IMG/VR virus record: IMGVR_UViG_3300044638_007100
Strand: one strand, 5' to 3'
DNA from: a virus
DNA: 64,000 nucleotides
In this document: positions 1 to 64,000 of the stretch, piece after piece
Layout of the letters: each line of letters begins with the position of its first letter
Position numbering within the stretch: position 1 is the stretch's first letter
Position numbers and translations under genes: made by a program
Notes under the pieces: model-generated
Told to the model about the DNA's origin: nothing
The model's database searches: none
The model's input: only the letters and a program-made list of their open reading frames with translations

Positions 1-749
1 GGAAAAGTAGCACTGGAATTTGGATTAAACCTCCACTCAGATCTTGGTTGATAACTGAATATTAAATCATCACCGATTGAATAAGATGCAGCAGCATCCA
101 ATGTAACTTCAACTAAATTGCCAAAAGTACCAGAAATATAAGTATTGACAATATTGTAATTTATGACTTCAGATCCAGGTGCTGAGACAGCTACAGTGTC
201 TCCTACTGTAAGATACCGTGCCCAAGGATAAATAAAAGCATCAATAGTAATAAAATCGGTAGTACTATTACTATCTGCAATAATCGTTGATGTAGTAGTC
301 GAATCTGGAACACCTATTACAACTGGCCCAGTATGGTCAATTTTAACAAATCTATCATCATCACCAATAACCAGATCTGCGGTATTAACATTACCAGACT
401 CAATGTGAATATGAGACTGATCCGAAGGAGTCACTGCTGTTGGACGAATTCTTAAATATTGACCCTGACCCAGTAAAGATTCGTTTGGTATTAATTCAAT
501 ATCACCTAGATTATTATATCCAGCAGTGCCGTTACCTATGATTTGAGTTCCAGTTATTTTAAGATCACTTATTTTTGCATCACCATTAACATCGAGTATG
601 TATTGAGGATCTGTGGTTCCTATACCAACATTAGAAGTTGTATGAATACCTGATGATGTAGTAACCCATTGACATGATTCACCCACAGATACTTCAGAAC
701 TACCGGCAGTATCTATCCATTCCCCATCCTGTCTCACAAAAACTGGCAT
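1..749 (-). CDS. Tail fibre-like protein, partial (runs off window start)
   Basis: Read manually: ATG at 749 after AGGAGG; MPVFVRQDGEWIDTAG...QWVTTSSGIHTTSNVGIGTTDP, the fibre cassette also found in the ORFs at 9084 and 13617. Confidence 0.7.
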   Translation of the reverse strand, partial: MPVFVRQDGEWIDTAGSSEVSVGESCQWVTTSSGIHTTSNVGIGTTDPQYILDVNGDAKISDLKITGTQIIGNGTAGYNNLGDIELIPNESLLGQGQYLRIRPTAVTPSDQSHIHIESGNVNTADLVIGDDDRFVKIDHTGPVVIGVPDSTTTSTIIADSNSTTDFITIDAFIYPWARYLTVGDTVAVSAPGSEVINYNIVNTYISGTFGNLVEVTLDAAASYSIGDDLIFSYQPRSEWRFNPNSSATF

Positions 750-780
750 TTCTATTACCTCCTATTTTTGATATTTATGA

Positions 781-2415
781 TTAGTCATAAGCAATATAAG
801 TATATTTCTTAAATGCAACAAAAGAAATAATGTAATTTATAAATTCAGAATTTGTTGGTGTAGAAATAAGAACAAATTTATTATCAATAGAATCTACAGA
901 ATATGATGTTAATGGAGTATTTGTAGAAACATAAGTTGTACCATATTGATTATGAGATACAGTAATGCCATATCCAACAGCAATCACCTTTGCAGTTTGA
1001 ATAACATTTTGTTGATTTCTTGCTCTAATGGTATACTCCACAGAATCATATTCATCTATAGAAAGAGTTGAATCTATTGTAACTGGACTTAAATCGCCAT
1101 GACTAACAGCAGTATTAGAATTTCCATAAATGACAAAATTATTGATCGATATATTTCCATGAACTTCAAGTCTTTCTGATGGATTATTAGTTCCTATACC
1201 AACATTAAAGTTCTCATTTCCAATAATCCAAGTACTATTTCCTACACCAATTGCTAATTGATTATCACCAGATGAATTGTAGAGTTGAACATTATGTCCA
1301 ATCGCTATATTGCAAGATCCATTAGATGATGATCCAGCACTATAACCAAAGAAGTTATTATAAGATCCATTAGATGATGATCCAGCATTATAACCAAAGA
1401 AGTTATTATAAGATCCATCTGTGTTGGCAAATCCTGCTTGAGAACCAAAGAAGTTATTATCAGTTCCAGTGGTGTTAAGATTACCAGAATTATATCCAAA
1501 GAAGTTATTAAAAGATCCAAGAGTATTATATCTACCAGAATACTTACCTAAAAAGTTGTTATGATATCCAGCAATACTACAACATCCCGAACCTTTACCG
1601 AAGAAGTTATTATCAGATCCATCACTATTATTTAATCCCGAATCGATGCCAAAGAAGTTATTACGAGATCCAGAAGTATTATTAAGTCCCGCACAAGCAC
1701 CAAAGAAGTTATTGTTACTTCCAAATGTAGTACAATTACCAGCATTACATCCTACAAAGAAATTATTTGCTGCACTTGTAATGGAAGGTAATGATGTATT
1801 ACATGAAATAAAGTTTGAAGTGCAGCAGGCAATGATTGCACCAGAACCACCAACTACAGTGCTGATTCCCGGTTGATACCATATATCACCATCGCAAGGA
1901 TCAACTGGTGCTTCTGTAGAAATATATCTTGCCCCATAAGCATTACTTGCCGAAGTAATGCCTATTGTTGCTCCAATAGAAATAATTGGATTTGAGCAAC
2001 CATATCCAATTTGAATTACAAAGACACTTCCGATTCCTGTATTACCACCAGATCCTCCATTACTTGATCCATAATAAGTTGCTCTTTCTCTTACATGAAC
2101 CATACCCTCATACACTCTTGTCACATTACCATTGACATCTTCTATCACGATGTCATAAATGTATCTTCCAGGTTTTATGTTTGAAGTTTCTTCTGAAGTT
2201 AAAGAAATTTCAACCTGTCCAAGAGTTGGTGGATCTACTATTACAGTTGCGAAAGTTACTGAAGCGGCACTACCAGTCCACTTCCTCATCTGAGAAGCTA
2301 CAATATAATTGGTTAAATCAATTGCAGAATTGGAATTGGAGTCCTTTAATGAAAAAATTTGGCTAAAGTCCGCGCCAGCATTAATGACTATATTATTTAC
2401 ATATACTGGTGCCAT
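781..2415 (-). CDS. Virion/tail fibre protein with 14-aa NNFFG repeats
   Basis: 544 aa; repeated NNFFGxxAGxxN, VGIGTNNP motif; TATAAATA late promoter at 2439-2446. Confidence 0.7.
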   Translation of the reverse strand: MAPVYVNNIVINAGADFSQIFSLKDSNSNSAIDLTNYIVASQMRKWTGSAASVTFATVIVDPPTLGQVEISLTSEETSNIKPGRYIYDIVIEDVNGNVTRVYEGMVHVRERATYYGSSNGGSGGNTGIGSVFVIQIGYGCSNPIISIGATIGITSASNAYGARYISTEAPVDPCDGDIWYQPGISTVVGGSGAIIACCTSNFISCNTSLPSITSAANNFFVGCNAGNCTTFGSNNNFFGACAGLNNTSGSRNNFFGIDSGLNNSDGSDNNFFGKGSGCCSIAGYHNNFLGKYSGRYNTLGSFNNFFGYNSGNLNTTGTDNNFFGSQAGFANTDGSYNNFFGYNAGSSSNGSYNNFFGYSAGSSSNGSCNIAIGHNVQLYNSSGDNQLAIGVGNSTWIIGNENFNVGIGTNNPSERLEVHGNISINNFVIYGNSNTAVSHGDLSPVTIDSTLSIDEYDSVEYTIRARNQQNVIQTAKVIAVGYGITVSHNQYGTTYVSTNTPLTSYSVDSIDNKFVLISTPTNSEFINYIISFVAFKKYTYIAYD

Positions 2416-2538
2416 TTTTTAAATGTTCCCCTACTCTTTATTTATAATTGTATTAAAAATCAAAGATCTTGTGTGAGGGACATTATAAACATAAAGATTC
2501 CGAAGAGTATGAAAACTGTGAGAATGAAAAACATATTC

Positions 2539-2727
2539 TTAAAAATACATTACTGAAAGAGTAAATATGACGAATATGATAACTGTGAACATCATAATTC
2601 CTACTCCTGCCCAGATTATCCAAGGTTCCATAGGTTCGTGTTGAGGATTGTGAGACATATTATTGGTGCTTTTAATTATTGGGTTTATCATTAGTATCTC
2701 GTTCCTGAATTCCGACTTCCATTGCAT
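2539..2727 (-). CDS. Small membrane protein
   Basis: C-terminal hydrophobic helix; true start probably internal. Confidence 0.45.
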   Translation of the reverse strand: MQWKSEFRNEILMINPIIKSTNNMSHNPQHEPMEPWIIWAGVGIMMFTVIIFVIFTLSVMYF

Positions 2728-2932
2728 TCATTGTAAAATTATATGCATTGACTTTTTGATTTTTACTAACTTTACTAATATAGTAAATACGTCCTATATC
2801 ATCTTTAAGTTGATTCAGTTGTGTTTGAATTCCTTCCATTGATGCATAATTAGAAGTTGTTGAAAAGTCCTCTGGATAACTTACAAAAGCATCTTCCAGT
2901 GTTTTGATTTGTTCTGTTGTTAGTTGTTTCAT
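2672..2932 (-). CDS. Hypothetical protein
   Basis: 86-aa ORF, co-oriented with neighbours. Confidence 0.5.
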   Translation of the reverse strand: MKQLTTEQIKTLEDAFVSYPEDFSTTSNYASMEGIQTQLNQLKDDIGRIYYISKVSKNQKVNAYNFTMNAMEVGIQERDTNDKPNN

Positions 2933-2978
2933 ATGTTTTGGGGTTTATGAGCATCTTAGCAGAGTTGGGAGTCTTATG

Positions 2979-3128
2979 TCAATAAAAAGCATCTTTATTT
3001 AATTTATAAGTCTTTCCATTTACTGTAATTTTACCATCACCTTCTCCTGTCAATGCTTTTCGTAATTGTTTACTTGCAACAGGGTCTCTGAGTATCTCTT
3101 CTAGTTTTTTACTTATAGGTAATTTCAT
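2979..3128 (-). CDS. Small hypothetical protein (MKLPISKKLEEILRDP...)
   Basis: Internal ATG at 3128 of the tracked ORF looks the more plausible start. Confidence 0.45.
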   Translation of the reverse strand: MKLPISKKLEEILRDPVASKQLRKALTGEGDGKITVNGKTYKLNKDAFY

Positions 3129-3277
3129 AGTCTTATTGGTGCTTTTGTAAATATGCAACCAAATCTTTAAGGTAGTCAGATGCCTTATCCCAATCCCCAT
3201 TAAACCTATCATTAAGTTCTTGATAAATTTTTTCTGCATTTTCAGGTGCTAGATTGGTTGCCTCAATAAATCCTTCT

Positions 3278-3907
3278 TTAGTAATCATAATGTTTTAATG
3301 TTTTTTCTGTAAGGTTAATAATTTCTACTATGGGCAATTCTATCACATAACACTCCGTATATCCACTATCCGTGGTCTCAAAATCAATTTTATAATTTTG
3401 ATATTTTTGGTGGATGAATTTTTCAAGATGATGGACTTGATAGTGAATTCCTTTCCATATCTTAATAACACTATGCAATTTATTTTTGGTGTGGTTTGCT
3501 AATTTATTGAAACTTCTACCAACCTTATAAACCAATTTACCTTCAAGATAGACAATAACCAAATACAAATAATCAGTATCAAAATATCTTTCTTTCCAAG
3601 GATTTTGGTAGTTATTTCCTTGTAGTTTTTCGCCATATTTTTTGACTCTTTCATCAGTTTCTTTGGTTAATCCTTTATTCCAAACTTTTTGACCTGTTTT
3701 CTTTCCTTTATTCCAAGGTTCTTTACCAACCTGCCATTCAGAAAAGTTTCTTGTTACACCAATTGTTTTAAGATACTTATATACGGAAACTCTTGGTATG
3801 TTTAGTTGTCTTCCAATTTCGTGGGAGGATAAACCAGACAAATACATTTGTTTCCAAATCTCCCTATCCTTATCAGTATATTTTATATTCATTTGTGGTC
3901 TGCTCAC
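3278..3907 (-). mobile_element. Free-standing putative homing endonuclease: HTH + PWNKG repeats + GIY-YIG-like (T5orf172/MUG113-type) domain
   Basis: N-terminal HTH (SSHEIGRQLNIPRVSVYKYL), three W-N-K-G/NUMOD-like repeats, C-terminal YLYL..YKVGRS..LEKFIH..GYTECY; GTG start; own late promoter. Confidence 0.7.
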
Positions 3908-3916
3908 GGATATTAT

Positions 3917-3950
3917 TATTTATAAAAAAGAGACCTTTACAGGTCTCTTC
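3917..3950 (-). terminator. psbA intrinsic terminator overlapping the TATAAATA late promoter of the endonuclease gene
   Basis: AAGAGACC-TGTAA-AGGTCTCTT followed by a T-run running into TATAAATA (3924-3917). Confidence 0.75.
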
Positions 3951-3975
3951 ATTATATCACAATTTAGTGATTATA

Positions 3976-4305
3976 TCAACCGATAGAAGGAGCAGTTAGA
4001 GCAACCGAAGTTGTTTCTGCTGCAGCCAAATCTAAAGGAAAATTATGTGCATTTCTCTCGTGCATAACTTCCATACCCAACCCAGATTTGTTCAATATGT
4101 CCGCCCAAGTAGGAATTACCCGGTTTTGACTATCCAGAATACTCTGATTGAAATTTAGTCCGTTGAGGTTGAATGCCATAGTGCTTACGCCTAGAGCAGT
4201 AAACCAGATGCCCACAACGGGCCAAGCGGCGAGGAAGAAGTGAAGTGAACGAGAATTATTGAACGAAGCATATTGGAAAATGAGTCGTCCAAAGTAACCG
4301 TGAGC
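3976..4305 (-). CDS. psbA: Photosystem II D1 protein, exon 2
   Basis: [25 protein letters not shown]...[12 protein letters not shown] plus the C-terminal processing extension. Confidence 0.97.
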
Positions 4306-4514
4306 CAATTGTCCAAAAGTTTCCTTAAGGGTTGGACTATATCTTCACCTATTAAAGGTGCTGGGCGCTCTTGCCTGTTATTAAGGGAACTGTATCCCTC
4401 AGGTAGTCTCTGAACCTTTCCTAGATGTATCTAGGACTTGGATGCTGATTGCCATATCCATAAAGGACTTAGGTTTCCAGCAGTTCACCCAGTTTAACGT
4501 GACCCGCTCTGTCA
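4306..4514 (-). ncRNA. ORF-less group I intron (209 nt) in psbA
   Basis: 5' exon ends in U (GCT), intron ends in G. P1: exon CGTGGCT pairs with GGTCACG, U-G at the splice site. P10: GAGC/GCTC. P3: CTGGG/CCCAG. R element TCAGAGACTAC; S element AAGATATAGTCC. Removal restores YNIVA-AHGYFG. Confidence 0.93.
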
Positions 4515-5267
4515 AGCCACGATGTTATAAGTCTCTTCTTCTTGTCCGAACTTATAACCATAATTCTGCGATTCAGTTTCAGTAGTTTCACGAACCAGTG
4601 AAGAAGTCACTAGTGAACCGTGCATAGCACTGAAGAGTGAACCACCGAACACACCAGCAACTCCAAGCATATGGAATGGGTGCATAAGGATATTGTGTTC
4701 TGCCTGGAACACAAGCATATAGTTGAAGGTTCCAGAAATACCCAGAGGCATCGCATCAGAGAAAGAACCTTGACCGAAAGGATAGACCAGGAACACGGCA
4801 GAAGCAGCAGCAACAGGAGCACTGTAAGCAACCATAATCCAAGGACGCATACCTAGACGGTAGGAGAGTTCCCATTCACGACCCATATAGCAGTAGATGC
4901 CGATAAGGAAGTGGAACACAATCAGTTGGAAAGGTCCACCATTATAAAGCCATTCATCAAGACTTGCTGCTTCCCAAATAGGATAGAAGTGAAGTCCGAT
5001 AGCATTAGAAGAAGGAACAACGGCACCAGAGATGATGTTGTTTCCATACATTAGAGAACCAGCAACAGGTTCACGAATACCGTCAATGTCTACTGGTGGA
5101 GCTGCAATAAATGCCACGATGAAGCAAATAGTAGCAGCAAGTAGTGTCGGAATCATAAGAGTTCCGAACCACCCAACATAAAGACGGTTGTCGGTAGAAG
5201 TAACCCACTGGCAAAAAGATTCCCAGAGGTTTTCGCCAGAACGGCGTGAAGCAATTGTAGCAGTCAT
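4515..5267 (-). CDS. psbA: Photosystem II D1 protein, exon 1
   Basis: 251 aa of D1 ([15 protein letters not shown]...[10 protein letters not shown]). Confidence 0.97.
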
Positions 5268-5430
5268 TTGTTAAAAAGGGTAAGTAAAAATTCAGGGGGA
5301 ACTGAACGGTACAGATATTCCTACACCACCCTCCAGTGTAGGTATGAGAGACTATGTTTAACCTCCCCATAGGTCTCGGTTAGGTAGAGGACAACATTAA
5401 GAATCTGTTACATTTCTTAACTTGTTGTTG

Positions 5431-5464
5431 TATTTATCATAGCACTGTCAGGAAATCCTGTCAA
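5431..5464 (-). promoter_or_regulatory. psbA sigma70-type promoter overlapping a late-promoter core
   Basis: TTGACA(5464-5459)-17 nt-TATGAT(5441-5436); ATAAATA at 5437-5431. Confidence 0.75.
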
Positions 5465-5474
5465 GCCCCCTCAA

Positions 5475-7133
5475 TCAAATAGAAGTTACAAGCAAACTCA
5501 TGCCAGTAACGATTATACCAGTATCGGTTCCTTTGTTGCGAATATGAAGTTCAACATAATCATTTTGCTTATGATCGTGAATGTCAGTCAAATGAACAGT
5601 ATAAAATTGTCCATATGTTGTGCTATTAACTAAAGTTGCAGAAGACCTAAGAATTGTACCAATTCCTGCGGATGAATTATAATCATAAATTCCAACCTCT
5701 ACATCAAAATCAATAAATGGTCCAGAAGCAGGAACATCTTGAGTGAAAGTAACTGTTGCTTGAGATAAAAACTTTCTATCAGTTGCAACATTATAAGTTA
5801 CTCTATTATCAGTTGCAGTAAATTTAGAATTGATTGAACCATCAGTGGTTGTGATTCCTGCAATTTTAGTCCAAATATCCGTAGATCCAATACCAATAAC
5901 TGTAGGAGTAGAATTATTCTTCATATAAAATTGACCAGAAGGAAATGTATTGTCTATACCACGATTTCCTTCAAAGAAACTATCTCTACCATTAATGTCA
6001 GTATGAGTACTCACTCCAATCTTAGTTCCAGGTCCTGAAAAATTACAAGTCTGTATAATAAAACTTTCAGGTTGAGAGAATGTAACACCATCCTGAACTG
6101 TGATACCAGTATAACCAGAAGGAACTACGAATGAACAAACTGTTGTACGAATTCTTCTACTACAAATAAAAGTACTTGGAAAATTAAGAATAGATTTTGT
6201 TCCACCAAGTCCAAAGTTTCCACTAAACAAACACTGATTAAATCCTACGGTTCCTGTCGTTCCGTCAAAAGTCAAATCCTGAGAATTCAAAAATGCACCA
6301 TCAAGCAAAATAAAATTATTATAACTTGAAATAATACCTACCTTTGCACAATCAGTGAAGTTTACCCCAAACCAATCCAGAGCATGAACCGAAGGAATAG
6401 AGGCAACAAGATTAATTGCATAAGGTGCTTCAAACGTAATATTGCGAATTGGAAGTGAATAAACACTACTCAAAAGTGCAACATCAGTAGCAATTCCTGT
6501 AGATTTAATTCTGCAATTTTCACTTGAACCACCAAGAATCGTTGTGTTATCACCAGCGACTAAACGATCTCCTTGCAAATCAACAGTAGTTGTGAAGAAA
6601 TAAGTATAATTATCTTTGAGATTAATTACTCCGTTTACTGCTGGAGGTAAATCATTCTTAGTTCCAACAAAAATAAAGTTTACAACATCATCCAGAAACT
6701 TAAATTGAGTTTCACCACCTCCACCAATCGTTGCCATCTGCTGTTGGATACGATTGATAAACAATTGATAATGATCATTGAGTTGCTGAAACGTTACAAA
6801 TTGCTGATCTAATGGTGTAAGAGGATCAGTATTTTTTACATTTGGAGGTTCATTCAATAAACCTTCATTAAGATTTTTCTTTGGTTGTGGAATAGGAGTA
6901 TTCTTAAGTTGCTGACGAAGTTCATAAACTTCATCATGCTGATTCACAACTAAGTTCTGTAAAAAATCAATATTTTCTGTAAGTTGCTGTGTTTGCTCCT
7001 TTAATCTATCAACTTCTGTTTTCTTCTGATCTGCTTCATATTCTTCATAAGTTCTTTTCTTACTAGAAGAACTCTTAGGAGTTGATGGATTCTTCGGACT
7101 AACATGATGTAAAATTTTAGAATACTTATTCAT
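5475..7133 (-). CDS. Probable virion fibre/structural protein (coiled coil + beta-rich)
   Basis: Shares the LLxEPP..DPLTPL..HY.LFINRIQQQ.ATIGGGGET module with 13617-15644. Confidence 0.6.
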   Translation of the reverse strand: MNKYSKILHHVSPKNPSTPKSSSSKKRTYEEYEADQKKTEVDRLKEQTQQLTENIDFLQNLVVNQHDEVYELRQQLKNTPIPQPKKNLNEGLLNEPPNVKNTDPLTPLDQQFVTFQQLNDHYQLFINRIQQQMATIGGGGETQFKFLDDVVNFIFVGTKNDLPPAVNGVINLKDNYTYFFTTTVDLQGDRLVAGDNTTILGGSSENCRIKSTGIATDVALLSSVYSLPIRNITFEAPYAINLVASIPSVHALDWFGVNFTDCAKVGIISSYNNFILLDGAFLNSQDLTFDGTTGTVGFNQCLFSGNFGLGGTKSILNFPSTFICSRRIRTTVCSFVVPSGYTGITVQDGVTFSQPESFIIQTCNFSGPGTKIGVSTHTDINGRDSFFEGNRGIDNTFPSGQFYMKNNSTPTVIGIGSTDIWTKIAGITTTDGSINSKFTATDNRVTYNVATDRKFLSQATVTFTQDVPASGPFIDFDVEVGIYDYNSSAGIGTILRSSATLVNSTTYGQFYTVHLTDIHDHKQNDYVELHIRNKGTDTGIIVTGMSLLVTSI

Positions 7134-7163
7134 TCTTATATTCTTTTTTAGTATTTATTTCAC

Positions 7164-7661
7164 TTATGAAATTGGAGTAAGTAATAAACTCATATCAGTA
7201 ACGATTATATCAGTATCAGTTCCTTTATTGCAAATGTAAAGTTCAACATAATCATTTTGACTGTGAGTATGTATATCGGCCAAATAGACAGTATAGAATT
7301 TTCCGTAGCTAGTATTCTTAACTAGAGTAGATGAAGATTTAAGAACTGTACCGATTCCTGATGTTGAGTCGTAATCATAAATTCCAACCTCCACATCATA
7401 ATCAACAAATGGTCCAGAAGGAGGTCTTTCTTGAGTAAAAGTAACTGTTGCCTGAGATAAAAATACTTTGTCAACTGCATCAATATAAGTTAATCTATTA
7501 TCAGTTGGAATAAATTTAGAATTGATTGAACCATCAGTGGTTGTGATTCCAGCAATTTTTGTCCAGGAATTGACAGAAGTAAATGAAGTTACTTCTGAAC
7601 TATCTTTCATATAAAATTGACCGTATGATATTTCTGTGCTTATAGACATATTTCTTACCAA
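7164..7661 (-). CDS. Stand-alone paralogue of the C-terminal domain of 5475-7133
   Basis: WTKIAGITTTDGSINSKF...SQATVTFTQ...DVEVGIYDY...NKGTDT is shared. Confidence 0.75.
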   Translation of the reverse strand: MVRNMSISTEISYGQFYMKDSSEVTSFTSVNSWTKIAGITTTDGSINSKFIPTDNRLTYIDAVDKVFLSQATVTFTQERPPSGPFVDYDVEVGIYDYDSTSGIGTVLKSSSTLVKNTSYGKFYTVYLADIHTHSQNDYVELYICNKGTDTDIIVTDMSLLLTPIS

Positions 7662-8587
7662 TAATTAATTATTACTAGTCCTGGACCACCATTACCTCCA
7701 GGACCACCACCACCAGTGGTTCCTCCAGCACCTCCACCACCGCCACCAGAACCAAATCCACCATCTCCACCACGAAAACCCTGGAGCGTAGTGCTATTAA
7801 CAGAAGCACCACCAGAACCACCACTAGAAAGTAAAGGTGTCTGAAGTTGTACTCCTGGATTTCCAGTACCAATACCAGCAGGTGCGCCACCCGCTATGGT
7901 TGCAAATAGTTGTGCTCCTGGAGTAGTTATGGCACCTCCAGACTGGTTGGACCCACCACCGCCACCGGCACCACCAGAAAGTAAAGCACCCGTTGCCGGA
8001 AAAGAGGCATTACCACCGGGACCACCTGCAACAGCACCACCGGCAGCACCAACACCACCAGCAAGAGCAACAAACTGACCATATCCACCAATTAGAGTGT
8101 TTGCCTGTGTCGCAGCAACAGCAGCAGCACCAGCACCACCCACAGCAGCAGCAGTAGGAGCAGTGGCGGCAGTAGCACTCGCAAGTGCAAAACAAACAGT
8201 ATAAGCAGGAACAAGATTAGTAATATAAGGAATTATAGAAACATAAGAACCAATTCCTAAACCACCAGGGTTACCAACCGTAGTAGAAGATGCACCACCT
8301 GTTCCACCTCTCCCGGCAGAAACATATAAAATGTCCGGCAAAAACACGGCAGGAATAGTTACTAAAGTGACTCCACCAGAACCTCCTCCTCCACCACCAC
8401 CACGGTTGCCTGTTGCAGGAAATCCACTTGCACCTCCACTTCCACCTCCAATGGCGGTGATTCTCACCATTGTAATTCCTCTAGGTTTTTCCCAAGTTTC
8501 CCATACTTGTCCTATAATATTAGACTTACCAAAGAAATAATCGGTATTTCCTGATACTGGTTTTGGAAGATGTAAAAGGTCAAGCAT
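7655..8587 (-). CDS. Glycine-rich virion protein
   Basis: GGGGSGG tracts; ends GGPGLVIINYW. Confidence 0.6.
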   Translation of the reverse strand: MLDLLHLPKPVSGNTDYFFGKSNIIGQVWETWEKPRGITMVRITAIGGGSGGASGFPATGNRGGGGGGGSGGVTLVTIPAVFLPDILYVSAGRGGTGGASSTTVGNPGGLGIGSYVSIIPYITNLVPAYTVCFALASATAATAPTAAAVGGAGAAAVAATQANTLIGGYGQFVALAGGVGAAGGAVAGGPGGNASFPATGALLSGGAGGGGGSNQSGGAITTPGAQLFATIAGGAPAGIGTGNPGVQLQTPLLSSGGSGGASVNSTTLQGFRGGDGGFGSGGGGGGAGGTTGGGGPGGNGGPGLVIINYW

Positions 8588-8590
8588 AAA

Positions 8591-9052
8591 TCAATAATCT
8601 CCACCAAATGTTGTTGCAAACCAAGCACCGTTTGCAGTTGCGGCAATTGTTTGACCTACAAGAAGATAGGTGTTTGCGGGCATAGCAAAGTTTAATGGAA
8701 CTTCAATTGGATATGCAGAAGTCGTGTTAGTAATTGTCTGTGCCGGTGCCGCAATATCAGCAATTAATGATGCTTGTGAAGTTGTTGGTGTTCCCGTATT
8801 TACTGTTGAGAAATAAATTTTAAAAACCGTTGCTGCTGAGTTAATTCCGCTAGTTGTTGAAGAAAATTGAAATCTCATTTTTTGCACATAAGAACCATTT
8901 GCTCCTGAAGTAAATGCAACATACATATTGGTTCCAATTGAAGCAGTACCACCAGAAGTATGAACATTGGTGGAAGATTGTGGAATTTGAATTAAATTAA
9001 TCTCAGGTGCTCCTGAAAAAATTGGTGCTGTATTTAAATTAGTTAATGGCAT
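8591..9052 (-). CDS. Probable virion structural protein
   Basis: 153 aa, Thr/Ser-rich beta protein inside the fibre cluster. Confidence 0.5.
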   Translation of the reverse strand: MPLTNLNTAPIFSGAPEINLIQIPQSSTNVHTSGGTASIGTNMYVAFTSGANGSYVQKMRFQFSSTTSGINSAATVFKIYFSTVNTGTPTTSQASLIADIAAPAQTITNTTSAYPIEVPLNFAMPANTYLLVGQTIAATANGAWFATTFGGDY

Positions 9053-9083
9053 TTATTTAATCCTCCTTTATATTATATGTATC

Positions 9084-11426
9084 TTATGGCATTGCCATTC
9101 TATAAGAATATGCTAACATAGATCCAGATAATTTATTAATTGGGTTTCCATCCAAATATCCAGATGTTGTTATTCCAGTAATTCTAGAATCACCAAAAAC
9201 AGTAAGATTTGATGTGGCAGTTACAGTATTTATACCAACCCTTCCGGTAGTATCAACTATAAATGGAGTGGTTCCTCCTGCCTGATCATCAACTCTCAGA
9301 GCATTTCCAGTTCCGTCCTGAGTGATTCTTACTAAATCATTATTAGTGGTTCCAGAGAACAAACCAACAAAATCAGTAACACTCACAGATTTAACTGTGA
9401 GTATTGCAGTTGGATTTGTGGTTCCTATACCAACATTAGATAGGGTATGAATTCCAGCAGATGTTGTAATCCATTGAGATGATCCTCCTCCACCTGAAGC
9501 AGTAACAGTTACAACACCGGAAGAAACTGGAGATACTGTTAAATTAGTACCAAAATCAATTGTTGTAGCAGTTCCAACTAAAACTCCATCATCCCTGATA
9601 ATAATACCAGAACCAGATGCAACAATACCAGTTAATTGAGAACCATCACCCCTGAAGGAATTGGCAGTAATAATACCAGATATTAGTGCATCACCAATGA
9701 CTGATAATTTAGAAGTTGGATTTGTAGTTCCAATACCAATATTATAAGAACTATTACCATTGATCCAAGTAGTAGAACCAGAACCAATAACTAGTTGATT
9801 AGATCCAGAAACAATTGGAGTATTTCGATTAAATCCAATAACTATATTTTGCGATCCAGTGATGTTGCCAGATCCGGCAGAAGGACCTAAAAATATATTA
9901 CAAGATCCAGTAGTGTTGTAACGTCCTGCGTAGTTACCAAAGAATGTATTATCATTTCCAGATGTATTCGAACGACCAACACCAGGTCCAAAAAAGTTAT
10001 TAAAGTTTCCAGTATTAAGACATCCAGAATATGAACCAAAGAAATTATTATTGGATGCACCAGCATTGCATAATCCACTATAGAAACCAAAGAAGTTATT
10101 ATTGATTCCAGTAGTGTTGTAACGTCCTGCATTATCACCAAAGAAGTTATTAAAAGATCCAGTGGTGTTACAACGTCCTGCAGAACTTCCGAAGAATATA
10201 TTATTACCTCCAGTGGTGTTAGCAAGTCCTGCATTAGGTCCAAAGAAGTTGTTATTAATTCCAGTGGTGTTACAACGTCCAGCATACTGCCCTATAAAGG
10301 TGTTATTGGAACCAGTGGTGTTGAAGTATCCTGCAAAAGGTCCAAAGAAATTATTATTATTTCCAGTAGTATTTTTATAACCACCATAAAAACCAAAGAA
10401 GTTGTTATAACAACCAGAAGTATTAGAATATCCTGCACCACGACCAATAAAGTTATTGTTGTTTCCTGTTGTATTGGAAAATCCTGCAGCACGTCCAAAG
10501 AAGTTATTGAAGCTTCCTGTGGTGTTAGAACTTCCGGCACCAACACCAGCAAAGAAATTATTAGTTCCCGAAGTAATAGAACAACCAGTAGTACTATCAC
10601 CAATTCTTATATTACTAGTTCCAAATCCTAATACTCCATTGATTTGAAGTCTTGTTGTTGGATTTGTGGTTCCAATTCCAACATTATCACTATCATTAAT
10701 AATAAATCTTGGAGTCGCAGTAGAACTATCAAATACTGTTGTTCCAACAGGAGCAGTTGTTGTAGATGTTGGATTTTTTATAACAATTGCTTGAAGACTA
10801 TCCGAAATATTATAGACTAACTTGGTGAATTGAGATGCCTGATGTTGTGCCCAGATTTCTACTGTGCTATTTGTAGAAATTCCAAGTATTCTTACATCAC
10901 TTCTAACTGTACCATAAGAAATATACTCAAAATTAAATGATGCTCTATTTGAAAAATATATTTGAAACGGAGTTTGATTAGTACTTGTCCAGGCACCCAA
11001 AACACCAGAGATTGACAAATGATCAAATGTATTTCCGCTGCTACCTACAGGAAGAGTTGCTAATCTGTAATATGTTGTACTTGCAGGAGCACTCAATCTC
11101 CAACCATTTCCAAAAACAGAATTAGTAAAATCAGTTGCAATTCCAGTTCCAGGATCTTTAGAAGCAACTAAAACAGAACCAGTTACAATACCACTTACAA
11201 AAGCATCACCAGAAATAGAAAGTTTTGATGATGGATTTGTGCTTCCAATTCCAAGATTTCCACCAATATAAGCACCATTACTTCCAGTAACCTGAAACAC
11301 CTGTAATGGTGTACCAGTAGAAGAACCAGAACCTACCAATAAAGGGCCAGCAAAAGTTGCTATTCCAATATTACTAATATTTCTACTCTGATCAACAATA
11401 GTGGTATCTGTGACCTTATATGACAT
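9084..11426 (-). CDS. Long tail fibre-like protein with about 17 tandem 14-aa repeats
   Basis: NNFFGxxAGxxNTTG repeats (42-nt period); several VGIGTTNP motifs. Confidence 0.75.
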   Translation of the reverse strand: MSYKVTDTTIVDQSRNISNIGIATFAGPLLVGSGSSTGTPLQVFQVTGSNGAYIGGNLGIGSTNPSSKLSISGDAFVSGIVTGSVLVASKDPGTGIATDFTNSVFGNGWRLSAPASTTYYRLATLPVGSSGNTFDHLSISGVLGAWTSTNQTPFQIYFSNRASFNFEYISYGTVRSDVRILGISTNSTVEIWAQHQASQFTKLVYNISDSLQAIVIKNPTSTTTAPVGTTVFDSSTATPRFIINDSDNVGIGTTNPTTRLQINGVLGFGTSNIRIGDSTTGCSITSGTNNFFAGVGAGSSNTTGSFNNFFGRAAGFSNTTGNNNNFIGRGAGYSNTSGCYNNFFGFYGGYKNTTGNNNNFFGPFAGYFNTTGSNNTFIGQYAGRCNTTGINNNFFGPNAGLANTTGGNNIFFGSSAGRCNTTGSFNNFFGDNAGRYNTTGINNNFFGFYSGLCNAGASNNNFFGSYSGCLNTGNFNNFFGPGVGRSNTSGNDNTFFGNYAGRYNTTGSCNIFLGPSAGSGNITGSQNIVIGFNRNTPIVSGSNQLVIGSGSTTWINGNSSYNIGIGTTNPTSKLSVIGDALISGIITANSFRGDGSQLTGIVASGSGIIIRDDGVLVGTATTIDFGTNLTVSPVSSGVVTVTASGGGGSSQWITTSAGIHTLSNVGIGTTNPTAILTVKSVSVTDFVGLFSGTTNNDLVRITQDGTGNALRVDDQAGGTTPFIVDTTGRVGINTVTATSNLTVFGDSRITGITTSGYLDGNPINKLSGSMLAYSYRMAMP

Positions 11427-11468
11427 CTATTCTCACAGAACTTTTATATTATTTAGGACACAGCGTTA

Positions 11469-13568
11469 TTATTTTAATTTATTTTTCAATTCATCAATTT
11501 GTTTCTGTTGTTCTTTCACACATTCAATCAGTAATCCAATCAGTCCGTTATAATTGACTGATTTTGGATTTGTATCACTGACCAATTCAGGAATAACTTC
11601 TTCAACTTCTTGTGCGATAACACCTAAAGAAGATTTTCCAGTTTCATTCCAAGTAAATGTTACACCATTCAGTTGAAGAATCTTATCAATTGGATTTTCA
11701 ATTACTTGTATATTATCCTTTAAGTTTCTATCGGAACTTGAGTTAAAGTCAGTTGCAGTAACCACACCAACAAATCTAGCATCTCCAATTACATCAATTC
11801 TTGATGTTGGGAGAAGGGATCCAATACCCAAGCAATTAGTTGAAGTGTTATAAACTATTGAAGTTGTATCAATAAATTGAGTTGATGTTGAGGCACTTGC
11901 TCCAGATGCAAATAAAGGAAATCTAATTTGTGGAGAAACTGTGTCATCCGTAACAGTGATGGTATTTCCACCAATCGCAGATACTGGTTGCCAAGACCAT
12001 CCTCCACTACCATTAGAAGTAAGAACAGAACTTGCGCCACCAACATTATTATTAGCATCATAAATTCCACCACGAACTCTTAGGTTTCCACCAACATCTA
12101 ATAATTGTGTTGGGTTTGTAATTCCAATACCTGTACTGGTAGAAATATATCCACCACCAGTTACTTGAAGTCTTTGTGTTGCTGTTCCCGTAGAAGTTCC
12201 AGATCCAATTAAAACTGGACCGTTAGTGAATGTTGAAATTCCAGTTACAGAAAGATCGTTAAATTGATTAGGGGCAAAGGCAAGTAAAGTTTCTAATGTT
12301 GTTCTTGTTGTAGCATCAACTGTTTGAATACCAGTAATACTAACTAATCCACCTACAGTACCTAAAACTTGAGTCGCACCTACAAAATAAGAAGTTGAAG
12401 TTGTAGCACCAGAAACAAAAGCACTAGTAGCAGTAACAAATCCTAATGTTGTAGTTCCAGTAACATTAAGACTTCCAAGTGTTCCTACAGAAGTCAAGGA
12501 AGAGTTAACAACACCAGAACCAAGTGTATTATTGCTAAGAACATTAGTTCCATTAATCTGATATGTATTACCCGTAATTAGGTTATGAGTTCCAGTAGTA
12601 ACAATACCAGAAACAAAAGCACTAGTAGCAGTAACAAATCCTAATGTTGTAGTTCCAGTAACATTAAGACTTCCAAGTGTTCCAACAGATGTTAGAGAAG
12701 AGTTAACAACACCAGAACCAAGTGTATTATTGCTAAGAACTGAAGTACCGTTGATTTGGTAAGTATTACCTGTAGTAGCATTAAATCCACCACCAGTTGT
12801 GATACCAGAAACATTAATATTTCTTGCTCGTATATCAGTAGCATCTAGATAAGTATCAAAAACAGTAAAACCAGCACCAACAGTTAATCTACTACCATTT
12901 TGAACTGTTGAGGTATTACCAATAGAAACACCATAGTTAAATATCCAAGCATCAGTACCCAATCCAGAATAATGACCCTGCCTAATCCACATAATTTGTT
13001 TATATGTGGATGGACTGTTATTTACACCATCAATCGGGATTGTAAGGATTGGTGTTCCTACAGTTGATGCAATAGAAATACCACCGTGATTTGCTGTTAT
13101 GTCTGTAGAAATATCATTATTATTTGCATCAGTTGTAACGCCAAGTGTGATGTCACGGTCATTAATTTGCAGTTGTTGTGCATTTAACTGTGTTGTTGTG
13201 CCACCAATTGTAACATTTCCAGAAACATTAAGATTTCCAGAAACTGTTAATCCACTTGATTGAGTAACAACACTTGCTGGCGCAGTTCCAGTTAAATTAT
13301 TAGCAATTTGGTAAAATGAACCAGGTTGACTATTTAAGAATTGAACATTTAAATTATTTACTAATGTTGAAGAAGCAACAGAAATTGGAGCAGTTCCGGA
13401 AGCAACATTAGAAGAAAATTGACTTGCGGTTATAATTCCAGTTGCTAAAGTATTACCTATAACATGCAATACTGATGTTGGGTTTGTAGTACCAACTCCA
13501 ACAGCAGCAGCATTAATAATATTTCTAGAATCATCAATAATTGTACTGTTTAGAATTCTAAATGCCAT
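11469..13568 (-). CDS. Tail fibre with C-terminal peptidase S74-type intramolecular chaperone
   Basis: SSDRNLKDNI..I..LNGVTFTW..GVIAQEVE..VNYNGLIGLLIE; internal 198-nt-period duplication (12408/12606). Confidence 0.85.
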   Translation of the reverse strand: MAFRILNSTIIDDSRNIINAAAVGVGTTNPTSVLHVIGNTLATGIITASQFSSNVASGTAPISVASSTLVNNLNVQFLNSQPGSFYQIANNLTGTAPASVVTQSSGLTVSGNLNVSGNVTIGGTTTQLNAQQLQINDRDITLGVTTDANNNDISTDITANHGGISIASTVGTPILTIPIDGVNNSPSTYKQIMWIRQGHYSGLGTDAWIFNYGVSIGNTSTVQNGSRLTVGAGFTVFDTYLDATDIRARNINVSGITTGGGFNATTGNTYQINGTSVLSNNTLGSGVVNSSLTSVGTLGSLNVTGTTTLGFVTATSAFVSGIVTTGTHNLITGNTYQINGTNVLSNNTLGSGVVNSSLTSVGTLGSLNVTGTTTLGFVTATSAFVSGATTSTSYFVGATQVLGTVGGLVSITGIQTVDATTRTTLETLLAFAPNQFNDLSVTGISTFTNGPVLIGSGTSTGTATQRLQVTGGGYISTSTGIGITNPTQLLDVGGNLRVRGGIYDANNNVGGASSVLTSNGSGGWSWQPVSAIGGNTITVTDDTVSPQIRFPLFASGASASTSTQFIDTTSIVYNTSTNCLGIGSLLPTSRIDVIGDARFVGVVTATDFNSSSDRNLKDNIQVIENPIDKILQLNGVTFTWNETGKSSLGVIAQEVEEVIPELVSDTNPKSVNYNGLIGLLIECVKEQQKQIDELKNKLK

Positions 13569-13616
13569 CTATCCTACCTTACAGTAATTTGTTCTTTTTT
13601 TTATTTATGTTTACTA

Positions 13617-15644
13617 TTACTTTAATTTAGACTTCAAATATTCAACTTCACTCTTTAGTTCCTTTATCGATTCAACTAAAACTCCAATCAAACCATTATA
13701 ATTTACAGTTTTATATTCACCAGAGTTAATTACCAAATCTGGAAACACTTTTTCCAGATCTTGAGCAATGATACCACCAGAAGTTGAATTTGTTGTTTTC
13801 CACTCAAATGTTACACCATTAATATCATCAATTTTTTCTAGAGTATTTTCAAATTTCCTGATATTCTTCTTAAGTCTAATATCAGAAGACGAATTAATAT
13901 CAGTAGCAGTTATGACTCCAACAATATTAACATCACCAACAACGGTTAATATAGATGTTGGATTTGTGGTTCCAATACCGACATTAGAAGTTGTATGAAT
14001 TCCAGCGGATGTTGTGATCCACTGAGATATTCCACCACCACTCCCTCCACCCGGAACATAAGGTGTTCCAATAAACTTACCAGAAGAGGAACTATATTGA
14101 ATAACATATCCATCTTGCTTTACACTATTTCTATCAACATCGTCTAAAAACTCAAAACGAGTTTCACCGCCTCCACCAATCGTAGCAAGTTGTTGTTGGA
14201 TACGATTAATGAATAATCTATAATGTTCTTGAAGTTGTTCTAGAGTAACAAAATTTTTATTTAATGGAGTAAGTATATCTTTATTTTTTACTGATGGTGG
14301 TTCAGTAAGAAGATTTTCTGTGAGAATTTTTTCCTCATTAAATTTATCAAAAATTTCCTCAAGATATTTTATTTTTTTCCCTAATTCATAATTTTGTTCT
14401 TCAATTTCTTCAAAATTTAATTTGTCAATTGCTGAACGAACATTTTCTTGTATCTGCTCAAGATTTTCATTCTGAACCTTAATATGAGATTGATTTCTTA
14501 TAATATCAATCTCTAAATCAGAAACTTTTTTAGAAATTTCATTGTTATAATTTTCTGAAATTTCTAGACCTTCAAATACAACTTTCTCAAGATTTTTTAA
14601 TTCTTCAATCTTATCGGTTACAATTTCAATTAAATTAGTCTTATCTCCTTCAACTAGATTAATTTTTTCTAATATACTATTAACAGTTTTATCAAGTTGT
14701 TCTTGAAATTGATTTAATTTATTTTCAGTCTTTCTTTCAGTTTCTACAATAAATCCCTTATACTTTGGAATTTCATTTTGTTTGAGATGTTCAAAATCAT
14801 TAAGAATGTCATTAATACCATTAACAGTTTCTTCATTAGCATTTTGAATGGTTTTGGAAAAACTATCAAGTTTATTATTAGTTTGCTCACTAATTTCATT
14901 AACAGTTTTATCAAGTTGTTCTTGAAATTGATTTAATTTATTTTCAGTCTTTCTTTCAGTTTCTACAATAAATCCCTTATACTTTGGAATTTCAGTTTCC
15001 TTAAGTAAAATAATTGCATCATCTAATTGCTTAAAATCTTCAAGAATACTACTAAGACTTTCTTCATTAATACCCTGAAGTGTTCTAGTTAACTCATCAT
15101 ATTTTTTATCTACAAACTCACCAATACCTTCGAGAGTTTGATTTACATTCGTTTCTAATTCACCATAACGATTATTAGTACGAAGTTCAGAATCAATGAT
15201 TAATTTTTTATATCTTGGAACATCATTTTCAAGAAATTCATTTACAGACTTAGTAAGTCCAGAAACATCTAAACGAATTTCGGTAAGATTCTTTTGATTT
15301 ATTCCATCTACTTTTTTTTGAATATCAGAAATACTGTGCTCAACCACAAGTAGTTGAGACATCATCGCACGATCTAAATCTTCTTTTTTAAGAAGATTTT
15401 TAATATCTGTCTGTATATCTTCTACCTTTTCTGAAAGATAATTAACTCTTTCTACATTGACTCTATAACTATCAAGAGTTTCACTAAAATCAGAGAGAAC
15501 CTCAATTTTGCTTAGATTATTCTTAAATGATTCAAAAGCATCAGAAAATGTATTCAGTTCTGGTGCATGAACCAACTCTTGAACTGAATTATTGACTGAA
15601 GAAATTTCTTTTTTAAAATATTCTGATGGTTTCTTAAGAGGCAC
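13617..15644 (-). CDS. Coiled-coil fibre protein with C-terminal S74-type chaperone
   Basis: SSDIRLKKNI..GGIIAQDLE..VNYNGLIGVLVE; GTG start after ATAAATA. Confidence 0.75.
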   Translation of the reverse strand: MPLKKPSEYFKKEISSVNNSVQELVHAPELNTFSDAFESFKNNLSKIEVLSDFSETLDSYRVNVERVNYLSEKVEDIQTDIKNLLKKEDLDRAMMSQLLVVEHSISDIQKKVDGINQKNLTEIRLDVSGLTKSVNEFLENDVPRYKKLIIDSELRTNNRYGELETNVNQTLEGIGEFVDKKYDELTRTLQGINEESLSSILEDFKQLDDAIILLKETEIPKYKGFIVETERKTENKLNQFQEQLDKTVNEISEQTNNKLDSFSKTIQNANEETVNGINDILNDFEHLKQNEIPKYKGFIVETERKTENKLNQFQEQLDKTVNSILEKINLVEGDKTNLIEIVTDKIEELKNLEKVVFEGLEISENYNNEISKKVSDLEIDIIRNQSHIKVQNENLEQIQENVRSAIDKLNFEEIEEQNYELGKKIKYLEEIFDKFNEEKILTENLLTEPPSVKNKDILTPLNKNFVTLEQLQEHYRLFINRIQQQLATIGGGGETRFEFLDDVDRNSVKQDGYVIQYSSSSGKFIGTPYVPGGGSGGGISQWITTSAGIHTTSNVGIGTTNPTSILTVVGDVNIVGVITATDINSSSDIRLKKNIRKFENTLEKIDDINGVTFEWKTTNSTSGGIIAQDLEKVFPDLVINSGEYKTVNYNGLIGVLVESIKELKSEVEYLKSKLK
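14680..14994. repeat. Identical 96-bp direct repeat (14680-14775 and 14899-14994)
   Basis: Encodes EIPKYKGFIVETERKTENKLNQFQEQLDKTVN twice, 219-nt period. Confidence 0.85.
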
Positions 15645-15675
15645 TATTTCATCATTCTTCTTATAGTAATATTTA

Positions 15676-15840
15676 TTATACTCTATATTCTTCTATTTTG
15701 TCCAATACTTTATTGAGATATTGATGCGCTAACCACTTTGGATCATATCCAGTCTTATTCATCCATTCATTATCCAAATCCTTTTTTAACTTAAGAACTT
15801 CGCATTTGATAATATCTTTGGTCAGTTGTCCTCTTGGCAT
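15676..15840 (-). CDS. Small hypothetical protein (54 aa)
   Basis: Read manually: MPRGQLTKDIIKCEVLKLKK...YLNKVLDKIEEYRV. Confidence 0.65.
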   Translation of the reverse strand: MPRGQLTKDIIKCEVLKLKKDLDNEWMNKTGYDPKWLAHQYLNKVLDKIEEYRV

Positions 15841-15842
15841 AA

Positions 15843-15880
15843 TAAAAAAAAACTCTACCCCTTATTTAGAGGTAGAGTTA
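15843..15880 (-). terminator. Intrinsic terminator after the hli genes
   Basis: AACTCTACC..GGTAGAGTT hairpin plus T-run. Confidence 0.75.
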
Positions 15881-15903
15881 AGTATTATAAATTGTTAGTG
15901 TCT

Positions 15904-16023
15904 TCAGAAAAGACCAGGAATTACTTGCCCAGTGGTGAAGTAAGTACCAACTGCAATTACGAATCCAAGCATCGCAAGTCTTCCGTTCCAACGCTCAGCA
16001 GTTTCAGTGAAAATTTTGTCCAT
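15904..16023 (-). CDS. hli: High-light-inducible protein (39 aa)
   Basis: Read manually: MDKIFTETAERWNGRLAMLGFVIAVGTYFTTGQVIPGLF (ExxNGRxAM chlorophyll-binding motif). Confidence 0.9.
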   Translation of the reverse strand: MDKIFTETAERWNGRLAMLGFVIAVGTYFTTGQVIPGLF

Positions 16024-16033
16024 TTGTTTTACC

Positions 16034-16120
16034 TCAGTAAGTTTCAGAAAGTTTTTCTACAGCATAACTCAGGAGAACCAAAAATGCAACTCCTGTGATT
16101 GTAAAGATTACTTCAGTCAT
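16034..16120 (-). CDS. 28-aa membrane peptide between the hli genes
   Basis: MTEVIFTITGVAFLVLLSYAVEKLSETY; TGATG overlap with the upstream hli stop. Confidence 0.5.
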   Translation of the reverse strand: MTEVIFTITGVAFLVLLSYAVEKLSETY

Positions 16121-16314
16121 CAGAAGATCCCGAAGAAGAAGTTGCCAGTGATAGAATAAGAAATAATACCAGCAACAAAACCGACCATTGCCCAGCGTCC
16201 ATTAGTACGCTCCTTAACTTGATTTGGAGTCAGCATTCCGTAATTCTCATAATACATTACGGGTTCTTTGGCAAACATGTTTTGTTGCCCATATTCATTA
16301 GTTGTTACAGTCAT
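16120..16314 (-). CDS. hli: High-light-inducible protein (64 aa)
   Basis: KERTNGRWAMVGF motif; N-terminal NEYGQQNMFAKEP. Confidence 0.92.
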   Translation of the reverse strand: MTVTTNEYGQQNMFAKEPVMYYENYGMLTPNQVKERTNGRWAMVGFVAGIISYSITGNFFFGIF

Positions 16315-16341
16315 TGTACATTCGTTAAGAATTGTTACACA

Positions 16342-16370
16342 AGTATATAGCAGAAAGGAGGGGGTGTCAA
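16342..16370 (-). promoter_or_regulatory. hli sigma70-type promoter
   Basis: TTGACA-17 nt-TATACT. Confidence 0.75.
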
Positions 16371-16412
16371 GCCCCTCCTGTTACGGTTTTCTCACACAAT
16401 AAGTACAATTGC

Positions 16413-17204
16413 TTACTGCCGTACCTGAGATGGTTCGGTAATTCGACCAAGATATGGATCATAATTCATTAAATCATCAATACTCATATCATAACCTTGA
16501 AGTTCCCAAAACTGAAGAAGACCATCATGACTTGCTTTATGAAATATATCAACATGTTCTGGATGAATGGAAGATCCCAATTCAATACGATAAAGAAAAA
16601 GAGGAATTGAAAATGTATTTCCAGAATTATAAATCAAATCATCAGCAACTGCTCTTGGTTTTACACCTTGATCTAATTTATACTTATCTCCACGAATATG
16701 GAACTTCAATAATTTTTCCGCATGATGGCGACTAATCATATATGCTGCTGTAGAAAAATCATTCACAAATCTTTTATGAAGTTTTACATGAAGATCTCCT
16801 GTACAAATGATTGCGAGTTGAATTACATCCCAGTCATAAGGAACTTTAGATACAAAATCTTTCCAAGTAAAATTCCAAAATCTTACAAGTTGTAAATCAA
16901 CATCATCTTCCATAAAAATAGCATATGAACTATCAGAATTATCATACCAATATTTAATTGCCTTAAGATGAGATGTGGTACATCCAATTTCACTGGTAGT
17001 CATATTGTCGGGATATCTTCCTTTAATAATATTACTCAGATCATCATTACGCCCATCATAAGCAGAAATTCTTGTATAATTTTCTACTTCCCAATATTTA
17101 AATTGCTCATCCATATATTGCTTCCTTTCTGGTTGCTCGTCAAGATTCAAATAATAAACTGGAGGAAGATCTTTAAGTTTGTATAATGATTTATTTTTGT
17201 CCAT
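16413..17204 (-). CDS. Glycosyltransferase family 25-like
   Basis: VYYLNLD..ERK; EIGCTTSH; FMEDD. Confidence 0.8.
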   Translation of the reverse strand: MDKNKSLYKLKDLPPVYYLNLDEQPERKQYMDEQFKYWEVENYTRISAYDGRNDDLSNIIKGRYPDNMTTSEIGCTTSHLKAIKYWYDNSDSSYAIFMEDDVDLQLVRFWNFTWKDFVSKVPYDWDVIQLAIICTGDLHVKLHKRFVNDFSTAAYMISRHHAEKLLKFHIRGDKYKLDQGVKPRAVADDLIYNSGNTFSIPLFLYRIELGSSIHPEHVDIFHKASHDGLLQFWELQGYDMSIDDLMNYDPYLGRITEPSQVRQ

Positions 17205-18111
17205 TTTTATTTTTCTTTTTAATCCATTCTAACACATCTACACTATAATTCCAACCCAAATCTTTTTTAATTTTATCAATTGAAGATCTTGAATGTAAAA
17301 CTTCACCAGGTCTTTCTGGAATTGAAATTTGATATGATGAAATTAAATCAGCAATTTGTTGAATTTCTGTACCCTTTCCAGTACCTACATTATAAACTTC
17401 ACCATATATTTGAAGATCTTTTTGAGATGCAAGTATATTAGCATAAACCACATCAGATACATGGACAAAATCTCTAGTTTGATATCCATCACCAATAACA
17501 GTTAAAGGTTGACTATTATTTTTTTGATTTTCAAAAATAGACATTACTGGTGCATATTGACCAGTTTTATGCTGCCCTTCACCATAAACATTGAAATATC
17601 TAAACATTATAGTTTTTAAACCATAGAGATTATAATACATTTTACATAACTGTTCTCCAGTATATTTGGAAATTGAATAAGTATTCAAACACTCTACTGG
17701 ATTTGTTTCAACACTAGGGAGAAATAAACTATTTCCATAAACTGCAGATGTAGAAGAACATAAAAATTTATTTACATTATGAATTCTAGAACATTCTAGA
17801 ACATTCATAGTTGAAAGTGTATTATTAGACATACTTTCATTTGGTTTTTCGACACAATATGGTATAGAAACATCAGATGCCAAATGAAAAACATTATTTA
17901 CACCTTCAAAAAAATAGAGATATTTTGTATATTTTTCTGATAAATCTTGAAGATAATATTTTGCTTTTTCGTTTTTAAAGTTGGGATGAACTCTGTCTAA
18001 AACTATAACTTCATGCCCAATATCAACAAGACGATTTACAAGATGCGAACCAATAAATCCACATCCCCCAGTTACAATTGATTTCATTAGTATAAAGCGG
18101 TTGGTTTCCAA
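17191..18111 (-). CDS. NAD-dependent nucleotide-sugar epimerase/dehydratase
   Basis: TGGCGFIGSHL; SSTSAVYG; YSISK; FRYFNVYG. Confidence 0.92.
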   Translation of the reverse strand: METNRFILMKSIVTGGCGFIGSHLVNRLVDIGHEVIVLDRVHPNFKNEKAKYYLQDLSEKYTKYLYFFEGVNNVFHLASDVSIPYCVEKPNESMSNNTLSTMNVLECSRIHNVNKFLCSSTSAVYGNSLFLPSVETNPVECLNTYSISKYTGEQLCKMYYNLYGLKTIMFRYFNVYGEGQHKTGQYAPVMSIFENQKNNSQPLTVIGDGYQTRDFVHVSDVVYANILASQKDLQIYGEVYNVGTGKGTEIQQIADLISSYQISIPERPGEVLHSRSSIDKIKKDLGWNYSVDVLEWIKKKNKNGQK

Positions 18112-18725
18112 TATAAACTATTTAATTGGAATAATTCTGTTGTTGGATATGAATCTAGAGATTGATCTGTTCCATTAGAACTGGTTTGATAAAACATTGG
18201 ATCTTTAAATGCATATACATTATAATATCTTTGAATTTCAGCAAATCCAATATCCTGATGATCGGAAATATTAAAAGCATTCATTGAAATTCTTTTGCAG
18301 ATAGAAACATACTCAGGATTAAGATAAAGAATAGCATGAGCACCTAACATATTATACACCCTAATCAAATTATCATCAATTTCAGTATATTGAACAAACG
18401 GTCCAGAATGAGAATTCATTCTTCCCCAAGAAGAAATTCCAAGATAGACTGCATCAGAATCGGAGGGAATTTCAATAATTGGAAAAAAATTTTTAATTCT
18501 ACAGTCATCTTCAAAAATAATAAAAGGAGATTCTACTTTACTTAAAGCATTGAAGTGAGAAAGAGAACATCCAGATAAAGGTTTATCTAAAAATTCAGAT
18601 CCCTCTATTCTTCTAATATCTTTGAATTCAAGATCAGTAAGCATTTTGTGCATATGATCGTTTTTCTCATTATGCCTATTTAAATTAATATAAAATGAGG
18701 GTATTTCTCTAAGATCTATTTTCAT
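18087..18725 (-). CDS. Glycosyltransferase family 25-like
   Basis: FYINL..H.EK; GCSLSH; IIFEDD. Confidence 0.7.
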   Translation of the reverse strand: MKIDLREIPSFYINLNRHNEKNDHMHKMLTDLEFKDIRRIEGSEFLDKPLSGCSLSHFNALSKVESPFIIFEDDCRIKNFFPIIEIPSDSDAVYLGISSWGRMNSHSGPFVQYTEIDDNLIRVYNMLGAHAILYLNPEYVSICKRISMNAFNISDHQDIGFAEIQRYYNVYAFKDPMFYQTSSNGTDQSLDSYPTTELFQLNSLYWKPTALY

Positions 18726-19369
18726 TGAGTTATTTCTTTATTGGCAAATAATAGTTCAGAATGAGTTCTAAAAATTTCAGTATATCCATAATCTGAAAGA
18801 TAAGAAATTATATCTAAAATAGTAAAACCAGCATCTTCATATGTGCCACCATATTCCAATTGAATATAATTAATTTTCTTATTTTCCAATACTTCCTTTC
18901 CACCTCTCAAAATAGAAAATTCTGATCCTTCAGTATCAACCTTTAAATAATCAATTCTTTCTAAATTAAATTGATTAAAAATAAAATCTAAAGTGGTACA
19001 TTCGACTTCAATTTCCCCAACATCCTCAAAACATTTTCGATCAAAAAGAGAAGAAATAGCATGACTAACTGGTGTAATGCTTATATTCGGAATATACAAA
19101 ATTTTATTTTCTGTTGAATCTGATAAAGCTTTTTTTATTACAACAACTCTAGAATCATTTTTCCACTTTTTTTCATAATTTTGCCAATGCAAAGGATCTA
19201 GACCATAAAATTTAGAATTTGGATACATGCTCAACCCCAATTCAGTAAAATCATCCAATATTCCACAATGCTCAGGAATATAATTAATATTACAACCAAC
19301 ATCAAAAAAAATAGGAACATAGTCATTTGCAAAATTTACTTTATCCAAGCAAAGTTTATAACTTTCCAT
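18722..19369 (-). CDS. FkbM-family methyltransferase
   Basis: FDVGCN; TTLD; LKVDTEGSEFSILRG. Confidence 0.85.
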   Translation of the reverse strand: MESYKLCLDKVNFANDYVPIFFDVGCNINYIPEHCGILDDFTELGLSMYPNSKFYGLDPLHWQNYEKKWKNDSRVVVIKKALSDSTENKILYIPNISITPVSHAISSLFDRKCFEDVGEIEVECTTLDFIFNQFNLERIDYLKVDTEGSEFSILRGGKEVLENKKINYIQLEYGGTYEDAGFTILDIISYLSDYGYTEIFRTHSELLFANKEITQ

Positions 19370-19382
19370 TTAAATCATCTCC

Positions 19383-20144
19383 TTAAAATCTAATTTCATT
19401 ATGGTTCTTATCAAGTGCTATTATTTTGGGTTTTATTTCAGGGTAAAAAGAACTAAGTACCCATCCCTGAGGATTTTTTAAGGCAGATTCTGGATAACAA
19501 TATGCCGAAGTTAAAGTTAAGGAAGGTGGAGTATCGATTAAATATCTATTCATATGACTTTCATCATGCCACAAAGCAATTATGCCATTTTCCAAATCAG
19601 TATTAACTCGTTGAGATATAACTTCAGACATTTCTAAAAAATTTTTTGTTTTTCCACCATTAAAACCACCAGCATAATATGTATGTCCTTTATCATAGGG
19701 AACATATGCTAAAGAATTTTGATTCCTTTCATAACTCATTTCATTTATACTATGAAATGATTGACCAGGATGTTTAGTGGCAACTAAATCACCTAAAACT
19801 TCATCACCAACTTTATCAACTATTGCCATATCTACATCAAAATAATAACAATAATCAAATTTAGAAATAAATTGTTTTTCTTTAATAAAATAATTATATC
19901 TTTTTAAAGTGGGCATAGGCCAAGGTTCATGTTCAATTTGACAAACTTTAACATTATCAGAAGTTTCTACTTCATGATCGGTAAAAAGTAAACACTCTAT
20001 ATCATGACCATTGAGAAAATTTTCTTCAATATTGTTGTAGAGTCTTTCTACAAATTGAATATATTTATTAGTAGCTATAGTTAAAATACAAACTTTCATT
20101 TTTTCTTCAGATATAATGCATCTCCCCAAATATCTCCCAACCAA
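19383..20144 (-). CDS. Glycosyltransferase family 6 (WbnI / ABO-transferase-like)
   Basis: IATNKYIQF; FDVDM; YYAGGFNGG; WHDESHMNRY; true start likely MKVCIL. Confidence 0.85.
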   Translation of the reverse strand: MVGRYLGRCIISEEKMKVCILTIATNKYIQFVERLYNNIEENFLNGHDIECLLFTDHEVETSDNVKVCQIEHEPWPMPTLKRYNYFIKEKQFISKFDYCYYFDVDMAIVDKVGDEVLGDLVATKHPGQSFHSINEMSYERNQNSLAYVPYDKGHTYYAGGFNGGKTKNFLEMSEVISQRVNTDLENGIIALWHDESHMNRYLIDTPPSLTLTSAYCYPESALKNPQGWVLSSFYPEIKPKIIALDKNHNEIRF

Positions 20145-20710
20145 TTAGTTTCAACTCTTTCCATGCCATATGATTCAAGAAAATTATCAATTTCCTGAAC
20201 ATATGCATTGTTTTCATAAACCTCATCACGGTTAACTTCACAATAAACATAATCAATGTGTTCTAATGTTTTTAAAGATCCCCTTAAAACTTCAAGTTCG
20301 TATCCTTGAACATCCATATTTAAAAAATTAAAATCTTTTGTATCAAAATTATCAAGTAAATTAACTTCAACCTCTTCCTCCCCCTCAAATTTCACATGGG
20401 GATGATGAGTCAAATGAATTTTAGGTTTTAAAATAGAACTACTTTGCTTTTCATTATCACTCAAGTGCATAATTGCAGTTCCAACATAAGATCCTAAAGC
20501 AATTTGATGTCCTTCAATATTAGCATTAAAATCCAAAACTCTTTGAGAAAGAACATTAAAACATTCAGTTAAAGGTTCGAAAACAATAATATCTTGAATT
20601 CCATTATTAATATAGTCATTAATTTCTTCCCCATAGTGTGCCCCAACATGAATAATTCCCTTTATATCCATATTATATTTTTTAAAAATACTTGAAAAAT
20701 TAATTAACAT
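20096..20710 (-). CDS. FkbM-family methyltransferase
   Basis: IHVGAHYGEE; VFEP; MDVQGYELEVLRG. Confidence 0.88.
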   Translation of the reverse strand: MLINFSSIFKKYNMDIKGIIHVGAHYGEEINDYINNGIQDIIVFEPLTECFNVLSQRVLDFNANIEGHQIALGSYVGTAIMHLSDNEKQSSSILKPKIHLTHHPHVKFEGEEEVEVNLLDNFDTKDFNFLNMDVQGYELEVLRGSLKTLEHIDYVYCEVNRDEVYENNAYVQEIDNFLESYGMERVETNWLGDIWGDALYLKKK

Positions 20711-21566
20711 TAAAAATCTCCAAAAGTGTGTTTACTGATTTTTTATATGACAAATTATTTTCCACAAAATTGCGTGGAGTATATTCTTGTATTCTACCAT
20801 AAAACTTCTCAAATGTCTCTTCTATTTGTGACAATTCATAAAATTTTTCACCACATTGTTCGGACCAATATGGAACAGAAGTTGCAGGTACTGACCATTC
20901 TGGGCCCTGATCATTCCAAGAAGATAAATCCCAAACAAAAAATGGAACATTATTAGACATTATTTCCTGAACAGCAATACCCTGACTTTCTGTTCCATTT
21001 AAAAGGAAACAAAATCTAGATTGACTTGCCAACAGTTCAAGATCAGATTCTGAATAATTTCCATATGAAATAATATTATATGTTAATTTTTTACTTTCAA
21101 TAAAATCTATAACTTTAAATAACTCTTCATCACTTCTACGCTTGGAATAAATTAAACAATCATATTTAATGTTACGATTTAAATTTGATATCTTAATTCC
21201 AACTGGCCAAACTTTTATTTTTTCCTCAGGAAACCCAAATTTTTGAATTGCAAGATATTTAACCCACTCAGAGGGAACTACAAAACATTTAAAATAATCT
21301 AAATGATCTCTTAAAAATTTAATATGATCATCAAAAAACCATATTTGTGGTCCAATTACACAATATTCTAGCTCAAGATTTGAATGTTTTTGATGTCCAA
21401 TATAATCGTATTGAATTAAAAAATTAAATTTATATTTTTCTTCATTTATAGAATAATCAATATTTTCTTGATGAAGACTTTCTATTAAATTATTAACAAC
21501 TTTTTTAGGTCCATTCGTTTGTGAAGAATATGCCCAATAAGATTCGGAATAAAAAAGATTAATCAT
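20700..21566 (-). CDS. GT-B-fold glycosyltransferase
   Basis: VVPSEWV; VWPVGI; TESQGIAVQEIMS. Confidence 0.65.
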   Translation of the reverse strand: MINLFYSESYWAYSSQTNGPKKVVNNLIESLHQENIDYSINEEKYKFNFLIQYDYIGHQKHSNLELEYCVIGPQIWFFDDHIKFLRDHLDYFKCFVVPSEWVKYLAIQKFGFPEEKIKVWPVGIKISNLNRNIKYDCLIYSKRRSDEELFKVIDFIESKKLTYNIISYGNYSESDLELLASQSRFCFLLNGTESQGIAVQEIMSNNVPFFVWDLSSWNDQGPEWSVPATSVPYWSEQCGEKFYELSQIEETFEKFYGRIQEYTPRNFVENNLSYKKSVNTLLEIFNVN

Positions 21567-21567
21567 A

Positions 21568-22269
21568 CTAATTATTAATATTTGGACAGGGGCAAGATAA
21601 ATTTTCTAATTCTTCATTTCCCATGTAATATTCTCTGGGCAGACGCTCTATCTTGGTCCAAATGTTTAGAGTAGAACCAACATCAAGATAAGTATTATTT
21701 TTATTATTTTTCCAAAGTTTATAAGATAGAATATTAGCAAAAGAACCAGCAGCAAACAAAAACAACTTATCTTTAGGATCGTCTTCCAAAATCATTTCAG
21801 GAAGATCTCTATTCAATACCCAAGCATTATAATCAATTGGATAAAATTTTTCAACTTTAAAAGGTAAATTATCAAGATTCGTATTCTTATGTGTTACAAG
21901 ATGAATATCTCTTTCTTGATATAATGGAATATACTTTTCTTTATAAAAAGTATAATTATAATTTACAAAAATATTTGCATAGGTAATTTGCGATTCTTCT
22001 TGCCTTGAAAATAGAATTGCATCTTTATAGCAAGGACAAATAGCAACATAATAATTTGGATCTTTGTATTGAAGAGATTCAATAAGTTCTTGTCTTGCCA
22101 ATTCAAATAAAGGATGATTCCCATTTGCCTGCCACTCACCATTTGCAGGAAAAAAGGAATCTCCTTTAATAGCACCCCACTCACCATCAGCAAATTTACT
22201 TAAAGCAAATTTTTCATTAGATTGAAGTTTTTTATAAAAAACTTCAATTTCTTTCCTATAATCTTTCAT
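21568..22269 (-). CDS. DUF1792/GT-D-like glycosyltransferase
   Basis: FALSKFADGE; FAAGSFA; LDVGS. Confidence 0.55.
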   Translation of the reverse strand: MKDYRKEIEVFYKKLQSNEKFALSKFADGEWGAIKGDSFFPANGEWQANGNHPLFELARQELIESLQYKDPNYYVAICPCYKDAILFSRQEESQITYANIFVNYNYTFYKEKYIPLYQERDIHLVTHKNTNLDNLPFKVEKFYPIDYNAWVLNRDLPEMILEDDPKDKLFLFAAGSFANILSYKLWKNNKNNTYLDVGSTLNIWTKIERLPREYYMGNEELENLSCPCPNINN

Positions 22270-22982
22270 TTTTTCTTACAAACGGAAATAAAATATCCAT
22301 TATGCCAATGACTATCTTGCAATACTACTTCTGGATAAACTCTATCTACACCGTTACTAGTTCTAATTTGCATAGAGTAAATAATTTCAATTCCTAATTC
22401 CTCAATTGCTTTTTCGGTTCCTTCACGAGGGCGAGAATCATTCCAATCATCTACAACAAATATAAAAGTATCGTCAAGTGCGGGAAGAACATACTTTAAT
22501 CCATCATATTGATCTTCAACTTCATGTGGTCCATCAAATAGATAAACATTGAATTTACCAATATCGGTATAATCAACTTCTCTAAAATCTTCTTCATGAA
22601 GTTCTACACTGTTTTCATCTTCATCTCTTAAGGTGTTTTGAATATTTTTTCTGAACTCATTTCTAATATCACCAAATTGAGACCAGTTATCAATACAAAC
22701 AGAATGAACTTTGTTTCCATAAACTGCAGAACAAGCAGTGGAACCAGACCAAGACCCAACTTCAAGGTATCGTGCATCTTGAACAGTTTCAATTAAATTA
22801 TTAATAAAAATTCTGTATCTTTTACCAGACATTCCATACAAACCAAGAATCCAATTAGGCAACTTAGTTTCTTCTTGAACTGCTTTATCAAAAGCAGTCT
22901 TAATAAGTTCTGCATATTTGTTTTTACTATTTCCCATTTCCTCAATGTAGGGATTGAAGGGGGAAGATTCTATCAAATTCAT
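22266..22982 (-). CDS. Class I SAM methyltransferase (Methyltransf_24-like)
   Basis: YLEVGSWSGS; CIDNW; FDGPH; VVDDW. Confidence 0.8.
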   Translation of the reverse strand: MNLIESSPFNPYIEEMGNSKNKYAELIKTAFDKAVQEETKLPNWILGLYGMSGKRYRIFINNLIETVQDARYLEVGSWSGSTACSAVYGNKVHSVCIDNWSQFGDIRNEFRKNIQNTLRDEDENSVELHEEDFREVDYTDIGKFNVYLFDGPHEVEDQYDGLKYVLPALDDTFIFVVDDWNDSRPREGTEKAIEELGIEIIYSMQIRTSNGVDRVYPEVVLQDSHWHNGYFISVCKKK

Positions 22983-23003
22983 TATTTTCTATCCTATTTT
23001 TAT

Positions 23004-23663
23004 TTAAATAAATTTATATAAGTAACCATATGTTCCATTTGAAGATTGATTTTCTGGCAAAATATCCCAGAATTTTTCCACAGGATCTTGTAAAACTTCT
23101 TTATATGGATTTAAATCAAGATTTATACTATTATATGGGGGGAACAAATCTCCATTAAATTCAATTTTACAATCTCTATTAAGAGAATAATCAAAATTAG
23201 CACTTGTTATAAGTGCATATTTAGATATTCTTTTCATTTCGGAAATAGAATTTAAATTATATTCAGTAGGCAAATGCTCAAGTGTATGTCTACAGATAAC
23301 TAAATCAAATTCTAAATCATCATAGAGTTTCATTTGAGATAACATATCATTGTTAGTAAATGTTACCTTATCAGATTTATATTTTTTATTTTCTTCTATC
23401 AATTCTTGACAAATATCATTTCCAATATAAAATTCAAAATTTTGCTTTATGTTTTTCATCCAAAACCAATCACCACATGAAGTATCAAAAATTTTTTTTA
23501 TATTATAATCTTCAATAATTCTAACTAAATTTTTAGAATAAAGTTCAGTGTATCTTGTACTAGATCCCAAACCACTTTTCGATTCTCCACCAATTGGCAA
23601 CCACATTCCTTTAGAATAAAAATTACTATATGCGGATTTCAACTTTAAATTAAAATTTTTCAT
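23004..23663 (-). CDS. Class I SAM methyltransferase
   Basis: SGLGS; IFDTSCGD; YIGNDI; DLVICRHTLEHL. Confidence 0.75.
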   Translation of the reverse strand: MKNFNLKLKSAYSNFYSKGMWLPIGGESKSGLGSSTRYTELYSKNLVRIIEDYNIKKIFDTSCGDWFWMKNIKQNFEFYIGNDICQELIEENKKYKSDKVTFTNNDMLSQMKLYDDLEFDLVICRHTLEHLPTEYNLNSISEMKRISKYALITSANFDYSLNRDCKIEFNGDLFPPYNSINLDLNPYKEVLQDPVEKFWDILPENQSSNGTYGYLYKFI

Positions 23664-24430
23664 TTTTTATTTCGATAAAGTACAAATCCATTATCAACAC
23701 AATATTTTAGATATTCTCTCATTTCACCTGTTCCTAAAGTAATGTGAGCAGTTGCATGTTGATCAGCACCGTATTGAATTGCTTTCAAGCTACTCCACAT
23801 GCTAGTATCATCAGAAGGATGTGGTGGAACATAAGTTTTCAAATCAGTATACTTCTGCAACATATATGAAAAATGAATATCTTCACCACAAAGCATAGAC
23901 CAATGTTCTTCCGGAAGTTCTCTCCAGAAAACAGAGAGAAGATCTCTAGAAAAAAACCAAGAATGACCAACGATATCAACTTCAACAGGTTCAGTATTAT
24001 TTCCAGCACATTCTAGATTTGATTCCCAACCAAACCTTGCATATTTTCCGTCAGGAAGTTGATCTAGTTCATAATTCCCATTTTTAAACCTAAGACCAAT
24101 CCCACCAAGAAGTCCAGGATGCGTTTCATAAGTATTCAAACAATTTTCCAACCACCTATTACCGGGAATTGTATCATCGTCAAAAACACAAATATAATCG
24201 CTCTTTGCGTTTAAAGCATATGCAAACCTTGCCCAAACTCCATAGTTATAATTACTAAGAGATGAATTAAGTTGAGAATATGTTTCTTCATCATATTCAA
24301 TTCCTGGACAAGTATTTTGCCAATAAAAAATCTCTTTCACTGGCACAGTTTGATTTCTAATTGAATCAACTTGTTCTTTTAGATTTTTTCTTTTGTATCC
24401 ATTAAGAACAACTGTAATTGTTTTAGACAT
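23660..24430 (-). CDS. Glycosyltransferase family 2-like
   Basis: ITVVLNGYKR; YICVFDDD; GEDIHFS. Confidence 0.75.
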   Translation of the reverse strand: MSKTITVVLNGYKRKNLKEQVDSIRNQTVPVKEIFYWQNTCPGIEYDEETYSQLNSSLSNYNYGVWARFAYALNAKSDYICVFDDDTIPGNRWLENCLNTYETHPGLLGGIGLRFKNGNYELDQLPDGKYARFGWESNLECAGNNTEPVEVDIVGHSWFFSRDLLSVFWRELPEEHWSMLCGEDIHFSYMLQKYTDLKTYVPPHPSDDTSMWSSLKAIQYGADQHATAHITLGTGEMREYLKYCVDNGFVLYRNKK

Positions 24431-24466
24431 ATTTTAGAGTATCAATATAAGAAGTAATAGTATATA

Positions 24467-25270
24467 TCATATAATAAACCAACCATCACAATAAAGATCA
24501 ATTACACTTTTAGTGTCTTTTAAATGACCACCAAACCAATTTTTAGGTGCAATAACATTTTTGCTTTTTGCCAACCAAGCTCCCCACCATGAAAAAGATG
24601 AATTAGCAATAATATGATAAGAACATAAAGATTGTAAACATAAATCAATTCCCGTACCATTTTGTTCGGAAAAAATGAACCTGTCTTCTTTAAATAATTT
24701 TTGCCCTTTACACCAGTCAATATCATCAGAAAATATCATAACAGGAATATCATTTGGCATATAAGATAATCCATCTGAATAATATTCAAGATTTTGAACT
24801 GGGTGATGAGAAGTTCCCAAATAATCCCCTCTACGAATGTGAAGAGAAATAACCTGAGAACTTCCAAAACTTAAGGTAAATGCTTCTTCTGTAGGTTTTC
24901 TTATTTCATCAACAAAAGTAAATGCTTCTCTTAGTTCATTTTCTATATGTTGAAAATATTTTTGAGTTTGAAAATAACCATATAAACTAATATTATCTGG
25001 ACAGTTATTCCAAATATTTTGATCCAATGAGAAAGTAGATTCTACTAATTTTGAAAAATTTGTAACTAATTTTGGTGCATCAGGAAGTTTAAAACACTCA
25101 AAAATTGTTATATCAGAATTTGCACAATTAAAATCTCTTGTAGAAACGACAGATCTTGGAGGAAGACAATAATCATAACCATTTTTACATGCAATTCCTC
25201 GAAGTGCTGCATATTGGAACATTTGATTTCCAAGTCTTCCTAAATTTCCTAAATCATCATTTGCAATCAT
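24467..25270 (-). CDS. Alpha-1,2-fucosyltransferase (GT11)
   Basis: GRLGNQMFQYA; LHIRRGDY; IIANSSFSWWGAWL. Confidence 0.92.
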   Translation of the reverse strand: MIANDDLGNLGRLGNQMFQYAALRGIACKNGYDYCLPPRSVVSTRDFNCANSDITIFECFKLPDAPKLVTNFSKLVESTFSLDQNIWNNCPDNISLYGYFQTQKYFQHIENELREAFTFVDEIRKPTEEAFTLSFGSSQVISLHIRRGDYLGTSHHPVQNLEYYSDGLSYMPNDIPVMIFSDDIDWCKGQKLFKEDRFIFSEQNGTGIDLCLQSLCSYHIIANSSFSWWGAWLAKSKNVIAPKNWFGGHLKDTKSVIDLYCDGWFII

Positions 25271-25299
25271 TTTTTAAATTTAATTCCATTATTATTATA

Positions 25300-25330
25300 G
25301 CAAAAAAGGAGAGTTTATGCAACTCTCCTC
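25300..25330 (-). terminator. Terminator between the wcaG-like RNA and the glycan operon
   Basis: AGGAGAGTT-GCATA-AACTCTCCT plus T-run. Confidence 0.7.
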
Positions 25331-25339
25331 TAGGTTTTT

Positions 25340-25415
25340 CATGCACGCCACCAATTCTTTGACTGGAAATTGGAAACCAGGCGGGAGAGAGTCCCATCCG
25401 CACCAGTCGTCACTT
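25340..25415 (-). ncRNA. wcaG-like cyanophage RNA motif
   Basis: UGGUGCGGAUGGG..CCCGCC, then a pseudoknot (CUGG/CCAG stem, loop CCAAUU pairing AAUUGG), then UGGCG; upstream of polysaccharide genes; identified from recollection of the motif, not a search. Confidence 0.65.
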
Positions 25416-25472
25416 ATAATGCCCATACGACGAGGGCAAATCAGGGTTCAAACTTGACTCCACCACTTGGTT

Positions 25473-25700
25473 TTACGAAACCAAGAAAAGTTGGGATAAT
25501 TTTGATATCTCAGAAATACCAAAAAATGCACATAAAAATAGTACATCCCACAATTTAAGTTTAATAGCAAAAGGTACTGTGAGTAATCCCCCAATAACTT
25601 TAATCATCAAACCGTATTTAAAATCTCCCCACAACATAGTTTGATAACCAATCATAAGGAGAAAGTTCCCAAGATATCTTAGAACACTTATTTTAGACAT
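25473..25700 (-). CDS. Small membrane protein
   Basis: 75 aa, three hydrophobic segments. Confidence 0.6.
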   Translation of the reverse strand: MSKISVLRYLGNFLLMIGYQTMLWGDFKYGLMIKVIGGLLTVPFAIKLKLWDVLFLCAFFGISEISKLSQLFLVS

Positions 25701-25728
25701 AAGTACTTTTTAAGACTCTCTGTGTCAA

Positions 25729-25944
25729 CTAAGCAACCTCAAGAGATTCAAGATCTTGGGCGATACACTCAATGAGAATGTCATAATTATCAAGAGGGTC
25801 TTCGGAAAACACCACTCCTTCATTTTCGTAGAAGCGGCGAACCTTTTTATAAAGTTTCGGATTCTTTACATCAAGGTAGAATTCACCGTTAGCAGCAGAG
25901 CGAAGAGTGCTAACATCTTTCTTGAATTTTGCGATCAGAGACAT
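25729..25944 (-). CDS. Hypothetical protein
   Basis: 71 aa; perfect TTGACA-17-TATAAT promoter upstream. Confidence 0.7.
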   Translation of the reverse strand: MSLIAKFKKDVSTLRSAANGEFYLDVKNPKLYKKVRRFYENEGVVFSEDPLDNYDILIECIAQDLESLEVA

Positions 25945-25967
25945 TGTTTTGTTGTGTTTACTCTAGT

Positions 25968-26020
25968 ATTATAAGGGTTGGAGAGTTTTGTGTCAAGTGT
26001 GCCAGTTTCATCACTGGCAC
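25968..26020 (-). promoter_or_regulatory. Sigma70-type promoter with upstream palindrome
   Basis: GTGCCAGT-N6-ACTGGCAC abutting TTGACA(25996-25991)-17-TATAAT(25973-25968). Confidence 0.8.
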
Positions 26021-26259
26021 TCAGGGTGGAGATCAATAGACCCATATCCCTACTCACCTTTGTTTTGGTGTATGTACATTATACCGAGTGCTGGAGCAAT
26101 TGTCAGTCCACATCCGATAATGAACAATCCCATCTGACTATTTAACACAGTTTCTACAATATGAAATATCATCTGTGTTCCCCACTTCCAACATATAATA
26201 CAAACATCATAAGAATCATCACAAAAACTCCGGTAATAACTTGATTGGTCATTATCTAC

Positions 26260-26418
26260 TCATTTAATGTTATTAACAATTGTTAGAACCCCATGTGCAT
26301 AAAAGAACAATAAAACTGCACCAATACTTGCAGATATTAATGATGCTGTTTTATTATGATCATCTATTGCCTTTGCAACAGATATATCAATCATTTCTTG
26401 AACTTCTTCTGGTGTCAT
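26260..26418 (-). CDS. Small membrane protein (52 aa)
   Basis: Read manually: MTPEEVQEMID...GAVLLFFYAHGVL; ATGA overlap. Confidence 0.5.
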   Translation of the reverse strand: MTPEEVQEMIDISVAKAIDDHNKTASLISASIGAVLLFFYAHGVLTIVNNIK

Positions 26419-26564
26419 TTTTCATCTCCAAGAAACTTCGCAAGAGGATCTCTTCGGGTTTTGACTATTTCAACTGCTCGTTTATAAAACATATTATCCA
26501 TATTTCCAGACTTTTCAAAAGTCTCTTTGATCTTCACCCAATTATCGTAGGTGTGCTGATCCAT
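26415..26564 (-). CDS. Small hypothetical protein (49 aa)
   Basis: Read manually: MDQHTYDNWVKIKETFEKSGNMDNMFYKRAVEI... Confidence 0.6.
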   Translation of the reverse strand: MDQHTYDNWVKIKETFEKSGNMDNMFYKRAVEIVKTRRDPLAKFLGDEK

Positions 26565-26659
26565 AGTTTTAAAGATGAATACTACTAGTTATATTAGTAG
26601 GTATTTCTAGATTGTCAAGTTTATGTTCGTTACATAACATAGTTTAAAAAATTATTAAA

Positions 26660-26917
26660 TTAACGAACTTCAAAATCCAATTTTCTTACTTTACGTTGTC
26701 TTCTTGCTTCTTGCCAAGCAATATCCTCATTAGTAAGAACAGAAGATTTTGATTTCGTGCGAATAGAATTTAGCATAACAACTTGAGATAAATCAAGTGC
26801 AGAAATTCTATCTCCGCGAATGGTTGCCATATTTGAACAACCACAAGTTATAGTTTTAGTTGGATGCCCCTCTAACTCTCTACCACAAGAGCGACATCTG
26901 ATTTTTAAGTTTTCCAT
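26660..26917 (-). CDS. Zn-ribbon hypothetical protein
   Basis: CRSC...CGC. Confidence 0.65.
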   Translation of the reverse strand: MENLKIRCRSCGRELEGHPTKTITCGCSNMATIRGDRISALDLSQVVMLNSIRTKSKSSVLTNEDIAWQEARRQRKVRKLDFEVR

Positions 26918-26928
26918 GATTAAAATAA

Positions 26929-27516
26929 TTATTGAACTGGTATTTGTTGTGGAGTTTCTTCAGGAACAATCATCGGCGTTTGTTCTGAATCTTCTACAGA
27001 TAATTTAGAATTTTTTTCAGTTATAGATCTAAGCATCCATACAAATTTACCATGAGATTCCATTAAATCTTGAAGTAAACTTTCGGTTGCATATGATCTT
27101 TGATTTCCTGCTTCCTCAGATGCTTCTGTTAAAAGTTCAATAAGAATCATATTATCAGTCATCAATCTTTTAACCATTTCATCAGATTTAACAACTGGTT
27201 TTCCTGGAACAATTTGCTTTTGTCCCAGTTCATCCATTTGAATAATATTAGAACCTTCGCCAATAGAAGAAACTTCAACAATTCTTGAAAGAGACCCAAT
27301 TGGACGAATATTCAAATATCTCATATGCTCAGATAAACGATCAATTTCTTCAAACATTGCTTCATATTGTTCTCCAAAAAGAGTATGAAGTTGTTGAAAA
27401 TCAGATCCAACAACATTCCAATGAAAAACCCATGTTTTATGAAACAAAATAAAAAGATTTGCCTGAATATCACTAATTAATTTGTATAATTTTTCCATTA
27501 TATCATACTTTTTCAA
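26929..27516 (-). CDS. dps: Dps (ferritin-like DNA starvation/stress protein)
   Basis: HKTWVFHWNVVGSDFQQLHTLFGEQY..IDRLSEH; HGKFVWML; TATAAATA upstream. Confidence 0.9.
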   Translation of the reverse strand: MKKYDIMEKLYKLISDIQANLFILFHKTWVFHWNVVGSDFQQLHTLFGEQYEAMFEEIDRLSEHMRYLNIRPIGSLSRIVEVSSIGEGSNIIQMDELGQKQIVPGKPVVKSDEMVKRLMTDNMILIELLTEASEEAGNQRSYATESLLQDLMESHGKFVWMLRSITEKNSKLSVEDSEQTPMIVPEETPQQIPVQ

Positions 27517-27689
27517 GTATTTATATTGGGTTTATTTAAGAAATACTCTACACTGTTCATCACATCATTCATAGCATCTCGTAGATTTTCACTCTGTCCA
27601 GATTCTTGTTTAACTATGGGTCGGTGATCATCAGTAAGAGTCCAACGCCACAGATTCATATCTTTACAGTGCCAGAGATTAATTTTCAT
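27513..27689 (-). CDS. Small hypothetical protein (58 aa)
   Basis: Read manually: MKINLWHCKDMNLWRWTLTDDH... Confidence 0.6.
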   Translation of the reverse strand: MKINLWHCKDMNLWRWTLTDDHRPIVKQESGQSENLRDAMNDVMNSVEYFLNKPNINT

Positions 27690-27749
27690 ATTTACTATCT
27701 ATAAAAAAAGGAGGGGTTTCCCCCTCCAAATTTATAATACTTTCAGATA

Positions 27750-29276
27750 TCAGAAAGTGAACTTGGTCTGGATAATACCACCGAAGTTGGAAGAAGCACC
27801 AGTGAATGCCTGATTGTTAGAAACATAGAACACTGCAGGAGTGATCGAAATGTTGTCACTCACACGGTACTTGTAGAATGCTTCCCACATAAGGGCATCC
27901 TTAGAAAGACCAGCAGCATTGCCAGGTTGACCGATAGCAAAACCAGCACCGTTACCCTTAGCAAATACATCACTCCACTGAAGACCAGCGAACCAACTTT
28001 GCGAATCAGTAGCAGCATTAGGAGTTGCTTTTCCAAGAGCATTCCGACTTACATTGTTCCAACCATAACCAGCACTCACAGAAGGAATGACGCCAGATTT
28101 GGAAGGTTGCCAGTAAGCACTGATACCATAACCATTAGAGGTTTGACCAGGAGCAAGAGCACCAGATCCACCAGCAACAGCGTTGAAGATGCGAACACGA
28201 GTTCCTTCAGTACCATAACGATAACCAAAGGCAGCACCCCACTGAGGAGCACGATAACCAATCTGTGCCAGAGTATTCAGACCACCAGATTGGTTGAACT
28301 CACCTCTGTTGGATTCAGAACCATTCTGAGCAACATAGTTTACACCAGCAACAAGTCCACCTTTCTTTCCAGGTTGAACATACTGAAGACCAAAACCAGA
28401 TCCAGTTGCCTTGTTATAGACACCAGGAGCACCGGCAAGTTGGAAGAAGTCCAGAACATCCGACTTATATGCCGAAGGAATCCATGACATCTCAGTGTTA
28501 CGAACCAGAGCACCAGCAGTAGCAGTCATGCCCTTAGTAAGAACAGGGAACTGGTAATACAGACGATCCAACCACACGTTGCTGGAAGTTCCAGTACCTT
28601 GAGAAGTTTCTGCCTTATCCAGTTTGAAGAGGGAGTTGGAAGAACCGAAAGGTTGAGCAGAGAAATTACCCGAACGAAGGCGAGTACGAAGTAGATCTTT
28701 ACCAGTGAACGATGTATCAAAGTTCAGACGAAGATCATAGTTGAATGCAGTATTACCAACATTCGTGCTGGGAGCATTACGAGTAGCACCAGGAGTCTGA
28801 GCACCACCAACACCACCAAGAACAAAGTTTGCTTCACCACGAAGTTTGGTAGTGGTGGAGAACTGAGTTGCTTCCAGGCGACCAACTTGTGTTTCCAGTT
28901 TGGTTACACGACCACGAATAACTGCAAGTTCAGCACCAAATTCTTTCATAAGGCGTTGAAGTTCGTCGGTAACTTCCGTCACACGATCCAGGCAGGCGTT
29001 CAGCAGTGCTGCTGCCTCATAACGGGTCATTGATTGACCACCAGCATAAGTGCCGTTAGGGTAACCGGCAACACAACCGTAACGCTCTACAAGGGAGGAG
29101 AGTGCCCCGTATGCCCAATCAGTAGACTTTACATCGGAGAATTGTGAAACGCTTGTAACCTGTTCCGAAGTGGAATATTGGTTGACTGCTGCAATATTAA
29201 GATCTGCCGCATTCGCAGCAACAGGAGCAACCATTCCCAGAGCAACAGGCGCAAGCATCAGTTGTTTGAGTTTCAT
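27750..29276 (-). CDS. Cyanobacterial outer-membrane porin (SLH domain + OprB/Som type)
   Basis: Signal peptide; FSDVKSTDWAY..LVERYGC..MTRYEAAALL SLH; FSTTTKLRG; terminal Phe. Confidence 0.92.
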   Translation of the reverse strand: MKLKQLMLAPVALGMVAPVAANAADLNIAAVNQYSTSEQVTSVSQFSDVKSTDWAYGALSSLVERYGCVAGYPNGTYAGGQSMTRYEAAALLNACLDRVTEVTDELQRLMKEFGAELAVIRGRVTKLETQVGRLEATQFSTTTKLRGEANFVLGGVGGAQTPGATRNAPSTNVGNTAFNYDLRLNFDTSFTGKDLLRTRLRSGNFSAQPFGSSNSLFKLDKAETSQGTGTSSNVWLDRLYYQFPVLTKGMTATAGALVRNTEMSWIPSAYKSDVLDFFQLAGAPGVYNKATGSGFGLQYVQPGKKGGLVAGVNYVAQNGSESNRGEFNQSGGLNTLAQIGYRAPQWGAAFGYRYGTEGTRVRIFNAVAGGSGALAPGQTSNGYGISAYWQPSKSGVIPSVSAGYGWNNVSRNALGKATPNAATDSQSWFAGLQWSDVFAKGNGAGFAIGQPGNAAGLSKDALMWEAFYKYRVSDNISITPAVFYVSNNQAFTGASSNFGGIIQTKFTF

Positions 29277-29334
29277 AAATTTGTTAAGTTTTACAACTAC
29301 AGTGTTTATTTATGCTCCTGTTATTTTTGGAGCA

Positions 29335-29406
29335 AGCGGATGATCGGATTCGAACCGACGACAAACTGCTTGGAAGGCAGCCATTCTACCACTGAATTAC
29401 ATCCGC
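29335..29406 (-). tRNA. tRNA-Gly(UCC)
   Basis: Cloverleaf; loop CTTCCAA. Confidence 0.9.
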
Positions 29407-29410
29407 ATTA

Positions 29411-29456
29411 CTAGATGATTTTGTTGCATAACCTGCGGTAATTGCTGAATCATCTA
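29411..29456 (-). repeat. CAGCAA stem element 1
   Basis: TAGATGATT-CAGCAA-loop-AATCATCTA. Confidence 0.8.
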
Positions 29457-29457
29457 A

Positions 29458-29575
29458 CGCCGAAGTCGGGAATTGAACCCGAACTTTTCCCTGACAATGG
29501 AATTTAGAGTAATTGCTGTCCGTATCTAAAACTAGATAACTGCTTTTTAACGTGCTACCGTTACACTACTTCGGC
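29458..29575 (-). ncRNA. tRNA body with a 47-nt CAGCAA insert (29502-29548) in the anticodon stem
   Basis: Acceptor GCCGAAG/CTTCGGC; D arm; T arm TCGGG-TTCAATT-CCCGA; deleting the insert restores TTTCC-ATTGTCA-GGGAA. Confidence 0.75.
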
Positions 29576-29579
29576 ATTA

Positions 29580-29644
29580 CTAGATAGTTTTTATTTTTCG
29601 GATAAAAATTTGGCGAAAAAGTTTTAAATTGCTGAACTATCTAA
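29580..29644 (-). repeat. CAGCAA stem element 3
   Basis: TAGATAGTT-CAGCAA-loop-AACTATCTA. Confidence 0.8.
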
Positions 29645-29646
29645 AG

Positions 29647-29759
29647 TGGGGAAGGTAAGATTCGAACTTACGACCAACGGCTCCCAATGCATTTTAATTG
29701 CTGTTAACATCTTAACAAGATGTATTTTTTCGTTGCTCTACCAACTGAGCTACTTCCCC
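29647..29759 (-). ncRNA. tRNA-Pro(UGG)-like body with a 40-nt CAGCAA insert (29691-29730)
   Basis: Acceptor GGGGAAG/CTTCCCC-A; deleting the insert restores ACGGC-ATTGGGA-GCCGT. Confidence 0.8.
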
Positions 29760-29766
29760 ATTAGAA

Positions 29767-29847
29767 CGAGATTATTTGAGATAAGGGATCGAACCTTAAC
29801 CATCTATGCAGATAGTTTCAACCAGAAGGGTTTGCTGAATAATCTCT
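29767..29847 (-). ncRNA. tRNA mimic closed by a CAGCAA stem
   Basis: GAGATTATT-CAGCAA...AATAATCTC enclosing a D-like arm, ACTATC/GATGGT hairpin and T arm TAAGG-TTCGATC-CCTTA. Confidence 0.7.
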
Positions 29848-29880
29848 AAAGGTGGAGAGGGTTATACCCTCTCCGATGAA

Positions 29881-31344
29881 TCAGGAGAATACTTCTCCCA
29901 CCGCATCATAACGTTCATTATACACGGTTTCGTTCATAGTGTCAATAGGAGTAATGACACTATCGGTTAGAACAGACTTCAGAATAGAAGAACTGCAACC
30001 GGATACCAGACAAGTGCCAGTATCGTGTGCCTTAATAGGTACATTACCATAAGAGTTCACATTCCAAAAAACCAGTTGAGGCATTTCATACCCTGCCTTA
30101 CGGTAGAGTTTTTGAATTTGCTCAAAATTGGTTCTCTTGTTGGAGCGGCAGCACTGGTCAAACTGCATGTCAGAGACAATGATCAGTTTTTGAGGCATAT
30201 CCTCCGCAGGAACATTATTCTTTACTCCAGCATCCAGAACAGTTTTGAATACTGCCATCAGGTCGGTATTCATCTGCCAAGCAGCACGAGAAAGATTCTC
30301 AACCCGCTTACCGATGGTAGAACCAACGATGGATTGAAGTTCAGGTTGTGCAGAGAAAGTCAGGAACTTGTTCTTCCAAACTTGAGCAGTATTACGCTCT
30401 GCAATATACATCGCAAGAGAGATAGACACTGCCATAGGGCGACCCATCATAGATCCAGAAACGTCTGCAACTACCAGACCGTTAAACTCTTTACCTTCCA
30501 TGTAGTTAGGAAGTGCTTCCCACTGCAGGTCAATGGTTTTGTCGTTACGAGCACCCTTGTAGAGATACTGTTCAACAATATCATATGGATAGAGAGTTGC
30601 TGCATTGATCTTTGCTTCACCCTTCTCAACGGCACTGAGATAATCAGCATACCGAGTTGCATCTTGCTTTGCGAATGCTTTGCGATACATGAAAGCAGCA
30701 CGGGAAGGCAGTTTGGAATAATCAATTACAGACCATTCCTTAGAGCACATTGCCTTTTCAACAACGTTAATGTGAGTACGAAGATTGCTGAGAACCTTAC
30801 GATACTCGCGCTCAGTCATGCCAAGATGTGCGGCAATCTTACGACCTAGACGCTTGCTATCTTTGCTAGAAGCATTGATAGAAGGCATCCATTTGGCAAG
30901 CAGAGATACTGGTGCGCCTGCTTTGAAGGAAACACGATCCAGATTCATTTGATTCTGAATTGCATTCAGCACAGTTTCCCAGGCAGAAGTGTTTTCCAGA
31001 ACAAGAAGGTCATCCCAACGTCCATATACAGGAACCAGAGAAACCAGTTTTTCACCAATTTCACCATTATCTTCTACCAGATATTTGAAGAGGTTACGGA
31101 AAACTTCACGCTCACCTTGTCCCCCACGAATATCCCGTGCCCAGAAGAGAATACGAGTAGCAGTCTCAGGATTCTCCGCATATGCATGGGCAAAAAGTTT
31201 TTGTGCTTGCTTGACATCATTACGGCAAGCAGCGATTTTTCCGAAAAGATCCAGACACTTATTCAGAGTGGATTTGTATGCTTTTGCACCGTTCAGAGTT
31301 TCGGTGACATTCATTTCGGATTCAAGAGCATTCATAAAAGTCAT
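29881..31344 (-). CDS. DUF2828 family TROVE/Ro60-like protein with C-terminal vWA domain
   Basis: STLNKCLDLF; FWARDIRGGQGER; YGRWDDL; LAKWMPS; ADVSGSM (MIDAS); TD; VSDMQFD; VFWNV. Confidence 0.85.
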   Translation of the reverse strand: MTFMNALESEMNVTETLNGAKAYKSTLNKCLDLFGKIAACRNDVKQAQKLFAHAYAENPETATRILFWARDIRGGQGEREVFRNLFKYLVEDNGEIGEKLVSLVPVYGRWDDLLVLENTSAWETVLNAIQNQMNLDRVSFKAGAPVSLLAKWMPSINASSKDSKRLGRKIAAHLGMTEREYRKVLSNLRTHINVVEKAMCSKEWSVIDYSKLPSRAAFMYRKAFAKQDATRYADYLSAVEKGEAKINAATLYPYDIVEQYLYKGARNDKTIDLQWEALPNYMEGKEFNGLVVADVSGSMMGRPMAVSISLAMYIAERNTAQVWKNKFLTFSAQPELQSIVGSTIGKRVENLSRAAWQMNTDLMAVFKTVLDAGVKNNVPAEDMPQKLIIVSDMQFDQCCRSNKRTNFEQIQKLYRKAGYEMPQLVFWNVNSYGNVPIKAHDTGTCLVSGCSSSILKSVLTDSVITPIDTMNETVYNERYDAVGEVFS

Positions 31345-31355
31345 AATTTTTCTCC

Positions 31356-31410
31356 AAGTTGATGTTTAGTTGTTTTTCAGATACAATTAGGTTGATTGCT
31401 GAATCAACTT
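31356..31410 (-). repeat. CAGCAA stem element 6 in the DUF2828 5' UTR
   Basis: AAGTTGAT-T-CAGCAA-loop-ATCAACTT followed directly by GGAG and the ATG. Confidence 0.8.
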
Positions 31411-31418
31411 TGTTGAGC

Positions 31419-31479
31419 AAGATGAGTTTTTTGCTTGTTAGATTAAGAGTCTAGTGCAGTTTTTTTGCTGCCTCATCTT
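31419..31479 (-). repeat. CAGCAA stem element 7
   Basis: AAGATGAG-G-CAGCAA-loop-CTCATCTT. Confidence 0.8.
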
Positions 31480-31497
31480 AGAACACCCGAAGGTGTA

Positions 31498-31569
31498 TGG
31501 GAAATACTGGATTCGAACCAGTGACTTATTGCTTGTAAGGCAACCACTCTACCACTGAGTTAATCTCCC
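31498..31569 (-). tRNA. tRNA-Val(UAC)
   Basis: Loop CTTACAA. Confidence 0.9.
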
Positions 31570-31599
31570 GATTGGGTGGTCTCTCTCAACCACCCTTAC

Positions 31600-31656
31600 A
31601 GAATAACAGGGTTTTGATTTGGCGTCAACCCCTGTGGTACAGTTCAGAAACTGTCC
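31600..31656 (-). promoter_or_regulatory. Sigma70-type promoter with upstream palindrome
   Basis: GGACAGTTTCTGAACTGTACC then TTGACG-17-TATTCT. Confidence 0.7.
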
Positions 31657-32127
31657 TCAACCGATTACATATTCTTTCCATTCTGAAACACGACTCTTTT
31701 GAAGATCCAAATAAACACGGTTGAAAGGTGCTTCTGGATTTTTCTTCAAAATCATATTTGTTTCGGAAAGAAAATGATTTCCTTTCTTTAAGTTACATTT
31801 GGTGCAACAGGCAACTAGATTTTCCCATGTGTCCTGTCCACCTCTTGAACGAGGAATCACATGGTCAATTGTAAGATCTTTCTTGGATCCACAGTATTGA
31901 CATTCATGATCATCCCTCTTGTAGATAAGTGCTCTTGTAGGATAAGAGTCTTTTCCACGATTAAAAGGAATTTTTACATAACTGACTAAACGAATCACAC
32001 GCTTAGTAATAAGTCTTGCTTTGTCCTTGAAAAGAAGAACAATTGCTCTTTTCCAGTTTGTAAAATGTAATGGTTCATAAGAACTGTTTAGAACCAGTAT
32101 TGTACTATGTGGTTCTATGGATTCCAT
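31657..32127 (-). CDS. HNH endonuclease (McrA-like)
   Basis: LVLNSSYEPL; CQYCG..LTIDHVIPRSRGG..WENLVACCTKCNLKKGN. Confidence 0.9.
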   Translation of the reverse strand: MESIEPHSTILVLNSSYEPLHFTNWKRAIVLLFKDKARLITKRVIRLVSYVKIPFNRGKDSYPTRALIYKRDDHECQYCGSKKDLTIDHVIPRSRGGQDTWENLVACCTKCNLKKGNHFLSETNMILKKNPEAPFNRVYLDLQKSRVSEWKEYVIG

Positions 32128-32159
32128 TTGTTTTGTTGCACCTCATTTTATTTAGATTA

Positions 32160-32234
32160 TGGCACCCTGAGAGGGATTTGAACCCCCGTCTTCTTCGTTC
32201 GTAGCGAAGCACTCTTCCACTGAGTTACCAGGGC
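32160..32234 (-). tRNA. tRNA-Arg(ACG)
   Basis: Loop CTACGAA; CCA encoded. Confidence 0.9.
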
Positions 32235-32308
32235 TGGCACGGGATGTAGGAATCGAACCCACATCAAAAGGTTTGGAAGCTCTTGTCTTACCATTAGACC
32301 AATCCCGT
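32235..32308 (-). tRNA. tRNA-Trp(CCA)
   Basis: Loop TTCCAAA; G73; CCA encoded. Confidence 0.85.
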
Positions 32309-32331
32309 ATATGTTTGGATATAAAATCCAA

Positions 32332-32405
32332 TACCGAAGGTGGGATTCGAACCCACAACATTTCGCTTTTGAGGCGAACACCTCTACCAATTGGATCACT
32401 TCGGC
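32332..32405 (-). tRNA. tRNA-Leu(CAA), short variable loop
   Basis: TTCGC-CTCAAAA-GCGAA; variable ATGTT. Confidence 0.8.
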
Positions 32406-32408
32406 ATA

Positions 32409-32482
32409 TGGGCGTGAGAGGATTCGAACCTCCACTGTACAGATTCTAAGTCTGGTGCCTCCTACCATTGCGCTACACGCCC
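32409..32482 (-). tRNA. tRNA-Leu(UAG), short variable loop
   Basis: Loop CTTAGAA; variable ACAGT. Confidence 0.8.
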
Positions 32483-32506
32483 ATAAAAACTTGATTGAAC
32501 AAACAA

Positions 32507-33031
32507 TCAAGAATTTATCCAAGTCATAACCTCTTCAAGAAGAATCGGACGAAAATTAGTATGCTCAACACATACACATTGATATCGGTTATCAATGTTC
32601 CCGAACGTATTCTTCACTCTATTGGAATGAAGATGTCCGTGAATGTTTACCCCAAATCTATCAAGTTGAGATTCATGAAGAGGAACATGACTAAGAATCA
32701 TATTGTTTAGAACATGATATGCACGAATATCGTAAAAATGTTCTGCATATTCACTGAGTCTAAAAATATCATGATTCCCTTTAATGAGACACTTCTTTCC
32801 ATTAAGTTTGGAAGCAGTTCCCATTGATCTACGATTGATTACATAATCTCCAAGATGATAAACTTTATCATTCGGTGAAACAGTTTCGTTCCAGTAATCA
32901 ATCATAGCCTCATCCATTTCATCGGGATGATTCCACGGACGAAGTTTTTGTCCGTCTTCTCTCAGAAACTTACACACACCATGATGTCCAAAGTGTGTGT
33001 CAGATACCAGAAATACTCTAGATCTACTCAT
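32507..33031 (-). CDS. Calcineurin-like metallophosphoesterase
   Basis: SDTHFGH; YHLGD; KGNHD; LSHVP; IHGHLH; start re-assigned to MSRSRVF. Confidence 0.88.
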   Translation of the reverse strand: MSRSRVFLVSDTHFGHHGVCKFLREDGQKLRPWNHPDEMDEAMIDYWNETVSPNDKVYHLGDYVINRRSMGTASKLNGKKCLIKGNHDIFRLSEYAEHFYDIRAYHVLNNMILSHVPLHESQLDRFGVNIHGHLHSNRVKNTFGNIDNRYQCVCVEHTNFRPILLEEVMTWINS

Positions 33032-33121
33032 TTTTTCCTCAGGTGTGTTTGATTTGTTTTCATAGAATAGCAGGTAAAACCCAAGAATTCTAGGAATGTG
33101 TGCCAGTTTTGGAACTGGCAA

Positions 33122-33196
33122 TGTCCGTGAGAGGATTTGAACCTCCACTGTCTACCCCCTCAAGGTAGTGCCTCCTACCAATTGCGCTACACGGAC
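33122..33196 (-). tRNA. tRNA-Leu(GAG), short variable loop
   Basis: CTACC-TTGAGGG-GGTAG; variable ACAGT. Confidence 0.8.
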
Positions 33197-33199
33197 GAG

Positions 33200-33272
33200 T
33201 TCCAGAAATAGGATTCGAACCTATATTATACATCTTCAAAGGATGGTGTCCTGCCAGTTAGACGATTCTGGA
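33200..33272 (-). tRNA. tRNA-Gln(UUG)
   Basis: Loop CTTTGAA. Confidence 0.85.
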
Positions 33273-33293
33273 TTAAAGTGGAATACTCCACAG

Positions 33294-33369
33294 AGTCTAG
33301 TGTGGGATTCGAACCCACGGTGAAAGAAGTTTTGCAGACTTCCGCATTCGGCCACTCTGCCAACTAGAC
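33294..33369 (-). tRNA. tRNA-Cys(GCA)
   Basis: Loop CTGCAAA; U73. Confidence 0.9.
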
Positions 33370-33445
33370 ATTAACGTGAAACCTATTCAACATAGTGTTG
33401 GAGCGACCAACTGTTTCACGCTGTCGGATTAATTACTTCCGACAA

Positions 33446-33516
33446 AGCCCCTAGACAGAATTGAACTGTCGTCTCCGCTTTACAAGAGCGGTGCATCACC
33501 ACAATGCTTTAGAGGC
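33446..33516 (-). tRNA. tRNA-Thr(UGU)
   Basis: Loop CTTGTAA. Confidence 0.88.
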
Positions 33517-33551
33517 AATATTGAACTATTTGGAAATACCGGATAGTTCAA

Positions 33552-33623
33552 AGCCCTTAGTGAGAATCAAACTCACGACCTCATTCTTACCAAGAATGCG
33601 TTCTATCACTGAACTATAAGGGC
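33552..33623 (-). tRNA. tRNA-Thr(GGU)
   Basis: Loop TTGGTAA. Confidence 0.88.
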
Positions 33624-33625
33624 GG

Positions 33626-33699
33626 GGTGTAGGACGGGACTTGAACCCGCATAAACCAGATTCACAATCTGGCGCATTAACCAATTATGCTACCTACAC
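33626..33699 (-). tRNA. tRNA-His(GUG)
   Basis: Loop TTGTGAA; C73. Confidence 0.88.
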
Positions 33700-33701
33700 A
33701 G

Positions 33702-33774
33702 TGGCTGTAGGTGGAGTTGAACCACCGACGACTTCCTTATGAGAGAAGCGTTCTACCAACTGAACTATACAACC
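33702..33774 (-). tRNA. tRNA-Met or Ile2 (CAU), elongator type
   Basis: Loop CTCATAA; paired 1:72. Confidence 0.85.
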
Positions 33775-33778
33775 AAAG

Positions 33779-33863
33779 CGGAGAATAGAGGGTTCGAACC
33801 TCTGGTGGTTTTATCCACACAAACTTTCCAAGTTTGCACCATAAACCTCTCGGACAATTCTCC
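33779..33863 (-). tRNA. tRNA-Ser(GGA)
   Basis: Loop TTGGAAA; long variable arm. Confidence 0.9.
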
Positions 33864-33867
33864 AGGT

Positions 33868-33959
33868 TTGAGAGAAGATGGAATCGAACCACCATTGCCA
33901 AGGGACGGAATCGAACCGCCTCTAACACCGTCGTGCTCACCACCAAGGTGCTCTCTCAA
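33868..33959 (-). ncRNA. tRNA-like element with two T-arms and no anticodon loop
   Basis: TTGAGAGA/TCTCTCAA closing stem; GGCGG-TTCGATT-CCGTC and GGTGG-TTCGATT-CCATC. Confidence 0.65.
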
Positions 33960-34050
33960 CGGAAGTGACTGGATTTGAACCAGTGGTGCCAATTACTTGA
34001 CACGGAATCTTAGCAGGATTCTGCAATAAACCGGACTCTGCCACACTTCC
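33960..34050 (-). tRNA. tRNA-Ser(GCU)
   Basis: Loop CTGCTAA; long variable arm. Confidence 0.9.
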
Positions 34051-34073
34051 TTATAAAATACCCCGAAGGGTAA

Positions 34074-34146
34074 TTGGAACGACGAGATTTGAACTCGTGA
34101 CCGCACGGTTATCAGCCGTGTGCTCTACCAACTGAGCTACGTTCCA
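34074..34146 (-). tRNA. tRNA-Ile(GAU)
   Basis: Loop CTGATAA. Confidence 0.9.
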
Positions 34147-34266
34147 TCAAGGTAGGAGTCGATATCAACAATCTACCAGTTTCAGTTTTCGGACTGAAAA
34201 ACCTATCACCAACCAACCGAAGTTTCATAACGGAGGAAGTGAATCTCCGTGACCATAAAGGTCAAG

Positions 34267-34340
34267 CGGGAACACCCGGAATCGAACCGAGACCTCATGT
34301 TCTTCAGACATACGTGCCGACCAACCTACACCATGTTCCC
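34267..34340 (-). tRNA. tRNA-Phe(GAA)
   Basis: Loop CTGAAGA; atypical G73. Confidence 0.8.
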
Positions 34341-34418
34341 ACACAATGCAGTCTATGTACGATAGACTTTTATCCGACGCATGTAAAATCGGTTGGAGTT
34401 TTACTAGTATTCTCCAAA

Positions 34419-34489
34419 TCGGGATAGAAGGTACTGCCCCCTCTTCGCTGCGTCCCAAACGCAGAGTTATACTTTTCTACTATATCCCG
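34419..34489 (-). tRNA. tRNA-Pro(UGG), divergent D and T loops
   Basis: CTGCG-TTTGGGA-CGCAG; C1-G72; A73. Confidence 0.75.
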
Positions 34490-35036
34490 TTGTTTTTATG
34501 TAATCCTCAATTAAAGGACTTACCAAGTGTCTATGTCTAGAATGAAACATCCTATGATGATTTGGACATAATGGTATTAGATTTTCTGGATTGTTATTTT
34601 GTTTATTGTAGTCATTATGATGAACTTCAACAATTAAATCAAAACCACAAACACAACACTTTTTTGGATGGTGTGTAAAGCATATTTTGCGATAGTGTGC
34701 ATCGCCATCGAATCCATCCTTATAGTTTGGGTTGTTTTCCCCACTTCTAAAAAAAGTATTAGAGCAAGACCTTGAACAAACCGTTTTTTCGTCTTTACTC
34801 CCTTTTAGAGTTTCAAATAAAGTACTACAAACTGGACATTCTTTTTTAATTAATTCATATTTTCTTGGAGGTTCATATTTTGGAACTTTTATTCCAAATT
34901 GGTTTTGAAGAAATTTAATTTTTCTCCTCCAAGTTCCATTATCACAACCTCCAAGTTTTTTAATAACTTGTCCAGGACCGTTTGATGTTGAACAAGCAAC
35001 TTCAAATTGTTCTTTAGTTATGATTTTGTTTTTCAT
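34467..35036 (-). mobile_element. HNH homing endonuclease-like gene inside the tRNA array
   Basis: CPVC..CSRSC; NPNYKDG; CCVCG..VEVHH.D....NNNPENLIPLCPNHH; own TATAAATA at 35076-35083. Confidence 0.8.
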
Positions 35037-35138
35037 TTTAGTTTCGTAGTATTAGGTTTTGAGATACACCCAAACTATTTATATACGACAATATAAAAGA
35101 TAAACATAAAATTGTCAAGTATGCTTCATAAGAAGCAA

Positions 35139-35210
35139 CTCCCCCGACTGGATTCGAACCAGTGACAAACGGATTAACAGTCCGCGATTCTACCGCTGAA
35201 CTACAGGGGA
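35139..35210 (-). tRNA. tRNA-Asn(GUU)
   Basis: Loop CTGTTAA; G73. Confidence 0.92.
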
Positions 35211-35237
35211 TTATAAGTATCCTCAATTAAGAGGAAG

Positions 35238-35313
35238 AAGCGTAGACGGGCATCGAACCCGCAAAATATCCATCTTGAAAGGATGGTGACTTTACCAATT
35301 TGTCTACTACGCC
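35238..35313 (-). tRNA. tRNA-Glu(UUC)
   Basis: Loop CTTTCAA. Confidence 0.88.
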
Positions 35314-35316
35314 AAG

Positions 35317-35402
35317 CGGAGAGAACAGGACTCGAACCTGCGAAGGGTTTTACCCCCCGACCGTTTTCAAGACGGCGTCCTCGACCGAACCGGACTCTCT
35401 CC
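35317..35402 (-). tRNA. tRNA-Ser(UGA)
   Basis: Loop CTTGAAA; long variable arm. Confidence 0.9.
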
Positions 35403-35486
35403 ATAAGAAATATCTATTATAATAGAGATATTTCTATCAGTTTATCAATACTGCCCACATACAAAACTGAAAAAGTATAGGGACGA

Positions 35487-35559
35487 CGACCTCTAGGGGA
35501 TTTGAACCCCTGACTTTCTGCTAGACAGGCAGACACTCTAACCGCTGAGTTAAGAGGCC
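35487..35559 (-). tRNA. tRNA-Asp(GUC)
   Basis: Loop CTGTCTA (U37); G73. Confidence 0.85.
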
Positions 35560-35562
35560 AAA

Positions 35563-35637
35563 TGGAGCGAAATATCGGATTTGAACCGATGACATCAACC
35601 TTGGCAAGGTTGCGTTCTACCACTGAACTAATTCCGC
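35563..35637 (-). tRNA. tRNA-Gly(GCC)
   Basis: Loop TTGCCAA; CCA encoded. Confidence 0.92.
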
Positions 35638-35689
35638 AGGTTAGCACTCATTCTGTTATCCCCCGTTAAAAGGCAGATATAAGCACCAA

Positions 35690-35763
35690 TGGACCCAAGG
35701 AGAATCGAACTCCTCACAGTTTGCTTGCAAAGCAATCTCGCCAGCCTTGGTACATGTGAGCCC
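35690..35763 (-). tRNA. tRNA-Ala(UGC)
   Basis: Loop TTTGCAA; G3-U70. Confidence 0.85.
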
Positions 35764-35764
35764 G

Positions 35765-35838
<74 letters not shown>

Positions 35839-35844
35839 GTAAAC

Positions 35845-35896
35845 TAGATGATTGTTTTTTCTACCAAAAAGAAAGTAAGAATTGCTGAATCATCTA
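35845..35896 (-). repeat. CAGCAA stem element 8
   Basis: TAGATGATT-CAGCAA-loop-AATCATCTA; stem identical to element 1. Confidence 0.8.
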
Positions 35897-35897
35897 A

Positions 35898-35986
35898 TGG
35901 GAGAAGAGGGAATTGAACCCCCGAGGCTAAAAAACCACTCCAGTTTTACAGACTGGTACTACGTTGCCAACAGTAGACATCCTCCC
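35898..35986 (-). tRNA. tRNA-Tyr(GUA)
   Basis: Loop CTGTAAA; long variable arm. Confidence 0.88.
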
Positions 35987-36022
35987 ATTCAGTTTATATT
36001 TAATGACCGAACTGACGGTCGA

Positions 36023-36096
36023 TGGGTCTGGCGGGACTCGAACCCGCAACTTCCAGGTTAAAAGCCCGTTACTGCTACCAGTTGAGTTACAGACCC
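36023..36096 (-). tRNA. tRNA-Lys(UUU)
   Basis: Loop CTTTTAA. Confidence 0.88.
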
Positions 36097-36156
36097 ATAT
36101 AATATAGGATTTCTATTTAATTGTCAAGGTTCTGGTGGTCTCTCAACCACCCTTTT

Positions 36157-36214
36157 AGAATACCACCGAATCAAGTTTGAATCAAGTGGTGTGTGCCAGT
36201 TTCAGAATTGGAAC
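36157..36214 (-). promoter_or_regulatory. Sigma70-type promoter for the tRNA array with upstream imperfect palindrome
   Basis: TTGATT-17-TATTCT preceded by ...AACTGGCAC; downstream AGGGTGGTTGAGAGACCACC nearly identical to 31574-31595. Confidence 0.65.
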
Positions 36215-36315
36215 TTGGCGTTTGGGGTCTCGTTCCCCCACCGATTTACTTAGAATACCACTGCTTCAAACTTTTGGGAAGAAGAGTGGACACTTATGAA
36301 ACTGTCCCAAGCAAC

Positions 36316-36355
36316 AAAAAAGGGGAGGAAACTTTTAGTTTCTCTCCCCTTTTGC
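36316..36355 (-). terminator. Intrinsic terminator (candidate attenuator)
   Basis: AAAAGGGGAG-AGAAAC-TAAAA-GTTTC-CTCCCC-TTTTTT. Confidence 0.8.
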
Positions 36356-36372
36356 TTTATGTTAGAATGACT

Positions 36373-36486
36373 TCATTCTTTCATAATAGCAGAAGGGGAC
36401 TCACACGCAATATGCCCGCATGAATTCCAATCAGACATATTGCTGAGTGGATATGTAAATTGGGGTTTTGCGAACGAACGAGTCAT
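36373..36486 (-). CDS. 37-aa putative leader peptide
   Basis: MTRSFAKPQFTYPLSNMSDWNSCGHIACESPSAIMKE; TATAAATA at 36515-36508 upstream; terminator downstream. Confidence 0.6.
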   Translation of the reverse strand: MTRSFAKPQFTYPLSNMSDWNSCGHIACESPSAIMKE

Positions 36487-36539
36487 TTTTGTTTTACAAG
36501 TATGTTTTATTTATAAGACTTTTTTGGAAAAAAGTCAAG

Positions 36540-36613
36540 CGCCTCAGGTAGGATTCGAACCTACGGCTAACCGCTTAGAAGGCGGATACTCTAGTCCACT
36601 GAGTTACTGAGGC
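36540..36613 (-). tRNA. tRNA-Arg(UCU)
   Basis: Loop CTTCTAA; promoter TTGACA(36716)-17-TATAAT upstream. Confidence 0.92.
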
Positions 36614-36712
36614 ATAAACCTTCCAATATTGGAAGGTATTGGACTTACAATAACGGTGGTTGAATCCCCTCCGCTGCCTATGAGATCATTATAGGGTCTT
36701 TGTGCTCAGGTG

Positions 36713-36907
36713 TCAACCTGCTGCCTTTGCTTCCTTACGTGCTGCCTTCTCTTCAGTGATCTCTCCCCTCCGTGCCTTGACGAGTTTGGCAACTTCCTGA
36801 AGTGCCTTACGAGCACGAGTTCCTGCTGCACTATTGCCAGCAGCAAACTTTTCGTCTTCTACTTTCCATGCTTCAACGGCATTTAAGAGTTCTTGTGATA
36901 CAGACAT
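36713..36907 (-). CDS. Histone H1-like (Hc1-type) basic protein
   Basis: GNSAAGTRARKALQEVAKLVKARR motif. Confidence 0.7.
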   Translation of the reverse strand: MSVSQELLNAVEAWKVEDEKFAAGNSAAGTRARKALQEVAKLVKARRGEITEEKAARKEAKAAG

Positions 36908-36941
36908 GATAATCTCCAAAAAATAAGATATGATTATATAG

Positions 36942-37358
36942 TCAGTTTTTTGGACAATCTTCTACCCAAACTGCACAAATTCTCATTGGAGGTGCAAGTG
37001 CCTTACATTCATCAGTATAGCAGACACTTTCATCATTCTTTTCATCAACATATTTTGGTTTATATTTTTGATCTGCTTCTTCAATAATACGATCATATTC
37101 TGAAGTTACATTTTGAATTGCTCTATCAACATCTCTGCCAATTCTGCGATTCAGTTTTTCAGGATCTTTAATTATAAATTCATTAAGAATAGTTTGTGGG
37201 AAATATTTTCTTTGAATCTCATCAAATAAATCCCAAAGTCCATTTTCAGATACTCCAGTACACTGGGAGAGTATTGCAATCATAGAACTCAGTACAATTC
37301 CTATAATTGCATACTGCTTTATATCTGGTTTTTTATTTCCAAAATTGAAATTAAACAT
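36942..37358 (-). CDS. Hypothetical protein with N-terminal membrane anchor or signal
   Basis: IIGIVLSSMIAILSQC; C-terminal Cys residues. Confidence 0.6.
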   Translation of the reverse strand: MFNFNFGNKKPDIKQYAIIGIVLSSMIAILSQCTGVSENGLWDLFDEIQRKYFPQTILNEFIIKDPEKLNRRIGRDVDRAIQNVTSEYDRIIEEADQKYKPKYVDEKNDESVCYTDECKALAPPMRICAVWVEDCPKN

Positions 37359-37400
37359 AAATGGGGAGATCTAACCCTCCCCACTATTTATTCTATTGTG

Positions 37401-38042
37401 TCAAACTTCTGCTAGGATCAGTCGGTTGGCATAATTATAAGCAAAATCAGTTCTTGCTCCGTGATGACCCCAACGGATCCACTTTCTAGCAAGTCTCATA
37501 TAATCATTAATAGACTTACCAGGAGTTTTCATTTGATTCTCAATCATCTTCCAATCACCTTCGTGCAGCATATAGTCAAGTTGTGCATCCAGTGAGGAAG
37601 GATTAGCACCAATACGAGCAGCATGTCTTCCTAGTCCATAAAAACGAGGAGCATTAGTCCATTGAATAATGCCATACCCCCCACCACAGTTAGGATAGGA
37701 AGTTCTAGCACCACCTTCACAGATATTAGGAGTGAAGGTAGATTCTTGTCGGATATTGCCCATAATGGTTGCTAGGGCGTTTTTGTCACTGATTCCTCGT
37801 TTCTGTAAGAATTCCAGAGTACGGGACTCATTGGTATTACATCCTTTACAAACTAATCGTTTTACTTTAGGTTTCTCGGGAACAACCTCTTTGGTCTCTG
37901 TCTCTTGAGTAGGCGCTTCAGGAATAATCGCAAATGGCGGTTTTACTGAAGATGTTGCCATACTCGGTGCTGGCAGTGTTGCCGCTGATGTTGCAACCGC
38001 ACCTAAAAGAGCTACGGTTACATTTGTTAGGTTTTTAAGCAT
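37401..38042 (-). CDS. Secreted phage-tail-lysozyme-family muramidase
   Basis: Signal-like N-terminus MLKNLTNV; ATIMGNIRQES; GYGIIQWT; QLDYM. Confidence 0.75.
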   Translation of the reverse strand: MLKNLTNVTVALLGAVATSAATLPAPSMATSSVKPPFAIIPEAPTQETETKEVVPEKPKVKRLVCKGCNTNESRTLEFLQKRGISDKNALATIMGNIRQESTFTPNICEGGARTSYPNCGGGYGIIQWTNAPRFYGLGRHAARIGANPSSLDAQLDYMLHEGDWKMIENQMKTPGKSINDYMRLARKWIRWGHHGARTDFAYNYANRLILAEV

Positions 38043-38172
38043 TAATTTTAATTGAATTCGGCATCCGTTTAGAAAGGGGGTACACCCAACCTCTCGGAGG
38101 GCACTTTCCACGGCTCTAAGTGTCACATCAATGACTCATAGTAAAAAACCCACCATTTGAGTGGGTCTACGC
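38040..38172 (-). ncRNA. manA-like cyanophage RNA motif (5' UTR of the lysozyme gene)
   Basis: GAGCCGTGGAAAGTGCCCTCCGAGAGG..GGTGTACCCCCTTTCTAAACGGATG; structured and GC-rich; from recollection, not a search. Confidence 0.5.
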
Positions 38173-38197
38173 ATTATAAGTGATTATTTAGGATCTG

Positions 38198-38389
38198 TCA
38201 AGCCTCTGGATCTTCGGTCTCCTCTACCTCCTCGGCAGGGTCAGGTTCGGGAAGAGTTACGCCAATTTGAGTAAGATACTCAATTGCTCCCTGAACTTTA
38301 AGTAGAAGTTCTCTTTTCTCAGTCGTTTCCTGAGAAAGAGACTGCCTTTGTTGAAGTAAATTAATGAGATGTTCTTGTTGTTCAGTCAT
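38198..38389 (-). CDS. Small acidic coiled-coil protein
   Basis: 63 aa; TATAAATA upstream. Confidence 0.6.
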   Translation of the reverse strand: MTEQQEHLINLLQQRQSLSQETTEKRELLLKVQGAIEYLTQIGVTLPEPDPAEEVEETEDPEA

Positions 38390-38456
38390 AATTTTAAATA
38401 AAAATTCGTTTTATTTATAATGGGTCAATAAATACATTATACTACAAAATCGAAAA

Positions 38457-38570
38457 ATGTCAAAGTCACCAAATAAGGGTAAAAAAGGTTCTGCTGGTGG
38501 CAAGCAATCCAAACAAAATCAGGGTAATGCGACTGCCAAAAAAGCAAAGAACGGAGGTAAGAAAAAGTGA
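38457..38570 (+). CDS. 37-aa Lys/Gly-rich basic peptide
   Basis: MSKSPNKGKKGSAGGKQSKQNQGNATAKKAKNGGKKK; ATAAATA upstream on the + strand. Confidence 0.55.
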   Translation: MSKSPNKGKKGSAGGKQSKQNQGNATAKKAKNGGKKK

Positions 38571-38576
38571 GGTATT

Positions 38577-38768
38577 ATGCCAAGAGAATGGAATACTCCT
38601 AATAGAGAACCTTGGAATACGCCAATACACAACATCCTGAAGGCAATTGATAATCATACTCAAGAGTATTTCAAAAGTGGTGATACTTGGCATCTAGAGA
38701 AAGCAGATATATTAAGAACTTATATTCACGAACTTAAAACTTGGATTCATAATCAAGAAAAAAAATGA
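38577..38768 (+). CDS. Hypothetical protein
   Basis: GAGG RBS; 63 aa. Confidence 0.65.
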   Translation: MPREWNTPNREPWNTPIHNILKAIDNHTQEYFKSGDTWHLEKADILRTYIHELKTWIHNQEKK

Positions 38769-38805
38769 AAGAATGTTAAATGAGGGTATTGCATATCCTT
38801 ACGTC

Positions 38806-39285
38806 TTATAATTTTCTCCAAAGTTTTCCTTCAGCAATTCTTCTTCTCAATAATCCTGCTTCTACATCACTTCCAGGATTTTTGTAAAGTTCAAGAGCAG
38901 CAGGAACTTTACCCCATTCTTTATTCTTAAGAACTCTAGTTATGGTCACATATCCTCGACTACCATAAAAATTAGCACCAAGGTTATAAGCAAAAGACAA
39001 TAAAGCACCGCGCTGATAATCATTCATCTCACTCCAATAAGGTATTTGTTTCAGTGCTGAAAGAAATTCATTTTGTATCTGCCAATCAAACAATTCATCT
39101 GCTTCTTTCTGAGTAATCTTTTCTCCTAACTTAAAAGGACTTCCATCCTTCTTACGAGTGCTTCCCCATCCTATAGTATAAGGTTTTCCTTTAGTATAAG
39201 GATCTGGATATGCTACTAATTTACATTTTTCAAATTCTTTAATGAGTTCTATTCCTTCTTTCAGAATAGAACTTTCTACTTTTTT
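38806..39285 (-). CDS. GH24 phage lysozyme domain without its own start codon (-1 frame of the upstream ORF)
   Basis: Open from 39288: ...IKEFEKCKLVAYPDPYTKGKPYTIGWG...GALLSFAYNLG...GLLRRRIAEGKLW; in-frame TGA at 39291-39289 and no ATG before the catalytic residues. Confidence 0.8.
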   Translation of the reverse strand, partial: KKVESSILKEGIELIKEFEKCKLVAYPDPYTKGKPYTIGWGSTRKKDGSPFKLGEKITQKEADELFDWQIQNEFLSALKQIPYWSEMNDYQRGALLSFAYNLGANFYGSRGYVTITRVLKNKEWGKVPAALELYKNPGSDVEAGLLRRRIAEGKLWRKL

Positions 39286-39304
39286 ACATCAAAGATTCTT
39301 CCCC
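39245..39304 (-). promoter_or_regulatory. Programmed -1 ribosomal frameshift signal
   Basis: GGGGAAG SD-like element, A AAA AAG (39285-39279), TAG, then a 10-bp AGTTCTATTC/GAATAGAACT hairpin. Confidence 0.7.
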
Positions 39305-39971
39305 ATCCAGTCCTATCTTTTCCTTTCTCTAACCAACGATACATCAGATCAGACTTTTTGTAAACAGCACCTTTGCCATTTGTTGCAGGACCAGTATATC
39401 CATCATTCAGAGAACCATAAGGATCATTTACCACATAATCTTCACCCTTCTTACCGATGACTACAACCATGTGCCCACCAGAAGGAGCAGATAGAGTACC
39501 CCTGTGATAGATCCCGATAACAACAGGTCTCCCAGCAGCAAGCTCACGATCAAGATCAGCAAAAGAAAGATTATAACTAAAGTGTGACTTAACTCCATAA
39601 CCTTCCAGAACTTTTGTCTGAACGGTATGATCAGTTGTGTCACCAATTGCAAATACTTTCTGAATATAAGAATCATCACCCTTTGCTCCCTTAAGAGTCC
39701 CTGGTTTAAAGTATTCCAGACACATCGCACAAGAAGATGAATTACAGGTTCTTTGAGCATCTCTGTAATTATCTGTTTGTGGATAATAAGGAACTGCGAG
39801 AACACCAGGAACTGCTGGTTTTGTTCTGAAAATACGAACCCAGTTTGAAGTATCATCAATCAAATCTGGATTCTTATCTGCAAGATCCACTTCAAGTTGC
39901 TCTACTGCAGCAACGTGTTTTGGATTATTAGGATCGAAATGTTGAAAAAAGTTATGAAGATCAATTTTCAT
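39276..39971 (-). CDS. C39-like peptidase (putative cell-wall hydrolase) with cyanobacterial-type N-terminal domain
   Basis: LAVPYYPQ; CNSSSCAM; GRPVVIG; GHMVVVIG; VNDPYG. Confidence 0.8.
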   Translation of the reverse strand: MKIDLHNFFQHFDPNNPKHVAAVEQLEVDLADKNPDLIDDTSNWVRIFRTKPAVPGVLAVPYYPQTDNYRDAQRTCNSSSCAMCLEYFKPGTLKGAKGDDSYIQKVFAIGDTTDHTVQTKVLEGYGVKSHFSYNLSFADLDRELAAGRPVVIGIYHRGTLSAPSGGHMVVVIGKKGEDYVVNDPYGSLNDGYTGPATNGKGAVYKKSDLMYRWLEKGKDRTGWGRIFDVKK

Positions 39972-40004
39972 AATTATTATCCCAAGATATTTTACTTGAA
40001 ATAT

Positions 40005-40199
40005 TTAGTATTTCTCACCAATATATTCAAGAGAAAAAATATCATGCTCCTCAATTTTAGGATCTAACCATTCATTAAATTCTTGTTGAATTGAATAAGC
40101 ATTATGATATTCATGCTCCTCATGAATATCACAAAGAACATGAATACGTTCTATTGCCCAATCATGATTAATACGAAGAGTTTCAATTAAAGTTTCCAT
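40005..40199 (-). CDS. Hypothetical protein
   Basis: 64-aa ORF. Confidence 0.55.
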   Translation of the reverse strand: METLIETLRINHDWAIERIHVLCDIHEEHEYHNAYSIQQEFNEWLDPKIEEHDIFSLEYIGEKY

Positions 40200-40611
40200 A
40201 GTCTTTTTTTAGATACCTGCCTAGGATATTGCTATTGTAGTATGCTGGACTACCATCGTCAAGTGCTTCCTTCAACACATTATTTAAAAAGAGTTGCTTT
40301 GTTTCTTCATAATTACAATCACCTCTTGTCTTATGAAGACTTATAATTTCTCTAGTAAAAAATTCTTTACCATATTTTTTAATATCTTCTTTAAGTTCTG
40401 GGCAAGAACCATAATACTTTTTCCAATCAGATTCTTGTTTAACTTTTCTTTTTTTTCCTGGAGGAGTTCTAAAAGACCAAAAATATTTCCTACCCCAATA
40501 CTTTCTTTGAGTCTTAGAACAAATTATTAAATATACAAATCCAAAATAGTCTTGAATATCTTCAGTTTCAAAAACTTTTCCTTTGAATCTCCAAGGATTC
40601 TCATAGCTCAT
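40183..40611 (-). CDS. GIY-YIG-like protein
   Basis: FGFVYLI..RKYWGRK..WKKYYGS..YEE. Confidence 0.7.
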   Translation of the reverse strand: MSYENPWRFKGKVFETEDIQDYFGFVYLIICSKTQRKYWGRKYFWSFRTPPGKKRKVKQESDWKKYYGSCPELKEDIKKYGKEFFTREIISLHKTRGDCNYEETKQLFLNNVLKEALDDGSPAYYNSNILGRYLKKDYGNFN

Positions 40612-40716
40612 ACTTAAGTCTCAGAGAGCTATTATTTATCCTTCATCCTTAGCAAAGCGATTCTAGCAATAAAAAGGGGGTCTTGTCAACCCCCTGAGAA
40701 TTATGTTATAATAGGA

Positions 40717-41694
40717 TCAATGCTTTCTTGATTCACTTACATAATACTCAATGATGTCATCCCAAGTGTACTCAGAAAGATCATATCCTTCTTCTAAAAG
40801 ATCATCTACCCATTCTGAAACTTCTTCAGCAAAAATATAATTTTGATATTCTTCAATAATTAAACCAACAGCAGATTTATCCATTTCTAACATGATATAA
40901 TGTGCTTCTTCGAGACTATCTGCATGACCACGACCAATCAAGTAATCTAAAAGAATATCATAAGGTTCATAATCATATGATTGTTTTAAAGTTGAGTTTT
41001 TTTGCATAGTTGTTGAAGTAGCAGTTGGTTTTGTTGTTGATGGTGTTGCTGCTTTAAATGCATTTGGATTTTGAGTTAGTGATTGATTGCCTAATTTCAA
41101 TTTTGCAACATCAGGCGATTGAACTGAAGGTGAATTCATAGGAAGTCTAGACTTCATATCTTTCATTAAAGGATTATCAGTTTGTTGAGTTCCACGAATT
41201 CTTGCTCGTTCAGCAGCAGCACTAGCAAGTTTTTGATTTGCCAATTCCCATGTTGATTTACCAGTTTCTTCTGCACCTTTAATATTACCAGTCTTTATTT
41301 GTTGCTTATACAATCCCATTCCACCTTTAATCTTATCTGCAGTTGATGCAGATGCTGATGAGGTTGATTTTGGTTTTGCTGCTTCTGGTTTTGGAGGTCT
41401 TGGTGTGGGTACTGCTGATGGAGTTGGTTTTTCTGCTTCTGGTTTTGAAGGTGTTGTTGGAGGCGTTGCTTCTGGTTTTGGAGAATCTTTCTTTGTAGCA
41501 TCTATGGTTGCTTTAGATTGCCAACCATAATCCTTTCCAGTCCAAACTTTTGTTCCTATACCGGGAAGAGTTCTAGTTTCTCCAGGTTTAGATCCTGGTT
41601 TTTCACCTTTCCAAACAGTCTGTGGATTTTGCCATCCATAATTACCACCAATCCAGACTTTTCCCCCAGGGCCTATTTCTCCAAGTTTTGGCAT
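40717..41694 (-). CDS. Low-complexity late protein with EEGYDLSEY module
   Basis: Pro/Lys-rich linker; C-terminal LLEEGYDLSEYTWDD; TATAAATA upstream. Confidence 0.6.
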   Translation of the reverse strand: MPKLGEIGPGGKVWIGGNYGWQNPQTVWKGEKPGSKPGETRTLPGIGTKVWTGKDYGWQSKATIDATKKDSPKPEATPPTTPSKPEAEKPTPSAVPTPRPPKPEAAKPKSTSSASASTADKIKGGMGLYKQQIKTGNIKGAEETGKSTWELANQKLASAAAERARIRGTQQTDNPLMKDMKSRLPMNSPSVQSPDVAKLKLGNQSLTQNPNAFKAATPSTTKPTATSTTMQKNSTLKQSYDYEPYDILLDYLIGRGHADSLEEAHYIMLEMDKSAVGLIIEEYQNYIFAEEVSEWVDDLLEEGYDLSEYTWDDIIEYYVSESRKH

Positions 41695-41782
41695 TTTTAT
41701 TTTTAATATTACTATCTGTAAAAATATTTATAAAAAAAAGAGGGTCAAAAGACTCTCTAGTGTATTATTTTGAAAAGTGGTC

Positions 41783-42619
41783 TCACCTTTCACCACGCAT
41801 ATGTCTTTCAGATTCTCTTGCTTTTTGAAGTGCCTGACTAGTATTTTGTTTTCCTGGAATATAAGTATGGGCAGATCCAGATTTTCTTTCATTCTCTTTA
41901 TTAAACTTTTTCTGAAGATATTTTGCTCTTCTAGTTTCTTCAATAATACTCTCTCTCCACTCATCATTCATATTTACCATCATGGCAAGTGCTTCTTCCT
42001 CAGTTTCAGCATATCCTTCATCAAGAAGATAACCTTTAATAACATCAAAAATATCAAAATCTTGATTTAATCCATAAGGATTTCTTTCTTGTGATGGTTT
42101 AGATGGTTGGGGTTTTGCTGTTTGTGGTTTTCTTGGACTTGGAATACTACCTGCCGCCTCTCTACCTTGTTGTAAAGCATGACCAGCCCATTCTCTACCT
42201 TTACCCCCAAGAAGAGCCTGATCAGCTGCTGCTGCTAATCCCACCCATGGTAAAACATTACCAGTTTTTGCAAGTATTTCCTTGGTTGTCTGTTTTGCTC
42301 CAGGAATAAATTTAGGTCCTTCTTTAGTTTGTTTAACTGATCCTTGCCAAGCAGTTTTTATAGCACCTTTTCCAGATTCCAGTGCTTTACCAGCAACTGT
42401 TTTTAATACACTTCCTAAACCACCTTCACTAAGATACTCTTCATAGAGTTCATCATAAGTATACTCACTTAAATCATATCCTTCTTCAACTAATTCATCA
42501 ATTACTTGTAGAAATTCTTGAATATTTTCTTGCTCTTGTAAATCACCAGTACAATTATTATAGATAGAAACATAAGATTCTATTAAAGATCTACAGTTTC
42601 CGGCAGTTAATCTTTCCAT
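41783..42619 (-). CDS. Late protein with EEGYDLSEY module
   Basis: LVEEGYDLSEYTYDEL; GYLLDEGYAETEEEA. Confidence 0.6.
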   Translation of the reverse strand: MERLTAGNCRSLIESYVSIYNNCTGDLQEQENIQEFLQVIDELVEEGYDLSEYTYDELYEEYLSEGGLGSVLKTVAGKALESGKGAIKTAWQGSVKQTKEGPKFIPGAKQTTKEILAKTGNVLPWVGLAAAADQALLGGKGREWAGHALQQGREAAGSIPSPRKPQTAKPQPSKPSQERNPYGLNQDFDIFDVIKGYLLDEGYAETEEEALAMMVNMNDEWRESIIEETRRAKYLQKKFNKENERKSGSAHTYIPGKQNTSQALQKARESERHMRGER

Positions 42620-42650
42620 TAGAAATAATACCTTTACTATTATTTATTTA

Positions 42651-44039
42651 TTAAACTGGTCTTGCCATCGTTGAAGAAGATGGTTTAATACCAGTTCCCA
42701 CTTTTTTAGGTCCTACAAGTTTTGGACCTACAATCTTAGGTCCAACCTTTGCCTGACCAACACCACGACCAGGAAGTTTCTGTGCAGTTGCTGCTTGTGG
42801 ATTAATTCCAAGTTGTCTCTGATATTGTTGAGTTCCTCTAAGAGCAGTTCTATATTCTTGTTTTGCTGCCTGGGATTCTGCTGCTTTAGAATATCTACCA
42901 ATATTCAACGCTCTTCCAACTCTTGCTCCAAGACTTGTATCTCTAGATTGAATTGAAGGTCTTGCAAGATAAACTGCCCTTCCTCCTTTATATGCCAAAT
43001 CCCCAACAACTTGTCTACCAGTTTTTGGATCACGAACTAATTGAGTGGAGGAAAGTTTTGCAGTTTTTCCACCAGAAGTAAGAGTTCCTGCTTGTCTATT
43101 AACCGTTGTAGGTCCTCCTACACCTGTAAGAGCGGATCCTTGTCTTGTACCATAGGCACCAGATTGTGATGCAACTTGTCTTGCTCCTCTGGTATCAACT
43201 GTTTGTTGTGCTTTTTGTAGTCCAGATCCTCGATTGATTAATCCACTTCTCTGCTGAAACTTATCAAATCCAATTGATCTTGATACTGCTTGTCTTGCTG
43301 GGCGTGTTTTATTTGCTGCCCAGTCATATGCTTTTCCTGATGTTTCTGCTCCCACCAATCCTGCAGTGATTGCAGCGGCACCTTTAACAATTGGTGGTCC
43401 CGGAACCATGGCACCAAATTTTGCTGCAGCAGCATATCCTGCTAGTTGTGAAGCAGCACCACCTGCTGCTCTTGCTCTAGATTGTCCAGTATCTCTTCTA
43501 TCTTTATAATCTAGTGCAGCACCAGCAACGTTTGCTGCAGGTCCGACAGCATTACCTAAACGTGAACGAAGTCCTGGACCATTTGTTGCTGCTGTGGGGG
43601 GTTTTGCTGTAGGTGCTGGAACGTTACTGGTGGGTGGTTTTGGTGGTGGTGGAGTAGATGCCTTAGGTTGCTTAGGAGGTGCCTGAGTGGTCTTAGGTTC
43701 CGCTTTAGGTGATGGTGGAGTAGATGCCTTAGGTTGTTGTTTAGGAGGAGTTTGAGAGGTTCCAGAAGGTTGTTTAGGCGGTTTTTGTGTGGTTCCAGTT
43801 CCTCGTACATCTTGCCCAGAAACCTTAGTATTTTTAACTTCAAATCCAGATGGAGGTTTACCAGTCTTCATATATCCTTTCATAAATTCTTTGGCAGCAG
43901 CAGTTGTTTTTTCACTACTATTCCTTTCGTAAAATCTTCCACCTTTAGTAAATTCTTTTGGATTTGCATTCATCCAATCTTGCCATGCTTTTTGCGCTTT
44001 TACAGCATCTTCATTCAAAAACTCGCTAAAAGTCTTCAT
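42651..44039 (-). CDS. Basic low-complexity protein, probable internal head protein
   Basis: N-terminal MKTFSEFLNE; TATAAATA upstream. Confidence 0.55.
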   Translation of the reverse strand: MKTFSEFLNEDAVKAQKAWQDWMNANPKEFTKGGRFYERNSSEKTTAAAKEFMKGYMKTGKPPSGFEVKNTKVSGQDVRGTGTTQKPPKQPSGTSQTPPKQQPKASTPPSPKAEPKTTQAPPKQPKASTPPPPKPPTSNVPAPTAKPPTAATNGPGLRSRLGNAVGPAANVAGAALDYKDRRDTGQSRARAAGGAASQLAGYAAAAKFGAMVPGPPIVKGAAAITAGLVGAETSGKAYDWAANKTRPARQAVSRSIGFDKFQQRSGLINRGSGLQKAQQTVDTRGARQVASQSGAYGTRQGSALTGVGGPTTVNRQAGTLTSGGKTAKLSSTQLVRDPKTGRQVVGDLAYKGGRAVYLARPSIQSRDTSLGARVGRALNIGRYSKAAESQAAKQEYRTALRGTQQYQRQLGINPQAATAQKLPGRGVGQAKVGPKIVGPKLVGPKKVGTGIKPSSSTMARPV

Positions 44040-44195
44040 TTATTTCTTACTTTTTTAGATATTTATAAAAAAAGAGGATCTCAACGACCCTCATTATTCA
44101 TCCATTCTTTTTCATAATCATAATCGCCAAACAGAAACTCATCACTTTCTGCTGCCTCTTGGTATGCGTTCAGGATTTCCTGTTCGCACCATTCA

Positions 44196-45377
44196 TCATA
44201 GTTGGAATCCTGAGAAAGTATCTTTGGTAACATCTTGCTTGATTCCTCCAACAATGTACGATTCAACTTCGGTTTCTTGTGGCGCCACTTGAAGACCCTT
44301 AGAACTAATCCAATGTTCAGTCCAAGGAAGGGGATTATTCTTTGCCGGAATATCATAAAGAGGTTTCAGTCCGATTGCCTTCATTCTACGGTTAGCAATC
44401 CATTCAACATACTGCTGTAACAGTTTGTCATTTAGACCAATCATAGAACCATCTTTGAACAGATACTCTGCCCAAAGTTTTTCTTGATTGACAGCATTCT
44501 CAAAGGTCTTGTAGACCCACTGTTCTTCTTCTCTTGAAATACGTGCCATATCAGGATCATCACCCTCTTTCCATTTGTTTAGAATGTTCTGAGTAATGAC
44601 AAGGTGTTGATTCTCATCACGGGCAATTAGACCTATGATTTTTGCACTTCCTTCCATAAGCTTGAGTTCGCCAAATGCAAAACTGCAAGCAAAACTGACA
44701 TAAAAGCGAATACCTTCAAGTATATTAACATTTGCAACTGCTCTGAATAATTTGCGTTTGAGTTCATATCTTTCTTCTTGTGCGTAGGGAACTTGTTCTT
44801 GGGCATGTTTCCAAAGTTCAGAAGTTCCATAATGTTGAGCACTATTAATGAAGTCATTATATGCCTCAGTTACACTGACAGCACGTTCCATAATACGTTC
44901 GTCTTTCAGAATCGTATCAAAGACTTCAGAAGGATCTGAATAAACATTTTTGATAATATATGTATATGAACGGGAATGGATCATCTCCATAAACTCCCAC
45001 ACCTTCATACATGCTTCCAGTTCAGGAAGAGAACAGTAAGGAGCAAATGCCATACCAGGACCTCTTCCCTGAACAGAATCAAGCATAACCTGATACTTCA
45101 GATTACTGGTGAAAATATGCTTTTGTTCTGGGCGAAGAGATTGATAATCTCCTCTATCCTTTTGAAGAGAAACCTCTTCAGGTCTCCAAAAATATCCTAG
45201 TTGTTGAGTTGTTAATTTATCGAAGATTGGATATTTGTAAGAATCGTATCTTTGAATTCCTAGTGGTTGTCCAAAAAACATAGGAGATTTTTTTGTATCA
45301 ACTTCTTCAGAATTGAAAACTGTCATTTGATTGACCACATTCTTCTCCGCTAGTTTTGTCTTAAAGTTAAAATCCAT
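44196..45377 (-). CDS. nrdB: Ribonucleotide reductase class Ia beta subunit
   Basis: FWRPEEV; EMIHSRSY; ILEGIRFYVSFA; IARDENQH; APQETE. Confidence 0.97.
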   Translation of the reverse strand: MDFNFKTKLAEKNVVNQMTVFNSEEVDTKKSPMFFGQPLGIQRYDSYKYPIFDKLTTQQLGYFWRPEEVSLQKDRGDYQSLRPEQKHIFTSNLKYQVMLDSVQGRGPGMAFAPYCSLPELEACMKVWEFMEMIHSRSYTYIIKNVYSDPSEVFDTILKDERIMERAVSVTEAYNDFINSAQHYGTSELWKHAQEQVPYAQEERYELKRKLFRAVANVNILEGIRFYVSFACSFAFGELKLMEGSAKIIGLIARDENQHLVITQNILNKWKEGDDPDMARISREEEQWVYKTFENAVNQEKLWAEYLFKDGSMIGLNDKLLQQYVEWIANRRMKAIGLKPLYDIPAKNNPLPWTEHWISSKGLQVAPQETEVESYIVGGIKQDVTKDTFSGFQL

Positions 45378-45423
45378 AATTTTTTCTTCTCTAAATTAAC
45401 TCACACTTTTATATTTAATCAGG

Positions 45424-47721
45424 TCAGATTTTGCAACTTTCACAATCGTCTTCGCCAGAACTCATAATGTCATCAAGAAGAGATTGAAGTTGTTGTTTTG
45501 GTTCTTCAACTTCATCTGTCTTATTATCATAAGTGTTTTGATAGTATGCTGTTTTATGCCCCAATTTGAAACAAGTAAGCATATCCTGTGCCATTACGCT
45601 AACAGGAACCTCATTGTTCTCATAATTCTCTGGGTTATATGACCAGTTTCCAGAAATCGCCTGATCAAAGAATTTTTGCATAACAGCAACAATATTGATA
45701 TAACCACGATTGCTAGGCATATCCCAAAGAAGCGTATAATTGTTCTTAAGAGTATGATACTGTGGAACAATCTGCTTGAGCGGTCCCTTCTTCGACTTCT
45801 TAACGGACAGATATCCTCTGGGAGGTTCAATTCCGTTTGTTGCATTTGACACAACGGAACTACTCTCCGATGGCATCTGTGCGGACAGTGTTGAGTTCCT
45901 AACTCCATACTGTTTGACCTGTGCTCTAAGACTTTCCCAATCATACTTCAGATTATTTGGAACGATTTCATCAACGTCAGTTTTGTATGTATCAATGGGC
46001 AAAATACCATTACCATACTTGGTGCGATGAGAGTATTCACAGGCACCCTTTTCTTTAGCAAGATTGACAGTTGCCTGAATGAGATAGTATTGGAATGCCT
46101 CAGTCAGATCGTGAACTAATTGCCATGCCCCAGGATCGGCATAATTCTGCCCGTGCTTGGCAAGATAATGTGCCAAACCAATATAACCTACGCCAAGTGA
46201 CCTACGTGCTCTGGTGGCGATTTCTGCTGCTTTGACGGGGTATCTTTGAAAATCAATAAGTTCATCAAGACTCCTAACAGCAAGATCACAAAGAACTTCA
46301 AGATCTTCATTACTTTTAATTTTACCAACATTAATAGCAGAAAGAATACAAAGAGCAATTTCCCCATTTGGATCATCAATATGTTGAATCGGTTTTGTTG
46401 GAAGTGTGATTTCCTGACAAAGATTACTCATCTCAACTTTATCCATAAAGGAAGAGTGAGAGTTGCAGTGGTCAATATTCATAATGTAAATACGACCAGT
46501 TTCGGCACGTTCTTTTAGAAGATCCAGAAATAATTCTTGAGCGCCGATAGTTTTTCTTGGAATAGATCCATCTCGTTCATAACCCACATAAAGGTCGTCA
46601 AATCGATCAGTGCCAAAAGCATCATAAAGACCAGGAACGTCGTGTGGGGAGAAGAGTGTGATTTCTCCGTTTTGAATGAATCGTTCATAGAAAATTTTGC
46701 TGATTTGGATACTGTAGTCTAACTTACGAACACGGTTATCTTCGGTTCCTTTGTTATTTTTTAATACTAGGATGTCTTGGATTTCTTGGTGCCAGATTGG
46801 AAAGTGGACAGTTGCTGATCCACCACGGATGCCGTTTTGAGTGCAAGATCTGACAGTTGCCTGAAACTTTTGGAGGAATGGGATAACACCTGTATGAATA
46901 ACTTCTCCCCCTCTGATTTTACTGTTGATGCCACGGATTCTACCTGCATTGATGCCAATTCCTGCTCTTTGAGCAACATACCTAAAAATTGCAGAATCAC
47001 TAGACTCGATACTAGGCAAGGTGTCATCGACATCAACAAGAACGCAACTTGCATATTGGCGAAGTGGGGTTCTAACACCTGCCATGATTGGTGTGGGAAT
47101 GTTGATTTTATGTTTGGAGATTGCGTCATAATATCTCTTAACGTAATCTAGACGAGTTTCTTTTGGATACTTAGAAAAAATAGTTGCTGAAATCAAAAGG
47201 TACATAAACTGTGGGGTCTCATAAAGAGCACCACTACTCCTATCTTGAACAAGATACTTGTCCACTACTTGTCTAAGTCCTGCATAAGTGAACAAGTAGT
47301 CACGATCATGATCAATAAACGACTCAAGTTTCTCAAATTCTTCATCTGTGTAAAGATCAAGAATTTCTGAATCATAAACTCCGTCATCAACACAATCAAG
47401 AACGTGTTGCTTTACGGTTGGGAATTCATGCATACGTCCAAACAATTGCTTGCGAAGAGCAAACAGAAGAAGACGAGCAGCAACAAATTGATAATTAGGA
47501 TGATCCAGATCAATCAAATCAGAAGCAGAACGAATCAGAATTTCCTGAACCTCTGCTGTAGTAATTCCATCATAAAACTGAATTCCAGATTGCATTTCAA
47601 CTTGAGATGCAGAAACTCCAGCAAGATCCTTACAGGATTCTTCCACCATAACATGAAGTTTATTCAAATCAAGTGGTTCAGTATTTCCATTTCTTTTAGT
47701 GACTTTTGTTCCGTTGCTCAT
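45424..47721 (-). CDS. nrdA: Ribonucleotide reductase class Ia alpha subunit
   Basis: ATP cone; QYASCVL; SNLCQEI; MPSESSS; C-terminal CESC. Confidence 0.97.
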   Translation of the reverse strand: MSNGTKVTKRNGNTEPLDLNKLHVMVEESCKDLAGVSASQVEMQSGIQFYDGITTAEVQEILIRSASDLIDLDHPNYQFVAARLLLFALRKQLFGRMHEFPTVKQHVLDCVDDGVYDSEILDLYTDEEFEKLESFIDHDRDYLFTYAGLRQVVDKYLVQDRSSGALYETPQFMYLLISATIFSKYPKETRLDYVKRYYDAISKHKINIPTPIMAGVRTPLRQYASCVLVDVDDTLPSIESSDSAIFRYVAQRAGIGINAGRIRGINSKIRGGEVIHTGVIPFLQKFQATVRSCTQNGIRGGSATVHFPIWHQEIQDILVLKNNKGTEDNRVRKLDYSIQISKIFYERFIQNGEITLFSPHDVPGLYDAFGTDRFDDLYVGYERDGSIPRKTIGAQELFLDLLKERAETGRIYIMNIDHCNSHSSFMDKVEMSNLCQEITLPTKPIQHIDDPNGEIALCILSAINVGKIKSNEDLEVLCDLAVRSLDELIDFQRYPVKAAEIATRARRSLGVGYIGLAHYLAKHGQNYADPGAWQLVHDLTEAFQYYLIQATVNLAKEKGACEYSHRTKYGNGILPIDTYKTDVDEIVPNNLKYDWESLRAQVKQYGVRNSTLSAQMPSESSSVVSNATNGIEPPRGYLSVKKSKKGPLKQIVPQYHTLKNNYTLLWDMPSNRGYINIVAVMQKFFDQAISGNWSYNPENYENNEVPVSVMAQDMLTCFKLGHKTAYYQNTYDNKTDEVEEPKQQLQSLLDDIMSSGEDDCESCKI

Positions 47722-48716
47722 ATTTTCTTCCAATTGTTAAATTTGATTTTTGCTTCTAAACCTGAATATGTACTTGATTTTAACATATCCATAACGTTAT
47801 GTCCAGCGAGCACCATATCATTAATATCCTTTTGCTCTATGAATAATGGCCAAATAATTACCTTGTCTCCTCTGTTGATGGTTTTTGATATTCGGTTGAC
47901 GATTTCTCGATTACGTGGTTCGTTATCATAAACGTAAATATAATCGCACCAACCAAACGACCTAATATCAATATCGGACCCACACATAGCAATAGAGTTT
48001 TGTATGAACGTAGAGTCGAAAGGTCCTTCAACGATGTAAATGGGTTCCGAAGAATCCACTTGGTTGAGTCCATAAATTTTTGGTGCATCATCAGAAATCA
48101 TTACAGTGATGTATTTATTTGGAGAATAACCAAGTGCTCTTCCCTGAAATCCAATCAACTTAGAGTCAATTCCATATAAAGGTATAATAATGCGACTCTC
48201 ATCTTTATCAGTAGAATCAAATGTCTGTTTTTGAGTATTTGTCCACTCTTTAAATTTGTGAGCAAAGTAAAACTTTTCTGGGTTTATCTTTCTCTTCTCC
48301 AAATACTCTCTGGCAACTGGAATCTCTGATGCCTTTGGTAGATCCAACTTTTTCACGTTTTTGGAATTTTCACGTTTTATGAAAAAGTCTGGTTTCTGAA
48401 AATTGAACTTGGGTTCCTCGACCACAAAGTTCTTACCAGTATGCCCCTCCTTAAACTTCTCCATTGTATATTGCTTATGAAGAGTTGGATCTAGTTCTTT
48501 TAGAAAATTATTGAACGATAAACTAGCACCACAGTTGTGACACTTGAAATTAGTATTGTTCTTTACGGGATATAAGTATCCTCTAGTCTTATTCTTGTTC
48601 TTCTGAGAATCGCCACAAATAGGGCAGCGGAAGTTGTAGAGATCCGCCTTGACCCTTTTGAATTTCTGCAATCTTGAAGAAACTAGTCCGATGTATTTTG
48701 AGTCAATAAAATCCAT
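47718..48716 (-). CDS. gp61: DNA primase (T4 gp61)
   Basis: RCPICGD..CHNC; IVEGPFD; YDNE; KDIND. Confidence 0.95.
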   Translation of the reverse strand: MDFIDSKYIGLVSSRLQKFKRVKADLYNFRCPICGDSQKNKNKTRGYLYPVKNNTNFKCHNCGASLSFNNFLKELDPTLHKQYTMEKFKEGHTGKNFVVEEPKFNFQKPDFFIKRENSKNVKKLDLPKASEIPVAREYLEKRKINPEKFYFAHKFKEWTNTQKQTFDSTDKDESRIIIPLYGIDSKLIGFQGRALGYSPNKYITVMISDDAPKIYGLNQVDSSEPIYIVEGPFDSTFIQNSIAMCGSDIDIRSFGWCDYIYVYDNEPRNREIVNRISKTINRGDKVIIWPLFIEQKDINDMVLAGHNVMDMLKSSTYSGLEAKIKFNNWKKI

Positions 48717-48763
48717 TCACATGGTCATCAGGACTCCTAGTTTAACACAAGATTATGAGGTTG

Positions 48764-49201
48764 TCAATCGGAAACATTTTGCTGATGCAAGTGCCCCTGG
48801 CGCTGCATTTGCATTTCTGATGGTGTCCACCAACCTGATAAGAGAGAAGCAAATGCTCCAATTAAAACAACTAAAAGAACTCCACAACCTGCAGTCATCC
48901 ACTTAATTTTTGAAACATCATCAATTTCGTTTTCAAGATCATCCATTCTTTTAGATAATGCGGCAGAATTTTCTTTATTTTCAGATTTCAAATCTTCAAT
49001 CATTTTGATAATAATTTGATCATTCTTATAATTCTGATCAATTCTTTCGTCATGCTTAGTAAGAATCGTCGCTATCCGATTATTACTTTCGGATATTTTG
49101 TCTACTGCCGATTCTAGCTTTGATAGCATCTCGCGGGAAAGATCTTCGTACATACTGAGTTTTGATTCAAGAACCGCTAATTTTGATACTTGACTGAACA
49201 T
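48764..49201 (-). CDS. Coiled-coil protein with C-terminal membrane helix
   Basis: 145 aa. Confidence 0.6.
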   Translation of the reverse strand: MFSQVSKLAVLESKLSMYEDLSREMLSKLESAVDKISESNNRIATILTKHDERIDQNYKNDQIIIKMIEDLKSENKENSAALSKRMDDLENEIDDVSKIKWMTAGCGVLLVVLIGAFASLLSGWWTPSEMQMQRQGHLHQQNVSD

Positions 49202-49254
49202 CTCTCTAAAGTTGTAAGTTACTTTTTAATAATGTAACCCATTTCTTATATTTA

Positions 49255-49491
49255 TTATGGTTTTCTTCTTTGCATCCTGGCAAGATTTTTAAAGAAGGGA
49301 TTCCAACTTCTATGTTTTCTTAAATCAACTGGGGGACTGTCCCCAGCTTGACTAGTTCCTGCTATTTTACCACCAGAAAGAGAATTTGTTGGCCCTCCAG
49401 AAACAACTCCACCTTCCTCTTTCAAATTGTGAATAATTTGTATCAATTTATCTACTTTATTCATTAGATTATTTGGAGTTGAGAAAGACAT
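49255..49491 (-). CDS. Hypothetical protein
   Basis: 78 aa; PTNS...IAG. Confidence 0.55.
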   Translation of the reverse strand: MSFSTPNNLMNKVDKLIQIIHNLKEEGGVVSGGPTNSLSGGKIAGTSQAGDSPPVDLRKHRSWNPFFKNLARMQRRKP

Positions 49492-49835
49492 TCTTCATCT
49501 TCTATAATATCGTGAATTTGAGTTTTCGGATATTCGGGAAGACGATTTAAAAATAAAAGAAAACTTTTTATAAAAGGCCAAAGTTCTCTATCTAAATTAT
49601 AAAAAAGCAATGGAACCGCAGCATCATTAAAAACATTAAAAAGAACGGTAAGGTGATTTAATATTAAATGAGTCTTTAAAATTCCAGTATTTTTGTATTT
49701 TTTTAAAAGTCTTTTAATGTATTTAATTCTCTTCAAATCATCCTCAAAATCTTCTTTTGTTAAAGCTTGAGGATTATTATAGAATTTTATAGCAAATAGC
49801 AAATAATTATCTTGATTCAATTCATCAAATCTCAT
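49464..49835 (-). CDS. Conserved T4-like hypothetical protein
   Basis: NYLLFAIKFYNNP..F.DDLKRIKYIKRL..LNH. Confidence 0.75.
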   Translation of the reverse strand: MRFDELNQDNYLLFAIKFYNNPQALTKEDFEDDLKRIKYIKRLLKKYKNTGILKTHLILNHLTVLFNVFNDAAVPLLFYNLDRELWPFIKSFLLFLNRLPEYPKTQIHDIIEDEECLSQLQII

Positions 49836-49844
49836 ATGTTATTA

Positions 49845-50411
49845 TCAGCTATCTGGATATCTGGTATCGTCATCAGCATCGCCAGTAATACTACTACCAG
49901 CAACTAATGTTTCGGTTTTAACTCTGAAGTTTCCGTGACTATCAATATATGTAGTAACACCAACCCAACCAGCGTGAGTGGGAGCATACTTACGAGCATC
50001 TCCAGTTGCAGCATTTGCAACACTTACTTCTTCTGTACTTACACCGACAACGGCAGTGAATACTGGACTTGTTGAATATCCGACAGTCTTGGACTGTGGT
50101 GCTCTATAAACCGAATCTACAACGGCATAAAGTGGTTCTTCGGAAATAAAGTATGAAGTTCCGGCAGGAACAGTTGTAAGACCAGAAACAAAACCTTCGG
50201 TAGAAGCAATTGAAATAGTTGTGGAAGTAAATCCGGTTATTACTGCATAACCATAAGTTGCTCCAGCACCAACCGTAATCACATCACTAGTTGAAATACC
50301 TGAAGTTGTAAATGTAACAACACCAACAGTACCAGTTACTGTTTTGGTGCCAAGATTAACGGCAACAGTACCGTCAGAATAAACTAAATCTTTATTACCC
50401 CAAAGAGACAT
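49845..50411 (-). CDS. Probable virion structural protein
   Basis: MSLWGN; HAGWV; KTETLVA; TATAAATA upstream. Confidence 0.65.
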   Translation of the reverse strand: MSLWGNKDLVYSDGTVAVNLGTKTVTGTVGVVTFTTSGISTSDVITVGAGATYGYAVITGFTSTTISIASTEGFVSGLTTVPAGTSYFISEEPLYAVVDSVYRAPQSKTVGYSTSPVFTAVVGVSTEEVSVANAATGDARKYAPTHAGWVGVTTYIDSHGNFRVKTETLVAGSSITGDADDDTRYPDS

Positions 50412-50498
50412 GTGTCTTACCCTTAATTCTTTTATATTGATATTTATAAAAAAAGGAGACCTTAAGTTTGGTCTCCCTGTTTATTTAAAGTAATATTA

Positions 50499-50687
50499 TC
50501 ATCCAGCACTTTTGGACTTCAAGTATTTTTGTACCTGAATAATAACAAAGGAAACAATTCCATTTGCCTTAACTCTTGAATCTGCTCCAAGAACCTCAGA
50601 AATTGCCAAAAGAATACCAAGAATAAGTTGAACATTTGCTGCACTTAATCCATTACCAATAGTTGCTAGTAAGAATGCGGTAGTCAT
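50499..50687 (-). CDS. Small membrane protein
   Basis: LLAISEVLG..VKANGI. Confidence 0.55.
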   Translation of the reverse strand: MTTAFLLATIGNGLSAANVQLILGILLAISEVLGADSRVKANGIVSFVIIQVQKYLKSKSAG

Positions 50688-50728
50688 AATAATCTCCGTG
50701 TGAAAGAGTATCCTGTACTATTTAGGAA

Positions 50729-52294
50729 TCAATCAAATCTTGAGTGCATCATGTCGTCATTTGCTGCTAGTGATCTTCTTCTTCTTCTTTCTGCAACGTT
50801 ATCTGCCGGAGTCACTGCTGGTCTTTGAGGTTCTACAGGACCTGTACGATCTTTTTTTACTCCTCTTCCTTGTTTATGCTGAGCAACAGTCCCACCACTT
50901 CTAGTCATAAATCCTGTTTCATTTTGACCTCTTACAATCATCAAAGCTGGATCTGGTTTACGTCTTGGTTTACCTTCTTCCTTCCTTTGTCTTGTTCTTT
51001 CATCAATTATTTCACCTTCTGGTTCATAAGATGCTGCCATCACAATAGGATTTTTTACTCCCATTGATTGCAATTTACTAGCAATCAAACTTTTGGTTGT
51101 TGGAAGTGATCTTTTATCAATTTCCTTTTTATTATTTTCACTACCACATTCAGATTCTTCTTTCATTGCTTGCTTACGAATTGAAGCAAAATAAACTTTT
51201 TTTCCATTTTCTGTACCATATTGGTCTTGCATTGATGCTTTCATGCCAGAAGAGTCATACTTTTTCTTTAGTTTTTTTTCTTTTGTTTTTGCTGCTTTTG
51301 TCATCTTTTTTTCCTGAAGCATTCCAAGAAACTTAGAATATCCAGTTTCAGAAATTACTTCACCACTCAATTCAGTATGTGCCAACACAGTATTGTTTGG
51401 ATTTACTGTAATTTTATTTTTTTTATTCGCAGGTAAAATATCTATTTGAACATTATTTGAATCTTGATTCAAATATTCTGAAGCATCAGTTTGAGGTAAA
51501 TTTGACATTTTTGATACTTCACCAATAAATTCTTCCTTTACACTTGAAGTATCTTTTCCGTCAGGTTTTCCACCTCTTCTACGTTGAATTGCATTATGAA
51601 CTGCTCCAGCATGTTCCTTTGCACCACTTTCAACTTTACCATCACCATCATAATCTTTCTTTGCTCTTTTACCAAGAACTTCGGCAGTTTTTTCACCTTT
51701 AGTTCTTTCACCTTCATATGGATCTCCATATTCGGTCATTTCAACCTCTAGTCCTCGTGCTCTAAGTTGACTAATTTTTTCACGAGTTGCATATCTAACA
51801 TAAGTAACACTATTTTCCTTATCAGTGACTCTTACCTTATACTTTTTAGATTCTGAGGTTTGATTTGCGTCTTCCTCTAATCTACTCTTAATTTCATCAA
51901 TATCAATGACTTCATTTTTCTTTTCTACAAATACTTTATAAAGTGCTTTTGCCATTGAACTGGATGCAGATTCTTTCATATCCATACTAAAGTCTTCTGC
52001 TTGCATTCCCTCAGATCCACCAAAAAGTTTTTTTCTTACTTCCGATTTTTCTGCTTCGCCCATTGAACTATTTTGCATAAACTGAGAGTATGCAGATCTC
52101 AATGGAATATTTTCTCTTCTTGCACGATAACGAATATCATATACTGCTTGTCTAATTTTTTGTTCTGGCGTTTTTTCTCCCCCCTTATCATCATCTCTAC
52201 CAGAATCTCTACTTTCTGGTTTCTTATTTTGGGAAGATAATTGTGCCTGGGGATGACTTCTTGCAGGAAGATCTTCAGCAATATGTTTTTTCAT
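50729..52294 (-). CDS. Large charged hypothetical protein
   Basis: 521 aa; DYDGDGKVES motif. Confidence 0.6.
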   Translation of the reverse strand: MKKHIAEDLPARSHPQAQLSSQNKKPESRDSGRDDDKGGEKTPEQKIRQAVYDIRYRARRENIPLRSAYSQFMQNSSMGEAEKSEVRKKLFGGSEGMQAEDFSMDMKESASSSMAKALYKVFVEKKNEVIDIDEIKSRLEEDANQTSESKKYKVRVTDKENSVTYVRYATREKISQLRARGLEVEMTEYGDPYEGERTKGEKTAEVLGKRAKKDYDGDGKVESGAKEHAGAVHNAIQRRRGGKPDGKDTSSVKEEFIGEVSKMSNLPQTDASEYLNQDSNNVQIDILPANKKNKITVNPNNTVLAHTELSGEVISETGYSKFLGMLQEKKMTKAAKTKEKKLKKKYDSSGMKASMQDQYGTENGKKVYFASIRKQAMKEESECGSENNKKEIDKRSLPTTKSLIASKLQSMGVKNPIVMAASYEPEGEIIDERTRQRKEEGKPRRKPDPALMIVRGQNETGFMTRSGGTVAQHKQGRGVKKDRTGPVEPQRPAVTPADNVAERRRRRSLAANDDMMHSRFD

Positions 52295-52311
52295 ATGAAG
52301 AATTTAACGTT

Positions 52312-53538
52312 TTACTTTTTCCTATTTTTATTTATCATATTTACACTATAAGGTTTTCCAGGAAGTCTCATCAATTTGGACATATACTTTTCAGAGTATG
52401 ATTCCTTAACATCTTTGATCCAGGATTTAAACATCATACCACCTTCAGATACGCAAATTAAATAATTTGTTCCTCTACGAGTTATCTTACCTATCATTCC
52501 AGTATTTAAATTTTCTACAAAAGTTCCAAGTTTAAAAATATTTCCATCAATATAATTTTCTCTTAAAGATTGTAAATCATATTCTGGAGCAATTTCCCAA
52601 ATATTATATCCTTCTTGTTGCATTTCCAAAATTCCCATTCCTTGACGAACCAAATCAAAAAGTTGCAACGCATCTTTATTTTTAATTTTAGGAGGAAGTC
52701 CAGAACGAAATGTCATAAAATCACCTTCAGCAGCAGCAAGTCTAAGTCTAGATGAAGATAATCCTTCTACATTTTTAGTATCTGGATCCTCATTTTCCAA
52801 AGGCAATACTTCAATTACATCAAACTGATATAGTTGCCCATTATAATTATTTGCCAATTTTTCAAATTCTTTTGATCTATCAGATCCACATACAATCCTT
52901 ACATTAGTATAACCATCATTATGAACCTTTTTTAAAACATCAAAGATTGATATAAAATTTGCATCATTTACAATTCTTTCACTATGATCTGGAAAAATCT
53001 TTCTCATAAATGATATTTTGGTATCAGGATCTAATGGATTCTTTTTTGCATCATAACTTCTAGATGGTACAACAATATAATCCCCATCCTCTTCCATTGC
53101 AATCATTGCAGCAGTATCCATCAATTGCTGATGCCCCACGGTTGGAGGATTGAAACGACCAAAAGCAATTGTTAGAGTTCCTTTAGTTTTTGGAACTGCT
53201 GGAGGAGTTATAACTGGTTCTTGTTGAGGAACAGGTTCTTCTTGAGGAACAGGTTCTTGCTGAACTGCCTGCTGTTCTGGTGGAATCTGAGGTGTTTGTT
53301 GAGTAGGATAAGAAGATCCCAATGGGATATTTTTTTCAAATTCAGATTGAGATGGATCTTTTCCACCAATAATTTGCCTTTTATTAAAATACTTTAATTG
53401 TCCACTGACAGTTTTTGCTTCAAACTCGCCAGTGGCTCTATTATACCATCCACCATGGCCATCACCAACAAGTCCAAGTCTTTTTGCTTGAACTGATGCT
53501 GAGGTTGCTTCAGTTATAAACTGGAGAAATGTTTTCAT
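52312..53538 (-). CDS. Cytidylyltransferase-like (HIGH superfamily) protein
   Basis: FGRFNPPTVGH; CGSDR; SSSRLR; N-terminal MKTFLQFITE. Confidence 0.8.
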   Translation of the reverse strand: MKTFLQFITEATSASVQAKRLGLVGDGHGGWYNRATGEFEAKTVSGQLKYFNKRQIIGGKDPSQSEFEKNIPLGSSYPTQQTPQIPPEQQAVQQEPVPQEEPVPQQEPVITPPAVPKTKGTLTIAFGRFNPPTVGHQQLMDTAAMIAMEEDGDYIVVPSRSYDAKKNPLDPDTKISFMRKIFPDHSERIVNDANFISIFDVLKKVHNDGYTNVRIVCGSDRSKEFEKLANNYNGQLYQFDVIEVLPLENEDPDTKNVEGLSSSRLRLAAAEGDFMTFRSGLPPKIKNKDALQLFDLVRQGMGILEMQQEGYNIWEIAPEYDLQSLRENYIDGNIFKLGTFVENLNTGMIGKITRRGTNYLICVSEGGMMFKSWIKDVKESYSEKYMSKLMRLPGKPYSVNMINKNRKK

Positions 53539-53603
53539 TCTTTAATATATTATAAATCTAATAAGATCTGTATAATATATTTATTCATTAATGAAAACTG
53601 CGT

Positions 53604-54011
53604 TCATCTTATAGGCATAAGATCAAATAGTTCTGGGTGTAGGGAACCATATTTTCTCATGATTTCACCTGCTTTTGCATTTGCTTGATTCTCTAATGGA
53701 CTTCCGGCATGAGAACTTCTATGATGAATACTTCTTTCCGTATGTTGTTTATAATGAACAAACTCATGAGCAAGGGTTCTTAAGATATCCATGGGATGAC
53801 GATTAACAACGCTTAGATGAATTGCATTTTTGTTTGATATTTGACCAAATGCTTTAATTGTTTTTGCGAAGTCTGCATCATCCACAAGAATAACTGGAAT
53901 ATCATAAGTAAGTTGAAGTTCTCTTTTAAGGAAGATCTTAAAACTTTTAAGAATTAAATCAAATTGAATTCTTGTAGTTGGTCTTCCTTTTCTTTTTCCA
54001 ATCAAGGACAT
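53604..54011 (-). CDS. Zincin-like metallopeptidase
   Basis: LRTLAHEFVHYKQ...ENQANA. Confidence 0.7.
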   Translation of the reverse strand: MSLIGKRKGRPTTRIQFDLILKSFKIFLKRELQLTYDIPVILVDDADFAKTIKAFGQISNKNAIHLSVVNRHPMDILRTLAHEFVHYKQHTERSIHHRSSHAGSPLENQANAKAGEIMRKYGSLHPELFDLMPIR

Positions 54012-54026
54012 TTTTTGAAATATTTA

Positions 54027-54443
54027 TTATCTATCGTCAGCAGCACGGTTTTCTGAAAAATAAACATCAAAAGCACCTTCAGGATAACGCTTGAGAAGTT
54101 TTTGTACGTTACGAGCAACGACATCATCAAGAGTTACATTAAGTGCAATACAAGCTTGAGCAACATACCACATAATATCACCCAGTTCAATGATCAAGTG
54201 CTCGCGGTTGTCTTCATTATAAGGTTTCCCCTGAAAGACCATTTTCTTAATGATCTCAAGGAATTCTCCACCTTCGGCATTGATACCAACACCTGCGGTA
54301 AGAAGACGTTCAATATTAGCACCTTTCTCATCCAGTTGAACCAAACGATCAGAAAGAGCAAGAAAATCTTTAGATGCGTCACTTGTGACTATATCTACAA
54401 ACTCAGCATATTTATTAAAATTAACGTGTCTAGCAGTTTCCAT
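54027..54443 (-). CDS. mazG: MazG nucleotide pyrophosphohydrolase
   Basis: NAEGGEFLEIIKK; IELGDIMWY; N..KL..RYP. Confidence 0.92.
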   Translation of the reverse strand: METARHVNFNKYAEFVDIVTSDASKDFLALSDRLVQLDEKGANIERLLTAGVGINAEGGEFLEIIKKMVFQGKPYNEDNREHLIIELGDIMWYVAQACIALNVTLDDVVARNVQKLLKRYPEGAFDVYFSENRAADDR

Positions 54444-55822
54444 TAAAATTTAAATCCCTCAAATGATTTTTTTAGTTTCTTTTCTTCACTATCATTATAC
54501 TCCTCTTCTTGTCCAGTGTCAACTATGTCTTTTTGTGCAGATTGTTCGCAGTCATAGAGACGCATTTTAGCACGATCAATACCAACAACAAAACGCTTGT
54601 AAATGGTTGGATCATTATATCGGTTCTTAAGTTGTTTCACCATAATTTGCCCCAAACCTTCTAGATCTTCGGTACTAATAAGGGCAAACATAAGATCAGC
54701 AGTAGCAGGAAGACCAAAGGATTCAGAAGTATCAGTAAGTTCAACATCAGAGTTACCAAAACCACTACGAGTGGTCTGAGTAGCGGAGACAATTGGGACA
54801 TTAAACTCAACGGCGAGTCCTCTAAGTTCTTCCGCAATTGATTTGATATATGAATAAGAATTGATAGAACTGTTTGCCTTGTGCCTAGAGGAAGCACAAA
54901 TATTAAGGTAATCAATAAAAATAATATCAGGTCGGAATGACTTCTTAAGTGCAAGTTCATTAAGTAATGCCTTAAAGTGTCCACTATGAGCAGAAGCAGT
55001 AGGATATTCTTTGATGATCAAAGTTCCTTGAGTTTTCTTTGCAAGATTTGTAACCTTAGTTTCAAAAGTAGAACGAGGAAGATCTGATAACTCCTGAATA
55101 TTTACATTCAGAAGGTTTGCATCAATTCGTTCAGCAATTTTCTCTTCTGCCATTTCAAGCGTAATGTACAGAACATTCCGTCCTTGGAGCAAGACGGAGC
55201 TAGCCACATGGCACATGAATAGAGATTTCCCGACACCCGTACCAGCAAGTGCGATATTGAGAGTTTTGTTAGGGAGACCACCTTTTGTGATTTTGTTAAA
55301 GTATTCAAGATCAAATTCAATTTTATCCTCCTTTCTGTGATAGTACTCATATCGCTCTTCATAGTTATTTAAGTAATCGTGTCCAATATTATTGTCAAAA
55401 CTGACAGCAAGAGCATCAGAAAGAATACTGGGAATAGCATCACGATTCTTTTTTTCATTATTTCCATCAGCAATGTGAATGGATTCCATAAGTGCCAGAT
55501 AAATGGCACGATCACGACACCACTTCTCAGTAGTATCTATCAACCAAGTCTTATCGACAGGAGCATCATTTAAACTCTTGTTGATCTCCCTGATCTCTTT
55601 GATTTGATCTTCTGTTAAATCAGTTCGGTTCTCGACTTCGATTCCGAGTGCTTCGATTGTGATTGCCGAACCATATTTAACAATAAACTGGACAATTTCC
55701 TCAAAAATGACCTTTTCGGATTTTTGCTCAAAATAATCTGGTTGTATGAAAGGTATGACCTTACGCGAGTAATCTTCATTAAATACTAGGTTTCTGAGAA
55801 TAGTTGTTTCAATTTTTTCCAT
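54443..55822 (-). CDS. gp41: Replicative helicase (T4 gp41)
   Basis: AGTGVGKS; ITLEMAEE; FIDYLN; SATQTTR; KNRY. Confidence 0.96.
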   Translation of the reverse strand: MEKIETTILRNLVFNEDYSRKVIPFIQPDYFEQKSEKVIFEEIVQFIVKYGSAITIEALGIEVENRTDLTEDQIKEIREINKSLNDAPVDKTWLIDTTEKWCRDRAIYLALMESIHIADGNNEKKNRDAIPSILSDALAVSFDNNIGHDYLNNYEERYEYYHRKEDKIEFDLEYFNKITKGGLPNKTLNIALAGTGVGKSLFMCHVASSVLLQGRNVLYITLEMAEEKIAERIDANLLNVNIQELSDLPRSTFETKVTNLAKKTQGTLIIKEYPTASAHSGHFKALLNELALKKSFRPDIIFIDYLNICASSRHKANSSINSYSYIKSIAEELRGLAVEFNVPIVSATQTTRSGFGNSDVELTDTSESFGLPATADLMFALISTEDLEGLGQIMVKQLKNRYNDPTIYKRFVVGIDRAKMRLYDCEQSAQKDIVDTGQEEEYNDSEEKKLKKSFEGFKF

Positions 55823-56409
55823 TACTTATAATGTAAATAGGCACTCATAATATACTTTGGATTTCCGATAGGAGGATTACCTTTATGAGGAAACATCCAA
55901 AGTGGTGGAAACATCACTAATGTTCCTTTTTTTGGTTGAATTACTAAATCCTTGAAGACAGTTTCTCCACCAGAATCAACATCATTTAAATACCACATAA
56001 AAGATAAAAATCTTCTTGATGATGAATATTCAATAACATCTACATGAGTATCGAAACGATCTTCTCCCCCAGGATTGTACTTCTTTATTCTAAATTGTTC
56101 AAGTGCATGTTCTTCTGGAAAAACTCTTGAATCAGTAAATTCATAATACTTATCACGATATTCAAATATTTTTCGAATGATGTGATTATGAACTTGATTG
56201 ACTTCTGAGGTTATATCTCTGTTTTCAGTTAGATTAAATTGAGTAAAATTTGGTTTCCCTTCATTATTATAACGTTCATGCTTATCTGGAACTTGATCAA
56301 AAAGAGAAATCAAAAAATCACAAATATTTGCTTCTAAAGCATTTTCATACACATGAATAAAATCATTCAGTTCATCCATAAGAGAATTGTTGTTTTGCGA
56401 TGGCGTCAA
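55822..56409 (-). CDS. 2OG-Fe(II) oxygenase
   Basis: HVD; YLNDV..GGET; FPP; HKG. Confidence 0.88.
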   Translation of the reverse strand: MTPSQNNNSLMDELNDFIHVYENALEANICDFLISLFDQVPDKHERYNNEGKPNFTQFNLTENRDITSEVNQVHNHIIRKIFEYRDKYYEFTDSRVFPEEHALEQFRIKKYNPGGEDRFDTHVDVIEYSSSRRFLSFMWYLNDVDSGGETVFKDLVIQPKKGTLVMFPPLWMFPHKGNPPIGNPKYIMSAYLHYK

Positions 56410-57373
56410 GTTTGTTCATAATTTCTTCAGTGAAATATTCCTCTGGATTAGCAAGGATCTGTTTGGCATAAATCTTCTTACCATTCATCTCATAACGACC
56501 CGCTACATTCTTCCAGAGTCCACCAATCTCACCAAGTTCTAGAAGACCATAATAACGATCAAGACCTCGCTCATCATAATACAGACGGACTTCAACATCT
56601 TGATTCTCCTTACTCAAACGTGATTTATGAGTCTTTGCCTTAATAATGTTTCCGATGACTTCTGTTCCGTCTTTCTCCTTTTTCTTGCTGAGATAGATGA
56701 TAGTAGAAGCGGCATACTTAAGACCACTACCACCACCCATTTCTTTTGTGGGAACATAAGCGCCGATAACATCATAGGTGTGATTAGTAACGATCATAGG
56801 AATATTTGCCTTACCCAACTTCAGAGTAAGCATACGAAATGCCCCCTTAATTAGTTGAGATTTGGTCATGTCACGAACTTCCTTATCATTCAGAGCATCA
56901 TTAATCTCTTTACTGGTTGAAAGCATTCCCAGAGAGTCTAGCACGAACATACAAGGATTACGTTCCCCTTCTGGTTTCTTCATATACATATCAACTGCCT
57001 TGAGTGCCTTACCACGAAACTCTTCTACAGTTACAACATTAACCACGACAAGGCGTGATGTGTCGATGCCGCGACTCTCCAAGAGTGATTTTGTAATGGC
57101 AGCTTCAGTATCAAAGTAGAGACAATAACCATCGGGATTATTATTGAGAAAATTCTTAACCACGGCGAGGCTGAAGAAAGTCTTTCCAGTAGAAGACTCT
57201 CCAGCAATAGCAGTAATCTTATTGCCAGATACACCACCAAAAATACTACCTGAAACCAGTGCGTTAAAAATGTACGAACCCGTGTCAACATAAGTCTCTG
57301 TCTCATCAATATCAGATGCTAATTTTGTATAATCATCACCGATTTCTTTTACAATATCTTTTAAAAAATCCAT
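56372..57373 (-). CDS. uvsX: RecA-like recombinase
   Basis: AGESSTGKT; YFDTE; VLDSLG; VTNH. Confidence 0.95.
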   Translation of the reverse strand: MDFLKDIVKEIGDDYTKLASDIDETETYVDTGSYIFNALVSGSIFGGVSGNKITAIAGESSTGKTFFSLAVVKNFLNNNPDGYCLYFDTEAAITKSLLESRGIDTSRLVVVNVVTVEEFRGKALKAVDMYMKKPEGERNPCMFVLDSLGMLSTSKEINDALNDKEVRDMTKSQLIKGAFRMLTLKLGKANIPMIVTNHTYDVIGAYVPTKEMGGGSGLKYAASTIIYLSKKKEKDGTEVIGNIIKAKTHKSRLSKENQDVEVRLYYDERGLDRYYGLLELGEIGGLWKNVAGRYEMNGKKIYAKQILANPEEYFTEEIMNKLDAIAKQQFSYG

Positions 57374-59874
57374 TAGAAGAAAAATAAATCAAGGTTTACA
57401 GTTTTTTCCACATTCCACCCAATTGCATCGAGAATAGATTTGAGAGGGTCAATAAAACTCTTCTCAAATTGTAATTCATAGTCGATGTATTTGTCAAGAC
57501 CAAGTTCCTTAGGAAAAACTTGAATGAAAGAGATCACATTTTCCTGAATGATATTTGGTTTCTTAAGAAAAATATATTTAACCTTTTCACCATTATTAAT
57601 CAGCGAATATTTATTAGTAAGTTTTTTCTGCTTGATATAATGATTGAAAAGAAGTGCTCCACGAACCTGAATTGGAGTTTTGGGTGCATAGATGTTTGAT
57701 GATGAATAATATTTACGAATATCAGAAGCAGTTCTGGGAAAAGCAATCTGTTCTGGTGGAAGTTTCCTAAACTCATCACGACATTTATCAATGAACTGAA
57801 TCACATCATCCTCAGTTCCACTCATCAGAATCTTAAAGGAATCTTTCAGCATCTTACGACAAGGCGCTGGAGTAGAAGACTTAATTGCCTCAATACCCTT
57901 GATTTTCAATTTAGGTTCCTCATAACGAACACCTTCACTATCCCACACGCTCAGAATGTATCGTTTCTTCGCAGTCCAAATACCACGTTCAGCAATACAT
58001 TCACGCTTCATGATCATCTTTTGATCATAGGCATTTACATAGTCTGCCAATTTTTGGTAAGAACTTTCAATATATTTTTCAAATTCCACTTGACAGACCT
58101 TATCAAGGAACGACACAACGTTTTGAGTAATTTTCTCTCTTCCCTTGAATACAGTTTCAACCAAAGGGCCCATATGGACATAAAGAGAATCGGTATCAGA
58201 AGCAATAACATAATCAACATCATCGGTTTTAAGAACTTTGTTTAAATACCTATTCATAGAATTCATAATCCACTGAATAGAAACCTGCCCAGACAGAGTG
58301 ATTGCCTCTGCATTTGCTAGTTTAAAATATCGGAAATATTGATTGCCGATAGCACCATAAGCAGAGTTAAGTTGAATCTTCCTTGCCATCTGAATATTAT
58401 TGCAACGGGAGATTTCTTTTAGAAGTTGTTTGTTCTTTGTCTTCTCATATTCCTGCTCCGCAGCAAGCATCTTCTTTTTGAAGATCACACGTTCATTATA
58501 GATCTTTTCCATCAATTCTGGAAGAAATCCACGCACATCTTTACGATACATCGCTCCGTTCGCACAAACGGCATAATCCTTATAGAGTTCAAAATTCAAT
58601 TGCTCATTCAGAATCTTATCAACATTTACGGACGGATGTTTCTCTTCCAGAAGAGTTTCTGGCGAGATGTTGTATTGCATAATGAGATGAGGGTATAGGG
58701 AGTTGAGGTCAAAAGACACAACCCAGTCATACTTTCCAGGAATAGGTTCTTTAACATACGCACCAGCATACTTTGAATCCTTATCAGAACGTTCTTTAGG
58801 AGGAATCGCAATATTCCTCTTCTTCAGGTAGTTATAAATGATTGTATCCCACATCCGAACCTGAGAGAACACATCAGCATAGTTCGCCTTTGCGTCATAT
58901 GCCATCGTGATCGCAAGTTCAATCAGTTTCATCTTGTCTTCCAAACGGTCAACAAGTTCTACGTCAACGATGTTATACTCTACGAACTTCTGCCAACCCT
59001 TTGTATAGAAATCCTTGAAGGTTTCATACTCAGAGTGATCCAGTTTCTTCTGTCCCAGTTCTACTTCGGCAATATAATCCAGTCGATAAGATTCCTGTGC
59101 CTTATAGGTGAATTTCTTATAAAGATTCAGGTAATCGAGTTGAGTAATTCCACCGACATCGTAAGCAATGTGCTTACGCCCAGAGATGTAAACCTCAGAT
59201 TCAGTAACAAGACCCCAAGGAGACATACGCTTCATCAGTTTCTCACCGAGAACACGATCCAAACGGCGAACAAGATATGGAATATCATACAGTTCAATAT
59301 TCCAACCAGTCACAACCTCAGGAGCATTTTCCTCAACCATCCACCAGTTAATAAAGTCCATCAGAAGATCCCGTTCATTCGTGAAGGATCTATAAATGAC
59401 GTTCTTCTGTTTGTTCTGAAAGGGACCAGATCCCCAAGTGCGAATTTGCTTGGAAGAATAGTCCTGAATAGTAATCAACAGAACTTCTTCGGCAGCAGAC
59501 TCTACATCTGGGAATCCGTTTTCGGAAGCAACCTCAATATCCAAAGTAGAAACCTTGATTTTACTGATATCAAATTTGACTTCCTCTTCAGGATACATTT
59601 CAGAAATGTATTGATAAATGTATCCTGTATTTCCATGAATTTTAAAGTTTTCTACGTTCTCATACTTCTTAATAAACTCACGACAGTCACGAACACATCC
59701 AGGTTGAACTGCTTCAACATACTCGCCATTTAGAGTTTGATATTTAGTTTTTTTATTAGAAGGGACAAAAAGAGTCGGGTTAAACTTCTCACGAGTCATG
59801 AAATGTTTTCCATTTTCATAACCACGAACCAAGAAGTGATCCCCGACCATTTGAACGTTTGTGTAAAATCTCAT
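57373..59874 (-). CDS. gp43: Family B DNA polymerase (T4 gp43)
   Basis: DIE; GWN; FDLNSLYP; KIQLNSAYG; SDTDS; no intein. Confidence 0.97.
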   Translation of the reverse strand: MRFYTNVQMVGDHFLVRGYENGKHFMTREKFNPTLFVPSNKKTKYQTLNGEYVEAVQPGCVRDCREFIKKYENVENFKIHGNTGYIYQYISEMYPEEEVKFDISKIKVSTLDIEVASENGFPDVESAAEEVLLITIQDYSSKQIRTWGSGPFQNKQKNVIYRSFTNERDLLMDFINWWMVEENAPEVVTGWNIELYDIPYLVRRLDRVLGEKLMKRMSPWGLVTESEVYISGRKHIAYDVGGITQLDYLNLYKKFTYKAQESYRLDYIAEVELGQKKLDHSEYETFKDFYTKGWQKFVEYNIVDVELVDRLEDKMKLIELAITMAYDAKANYADVFSQVRMWDTIIYNYLKKRNIAIPPKERSDKDSKYAGAYVKEPIPGKYDWVVSFDLNSLYPHLIMQYNISPETLLEEKHPSVNVDKILNEQLNFELYKDYAVCANGAMYRKDVRGFLPELMEKIYNERVIFKKKMLAAEQEYEKTKNKQLLKEISRCNNIQMARKIQLNSAYGAIGNQYFRYFKLANAEAITLSGQVSIQWIMNSMNRYLNKVLKTDDVDYVIASDTDSLYVHMGPLVETVFKGREKITQNVVSFLDKVCQVEFEKYIESSYQKLADYVNAYDQKMIMKRECIAERGIWTAKKRYILSVWDSEGVRYEEPKLKIKGIEAIKSSTPAPCRKMLKDSFKILMSGTEDDVIQFIDKCRDEFRKLPPEQIAFPRTASDIRKYYSSSNIYAPKTPIQVRGALLFNHYIKQKKLTNKYSLINNGEKVKYIFLKKPNIIQENVISFIQVFPKELGLDKYIDYELQFEKSFIDPLKSILDAIGWNVEKTVNLDLFFF

Positions 59875-60128
59875 CAGGCAGTTAATTCAAGATACTTTTC
59901 AATAATTTCTGGTTTTGGATCTACAATAGTAAGAATACTATCCGAATGAATCATCATTTCTCTTTGCTCTGTAATATCAGGCCAAGGAGTTAGATTACCT
60001 TGAATATCGATTTTATAAGGATTAATGAGTTTACAATCTGGTTCTCCAAGTTCGGAACCAATTTCAATAATCTCAGTAACAATTACGTTATCAACTTTCA
60101 GTAAAAGACACTTGATCGATTTGTCCAT
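59874..60128 (-). CDS. Small hypothetical protein
   Basis: 84 aa, similar layout to the neighbour at 60091. Confidence 0.65.
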   Translation of the reverse strand: MDKSIKCLLLKVDNVIVTEIIEIGSELGEPDCKLINPYKIDIQGNLTPWPDITEQREMMIHSDSILTIVDPKPEIIEKYLELTA

Positions 60129-60423
60129 TTAATTTTTCCTCATACATTTCTTTGATGGTTTGAATAGGTTCCACAATTGTAACAATCCAATCAGGTGGAA
60201 CTGGTATTTGATTATCACTTGTTAAAATAATCCAAGGAGATAAGGAAACTTCTAAATCCGCTTTTGAATTCTCATTTTCCTCAACTAAAAGAAAACTCTT
60301 TCTAGTTTCAATCTTATGTGGATGATTGAATAAGAATCCACAAACTTTTTCTTCAGAAATTAGTTCTTTGATATCGGAAATAATTGTTTCTCCAGATTTT
60401 AATAACGCTAATTTAATTGACAT
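60091..60423 (-). CDS. Hypothetical protein
   Basis: LALLKSGETIISD..LSPWI..WIVTIVEP; TTGACG-17-TATAAT promoter upstream. Confidence 0.7.
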   Translation of the reverse strand: MSIKLALLKSGETIISDIKELISEEKVCGFLFNHPHKIETRKSFLLVEENENSKADLEVSLSPWIILTSDNQIPVPPDWIVTIVEPIQTIKEMYEEKLNGQIDQVSFTES

Positions 60424-60521
60424 GTCTCAAATCATTCCTCATTCCATTATAGCAAAAAAAGAGGGAGGCGTCAACTGGTTTTTACCAGTTGCCCCCCAGC
60501 GCCGACAATAGTCAATTATAT

Positions 60522-60962
60522 TTAGAGATAGTCTTTCCTCTTATGATGTTCTGGAATAATTCTACCAAGAGTAACCACCAAAAGACCATTCTCAAAATCA
60601 ACTGACTTAACTTCAGTGTCATCAGAAAGTGTCCATGCTCGTTTAAAGGATCTTTGCGCTAATCCCTTATGAACATAATTGGTTTCTGTTTCTTTGTCTT
60701 CTTTCTGCCCCTCCACAAAAAGTTTTCCGTCTTGAGTGTAGACAAAGACTTCTTTTTTCTTAAATCCAGCAAGTGCAAGTTCTAATCTTGATTCCACATT
60801 ACTTACTTGTACAAGATTATAAGGTGGGTAATTAGATGTAGTTTCGTGAAGATTAAATAGACGATCAAAATACTCATCCATTCCAATGCTATGACGAGTA
60901 ATCCTGTCCATCAAAGCAGGCAAATCCGCAGATGTAAACCGCGAGGTTGCAAGGTTAGTCAT
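60522..60962 (-). CDS. hsp20: Small heat-shock protein
   Basis: NYPPYNL; LALAGF; HKGLAQRSF; FENGLL. Confidence 0.95.
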   Translation of the reverse strand: MTNLATSRFTSADLPALMDRITRHSIGMDEYFDRLFNLHETTSNYPPYNLVQVSNVESRLELALAGFKKKEVFVYTQDGKLFVEGQKEDKETETNYVHKGLAQRSFKRAWTLSDDTEVKSVDFENGLLVVTLGRIIPEHHKRKDYL

Positions 60963-61070
60963 TATAGTAGCTCCTTTTTAAGCGAGTTTGTGTTTTGTGG
61001 ATCCTTTTTGGCATCCAGTACTAATTATACAACAAATACAAAAAAAGGGAGTGTTGAACTCCCTAATAAA

Positions 61071-61511
61071 TCATTCGGTTTCTTCACCTCTTTTTTTCTT
61101 GGAACCAATATTATATTTGGTTTCCAAAATCCAATCTCCTTTATCCTTATAGGCAAGGACTTTAATTTGATTTAGTGGTGCAATATCTTGAATTTTTTTA
61201 ACATCAATAATTGTAATTAATCCCCAATCTGCAAGAAGTTGGGCAATACGATTACGACGTTGAACATCATTTACAGTCAGATTGGCATGTTTACCATCCA
61301 ATGCAAAAAGTTCCTTAAAATGTACAAGATAATATCTACCCTGCTTGTGCAGAATATGACAAGACTGATAGATTTTCTTTTCCTTTCTTGAAGCAACTCC
61401 AATACGGGTCAAAGTCTCACGAACCTTTAAAAAGTCATCAGGTTCATTAAGAATCACTTCCACCATTTGATCGGGCGTCCACTTTACTTCAGGTTCTTGA
61501 ACGACACTCAT
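61071..61511 (-). CDS. regA: Translational repressor RegA
   Basis: FLKVRETLTRIG; QSCHILHKQGRYYLVHFKELF. Confidence 0.96.
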   Translation of the reverse strand: MSVVQEPEVKWTPDQMVEVILNEPDDFLKVRETLTRIGVASRKEKKIYQSCHILHKQGRYYLVHFKELFALDGKHANLTVNDVQRRNRIAQLLADWGLITIIDVKKIQDIAPLNQIKVLAYKDKGDWILETKYNIGSKKKRGEETE

Positions 61512-61888
61512 TTTGTTCCTCCAGTTTCAAATTTTGATTTTATAAAAGTAAGTTGTTCTTTTGTAAGAATCCTCAAAGCCTGTTTTGCCTTTTCATTACT
61601 ATAACCATAGTAACGTTTAACATAATCAAGATCTTTGATTGTATCTTTACGGAGCCAGGGAGAAAATCTCTTCTTTTTCCTCAGACTATTTATAAAAAAG
61701 TCATATTGCATTTTCTTTGAAAGGAATGAGTACATATTCATTTCATTCGCAAACATAATAGAATCAATATGACCAGAAAAACAACGATTAATAATATACG
61801 GATTGTATTCTTTTTCTAAAGATGGATCCTCATCAATTAGATTTTTTTTCGTTTGATTGATTGAATTTAACCAGTCTTTTAATTCCAT
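61508..61888 (-). CDS. gp62: Clamp loader small subunit (gp62)
   Basis: MELKDWLNSIN; YNPYIINR; start re-assigned to the internal Met. Confidence 0.9.
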   Translation of the reverse strand: MELKDWLNSINQTKKNLIDEDPSLEKEYNPYIINRCFSGHIDSIMFANEMNMYSFLSKKMQYDFFINSLRKKKRFSPWLRKDTIKDLDYVKRYYGYSNEKAKQALRILTKEQLTFIKSKFETGGTK

Positions 61889-61889
61889 A

Positions 61890-62948
61890 TTATCTAATAA
61901 TTTCCAAGTTTGAATGTGCTGTCCACAACTCAAGTTCTGTTCTTAATTTATGTTCTGACTTGAGTTTTTCATACCTTTTAGATGCTTTTCTTTTCCACCA
62001 TTCGATGACTTCTTGTGGTTCGTATCCAAACTTAGAGATATAATACCTTTTCTTTTCAGTGAGTGATTTTGCATGTTCGATGCAAGATTTAAACTCAAGT
62101 AGTTTTGAGGCATCACAAAGAGACTTTGTGATGATTGAAATCATCTTGGTTTGAATTTTTAATTTCTTAGATGATTTATCTGCAGAAATTAATCGTTCTC
62201 CACCGTTTGCATTATTATTGAACCACCAAAACATATCTCTAAAATAATCATCATGAAATAATGGAAGAAAATTACTTTCAGTATCTCCTATGTGTCGAAT
62301 ATAAGGTTTAAGACCATCATACATGGATACTCCTTTTGTTGTACCGTATAATGAAGTTGTTTCAAAGTATTGAAGATCAGTTCCATACTTTGCATTAAAT
62401 TGTCGTTTGAGTTCATTAGATGATGCTAGTAGTGCAAGAAGTTTTCCACCAAGATAATTATATCCAAAAGGTTGTACTGGGACAATATTAAATCCCATTA
62501 CAAACTCATGATTAATTTTTGATAATGATAATACTTCACCAAAATAATCATTTCTTGGTTTCGAATTAATAGTTGGTGATCCAAATCTAACTACACCAAC
62601 AATTTTTTTAGTTGTATCTTCAGTTACAATCCATTTAATTGTTCTTCCAGGAATTGCTTCCTCAATTGGATTTGATGCAGTCATGTTCAAAATTTCAGAA
62701 TATAATTCTTGATTATATTTTGTTTTTGGTTTTGAACTAGTATCAACTTCATGAATTGAAAAAGACATGTCATTGGGATGAATACTAAAATTTGAAAAAA
62801 TCTCATCCTCAGGCCCAAATAATTTTCCAGAAGAATTAGAGATTCTACTTTGTTTTACAAATCTTAGATAATCATCAATTCTATTGAATTTTGAATAATA
62901 CTCAATAAATTGATCTGCCGCCCAAATGGCATTTTCTGGAGATAGCAT
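61890..62948 (-). CDS. DUF4338/DruA-like protein
   Basis: PGRTIKW; FGSP; VPVQPFGYNYLGGKLLA; ETTSLYG; IGDT. Confidence 0.6.
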   Translation of the reverse strand: MLSPENAIWAADQFIEYYSKFNRIDDYLRFVKQSRISNSSGKLFGPEDEIFSNFSIHPNDMSFSIHEVDTSSKPKTKYNQELYSEILNMTASNPIEEAIPGRTIKWIVTEDTTKKIVGVVRFGSPTINSKPRNDYFGEVLSLSKINHEFVMGFNIVPVQPFGYNYLGGKLLALLASSNELKRQFNAKYGTDLQYFETTSLYGTTKGVSMYDGLKPYIRHIGDTESNFLPLFHDDYFRDMFWWFNNNANGGERLISADKSSKKLKIQTKMISIITKSLCDASKLLEFKSCIEHAKSLTEKKRYYISKFGYEPQEVIEWWKRKASKRYEKLKSEHKLRTELELWTAHSNLEIIR

Positions 62949-62950
62949 AA

Positions 62951-63532
62951 TTAAACCAAAAACCTTTTTTCATATTCTAACAGGTCTTTTGGTGTTTCAA
63001 TAACATTTGTATCTAAAGAAACTGCTTCGCTCCAACGACCATGCTTTTGGGGACGAAACCAAAGATTAATTCCCAAATAATTATATTTTTTATTTGTAGG
63101 AACATGAATTAAATAATCTTGTCCATTATTTTCTGTGAGCGCCGAAAGAGCAATGTTTTCTTGTTGAGTTACCATAACCGTTTTACAAGATTCCCAAAAA
63201 ATCTCTTCAAAAACAGAATATTTAGAAAGATATTTATCTGGATTATCCATAATCATTCTTCCAATAAATTGGGGAGAAAGACAGTGATCATAAACAACCT
63301 TTTTACGATTAATTTTATTCTTTAATGCTTCTTCACTTACAAAACCTGTAAAATTAGAAAGACCACAATCAAAAACATTAATATAATAAATTCTAGTAAT
63401 TGGACGGTAAAATTCTACTTTACCCCAATATTCAAGATTTGCCTTCAAGGAATTGAATGAAGTTTTGCAATATGCCTTCCAGTCTTTTTTAATTTTTTTC
63501 ATAATCAGGTTTATTATACTTAAGGTATTCAA
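62951..63532 (-). CDS. Hypothetical protein (possible His-Me nuclease-like)
   Basis: VVYDHCLSPQ...TQQEN. Confidence 0.5.
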   Translation of the reverse strand: MNTLSIINLIMKKIKKDWKAYCKTSFNSLKANLEYWGKVEFYRPITRIYYINVFDCGLSNFTGFVSEEALKNKINRKKVVYDHCLSPQFIGRMIMDNPDKYLSKYSVFEEIFWESCKTVMVTQQENIALSALTENNGQDYLIHVPTNKKYNYLGINLWFRPQKHGRWSEAVSLDTNVIETPKDLLEYEKRFLV

Positions 63533-63698
63533 AAAAAGTAAGTTTCATTTCTTTCTGCGTCATGCCACAATGTTTAGCAGCAGCAGGAAGAGTCATTTTA
63601 GCACGAAAGAGACCTTCGTTTGCTTCTTTAACATTTTCGGGAGTCGTTTTAACTGGATTCTCCTTTAAGGATTTATAATCAATTTTATAGGGATTCAT
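63489..63698 (-). CDS. Small HTH-like protein
   Basis: MTLPAAAKHCGMTQKEM. Confidence 0.6.
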   Translation of the reverse strand: MNPYKIDYKSLKENPVKTTPENVKEANEGLFRAKMTLPAAAKHCGMTQKEMKLTFFEYLKYNKPDYEKN

Positions 63699-64000
63699 TG
63701 GAACTCACACTCACACATTATTTCAGTTAATGCTGCCAAAAGATTTATCTCCTGATCAACACAAAAAGCTGACTGATACTGATACTTAGCAATAATGAGA
63801 ACAGCAGCAGGAATAGATTGGGCAAGTAAATAATCATAAGAAGCGTCATAAATCCTACGAAGTAAGACCGGAGCATCGTTATCAAGGTTGGAAACCACCC
63901 ACTTACGGACTTCTGTGAAATTCTTTTCTTTGAGATTCTTGATGAGTTCATTTACTGAAACGTCTGAGAAAGATGCAAGAATTCCAGTGTCAATTTTCCC
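63695..64000 (-). CDS. gp44: Clamp loader large subunit (gp44), C-terminal part
   Basis: FTEVRKWV..LDND..YQYQSAFCVDQEINLLAALTEIM; frame open to the window end. Confidence 0.92.
   Translation of the reverse strand, partial: GKIDTGILASFSDVSVNELIKNLKEKNFTEVRKWVVSNLDNDAPVLLRRIYDASYDYLLAQSIPAAVLIIAKYQYQSAFCVDQEINLLAALTEIMCECEFQ

What the first reader, a model, noticed from the sequence alone, without database searches (positions are those of the whole stretch)
29458..29759. Two intact tRNA bodies carrying a circularly permuted CAGCAA module inside the anticodon stem
Seen: removing 29691-29730 (40 nt) gives a perfect cloverleaf, GGGGAAG..ACGGC-ATTGGGA-GCCGT..CTTCCCC-A (UGG, Pro-like). Removing 29502-29548 (47 nt) gives GCCGAAG..TTTCC-ATTGTCA-GGGAA..CTTCGGC-G. 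The latter reads UGU with a 7-nt loop, or GUC with an 8-nt loop; G73 favours Asp. Both inserts begin AAAAA, hold a hairpin followed by CAGCAA, end in AAAT, and sit at nearly the same place (after position 28 or 29). They are the free element turned inside out: the stem is closed by a small loop and opens onto the tRNA. Ordinary Pro, Asp and Thr tRNAs exist elsewhere in the array, so these copies are free to take another role. Inference: they are either protein-tethered tRNA decoys (for example for host anticodon nucleases or synthetases) or a novel short tRNA intron class.
Basis: partly seen in the sequence, partly recalled or inferred. Interest (0 to 1): 0.87.

Follow-up and report, generated by a model that had tools for sequence, protein, structure and literature searches.

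The report
tRNA look-alikes with a protein handle
Two tRNA-shaped RNAs in a cyanophage tRNA cluster carry, inside the anticodon stem, the conserved "handle" also found on the small RNAs around a neighbouring Ro60-like protein gene. They are most likely protein-bound tRNA mimics of an undescribed Ro60/Y-RNA-type particle, not tRNAs with introns.

Summary
On the minus strand, 29759..29647 and 29575..29458 are tRNA-shaped RNAs (Rfam tRNA 54.6 and 45.6 bits). Deleting exactly the stated 40 and 47 nt gives ARAGORN-called tRNA-Pro(UGG) and tRNA-Thr(UGU).

The insert is the conserved part. It is a covarying hairpin followed by a nearly invariant ACAGCAAU. A covariance model found such RNAs in 42 of 80 phage loci encoding a DUF2828/DUF7788 protein (34-99% identical), always on the gene strand. 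It found none in about 88 unrelated viral loci, and only one in the whole 245-kb genome of phage B3, next to that gene.

The protein's predicted structure matches Ro60 over its full length (Z 22.9). In 52 of 91 distinct RNAs the handle splits a perfect 5-bp anticodon stem. Another 29 have no anticodon stem-loop at all, including the counterpart in a phage whose protein is 99% identical. The insertion point varies, there is no bulge-helix-bulge, and B3 encodes no splicing endonuclease or RtcB.

Best reading: a Ro60/Y-RNA-like particle whose partner RNAs include whole tRNA mimics. The intron reading is disfavoured and the decoy role is untested. This scan has noted the same system on other DNA. 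I found no Rfam family or paper describing it.

The parts
29647..29759 (-). Handle-bearing tRNA-shaped RNA A: acceptor, D arm and T arm intact. The anticodon stem ACG|GC / GCCGT is split by a 40-nt insert. The loop reads AUUGGGA (UGG).
   Evidence: Rfam tRNA 54.6 bits. R1 model 56.3 bits. ARAGORN calls tRNA-Pro(tgg) after deletion of the insert.
29691..29730 (-). Insert (handle) of RNA A: A-run, 7-bp hairpin 29723..29707, three-nucleotide spacer, CAGCAA at 29703..29698, A/U-rich tail.
   Evidence: Sequence. Module scan. The homologue in phage B3 shows compensatory changes in the hairpin.
29458..29575 (-). Handle-bearing tRNA-shaped RNA B: intact acceptor, D and T arms. The anticodon stem UU|UCC / GGGAA is split by a 47-nt insert. 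The loop reads AUUGUCA (UGU, with C37).
   Evidence: Rfam tRNA 45.6 bits. R1 135.3 bits. ARAGORN calls tRNA-Thr(tgt) after deletion. Alignment A2 is 100% paired with 11 covarying pairs.
29502..29548 (-). Insert (handle) of RNA B: A-run, 6-bp hairpin 29538..29523, four-nucleotide spacer, CAGCAA at 29518..29513, A/U-rich tail.
   Evidence: Sequence..
29881..31344 (-). Gene for a 487-aa DUF2828 + DUF7788 protein with a predicted Ro60-type fold (helical-repeat ring plus vWA domain with the DxSxS MIDAS motif).
   Evidence: Pfam. Invariant D294/S296/S298. AF2 model pLDDT 91.2. Foldseek: the top 12 listed matches are Ro60 proteins or a TROVE-domain structure. VIA Z 22.9 to 1yvr over 404 residues.
29917..29945 (-). 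Perfect sigma-70 consensus promoter (12 of 12) inside the 3' end of the protein gene, pointing into the RNA array.
   Evidence: Relatives carry a TTGACA-type promoter at the same relative place.
29768..29846 (-). Free handle RNA E3: a 9-bp terminal stem, CAGCAA, and an interior with a second hairpin and a T-arm-like hairpin.
29580..29644 (-). Free handle RNA E2: the spacer between the two tRNA-shaped RNAs, with a 10-bp terminal stem followed by CAGCAA.
29411..29457 (-). Free handle RNA E1: the spacer between RNA B and tRNA-Gly, with a 10-bp terminal stem followed by CAGCAA.
31356..31480 (-). Two free handle elements (31480..31418 and 31410..31356) between tRNA-Val and the start codon of the protein gene.
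35843..35898 (-). A further free handle element in the tRNA array, between tRNA-Tyr and tRNA-Met, with an 11-bp stem.
29335..29406 (-). Ordinary tRNA-Gly(UCC) that closes the unit.

Best explanation
The two RNAs are partner RNAs of the adjacent Ro60-like (DUF2828/DUF7788) protein. They are Y-RNA-type molecules built on a whole tRNA scaffold.

Inferred course of events. The array E3, RNA A, E2, RNA B, E1, tRNA-Gly is transcribed from the strong promoter at 29945..29917. Host RNase P and RNase Z cut at the tRNA-shaped borders. This releases the 113- and 118-nt tRNA mimics and also the spacers. The spacers' paired 5' and 3' ends make them free handle RNAs.

The handle is a hairpin with a conserved U-C...G-A core followed by single-stranded ACAGCAAU and flanked by A-rich linkers. 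I take it to be the protein's binding site. In these two RNAs it bulges out of the 5' strand of an otherwise continuous anticodon stem and is not removed. The protein would then sit beside the anticodon arm. The elbow and acceptor end, and in these two copies an anticodon-like loop, stay exposed. They could engage a tRNA-recognising partner, as Y RNAs tether or gate Ro60.

Shown here: the RNA structure, its conservation, the gene-RNA linkage and the protein fold. Inferred: binding, processing, non-splicing and the biological role.
For: 1. The protein fold is Ro60. The AF2 model has pLDDT 91.2. Foldseek's top 12 listed matches are Ro60 proteins or a TROVE-domain structure. VIA gives Z 22.9, rmsd 3.8 A, 404 residues aligned over the whole length; vWA-only matches start at Z 11. 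The MIDAS DxSxS motif is invariant in 57 relatives.

2. Gene and RNA are linked.
- Model R1 finds handle-bearing tRNA-like RNAs (105 nt or longer) in 42 of 80 DUF2828 loci, all on the gene strand.
- Free handle elements occur 126 times on the gene strand against 6 on the opposite strand, in 62 of 80 loci. 65 of 80 loci carry either form.
- In 944 kb of other viral loci, long matches occur only in 12 loci. Nine of these carry a DUF2828 homologue; of the other three, at least two are cut off close to the RNAs. (In all, tblastn found a homologue in 11 of the 116 pattern-derived loci.) About 88 unrelated loci have none.
- The complete 245-kb B3 genome has one long match, beside the gene.

3. The RNA is under selection. 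98.7% of cells are paired and 20 of 22 pairs show compensatory change. The handle helix covaries at 5 of 6 pairs and keeps one invariant C-G. C-A-G-C-A-A is present in 63-68 of 69 distinct RNAs, with the preceding A in 56.

4. The split anticodon stem is real. 52 split stems are found at the true register, against 0-3 at shifted registers.

5. The handle, not the anticodon, is the constant. 29 of 91 RNAs lack an anticodon stem-loop. In L002 and L003 (protein 99% identical) the same body closes its stem directly on the handle.

6. Precedent. Ro60 genes in bacteria and phages have adjacent Y RNAs that mimic tRNA (PMC4201824). A phage Ro60 binds two adjacent Y-like RNAs and host PNPase (PMC12135203).
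Against: - No binding, expression or processing data exist. The link is genomic only.
- Sequence methods do not connect the protein to TROVE/Ro60: Pfam TROVE is not hit, and a profile of 57 relatives does not find Ro60 among PDB sequences.
- The handle does not resemble the Ro60-binding helix of Y RNAs. The YrlA model scores only 17 bits against a threshold of 69.
- The well-kept anticodon-like loops (U33 in 52 of 62, a purine at 37 in 53 of 62) are not needed by a pure tether and hint at something more.
- 15 of 80 gene loci show no handle RNA within 2.5 kb.
Confidence: 0.6

Rival explanations
1. The inserts are a new class of short, protein-spliced tRNA introns. They are cut out and the halves ligated, giving working tRNA-Pro(UGG) and tRNA-Thr(UGU). 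The Ro60-like protein could be a splicing cofactor.
For: Precise deletion gives perfect cloverleaves. 52 of 91 relatives have a 5-bp stem split by the insert, with 7-nt loops that mostly keep U33 and a purine at 37. ARAGORN finds no standard tRNA-Pro in the window.
Against: - 29 of 91 relatives have no anticodon stem-loop at all, including the near-identical phages L002 and L003.
- The insertion point varies from 0 to 5 nt into the stem.
- The same module stands alone in tRNA spacers and mRNA leaders.
- The junctions are A-rich single strands that cannot form a bulge-helix-bulge (sequence).
- The inserts (40 and 47 nt) are far too small for a group I intron, and there is no Rfam intron match.
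- B3 has no tRNA-splicing endonuclease or RtcB.
- RNA B would have C37.
- Some relatives pair a Ser-type triplet with a short variable arm.
- The insert is the most conserved part of the RNA, which is unusual for an intron.
Confidence: 0.07
2. They are working, chargeable tRNAs that keep the handle. The handle lets the Ro60-like protein store, protect or regulate them, and the protein lets go before decoding.
For: The tRNA tertiary positions (U8, A14, G18-G19, the T loop) and the anticodon-loop frame are conserved. The triplet at positions 34-36 differs between close relatives that share an identical stem: UGG, UCG, UGU, UCU and GUU on the same ACG|GC stem. That pattern looks like anticodon switching. 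RNA A has a fully canonical Pro-type loop and A73.
Against: RNA B has a pyrimidine at position 37. In B3 a Pro-like acceptor end (C1-G72, A73) goes with a UCG triplet. A third of the family has no anticodon. A 40-50-nt bulge in the anticodon stem has no precedent in decoding tRNAs (background knowledge).
Confidence: 0.12
3. The handle is recognised by something other than the DUF2828 protein. It could be a processing or stability signal for the phage tRNA array, read by a host RNase or another phage factor. The gene linkage would then reflect only shared residence in tRNA clusters.
For: The gene usually sits inside tRNA arrays. One handle element in the window lies about 4.5 kb from the gene. 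15 of 80 gene loci lack handles nearby.
Against: In the whole B3 genome the only long match abuts the gene, not the other tRNAs. Handles sit directly upstream of the start codon or directly downstream of the stop, on the gene strand, in very distant phages. About 88 unrelated viral loci have none.
Confidence: 0.12
4. They are decaying pseudo-tRNAs hit by a small repeat or mobile element.
For: The B3 copy is annotated as a pseudo-tRNA. The same element is repeated 8 times locally.
Against: There is pervasive compensatory covariation in every helix, including the insert. The architecture is conserved down to 34% protein identity. The split stems remain intact.
Confidence: 0.02

Closest known systems
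Ro60 (Rsr) with Y RNAs, especially the tRNA-mimicking YrlA of bacteria and mycobacteriophages (Rfam RF02553; Chen et al. 2014, PMC4201824), and Thermus phage phiLo Ro60 with Yrl1/Yrl2 (PMC12135203)
   Same: A ring-plus-vWA protein (fold match Z 22.9, MIDAS kept). Small RNA genes lie next to the protein gene. The RNAs combine a conserved protein-type handle with a tRNA-like module (T arm, D arm). The free forms pair their 5' and 3' ends as Y RNAs do.
   Different: - The protein is not recognisable as TROVE by sequence.
- The handle (hairpin plus ACAGCAAU) is unrelated to the Y-RNA Ro-binding helix. YrlA scores 17 bits against a threshold of 69.
- The topology differs. YrlA is a permuted tRNA whose anticodon arm is replaced by the Ro-binding stem. 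Here the tRNA is unpermuted and often complete, with the handle bulging from the 5' strand of the anticodon stem.
- There are many paralogous RNAs per locus.
Protein-spliced tRNA introns of archaea and eukaryotes, including non-canonical positions in the anticodon stem (review PMC4090602)
   Same: A short insert inside a tRNA gene at a non-canonical position. Removing it restores a perfect cloverleaf.
   Different: There is no bulge-helix-bulge and no splicing endonuclease or RtcB in a related complete phage genome. The setting is bacterial. The insert is highly conserved, also occurs outside tRNAs, and many family members have no anticodon arm to restore.
Class I RNAs of dictyostelid social amoebae (Rfam RF01414; Kjellin et al. 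2021, PMC7919456)
   Same: A short stem joins the 5' and 3' ends, a conserved motif sits directly after the 5' strand, and the interior is variable with an A-rich 3' part. The Rfam consensus contains ACAGCAAU. Free elements of a distant relative (L148) match the model weakly (23.7 and 23.6 bits, E about 0.05).
   Different: The matches are below the family threshold (41.5 bits). The window's own elements give no match at E up to 10. Class I RNAs are reported as unique to dictyostelids and bound by an RRM protein. No tRNA-embedded form is known there. Whether dictyostelids have the DUF2828 protein was not tested here.

Membership tests
Ro60 / Y RNA ribonucleoprotein | Protein with a TROVE helical-repeat ring plus a vWA domain with MIDAS | tested here: met
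   Met at the level of fold. VIA Z 22.9, 404 of 487 residues aligned to Xenopus Ro, and ten Ro60-type entries rank first. Foldseek E 1e-7, TM 0.61. DxSxS is invariant. Sequence-level TROVE is not detected.
Ro60 / Y RNA ribonucleoprotein | Small non-coding RNA genes adjacent to the protein gene | tested here: met
   65 of 80 gene loci carry handle RNAs on the gene strand within 2.5 kb. The window has 7 within 1.6 kb of the gene.
Ro60 / Y RNA ribonucleoprotein | RNA carries the conserved Y-RNA helix that Ro60 binds | tested here: not met
   The YrlA covariance model gives 17.1 bits (threshold 69, E 0.81), and that alignment does not cover the handle. The conserved motif here is a different one.
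Ro60 / Y RNA ribonucleoprotein | Physical binding of the RNA by the protein | not testable with these tools
   No protein-RNA modelling or experiment is available here.
tRNA (Rfam RF00005) | Cloverleaf scoring above the family threshold | tested here: met
   54.6 and 45.6 bits against a threshold of 29, with the insert treated as an insertion. ARAGORN calls both after the insert is deleted.
tRNA (functional decoder) | 7-nt anticodon loop with U33 and a purine at 37; body matching the anticodon identity; aminoacylation | tested here: inconclusive
   RNA A meets the loop rules. RNA B has C37. Relatives mix bodies and triplets, and 29 of 91 lack the arm. Charging is not testable here.
Archaeal/eukaryal protein-spliced tRNA intron | Bulge-helix-bulge at the exon-intron junctions, and a splicing endonuclease plus ligase available | tested here: not met
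   The junctions are A-rich on both sides and cannot form the 4-bp central helix (sequence). PF01974 and RtcB are absent from the complete B3 genome.
Group I intron in tRNA | Catalytic core of about 200 nt or more, inserted in the anticodon loop | tested here: not met
   The inserts are 40 and 47 nt and lie in the stem. No Rfam intron match at E up to 10.
Dictyostelid Class I RNA (RF01414) | Covariance-model score above threshold: terminal stem plus the 11-nt motif | tested here: not met
   No match in the window at E up to 10. Free elements of locus L148 reach 23.7 bits against a threshold of 41.5. The shared ACAGCAAU is a resemblance only.

The most novel reading that the evidence does not exclude
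The handle-bearing RNAs present real anticodon stem-loops on purpose. A phage Ro60-like protein would carry a panel of full tRNA mimics with switchable 'anticodons'. These could act as decoys or sensors for host factors that attack or read anticodon loops, such as anticodon nucleases. Alternatively they could be protected, chargeable reserve tRNAs. Either way this would be a tRNA-centred counter-defence or quality-control particle common in large phages.
Probability: 0.2. Interest if true: 0.92.

Novelty: new variant of a known kind. Interest (0 to 1): 0.78.

Why it matters
DUF2828/DUF7788 is a very large protein family of unknown function. The library of cluster representatives holds 6,993 relatives at E up to 0.001. 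The family is common in phages that carry tRNA arrays.

This work gives it a Ro60 fold and a defined, testable RNA partner motif, which turns it into a candidate new branch of the Ro60/Y-RNA world.

The two RNAs examined here show the most extreme form of tRNA mimicry so far linked to a Ro60-type protein. They are a complete, unpermuted tRNA with the protein handle bulging from the anticodon stem.

There are three practical consequences.
- Genome annotation: such genes are currently missed or labelled as pseudo-tRNAs.
- What Ro60-type rings do with tRNA-like RNAs is an open question even for bacterial YrlA.
- The finding bears on the biology of phage tRNA clusters and their conflict with host tRNA-targeting defences.

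Tried and rejected
- Sequence-level homology to Ro60. Pfam TROVE was not hit. Neither the single sequence nor the 57-sequence profile found Ro60 among PDB sequences. Only the fold comparison connects them.
- Known RNA families. Rfam at permissive thresholds gave only tRNA, a chance-level YrlA match and, in a distant relative, sub-threshold Class I RNA matches.
- Literature. There are no functional papers on DUF2828, nothing on Ro60 in cyanophages beyond a jumbo-phage survey, and nothing on short inserts in phage tRNA anticodon stems.
- The 16-mer DNA pattern scan of viral contigs returned mostly chance matches. I filtered these by structure and then reused the chance loci as a negative control.
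- The whole genome of the window is not held, so I used the complete B3 record as a stand-in for gene-content questions.
- Neighbour look-ups for two distant relatives gave no recurrent partner gene.
- Thermodynamic folding of single sequences recovers the acceptor, T arm and handle hairpin but mis-pairs the split anticodon stem. I relied on comparative evidence instead.
- The Asp (GUC, 8-nt loop) reading of RNA B was rejected. Among the 91 relatives, 62 fit a 5-bp stem with a 7-nt loop, and ARAGORN reads UGU.

Full report
**Observation**

All features lie on the minus strand, inside a cyanophage-type tRNA array. ARAGORN finds 26 tRNAs between 29335 and 36613. The surrounding genes are phage-like: family B DNA polymerase, ribonucleotide reductase, tail lysozyme and glycosyltransferases.

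The Rfam tRNA model matches 29759..29647 (54.6 bits) and 29575..29458 (45.6 bits) end to end, skipping a long insertion in the anticodon arm. ARAGORN misses both.

ARAGORN then called tRNA-Pro(tgg), 73 nt, and tRNA-Thr(tgt), 71 nt, with flawless cloverleaves.

Each insert starts with an A-run. Each holds a hairpin followed, after 3-4 nt, by CAGCAA and an A/U-rich tail.

Six further copies of 'stem + CAGCAA' lie in the spacers of the same strand. There the strand before CAGCAA pairs with a strand 21-55 nt downstream. So the description 'the free element turned inside out' is accurate.

- The GUC/Asp reading of the second RNA is unsupported. Its loop reads UGU with C37.
- No ordinary tRNA-Pro is called in the window. 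There is only a weak Rfam tRNA match at 34489..34419 with a UGG loop and an aberrant T arm.

**The neighbouring gene**

Directly upstream (31344..29881) lies a 487-aa ORF with Pfam DUF2828 and DUF7788. No paper in the library assigns it a function.

An alignment with 56 diverse relatives shows an invariant DxSxS (MIDAS) motif. The AlphaFold2 model is confident, with pLDDT 91.2.

Foldseek against the PDB puts Ro60-type structures in the top 12 listed places: Xenopus Ro, human Ro60, Deinococcus Rsr, Thermus phage phiLo Ro60 and a TROVE-domain structure. VIA-align gives Z 22.9, rmsd 3.8 A and 404 aligned residues spanning residues 9-464. Plain vWA domains follow only at Z about 11.

Sequence methods do not see this relationship. 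The protein is therefore Ro60-like in fold and domain order. It is not a recognisable TROVE family member by sequence.

**Relatives**

Synechococcus phage B3 has the same arrangement. Its DUF2828 gene gp345 is followed by free elements and a 110-nt 'tRNA-Pseudo' homologous to RNA A. That copy has compensatory changes in the insert hairpin and in the acceptor stem, and a different loop triplet, UCG.

Thirteen IMG/VR loci with 43-99% identical proteins were fetched. The close ones all show arrays of such RNAs downstream of the gene.

A search with the protein alignment gave 80 more loci, most with only 39-47% identity. Even there the gene is flanked by tRNA-shaped RNAs of 105-130 nt. These have a hairpin of different, covarying sequence followed by the same ACAGCAA.

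**Statistics**

A covariance model (R1) was built from 20 relatives of RNA B. It found long matches in 42 of the 80 gene loci, every one on the gene strand.

In 944 kb of other viral loci, long matches occurred in 12 loci only. Nine of these carry a DUF2828 homologue, one of only 34% identity; of the other three, at least two are cut off close to the RNAs. About 88 unrelated loci had none.

In the complete 245-kb B3 genome the only long match is the one beside gp345.

Free elements (stem of 8 bp or more, CAGCAA, partner strand) occur 126 times on the gene strand and 6 times on the other strand of the gene loci. In twice as much control DNA they occur 20 and 19 times. In all, 65 of 80 gene loci carry one form or the other.

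**RNA structure**

Over 74 distinct sequences, 98.7% of cells in the acceptor, D, T and handle helices are paired. Twenty of 22 pairs show changes on both sides. Slid controls fall to 39-50% paired.

The handle helix covaries at 5 of 6 pairs and keeps one invariant C-G. Downstream, C-A-G-C-A-A is present in 63-68 of 69 distinct RNAs, the preceding A in 56 and the following U in 54.

Of 91 distinct RNAs, 62 can form a perfect 5-bp anticodon stem with a 7-nt loop. In 52 of these the 5' strand is split by the handle, after 1 to 5 nt following position 26. Taking the outer nucleotides from shifted registers gives only 0-3 such stems.

The loops keep U33 (52 of 62) and a purine at 37 (53 of 62). 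The triplet is highly variable, even among relatives with an identical stem.

The other 29 RNAs have no anticodon stem-loop. In L002 and L003, whose protein is 99% identical to the window's, the same acceptor, D and T sequences close their anticodon stem directly on the handle.

**Interpretation**

The constant features are the tRNA elbow and acceptor, the handle, and the neighbouring Ro60-like gene. The anticodon arm is optional.

This is the logic of Ro60 with its Y RNAs. Bacterial and phage Ro60 genes have adjacent Y RNAs whose second module mimics tRNA (PMC4201824). A phage Ro60 binds two adjacent Y-like RNAs and host PNPase (PMC12135203).

I therefore read the two RNAs as partner RNAs of the DUF2828 protein. 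In them the binding handle is grafted into the 5' strand of the anticodon stem of a complete tRNA scaffold. They are probably released from the array by RNase P and RNase Z, together with the spacer-derived free handle RNAs.

A perfect sigma-70 promoter at 29945..29917 points into the array.

What the tRNA body does is unknown. It could tether a tRNA-recognising enzyme, gate the ring, or act as a decoy. The well-kept anticodon-like loops keep the more adventurous readings alive.

**Rivals**

The intron reading fails on several counts.
- The anticodon arm is optional and the insertion point is variable.
- Free copies of the handle exist.
- There is no bulge-helix-bulge.
- A related complete genome lacks a splicing endonuclease and RtcB.
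- RNA B has C37.
- The insert is the best-conserved segment.

A decoding tRNA that keeps its handle cannot be excluded for RNA A. It fits poorly with RNA B and with B3, where a Pro-like acceptor end goes with a UCG triplet.

A processing signal unrelated to the protein is hard to square with the position-specific linkage to the gene in very distant phages and with the B3 whole-genome result.

Decay or a mobile repeat is excluded by the covariation.

**Comparison with the known, and novelty**

No Rfam family covers the handle or the handle-bearing RNAs. I found no paper describing them.

This scan's earlier notes describe the same gene-plus-handle system on other DNA. They also pointed to dictyostelid Class I RNAs. 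I checked that lead in part. The Rfam consensus of that family contains ACAGCAAU after a terminal stem. Two free elements of locus L148 match it below threshold, at 23.7 and 23.6 bits against 41.5. The window's own elements do not match.

I class the finding as a new variant of a known kind: a Ro60/Y-RNA-type particle with a different handle, a sequence-divergent protein, and a new way of fusing the handle to a whole tRNA.

Noticed in passing
window 33869-33957 (minus strand): An 88-nt RNA-like element flush between two tRNA-Ser genes. It has a 7-bp acceptor-type stem and two T-arm-like hairpins but no anticodon arm. ARAGORN does not call it.
   Followed up: no
window 34419-34489 (minus strand): A weak Rfam tRNA match (35.5 bits) with a good UGG (Pro) anticodon arm but an aberrant T arm. 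Its 5' part overlaps the end of an HNH-type ORF (34467-35036). ARAGORN does not call it. It may be a damaged or unusual tRNA-Pro.
   Followed up: partly
window 27750-29276 (minus strand): The phage carries a full-length cyanobacterial-type outer-membrane porin gene (SLH domain plus OprB family) directly after the RNA array. Relatives carry it at the same place.
   Followed up: partly
window 31657-32127 and 34467-35036 (minus strand): HNH endonuclease ORFs sit between tRNA genes of the array. In locus L013 a comparable ORF separates the DUF2828 gene from its RNA array.
   Followed up: no
window 29917-29945 (minus strand): A 12-of-12 sigma-70 consensus promoter lies inside the last 65 nt of the DUF2828 ORF and points into the RNA array. 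In relatives a TTGACA-type promoter overlaps the hairpin just after the stop codon.
   Followed up: partly
L148:1970-2490 (locus with 43% identical protein): Three free handle elements lie directly upstream of the DUF2828 start codon, one with a T-arm-like hairpin inside. Two give sub-threshold matches to the Rfam model of Dictyostelium Class I RNA, whose consensus contains ACAGCAAU.
   Followed up: partly
L163:2257-2347, L172-L174, L181, L187, L194:1065 (distant loci): A minimal 91-nt class: acceptor stem and T arm with the handle hairpin and a CUGCAA or CGGCAA variant, but no D arm of normal size and no anticodon arm.
   Followed up: no
window 26929-27516 (minus strand): A ferritin-like (Dps-type) ORF lies downstream of the porin gene.
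   Followed up: no

What the first reader, a model, noticed from the sequence alone, without database searches (positions are those of the whole stretch)
29767..29847. tRNA mimic whose acceptor stem is replaced by the CAGCAA stem
Seen immediately downstream of DUF2828: the CAGCAA stem encloses a D-like arm (TTC-TGGTT-GAA), a hairpin (ACTATC-TGCATA-GATGGT) and a canonical T arm (TAAGG-TTCGATC-CCTTA). There is no CCA-bearing acceptor. This is a third architecture for the motif. It parallels bacterial YrlA RNAs (Ro-binding stem plus tRNA-like elbow) but in a different permutation.
Basis: partly seen in the sequence, partly recalled or inferred. Interest (0 to 1): 0.72.

Follow-up and report, generated by a model that had tools for sequence, protein, structure and literature searches.

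The report
Y-RNA-like tRNA mimic beside phage Ro60-like gene
This 79-base stretch of a freshwater cyanophage is most likely a small structured RNA that partly mimics a tRNA and partners the Ro60-like protein encoded just upstream; the same protein-RNA pairing recurs in very different phages, but it has been described only for a few and with a different binding motif.

Summary
On the minus strand at 29846-29768, a 9-bp terminal stem is followed by unpaired CAGCAA. It encloses a GG-containing linker, a hairpin and a canonical T-arm. No tRNA finder calls it.

It is one of six stand-alone "CAGCAA-handle" elements in the window, all on the strand of the DUF2828/DUF7788 gene. The stem and T-stem covary in related phages. 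The D-like stem and the central hairpin are not conserved; only the GG, the T-arm and the handle are.

The neighbouring protein has the full Ro60 fold (Z 23.4, 410 residues aligned). Handle RNAs sit beside its homologues in 54 of 80 protein-ascertained phage loci, against about 9 by chance. Some of these carry whole tRNA bodies or YrlA-type permuted tRNA modules.

Best reading: a Y-RNA-like partner of a Ro60-like protein, presenting a tRNA-elbow mimic. Binding is inferred, not shown.

The handle also resembles the Dictyostelium Class I RNA motif. A homologue of the protein, Bas63 gp130, counters the Ppl defence.

This scan has already noted the same system on at least 27 other genomes, so this element is a new variant of a known kind, not a new discovery.

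The parts
29768..29846 (-). E1: the stem-closed small RNA under study (handle plus tRNA-elbow mimic)
   Evidence: Sequence read; fold. Covariance model R1 scores it 66 bits, but it is a seed sequence, so this is by construction. Orthologues with the same stem occur in L003, L002, L004/L012/L106 and L138.
29838..29846 (-). 5' arm of the terminal stem (GAGAUUAUU)
   Evidence: Pairs with 29776-29768. Three of the 9 pairs show changes on both sides among six copies; 8 of 9 do so among 35 distinct matches.
29832..29837 (-). Invariant single-stranded CAGCAA (the 'handle' motif)
   Evidence: Invariant in alignments A2 and A3. Unpaired in the MFE fold. Present beside DUF2828 genes across phages.
29817..29831 (-).
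   Evidence: All six orthologue copies keep a GG at 9-12 nt after CAGCAA; it falls 7-12 nt after CAGCAA in the wider set. The TTC/GAA helix is absent from the MFE fold and is not conserved.
29799..29816 (-). Central hairpin, in the position of an anticodon arm
   Evidence: Found in the MFE fold. Hairpins of unrelated sequence occupy this place in L138, L134, L019 and L168. Absent in L002 and L004.
29782..29798 (-). T-arm (5-bp stem, loop UUCGAUC)
   Evidence: The T-loop is conserved in L002, L004, L010, L013 and L134. Three of the 5 stem pairs covary; 4 of 5 do so in the wider set.
29768..29776 (-). 3' arm of the terminal stem
29881..31344 (-). DUF2828 + DUF7788 protein, Ro60-like (helical ring plus vWA domain with a MIDAS motif)
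   Evidence: Pfam match. AF2 model with pLDDT 94.9. Foldseek's top 12 hits are all Ro60/TROVE. VIA-align gives Z 23.4 over 410 residues.
29917..29945 (-). Perfect sigma-70 consensus promoter (TTGACA-17-TATAAT) inside the 3' end of the ORF, about 70 nt upstream of E1
   Evidence: 12 of 12 matches. Relatives carry a TTGACA...TAAGAT promoter in the equivalent intergenic hairpin.
29854..29874 (-). G+C-rich hairpin between the stop codon and E1, with no U-run
29408..29460 (-). Sibling handle RNA (simple hairpin)
   Evidence: 28.9 bits.
29577..29647 (-). Sibling handle RNA (simple hairpin)
   Evidence: 26.9 bits.
31352..31483 (-). Two sibling handle elements in the leader of the DUF2828 gene
   Evidence: 30.6 and 20.1 bits.
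35841..35900 (-). Sibling handle RNA between tRNA-Tyr and tRNA-Met
   Evidence: 29 bits.

Best explanation
E1 is a small non-coding RNA of a family that I call CAGCAA-handle RNAs. These are the Y-RNA-like partners of a Ro60-like protein clade (DUF2828/DUF7788).

Proposed steps:
1. E1 is transcribed with the downstream tRNA array. The transcript starts either at the consensus promoter inside the end of the ORF or as read-through of the DUF2828 mRNA.
2. E1 is freed by tRNA-processing cuts on its flanks.
3. It folds into a 9-bp terminal stem with CAGCAA left single-stranded beside the 5' arm.
4. This handle is the docking site for the Ro60-like ring, as the 5' strand of the Y RNA stem is for Ro60.
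5. The variable 'cargo' of E1 is a T-arm plus a GG linker, with an optional hairpin in the anticodon-arm position. Together these imitate the tRNA elbow.
6. The RNA could therefore tether the ring to an enzyme that recognises tRNA shape, or act as a decoy for one. The likely setting is tRNA damage, repair or counter-defence during infection.

What is shown: the RNA structure with its covariation, the strand-specific linkage to the gene, and the Ro60 fold of the protein.
What is inferred: excision as a discrete RNA, binding to the protein, and the role of the tRNA mimicry.
For: RNA structure
- The stem and T-arm are 94% paired. Six of 14 pairs change on both sides in six copies, and 0 of 500 shuffles reach that score.
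- In 35 distinct model matches, 12 of 14 pairs change on both sides. G-U pairs are present, which favours RNA over DNA.

Strand and linkage
- All 49 matches of model R1 in 750 kb lie on the DUF2828 gene strand.
- Among 80 loci fetched by protein alone, an 8-bp stem plus CAGCAA occurs in 54 loci (105 hits) on the gene strand. The opposite strand has 9 hits, shuffles 9.2, and control hexamers 7-14.
- Conversely, 23 of 118 loci fetched by an RNA pattern alone hold a DUF2828 homologue. Most are 31-41% identical to the window protein.

Protein
- The AF2 model has pLDDT 94.9.
- Ro60 structures fill the top ten matches, with Z 23.4-12.6 over the full length. The next tier (Z about 10) matches only the vWA domain.
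- The MIDAS residues D294, S296 and S298 are invariant.

Known precedent
- Mycobacteriophage JoeDirt encodes a 'Ro-like RNA binding protein' that is 39% identical to the window protein. It is followed by three CAGCAA-handle RNAs.
- One of these matches Rfam YrlA over the full model (39.8 bits).

Promoter and transcription
- A perfect promoter lies upstream of E1.
- Contigs from four lake metatranscriptome libraries run from the ORF through E1 and stop at the borders of the flanking tRNAs. This is only a weak hint.
Against: - No binding data exist for any member of this family, and no raw reads show discrete ends for E1. The contigs may include DNA, and they show E1 joined to the mRNA.
- Bas63 gp130 (35% identical) countered Ppl when expressed alone from a plasmid, without phage RNAs (PMC11482910). 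The protein can therefore act without phage-encoded partners in at least one assay.
- L002 encodes a 99% identical protein, yet its E1 copy lacks the hairpin and the D-like part. L138 has A in place of U at the first T-loop position. The tRNA-like cargo is thus evolving fast.
- Many loci counted are close relatives from one sample, so the 54 of 80 are not independent.
- E1 does not match Rfam YrlA or tRNA.
Confidence: 0.6

Rival explanations
1. The elements are cis-acting processing or stability signals of the tRNA array and the DUF2828 mRNA, for example entry sites for a ribonuclease or protective stems. They are not free RNAs with a protein partner.
For: They fill nearly every spacer between tRNAs here and lie flush with the tRNA ends. 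Two abut the ribosome-binding site of the DUF2828 gene. Metatranscriptome contigs show E1 continuous with the ORF.
Against: JoeDirt has three handle RNAs with no annotated tRNA in the 6.4-kb stretch examined. The single-stranded hexamer is invariant while the stems vary freely. Linkage to one protein family holds across phages of many host phyla. Cargo modules imitate tRNA parts, which a cleavage signal does not need.
Confidence: 0.15
2. The handle is functional, but the T-arm, GG and hairpin of E1 are a decaying remnant of a tRNA that was once enclosed by the stem. They have no role of their own.
For: The cargo differs sharply between near-identical phages (window against L002). The D-like stem is not conserved. 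L138 has a non-canonical T-loop. Other phages enclose complete tRNA bodies that still score as tRNA (L093 50.9 bits, L026 45.9 bits), which would be the starting point of such decay.
Against: The T-arm persists with compensatory stem changes in at least six lineages, and the GG persists at a similar distance. E1 is not a recent copy of any tRNA in the window; only the T-loop matches.
Confidence: 0.15
3. The CAGCAA handle is read by some other protein, and the gene linkage reflects a shared pathway, not direct contact. Candidates include an RRM protein, as reported for Dictyostelium Class I RNA, or a host or phage nuclease or ligase.
For: The only direct binder reported for the look-alike Class I RNA is the RRM protein CIBP/Rnp1A (PMC7919456). 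Bas63 gp130 works without phage RNAs.
Against: No other gene is consistently linked in the loci examined. The Ro60 fold has a documented habit of binding stem-plus-5'-strand RNAs encoded next to it (PMC4201824).
Confidence: 0.1

Closest known systems
Bacterial and phage Y RNAs of the YrlA type with Ro60/Rsr (Rfam RF02553; Chen et al. 2014, PMC4201824)
   Same: - A small RNA is encoded beside, and on the strand of, a Ro60-fold protein.
- The terminal stem is formed by the two ends, with a short conserved motif on the 5' side.
- The cargo is a tRNA-like module with a canonical T-arm.
- Several paralogous RNAs occur per locus.
- The mycobacteriophage 'Ro-like' proteins are homologues of the window protein (39% identity), and their YrlA-like RNA carries the CAGCAA handle.
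   Different: - The motif is CAGCAA, not GNCGAAN0-1G.
- The protein matches Pfam DUF2828/DUF7788, not TROVE.
- E1 keeps the tRNA order (GG, hairpin, T-arm) instead of T-arm, hairpin, D-arm.
- E1 has no real D-arm.
- Rfam YrlA does not match it.
Deinococcus radiodurans Yrn1
   Same: According to Chen et al., Yrn1 differs from YrlA in the order of its D and T arms, and the intervening stem-loop takes the anticodon-arm position. That is the layout seen in E1.
   Different: The comparison rests on the paper's text only; I made no sequence or model comparison here. Yrn1 partners a TROVE-type Rsr and tethers it to PNPase.
Dictyostelium Class I RNAs (Rfam RF01414; Kjellin et al. 2021, PMC7919456)
   Same: - A short stem joins the 5' and 3' ends.
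- An unpaired conserved motif ending in CAGCAA lies directly after the 5' arm.
- The interior is variable and the length is about 60 nt.
- The 3' tail is CUGU-like.
- RF01414 matches handle RNAs of distant DUF2828 phages over the full model at 27.9-29.3 bits.
   Different: - Those matches are below the Rfam threshold of 41.5 bits.
- RF01414 does not match E1 or its window siblings.
- The cyanophage copies lack the CUUA part of the 11-nt motif.
- Class I RNAs are eukaryotic, have their own upstream promoter element (DUSE) and were reported as unique to dictyostelids.
- Their reported direct binder is an RRM protein.
Bas63 (Escherichia phage JohannRWettstein) gp130, which counters the Ppl defence (PhageMaP preprint, PMC11482910)
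   Same: It is a full-length homologue of the window protein (35% identity, E 3e-92). It is encoded directly upstream of the tRNA array. The authors noted its Ro60-like structure and guessed that some neighbouring 'tRNA genes' might be Y RNAs.
   Different: The phenotype comes from a coliphage and a defence system of E. coli. No RNA partner was identified, and the protein alone sufficed in their assay.

Membership tests
Y RNA, YrlA type (RF02553) | Encoded within about 4 kb of, and on the same strand as, a Ro60 orthologue | tested here: met
   E1 starts 34 nt after the stop codon of a protein with the Ro60 fold (Z 23.4 over 410 residues). By sequence the protein is DUF2828/DUF7788, not Pfam TROVE.
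Y RNA, YrlA type (RF02553) | 5'-proximal motif GNCGAAN0-1G | tested here: not met
   The conserved motif here is CAGCAA. The YrlA motif definition comes from PMC4201824.
Y RNA, YrlA type (RF02553) | tRNA-like domain with both T-arm and D-arm, in the order T-arm, hairpin, D-arm | tested here: not met
   E1 has a T-arm but no conserved D-arm, and its order is GG, hairpin, T-arm. Other members of the handle family do have the YrlA layout.
Y RNA, YrlA type (RF02553) | Score at or above the Rfam gathering threshold (69 bits) | tested here: not met
   No YrlA match over E1 at E up to 10.
Y RNA, YrlA type (RF02553) | Physical association with the Ro60 protein; tRNA-type modifications | not testable with these tools
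   Needs pull-down or EMSA, and modification mapping.
tRNA (RF00005) | Cloverleaf with a 7-bp acceptor stem, a D-arm, an anticodon arm with a 7-nt loop, and a T-arm | tested here: not met
   Not called by ARAGORN or Rfam. There is no acceptor stem, the hairpin loop is 6 nt, and there is no variable region.
Dictyostelium Class I RNA (RF01414) | Terminal stem plus the 11-nt motif CCUUACAGCAA next to the 5' arm (near-invariant U3, C6, C9, A10, A11) | tested here: inconclusive
   The stem is present, and C6, C9, A10 and A11 are present. Position 3 is A, and the first five positions are base-paired in E1. Motif definition from PMC7919456.
Dictyostelium Class I RNA (RF01414) | Score at or above the Rfam gathering threshold (41.5 bits) | tested here: not met
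   No match in 29300-29950 at E up to 10. Distant phage members reach 27.9-29.3 bits.
CAGCAA-handle RNAs beside DUF2828 genes (unnamed; defined here and in earlier notes of this scan) | 7-9-bp terminal stem with covariation, and invariant CAGCAA 0-2 nt after the 5' arm | tested here: met
CAGCAA-handle RNAs beside DUF2828 genes (unnamed; defined here and in earlier notes of this scan) | Same strand as, and close to, a DUF2828/DUF7788 gene | tested here: met
   E1 lies 34 nt downstream of the gene. Family-wide figures: 105 hits on the gene strand against 9 on the opposite strand, and 49 of 49 model matches on the gene strand.
Ro60 / TROVE proteins (for the neighbouring gene) | Helical-repeat ring followed by a vWA domain with a MIDAS motif | tested here: met
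   Full-length structural match to 2i91, 1yvr, 1yvp, 9nf8, 9l5y and 2nvo. D294, S296 and S298 are invariant.
Ro60 / TROVE proteins (for the neighbouring gene) | Sequence-level match to TROVE or to solved Ro60 chains | tested here: not met
   Pfam gives only DUF2828 and DUF7788. Neither phmmer nor a profile search of PDB sequences finds Ro60.

The most novel reading that the evidence does not exclude
The CAGCAA handle may be the universal docking signal of a second, DUF2828-type branch of Ro60-like proteins, found in phages of many bacterial phyla and in eukaryotes.

If so, the 'orphan' Class I RNAs of Dictyostelium, reported as unique to social amoebae, would be Y-like RNAs of this branch. The cargo modules would be interchangeable tRNA parts used as adaptors or decoys in conflicts over tRNA, such as counter-defence against systems like Ppl. 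Those modules include a T-arm elbow as in E1, anticodon-loop hairpins, and whole or permuted tRNA bodies.

[quoted passage not shown] I could not check whether it belongs to this family.
Probability: 0.3. Interest if true: 0.85.

Novelty: new variant of a known kind. Interest (0 to 1): 0.6.

Why it matters
Ro60 and its Y RNAs are a long-studied but poorly understood RNA-surveillance module.

This work links a large, unnamed protein family to a recognisable RNA handle. The family has 704 phage isolate records and thousands of metagenomic homologues.

That link has three consequences:
- Many unannotated 'spacers' in phage tRNA arrays could be annotated as partner RNAs.
- It would give a concrete RNA ligand to test for a protein already tied to counter-defence (Bas63 gp130).
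- It offers a testable protein partner for the unexplained Class I RNAs of Dictyostelium.

E1 itself shows how little of a tRNA is retained in these RNAs: the T-arm and a GG.

Tried and rejected
- ARAGORN and Rfam (gathering threshold, and E up to 10) give nothing over E1. The weak YrlA hit of 17 bits lies on a neighbouring element.
- Sequence searches of the PDB, with the protein and with a 107-sequence profile, find no Ro60. Only the fold comparison does.
- No RF01414 or YrlA match reached the Rfam threshold in 30 DUF2828 loci.
- blastn-short of E1 against all 28 tRNAs of the window finds only the T-loop in common, so E1 is not a recent tRNA copy.
- The whole genome is not held for this window, so I could not ask whether copies occur outside it.
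- The laid metatranscriptome data are contigs, so they cannot show RNA ends, strand or level. Gaps over the tRNA genes prove nothing on their own.
- A search for long homologues found eukaryotic members (Willaertia, fungi, a EukProt entry) but no Dictyostelium protein. Given the word filter, this is no evidence of absence.
- Avesson et al. 2011 and the supplements of Chen et al. 2014 are not held. I therefore could not see which phages Chen et al. listed, or what DDB_G0281243 is.
- I ran no further search on a eukaryotic query, because crowding by fungal and plant homologues made success unlikely.
- I rejected a DNA-level reading (recombination site or miniature mobile element), because orientation is strictly tied to the gene strand and G-U pairs are tolerated.

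Full report
**Context.** The window comes from a T4-like freshwater cyanophage. Its nearest isolates are Synechococcus phages B3 and B23, at about 72% nucleotide identity. Lake metagenomes hold the stretch. All features discussed lie on the minus strand, inside a large tRNA array: ARAGORN tRNAs, and Rfam adds two tRNAs that carry long inserts.

**The observation.** Read on the minus strand, the region downstream of the 487-aa ORF (31344-29881) contains, in order:
- a G+C-rich hairpin (29874-29854);
- a 9-bp terminal stem, 29846-29838 pairing with 29776-29768;
- immediately after the 5' arm, the hexamer CAGCAA (29837-29832);
- a linker containing TGGTT;
- an 18-nt hairpin (29816-29799);
- a textbook T-arm (29798-29782, loop UUCGAUC);
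- five unpaired bases before the 3' arm.

No CCA follows, and the next tRNA begins 8 nt later.

They are not chance:
- The T-arm core GGTTCRAWYCC occurs 23 times in the window against 0.27 expected, and 22 of those lie on the minus strand in the tRNA region.
- AGATNNNNCAGCAA occurs 6 times against 0.18 expected.
- RNAfold recovers the terminal stem, the hairpin and the T-arm (-18.9 kcal/mol, z = -2.14).
- The fold does not form the proposed TTC/GAA 'D-like' stem.
- Neither ARAGORN nor the Rfam tRNA or YrlA models call the element.

**A family of elements.** A mechanical scan for a stem followed by CAGCAA found the same design in the other spacers of the window, and in phage B3 and 12 of the 13 related IMG/VR contigs fetched with the neighbouring protein. 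The stems differ by compensatory changes, while CAGCAA stays fixed.

I aligned six copies of the T-arm-bearing type: the window, L002, L004, L010, L013 and L134. With the terminal stem and T-stem as the named structure:
- 94% of cells are paired;
- 6 of 14 pairs change on both sides;
- no shuffle out of 500 reaches the observed covariation;
- sliding the partners by one column drops pairing to 49-57%.

A covariance model built from this alignment (R1) found 49 matches in 750 kb of window plus protein-ascertained loci, every one on the strand of the DUF2828 gene. In the window it marks six stand-alone elements: 29764-29850, 29408-29460, 29577-29647, 31352-31414, 31415-31483 and 35841-35900. On the 35 distinct matches, 12 of 14 pairs change on both sides, and G-U pairs occur. 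That alignment is fitted to the model, so it leans towards the structure.

**What is and is not conserved in E1.** Orthologues with the same stem sequence exist in four other versions.
- L003 is identical to the window.
- L002 and L004 keep the handle, a 14-nt linker with GG, and the T-arm. They lack both the 'D-like' part and the central hairpin, although the L002 protein is 99% identical.
- L138 keeps a GG linker, a central hairpin of unrelated sequence, and a T-arm whose loop begins with A instead of U.
- More distant phages (L134, L019, L168) share the layout CAGCAA, GG, hairpin, T-arm, 3' arm.

The conserved cargo is therefore the T-arm plus a GG at D-loop-like distance, the two partners of the tRNA elbow. 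The hairpin in the anticodon-arm position is optional. E1 is not a recent copy of any tRNA in the window.

**The wider family carries tRNA parts in several arrangements.** An IMG/VR scan for TTCAGCAA followed by a T-arm core, and the protein-ascertained loci, show three kinds of cargo on the same handle:
- Complete tRNA bodies in tRNA order. These still score as tRNA with the acceptor missing (L093 50.9 bits, L026 45.9 bits over model positions 5-66, L029 30.1 bits).
- Permuted modules of the YrlA kind: T-arm, hairpin, D-arm (L125, L031, L064, L026, L128, L165). The L125 core matches Rfam YrlA positions 23-88 at 35.9 bits.
- Many short members whose cargo is a GG plus a hairpin with a 7-nt loop of anticodon-loop form.

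**The neighbouring protein is Ro60-like.** Pfam sees DUF2828 and DUF7788, and sequence searches of the PDB find nothing relevant. An AlphaFold2 model built on 107 diverse homologues is confident (pLDDT 94.9, pTM 0.93).
- Foldseek's twelve best PDB matches are all Ro60/TROVE proteins: Xenopus, human, Deinococcus Rsr and Thermus phage phiLo.
- VIA-align gives Z 23.4, rmsd 3.8 Å, over 410 residues spanning model residues 9-464. The next tier (Z about 10) covers only the vWA domain.
- The MIDAS residues are invariant.

**Linkage in both directions.**
- Of 80 IMG/VR loci fetched by protein similarity alone (39-89% identity), 54 carry at least one 8-bp stem plus CAGCAA on the gene strand. That makes 105 hits, against 9 on the other strand, 9.2 in shuffles and 7-14 for control hexamers.
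- Most hits lie within a few hundred bases of the ORF.
- Many of these loci are near-duplicates from one sample, so the count overstates independence.
- Of 118 loci fetched by the RNA pattern alone, 23 hold a DUF2828 homologue in the few kb retrieved, most at 31-41% identity.

**Relation to what is known.**
- tblastn finds the protein in 704 phage isolate records from many host genera. The mycobacteriophage copies are annotated 'Ro-like RNA binding protein'.
- In JoeDirt, the 360 nt after that gene hold three CAGCAA-handle RNAs. The middle one matches Rfam YrlA over the whole model at 39.8 bits, below the 69-bit threshold.
- Chen et al. 2014 reported YrlA-like RNAs beside Ro60 genes in 22 phages and defined the motif GNCGAAN0-1G. 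I could not see their phage list. The pairing of a phage Ro-like protein with a tRNA-like Y RNA is nonetheless already in print.
- What I found in no paper or Rfam family is the CAGCAA handle as the family signature, its spread, and the variety of cargo.
- Rfam's Dictyostelium Class I RNA model (consensus: a 6-bp stem, then CUUACAGCAAU, then a variable part, then the 3' arm and UG) matches handle RNAs of distant DUF2828 phages over its full length at 27.9-29.3 bits, below its 41.5-bit threshold.
- Kjellin et al. describe exactly this anatomy and state that the class is unique to dictyostelids. Their preprint lists a protein of unknown function, DDB_G0281243, among four proteins pulled down with a Class I RNA.
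- The DUF2828/DUF7788 architecture exists in eukaryotes: Willaertia, fungi and a EukProt entry. I could not test Dictyostelium.
- Bas63 gp130, shown to counter the Ppl defence and noted as Ro60-like, is a full-length homologue of the window protein (35% identity, E 3e-92). It worked when expressed alone, so phage RNAs are not needed for that effect.

**Transcription.**
- A perfect TTGACA-17-TATAAT promoter lies on the minus strand at 29945-29917, inside the end of the ORF and about 70 nt upstream of E1.
- Relatives have a promoter in the corresponding intergenic hairpin.
- Contigs from four lake metatranscriptome libraries, from four studies, cover the ORF and run through E1. Several end at 29409 and at 31480/31484, next to the 5' end of tRNA-Gly and the 3' end of tRNA-Val.
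- This fits an RNA origin with processing at the tRNAs. However, contigs cannot show ends or strand, and DNA carry-over is not excluded.

**Mechanism and rivals.** The best-supported reading is a Y-RNA-like partner. The terminal stem with its single-stranded CAGCAA docks on the Ro60-like ring, and the cargo presents a tRNA-elbow mimic to a tRNA-shape-recognising factor, as tether or decoy.
- Shown: structure, conservation, strand and gene linkage, and the protein fold.
- Inferred: excision, binding and the role of the cargo.

The rivals are a pure processing or stability signal, a functional handle with decaying tRNA debris as cargo, and a handle read by some other protein. Each is weighed in its own section.

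**Earlier notes.** Other notes of this scan describe the same system in this genome and in at least 27 other genomes. I reached the Ro60 fold, the gene linkage and the Class I resemblance from my own calls before reading the cross-genome notes. The Bas63 lead came from them, and I checked it.

Noticed in passing
window 29647-29759 (-) and 29458-29575 (-): Two tRNAs carry 40-60-nt inserts in the 5' strand of the anticodon stem. Each insert holds a circularly permuted handle: the 3' arm, a loop, the 5' arm, then CAGCAA. Removing 29730-29691 restores a perfect 5-bp anticodon stem with loop AUUGGGA, as in tRNA-Pro(UGG), which is otherwise missing from the array. Long 'tRNA' hits of 113-130 nt recur beside DUF2828 genes in distant phages.
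   Followed up: partly
window 33865-33959 (-): A spacer between two tRNA-Ser genes holds two T-arm cores (GGTTCGATTCC at 33890-33880 and 33917-33907) but is not called as a tRNA. It may be another tRNA mimic.
   Followed up: no
window 31352-31483 (-): Two handle elements sit in the leader of the DUF2828 gene. The 3' arm of the second runs into the GGAG ribosome-binding site, so autoregulation by the protein is conceivable.
   Followed up: no
window 27750-29276 (-): The phage encodes a 508-aa protein with an SLH domain and an OprB-type porin domain. This is a cyanobacterial outer-membrane porin architecture in a viral genome.
   Followed up: no
window 4313-4565, 5307-5402, 25337-25439 (-): Rfam calls a group I intron, a PhotoRC-II RNA and a wcaG RNA, all typical of cyanomyophages. 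An HNH endonuclease gene (31657-32127) sits inside the tRNA array, and a ferritin-like gene lies at 26929-27516.
   Followed up: no
L191:724-1101, L176:8300-8896, L159:561-625, L188:6988-7152: Viral contigs that carry DUF2828 genes also hold a class B RNase P RNA (238 bits), a ROOL RNA (208 bits), a type II hammerhead, and a sub-threshold HEARO match.
   Followed up: no
P0271 (1148 aa, metagenomic): A DUF2828/DUF7788 protein is fused to a RecQ-type helicase (Pfam DEAD, Helicase_C, RecQ zinc-binding and HRDC domains).
   Followed up: no

Follow-up and report, generated by a model that had tools for sequence, protein, structure and literature searches.

A Probable Leader-Peptide Transcription Attenuator at the Head of a Phage tRNA Array

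Comparative analysis indicates that a ribosome-mediated (leader-peptide) transcription attenuator probably heads the main tRNA array of a phage that is closest, among named phages, to the cyanomyoviruses S-PM2 and S-SRM01 (Kyanoviridae). The window, by which we mean the whole stretch of 64,000 nucleotides analysed from IMG/VR record IMGVR_UViG_3300044638_007100, has a G+C content of 35.6% and contains 26 tRNA genes, all on the minus strand. On that strand a late promoter is followed by a 37-codon ORF, an antiterminator pairing of 10/11 positions, a strong terminator, and then tRNA-Lys and the remainder of the array. The same anatomy is conserved in a family of more than 120 related phage contigs, where the helices covary, the reading frame is maintained and the module stays linked to tRNA arrays. 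That translation decides termination, and in which direction the switch would respond, we infer by analogy with the textbook trp-type mechanism and from this geometry. Discussions of phage tRNA genes usually treat them as a constant addition to the tRNAs of the host.

Layout of the Leader Region

An earlier note on the window, made from its letters alone, had described a late box, a 37-codon ORF, a terminator and the tRNA block, and all four are found at the places and in the order that it gave. The features that frame the switch are as follows.

36716-36688, minus strand: perfect sigma70 consensus promoter, upstream of tRNA-Arg
36613-36539, minus strand: tRNA-Arg(tct), the upstream neighbour, within the upstream context 36539-36716
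36508-36515, minus strand: T4-type late promoter box TATAAATA, read from the sequence
36373-36486, minus strand: leader ORF, ATG start, 37 codons plus stop, 19 amino-acid types, no Val
36099-36310, minus strand: downstream promoter region, apart from the attenuator, with two tandem units, a 20-mer and a sigma70-like promoter
36260-36252 and 36164-36156, minus strand: the two units, each a hairpin plus an extended -10-like TGGTATTCT
36244-36225, minus strand: conserved 20-mer of the downstream region
36127-36099, minus strand: sigma70-like promoter 3' of the terminator, 11/12 matches
36021-36097, minus strand: tRNA-Lys(ttt), first gene of the array, starting at 36097 and followed by 24 further tRNA genes in an array that reaches 29335

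All 11 copies of TATAAATA in the window lie on the coding (minus) strand, and NATAAATA has been published as the S-PM2 late promoter (PMC2984593). The box in front of the leader occupies the -10 position on the coding strand, which suggests that the leader belongs to a T4-type late transcription unit. This box or a one-base variant occurs in 129 of the 135 listed sites, with the ATG 26-30 nt after it. Because the perfect sigma70 promoter and tRNA-Arg lie upstream of the leader, transcripts from 36716-36688 would also meet the attenuator. On its upstream side this promoter adjoins a gene (36716-36919, minus strand) for a 68-aa protein that matches the histone H1-like Hc1 family (Pfam PF07432, E 1e-12) and whose DNA is 84% identical to the "histone H1" gene of phage S-SRM01.

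Sigma70-type promoters had also been anticipated after the terminator, and the 11/12 match at 36127-36099 agrees with this. The downstream unit (36157-36310, minus strand) combines a small hairpin or palindrome, an extended -10-like TGGTAT(A/T)(T/C)TA and an invariant 20-mer that is able to form a short hairpin at the transcript start. Two contigs (L013 and L015) have this unit without the leader module, so it is an independent element that lies outside the attenuator. Since these promoters are located directly 3' of the terminator, read-through may supply just a fraction of tRNA transcription.

Several other features of the array are recorded here as observations in their own right. Between tRNA-Asn and tRNA-Phe there is an insertion of about 800 bp (34467-35120, minus strand) with promoter-like sites of its own, a TATAAATA box at 35083-35076 and an ORF for a 189-aa HNH endonuclease (Pfam HNH_2). 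A near-identical contig (L005) has tRNA-Pro(tgg) exactly where the window has this insertion, and Rfam reports a weak tRNA-like remnant at 34419-34489 in the same region; the insertion looks like a homing-endonuclease cassette in place of a tRNA gene. Two further Rfam tRNA matches of 113-118 nt, at 29458-29575 and 29647-29759 (minus strand), are without an ARAGORN call and appear as if they were tRNA genes with insertions of 40-47 nt. ARAGORN also calls a tmRNA-like gene, with the tag ANNIVAFSR..., inside the tRNA arrays of four related phage contigs (L003, L008, L012 and L038) and none in the window.

Mutually Exclusive RNA Structures

Three RNA structures are predicted between the start of the ORF and the downstream promoters.

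36407-36443, minus strand: hairpin P1 inside the ORF, 12 bp (helix 36443-36432/36418-36407), helix 1 of the covariance model
36345-36399, minus strand: antiterminator hairpin with outer, middle, inner and apical helices, from the nascent-RNA MFE (RNAfold)
36316-36352, minus strand: intrinsic terminator with a stem of about 15 bp (36352-36319), one bulged A, a short A-rich loop and T6; -21.4 kcal/mol

If the window RNA is folded without the right arm of the terminator, as a nascent transcript, it forms P1 and one long hairpin of four helices. The outer helix of this hairpin pairs 36399-36393 with 36351-36345 and the middle helix pairs 36391-36388 with 36356-36353. Overall, segment 36399-36389 pairs at 10 of 11 positions with 36355-36345. 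The earlier note had read this complementarity as an antiterminator, a reading borne out by the nascent MFE, by a duplex z-score of -4.2 relative to shuffles and by covariation across the family. The 5' strand of the hairpin is made up of the last eight codons of the ORF, the stop codon falls in its apical part, and its 3' strand overlaps the first 7 nt of the terminator left arm (36351-36345).

The same competition is found throughout the family. The nascent MFE is the antiterminator hairpin in six of eight lineage representatives, and each of the 86 unique arm combinations gives this hairpin when folded alone, at -17 to -35 kcal/mol. All 91 unique variants sequester 7-12 nt of the terminator left arm and enclose the stop codon with at least 19 bp. 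The antiterminator and the terminator, which has a median energy of -19.6 kcal/mol across the same 91 variants, are therefore mutually exclusive. Attenuators usually have an antiterminator that forms first and a terminator that is more stable. The energetics of the window RNA are similar: its antiterminator is available earlier, and the terminated state is the MFE of the full-length RNA at -58.1 kcal/mol vs -50.1 kcal/mol for the antiterminated state.

P1, which lies entirely within the ORF, may act as a pause hairpin. A pairing of the 1:2 (anti-antiterminator) type is significant in lineages D, D2 and B (z-scores of -3.4, -2.6 and -2.0), is marginal in C, and is absent, among the lineages scored, in the window's lineages A and A2. 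Without such a pairing, an untranslated leader in the window's lineage would be expected to read through. A second long-range contact that had been suggested, between ATGACT at the start of the ORF and AGTCAT after its stop, can be drawn in the window, but a base of AGTCAT is changed in its closest relatives (L010, L024 and L042). We rejected this contact; AGTCAT is instead part of the apical hairpin (36379-36374/36369-36364). No Rfam family of any kind matches within 36100-36540 at E values up to 1.

Covariation Across Lineages

The two arms of the antiterminator change together. In every lineage the 5' arm finds its best partner in the 3' arm of the same lineage, and cognate arm pairs average -28.0 kcal/mol vs -19.1 kcal/mol for non-cognate combinations, with z-scores of -3.5 to -8 relative to shuffles. 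The inner helix exists in several compensated haplotypes along with G-U intermediates, and the sequence of the terminator stem also changes in concert between lineages. In S-CREM1 and B3, the terminators are unrelated in sequence and have the same architecture, and the competing ORF segment is altered to match.

To score these changes pair by pair, a covariance model was built on lineage C and 95 hits were aligned to it. This alignment is fitted to the structure and contains four spurious low-scoring rows; in it, 96.7% of cells pair vs 88.1% after shuffling and 42-58% with slid partners, and double changes occur in 29 of 30 pairs (170 double-change cells vs 19.4 +/- 3.8 in shuffles). Compensatory changes are present in 17 of the 18 pairs of the antiterminator hairpin. 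P1 has double changes in 12/12 pairs across the family, with 95.8% of its cells paired. RNAalifold applied to plain MAFFT alignments of all lineages recovered four pairs and was replaced by the covariance-model alignment; it recovered so few because the helices occur in differing registers between lineages.

Distribution and Linkage to tRNA Genes

Two independent anchors were used to collect relatives from IMG/VR: the downstream 20-mer, which yielded 40 loci, and the terminator core, which yielded at least 116. The 135 terminator sites considered here are the matches listed, from viral metagenome contigs. Six of them fall outside the set (two are cut by contig ends, two have no exact box and two are opposite-strand matches). 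Among the remaining 129 listed sites, the next same-strand gene after the terminator is a tRNA gene in 126, at a median distance of 143 nt; it is tRNA-Lys(ttt) in 119 and another tRNA in seven. The upstream neighbour varies among relatives and may be tRNA-Arg, another tRNA or a CDS.

S-PM2 has the matching layout from tRNA-Arg(tct) to tRNA-Lys, with a box, a small ORF, a terminator and the conserved downstream block. It was the only named phage found by blastn with the lineage C and D leaders.

Indirect Evidence for Translation of the Leader ORF

Orthologous ORFs of 31-37 codons are present at 129 of the 135 listed sites and encode 79 unique peptides in at least seven lineages, some of which have leader peptides that can barely be aligned with one another. 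Frame 0 has no stop in the 30 sequences checked (the other frames have 0-6), and every length difference between leader ORFs is a multiple of three. Over the N-terminal third, where the peptide is variable, pN/pS is 0.42-0.55 for lineages C, D and A+A2; within lineages, conservation is good over the C-terminal two thirds. The open frame, the in-frame indels, the fixed distance from promoter to ATG and the pN/pS below 1 together form good, though indirect, evidence that the ORF is translated. Against translation, it has no Shine-Dalgarno sequence, a lack that is usual for cyanophage genes. The ORF is annotated as a hypothetical protein in S-CREM1 (SCREM1_59) and in B3 (b3_0050), and its counterpart in S-PM2 is unannotated.

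Two irregularities in the frame deserve mention. The leader of one contig (L130) carries an early frameshift and nevertheless stays open; its end, a second TAA 7 nt further on, still falls in the apical region of the hairpin. Either an error of sequencing or a variant that is tolerated could account for this. No stop interrupts the +1 frame of the leader in lineage C either.

A rival reading is that this is an ordinary small late gene that encodes a functional 37-aa protein and has its own terminator, with a hairpin that stabilises the 3' end of the mRNA and a position next to tRNA genes that reflects synteny without regulation. The pN/pS values, the conservation of the C-terminal two thirds within lineages and the annotations in S-CREM1 and B3 are what such a gene would give, and the downstream promoters could feed the tRNA genes alone. 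However, a stabilising hairpin has no reason to take up 7-12 nt of the terminator left arm in every variant, and the conserved positions of the peptide coincide with covarying, paired positions of the RNA. The peptides drift between lineages until they can barely be aligned, whereas the way in which the RNA is built and the spot where the stop codon falls stay constant. The peptide also matches no Pfam or PHROG family, and the module remains tied to tRNA arrays while its upstream neighbour changes. We regard the small-gene explanation as unlikely, although it is the strongest of the competitors to an attenuator.

Amino Acid and Codon Content of the Leader

The earlier note had called the ORF a codon sampler because it uses 19 amino acids (all except Val) and 31 distinct codons among 37, and cycles through synonyms of Ser, Pro, Ala, Phe, Cys and Glu. 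A recount gives the same numbers and the same synonym sets. At least 31 distinct codons are found in just 0.07% of the 37-codon windows of the window's long ORFs. GC-ending codons are enriched as had been claimed (GC3 is 0.38 vs 0.22 in the long ORFs), and part of the codon diversity reflects a less biased base composition of the ORF.

A broad amino acid content is a feature of most of the family. Among the 79 unique peptides, 72 have 18-20 amino-acid types in 31-37 residues, and ten have all 20. Random peptides of phage composition have 15.5 +/- 1.4 types, and at least 19 types occur in windows of real proteins with P of about 0.002-0.008. Composition-matched open ORFs, for which mononucleotide shuffles serve as the null, have about 16 types; relative to these, P is 0.0005-0.04 in five of seven lineage representatives and 0.04 for the 19 types of the window's leader. 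Lineages A and D, which are far apart, owe their high diversity to residues that differ both in kind and in position. Diversity is ordinary, at 15-16 types, in the S-PM2 lineage and in one other. Substitutions that compensate for one another to keep diversity high gave no signal in lineage C (column shuffle, P 0.19), which suggests that its diversity resides mostly in conserved, RNA-structured positions.

Synonym cycling, on the other hand, is not a feature of the family. It exceeds the expectation from phage codon usage only in lineages A (P 0.006) and A2 (P 0.002), so we rejected it as a family trait; B, C and D are ordinary, and no lineage exceeds uniform synonym choice. The sampler idea therefore holds for amino-acid types in most lineages and, for synonyms, is confined to the window's own lineage. 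A comparison of orthologous leaders, which the earlier note had recommended, gives a similarly divided answer: antiterminator covariation persists despite drift of the peptide, but diversity of synonymous codons does not extend outside A and A2.

We also considered whether leaders mirror the tRNA genes that follow them. Cases in which an amino acid missing from a leader also has no tRNA gene in the array number 15 vs 12.1 +/- 2.2 in permutations (P 0.14, not significant), and this relation was set aside for the family; L064 and B3 are suggestive individual cases. In B3 (L141, record 45588-47800), the leader is 30 aa long and contains an Asn-Asp-Trp motif three times. The tRNA genes right behind it are Lys, Trp, Asp, Asn (pseudo), Ile, Met, Ala, Glu (pseudo) and Ser, and these amino acids all occur in the leader, where they cover 22 of its 30 residues. 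This suggests that the B3 leader may be matched to its array, a relation that does not reach significance family-wide.

Proposed Mechanism

The comparative data strongly support the structural part of the original reading, in which a putatively translated leader contains an antiterminator that competes with the terminator and would govern read-through into the tRNA genes, with sigma70-type promoters of their own further downstream. Transcripts that carry the 37-codon ORF would arise from the late promoter and, probably, from the early promoter that precedes tRNA-Arg as well. The last eight codons of the ORF would have as pairing partners the spacer and the terminator left arm, of which they take the first 7 nt. 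If this antiterminator forms ahead of the synthesis of the right arm, then polymerase would continue to tRNA-Lys and the rest of the array. On arrival at the stop codon, a ribosome would unwind the 5' strand of the antiterminator and free the left arm, so that the terminator could form and a leader RNA of about 185 nt would be released. Because the stop codon is located in the apical part of the hairpin, a smoothly translating ribosome would have to melt it. A slow ribosome, a ribosome stalled somewhere in about the first 25 codons, or no ribosome at all would leave the antiterminator in place, and tRNA transcription would rise.

The competing structures could also constitute a real switch that is set by something other than the ribosome, such as an RNA-binding protein of phage or host, a tRNA or a small ligand, with the ORF kept for other reasons. 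The structures themselves are well supported, and conservation of P1 and of some loop segments would suit a role as binding sites. Yet the whole 5' strand of the antiterminator lies in a conserved ORF whose stop is always in the apex, which is the geometry to be expected of a ribosome effector, and Rfam gives no match to a T-box or other riboswitch. We consider a different effector improbable, slightly more so than a plain small gene. A stand-alone late noncoding RNA of about 185 nt (a rod-like sRNA) with an incidental ORF is very unlikely: the full-length RNA is stable at -58.1 kcal/mol and terminated attenuator RNAs are reported to be able to act in trans in other bacteria (PMC6614838), but such a role is compatible with an attenuator, no Rfam family matches, and an incidental ORF would not explain a frame 0 that is open in all 30 sequences checked, in-frame indels, a fixed promoter-ATG distance and more synonymous than non-synonymous change per site.

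For the ribosome-mediated attenuator, the least secure step is what the ribosome reports. The wide amino acid content of the leader suggests that it reports decoding speed in general and not the supply of one amino acid. The window's leader has 17 amino-acid types in codons 2-25. A pan-amino-acid sensor of decoding speed, in which a wait for almost any aminoacyl-tRNA would raise phage tRNA transcription, is a tentative proposal that we think has less than an even chance of being correct. If it operates, a stall anywhere in the first two thirds of the ORF would keep the antiterminator in place and increase a near-complete set of phage tRNAs. Hypothetically, the leader might then sense charged tRNA or tRNA cleavage.

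Comparison with Known Attenuators

The combination of a short ORF and an intrinsic terminator resembles the enterobacterial leaders trpL, hisL, leuL, thrL and pheL, and the multivalent leader of ilvGMEDA. As in the trpL class, the predicted antiterminator shares a strand with the terminator, and a ribosome that has come to the end of the ORF would mask it. Both also have a hairpin within the ORF, and a pairing of the 1:2 type occurs in two phage lineages and is absent in the window's lineage. The differences are equally clear. The phage leader controls, if our reading is correct, viral tRNA genes rather than biosynthetic enzymes, and it is placed under a T4-type late promoter. The phage leaders have no run of control codons and instead mostly contain 18-20 amino-acid types in 31-37 codons. 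Their stop codon is inside the antiterminator, not before it.

T-box riboswitches, which control synthetase and amino-acid genes in Firmicutes, are similar in that a terminator/antiterminator switch in the leader reports on tRNA charging. In a T-box leader, uncharged tRNA is bound directly and an ORF is not needed, whereas the phage leader lacks an Rfam T-box match. Its conserved ORF points to the ribosome as the sensor rather than to tRNA binding of the T-box type.

A full-text literature search found no such control described for tRNA genes or in cyanophages, and neither a review of S-PM2 nor the genome paper of S-CREM1 mentions a leader attenuator. To our knowledge, trp-type control logic is known for amino-acid and synthetase genes and not for tRNA genes.

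Implications for Phage tRNA Expression

Part of the phage's tRNA output is probably adjusted to how well ribosomes decode. The family is a large one, with more than 120 contigs, and one of its members, S-PM2, is in culture, so this idea is testable at the bench. If it is true, then a direct readout of translation feeds back on the synthesis of tRNA by the phage. A leader that contains nearly all amino acids would then be a new use of the trp-type switch, as a general gauge of elongation. Such a gauge would provide tRNA on demand, for example when the AT-rich codons of the phage call for more than the host pool can supply, or when tRNAs are depleted or cleaved by a defence of the host.

Follow-up and report, generated by a model that had tools for sequence, protein, structure and literature searches.

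The lysin locus of a lake T4-like cyanophage (IMGVR_UViG_3300044638_007100, analyzed as a 64,000-nt stretch of DNA that we call the window) is in all likelihood a programmed -1 ribosomal frameshift cassette of the dnaX type, from which a peptidase and a peptidase-lysozyme fusion would both be made. Judging from sequence comparisons, the lysozyme is very probably produced only through a -1 slip at the end of the peptidase gene, in this phage as well as in the isolate S-PM2 and about 100 uncultured relatives. At the heptamer A AAA AAG, ribosomes on the peptidase mRNA would have tRNA-Lys in both the P and the A site and would be held up by a hairpin that begins 5 nt further on. A fraction would re-pair one base back (AAA AAA) and go on with GTA GAA into the lysozyme, giving a 388-aa peptidase-linker-muramidase protein, while unslipped ribosomes would terminate at the TAG that directly follows, yielding just the 231-aa peptidase. 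There would be no other way for the lysozyme domain to be translated, and the slip would presumably set a fixed ratio of the two lysis-enzyme forms. The original prediction of a programmed -1 frameshift at A AAA AAG with a hairpin is thus supported, now by comparative evidence from about 100 distinct relatives.

All features of the locus lie on the minus strand (Table 1). The 3' end of the peptidase ORF reads GAT GTA AAA AAG TAG, its last four codons being those claimed originally, and the -1 frame reads TGA TGT AAA AAA GTA GAA across the same junction, staying open from the GTA at 39279 for 157 codons; the peptidase and lysozyme frames overlap by two codons. The lysozyme had been described as start-less, and it is: no ATG, GTG or TTG precedes the catalytic Glu, and the earliest such codon in its frame is a TTG at 39093, 3' of the catalytic residues. 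The in-frame TGA expected just 5' of the slip site is also present; in relatives, a TGA or TAA occurs at the same place as a by-product of Phe-Asp/Asn codons. The two predicted product lengths and the junction peptide (IFDVKK/VESSILK, the slash marking the slip) are those that a simultaneous -1 slip would give.

Table 1. Features of the lysin locus and its surroundings in the window, with the hairpin stem classes of relatives
Feature	Position	Strand	Description
Peptidase ORF, zero frame	39276..39971	-	231 aa, Peptidase_C39_2; TAG stop at 39278-39276
Lysozyme, -1 frame	38806..39279	-	157 codons, GH24 (T4-type), start-less; TAA at 38808-38806
TGA in the -1 frame	39289..39291	-	two codons 5' of the slip site; shuts the -1 frame upstream
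Slippery heptamer A AAA AAG (X XXY YYZ)	39279..39285	-	in phase with the peptidase frame
Stimulatory hairpin (putative)	39245..39273	-	5' arm 39273-39263, loop 39262-39256, 3' arm 39255-39245
SD-like GGGGAAG	39298..39304	-	12 nt 5' of the heptamer; role doubtful
tRNA-Lys(UUU)	36021..36097	-	found by ARAGORN; would read both slip-site codons
Stem class			AGTTCTAYTCC / GGARTAGAACT
Stem class			RACAYCAC / GTGGTGTY
Stem class			GCCAACYAAC / GTTGGTTGGY
Stem class			ATCTCCCCG / CGGGG-AGAT
Stem class			CACCAATCGA / TTGGTTGGTG

The peptidase ORF matches the Pfam family Peptidase_C39_2 (PF13529; 1e-13, 52.5 bits, cutoff 24). Among 20 relatives, Cys76 and His167 are strictly conserved, and Cys76/Cys81-84 and His167 are invariant or nearly so. 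A low-confidence AF2 model (pLDDT 65) gave weak Foldseek matches (TM 0.3-0.4), all to papain-like proteins (SpeB, the C39-like 3erv, PCAT C39 and staphopain), which suggests a papain-like fold; a sequence search of the peptidase against the PDB returned no match. The -1 frame covers the Phage_lysozyme profile in full (PF00959, 1.2e-19) and encodes ...LIKEFEKCKLVAYPDPYT..., so the catalytic region predicted for this frame is complete: the Glu, the Asp nine residues on and the Thr-Ile-Gly are all there, and this E..(9)..D..YTIGWG motif places the domain among the GH24 (T4-type) lysozymes. A single family profile, PHROG 3617 (405 positions), covers both parts, the peptidase at 1-235 and the lysozyme at 247-404. 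From family labels such as the PHROG annotation "endolysin", both products would act on host peptidoglycan at lysis; a virion-associated role instead of an endolysin role is possible.

The organization of the junction separates the relatives into distinct forms. Among 80 IMG/VR loci, whose peptidases are 78-97% identical to that of the window at the amino acid level, 53 carry the heptamer with a stop 0-1 codons behind it and a lysozyme in the -1 frame. Phe-(Asp/Asn/Glu)-(Val/Ala/Ile)-Lys-Lys is the C terminus of the peptidase in these 53, in the window and in the isolates S-PM2 and S-SRM01, the two lysines being encoded in A AAA AAG. No heptamer is present in the remaining 27; the peptidase closes with Ile-Phe-Lys-stop in 26 of these, and in 22 of those 26 a lysozyme gene follows with its own ATG overlapping the peptidase stop. 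No intermediate codon choices at the junction were found among the 80 loci. Many of the split-gene relatives (L050, L051, L054-L059, L062, L074-L082) have a lysozyme gene that opens with an extra module of about 55 aa (MSIKFIDA...NHK...HQN...), which precedes the GH24 domain, lies about 165 nt past the peptidase stop and is absent in the frameshifted forms.

Pooled pattern scans of IMG/VR and S-PM2 yielded 101 unique genuine junctions, all with A AAA AAG. Every complete -1 ORF among them (95 of 95) is 138-178 aa long (median 162), and the linkers between heptamer and lysozyme domain vary from 13 to 28 codons with the frame always kept. Read as after a slip, Val-Glu stands directly behind Lys-Lys in 80 of the 101. 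The heptamer, the hairpin and the frame offset, whose conservation had been proposed as a check on the prediction, are thus kept across about 100 distinct relatives, and on these comparative grounds the junction arrangement is evidently under selection.

The heptamer carries this signal through its context. Bare copies of A AAA AAG are not rare in the AT-rich window (50 observed versus 44 expected), so its significance derives from context and conservation, not from the heptamer alone. Across 42 unique junctions the heptamer is present and invariant as predicted: the three third-codon positions inside it never vary, whereas the third-codon positions at -21, -15, -12, -9 and -3 are saturated. 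Since junctions chosen for their heptamer could bias this result, IMG/VR was also scanned for the same context with any GYN AAR AAR allowed; all 75 unique contexts recovered were exactly GYA AAA AAG.

The downstream hairpin is evidently kept by selection as well. In the window, the perfect 10-bp stem predicted 5 nt 3' of the heptamer is there and is extended by one G-U pair, giving 11 bp (10 Watson-Crick plus the G-U) with a 7-nt loop, behind a 5-nt TAGAA spacer at 39278-39274. It folds at -12.6 kcal/mol (z = -4.16), a value matched by none of 200 shuffles. The 3' arm consists of the Gly-Ile-Glu-Leu codons of the lysozyme; in relatives, too, lysozyme codons form the 3' arm, and the 5' arm comes from codons of the linker. 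The DNA behind the heptamer differs widely among lineages, yet a hairpin is nearly always kept, built from at least five unrelated classes of stem sequence (Table 1).

To compare groups, the best hairpin starting 0-10 nt past the heptamer was scored against dinucleotide shuffles. Hairpins of 36 unique frameshift-type junctions (mean dG -13.9 kcal/mol, mean z -3.1) are far more stable than those of 19 unique relatives in which the lysozyme has its own ATGA-coupled start (mean dG -3.9, mean z +0.24; Mann-Whitney p = 3e-9). Of the 101 pooled junctions, 97 have a hairpin at or below -9 kcal/mol (mean -15.4), and only a weak one occurs in the remaining four. Within two of the stem classes, analyzed with RNAalifold and by pair counting, 97.6-99.2% of cells are paired and compensatory changes occur in two and three pairs, respectively; the covariation score was reached by none of 500 shuffles, and pairing collapses to 18-56% when the stem partners are slid against each other.

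Of the three classical stimulators originally proposed, then, the heptamer and the hairpin are conserved, but the SD-like motif, while present, is not specific to frameshifting relatives. GGGGAAG represents conserved Trp-Gly(-Arg) codons that are also found in non-frameshifting split-gene relatives, and its duplex with the anti-SD averages -5.9 kcal/mol in the frameshift group, no stronger than the -6.9 kcal/mol of the split-gene group, so its role as a stimulator is doubtful. The claim that the phage encodes tRNA-Lys(UUU) proved correct: ARAGORN finds 26 tRNAs in the window, including Lys(UUU) and no Lys(CUU). By analogy with dnaX biology, it is plausible that the slip depends on this phage tRNA (PMC5009743).

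Phages with the same two domains in one frame give a further view of the junction. ACG-2014f has a single in-frame peptidase-lysozyme ORF of 405 aa, of which residues 1-235 align to the peptidase of the window and residues 240-403 to its -1 frame; the two domains are 57-59% identical and colinear with the predicted frameshift product. The fusions of ACG-2014f (PHROG 3617) and S-CREM1 (PHROG 10051) are single ORFs that need no recoding, whereas the junction in the window is split. Single-ORF counterparts of the predicted trans-frame product thus occur in nature, as the ACG-2014f alignment and PHROG 3617 show. The correspondence extends to single residues: in-frame fusions (L233-L241) read Phe-Asp-Ala-Lys-Val-Glu-Glu-Lys-Lys, and frameshift forms read Phe-Asp-Ala-Lys-Lys/Val-Glu. 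This colinearity, including the Val-Glu after the slip and seen with ACG-2014f too, adds to the evidence that the heptamer is where translation of the -1 frame starts. The frameshifted form probably arose from a fused gene whose A run changed by 2 nt (GCN AAA GTA GAA versus GCA AAA AA GTA GAA), which would also explain the adjacent zero-frame stop, since TAG sits inside GTA GAA. In a quick peptidase tree, own-start forms are nested inside frameshift forms at several points, from which no order of events was drawn, and well-supported branches force at least four changes, to which no direction was assigned.

Alternatively, peptidase and lysozyme could be two separate genes, with translation of the lysozyme beginning at a linker codon that is non-AUG or near-cognate, or following from termination-reinitiation, and with the hairpin aiding initiation or coupling. 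Some relatives do use coupled ATGA starts, and at 34 of the 101 junctions a GTG or TTG that could in principle start translation lies somewhere in the linker, in the -1 frame before the catalytic helix. However, there is no conserved start-like codon or position: 67 of the 101 have no ATG, GTG or TTG ahead of the catalytic helix, ATG occurs in two only, and the window has no candidate before the catalytic Glu. Separate genes would also leave unexplained the invariant synonymous sites of the heptamer, the -1 frame that is open back to the heptamer through linkers of 13-28 codons, and the match of the post-heptamer residues to in-frame fusions. Furthermore, the IMG/VR relatives whose lysozymes have real ATG starts of their own carry neither heptamer nor hairpin. 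We therefore regard independent initiation as improbable.

If the lysozyme is reached by slipping at the heptamer, the slip could still occur in transcription, with RNA polymerase adding one A in the A6 run so that some mRNAs encode the fusion in one frame. Homopolymer runs can cause such slippage, as in Thermus dnaX (PMC5009743). The S-CAM7 variant discussed below has a longer run, T8. An A6 run, all that the window has, is short for productive transcriptional slippage, and the last G of the heptamer, which is invariant, is relevant to tRNA re-pairing but not to slippage by the polymerase. The conserved structure, moreover, lies 3' of the run at the spacing of about 5-9 nt typical of ribosomal stimulators and would be untranscribed while RNA polymerase is on the run, which fits a ribosomal and not a transcriptional slip. 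Polymerase slippage is thus very improbable, and a heptamer that allows re-pairing, a structure at its customary distance and a stop codon for the short product together fit a ribosomal -1 slip, which is the mechanism we infer. An artefact or decay (a true A7 misassembled as A6, or a recently broken, non-functional fusion gene) is scarcely credible: single-base homopolymer errors are common and relatives with in-frame fusions exist, but A6 is shared by about 100 independently assembled distinct sequences and by both sequencings of S-PM2, which rules out the A7 error, and the lysozyme ORFs are intact (all 95 complete) behind a hairpin that covaries.

Isolate phages show the same junction in several states. 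In S-PM2, the peptidase ends GAT GCA AAA AAG TAA in both the 2005 record (NC_006820) and the resequenced deletion mutant (LN828717), and the lysozyme is start-less in the -1 frame (L002:1493-1980; L226). In the S-PM2 annotation, only the last 219 nt of the lysozyme are called as a "putative lysin" (S-PM2p157 / S-PM2d154), and about 270 nt are unannotated. S-SRM01 (L001:1940-1975) keeps A AAA AAG, but its lysozyme has an ATG that overlaps the peptidase stop (CAATGA) and there is no downstream hairpin (z = +0.44); to judge from its sequence, S-SRM01 seems to be passing between the frameshifted and the split-gene state. Peptidase and lysozyme are separate genes in DSL-LC02 and DSL-LC03. In S-CREM1 (L003:1431-2612), the order of the 393-aa fusion is reversed, with the lysozyme first and then the peptidase.

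S-CAM7 (NC_031927; L227:1892-1908), which belongs to a different genus, has a candidate for a second, different slip site at the same junction. Its peptidase ends GTT TTT TTT CCA CAG TAG, with a T8 run (U UUU UUU), a stop two codons on and a start-less lysozyme in the -1 frame. Three isolates that are identical across the junction and two metagenomic relatives represent this type (L227, L229-L232), and the lysozyme is annotated in them as a fragment, a "lysin" of 219-273 nt. A slip at U UUU UUU would give Phe-Phe/Ser-Thr-Val-Glu, colinear with the Phe-Phe-Ala-Thr-Val-Glu of the in-frame fusion L235. A modest candidate hairpin follows after 5 nt, with an A-U to G-U change in one relative; its z of about -0.2 was scored on a stretch that cuts off the 3' arm. 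This evidence is thinner than that for A AAA AAG, and the T8 run could equally support transcriptional slippage.

Phage -1 frameshifts in structural genes (the tail assembly chaperone G/GT, the T7 capsid 10A/10B) extend structural or chaperone proteins, whereas the frameshift in the window would join two lytic enzyme domains. The window, with an overlap of two codons and a plain hairpin as stimulator, also differs from IS elements: there, the overlap of orfB with orfA runs to tens of codons, and a three-way junction or pseudoknot often serves as stimulator. The IS3/IS911 orfA-orfB arrangement is otherwise similar: orfA carries A AAA AAG or a heptamer like it close to its end, which with a downstream structure gives a two-domain fusion, and the product of the upstream ORF is also made alone, as predicted here (PMC5009743). 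Of the heptamers tested in E. coli, A AAA AAG shifts most readily, and it is the site used naturally in dnaX; this readiness depends on a single tRNA-Lys whose pairing with AAG is weak, and roughly half of bacteria possess just one Lys tRNA (PMC5009743). The tau/gamma system of E. coli dnaX resembles the window in having the same heptamer read by tRNA-Lys(UUU), a simple stem-loop a few nucleotides downstream and two products that share their N-terminal part. The reversed dnaX of some bacteria has the topology seen in the window: its zero-frame stop stands immediately behind the shift site, and slipping yields the long product (PMC5009743). However, dnaX encodes a polymerase subunit and not a phage cell-wall hydrolase, the slip in the window would add a whole second catalytic domain, and the upstream SD stimulator, a trait of dnaX that such cassettes do not universally share, has a counterpart here that is not specifically supported. 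A literature search, with many subscription papers outside its reach, found no description of a frameshift in this or any other endolysin gene, nor of one that links two lytic enzyme domains. As far as that search went, a classical dnaX-type -1 mechanism is new for a lysis gene, and a lytic enzyme would be added to the few genes of bacteria and phages in which -1 frameshifting is used.

These results bear on the gene models of the widely used phages S-PM2 and S-CAM7, in which a "truncated lysin" beside a "hypothetical protein" would be corrected, and on those of about 100 metagenomic relatives with the same problem. In-frame fusion, frameshifted fusion, coupled split genes and reversed fusion form a natural series that lets one ask why a phage wants free peptidase together with sub-stoichiometric peptidase-muramidase, and S-PM2 with Synechococcus WH7803 is a system in which the frameshift is directly testable. 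A more speculative reading, which we consider doubtful, is that recoding has arisen repeatedly at the junction, making it a hotspot (with A AAA AAG installed in the S-PM2/lake clade and, independently, U8 in S-CAM7) and possibly a regulated dial. If it is a hotspot, slip sites would have been installed between lineages that use in-frame fusions or coupled separate genes. If it is a dial, the balance between free peptidase and peptidase-muramidase would shift with the availability of phage-encoded tRNA-Lys(UUU) or with the state of translation in the dying host, and this balance would set the timing or mode of wall breakdown.

Just upstream of the lysin locus (40183-40611, minus strand), the window has a SegE-type GIY-YIG homing-endonuclease-like gene (PF19835, 3e-52), and similar genes flank the locus in S-CAM7, S-SRM01 and S-CREM1; PF19835 genes are often mislabelled "NAD synthetase". 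The mosaic architectures of the lysin locus may perhaps be partly due to these flanking genes. The next gene but one downstream of the locus (37401-38126, minus strand) encodes a second wall hydrolase, a 241-aa protein with a Phage_lysozyme2 domain ("phage tail lysozyme", PF18013, 8.5e-19) preceded by an N-terminal hydrophobic stretch that contains Cys. In S-PM2, a "lipoprotein precursor" is found at a place similar to that of this gene.
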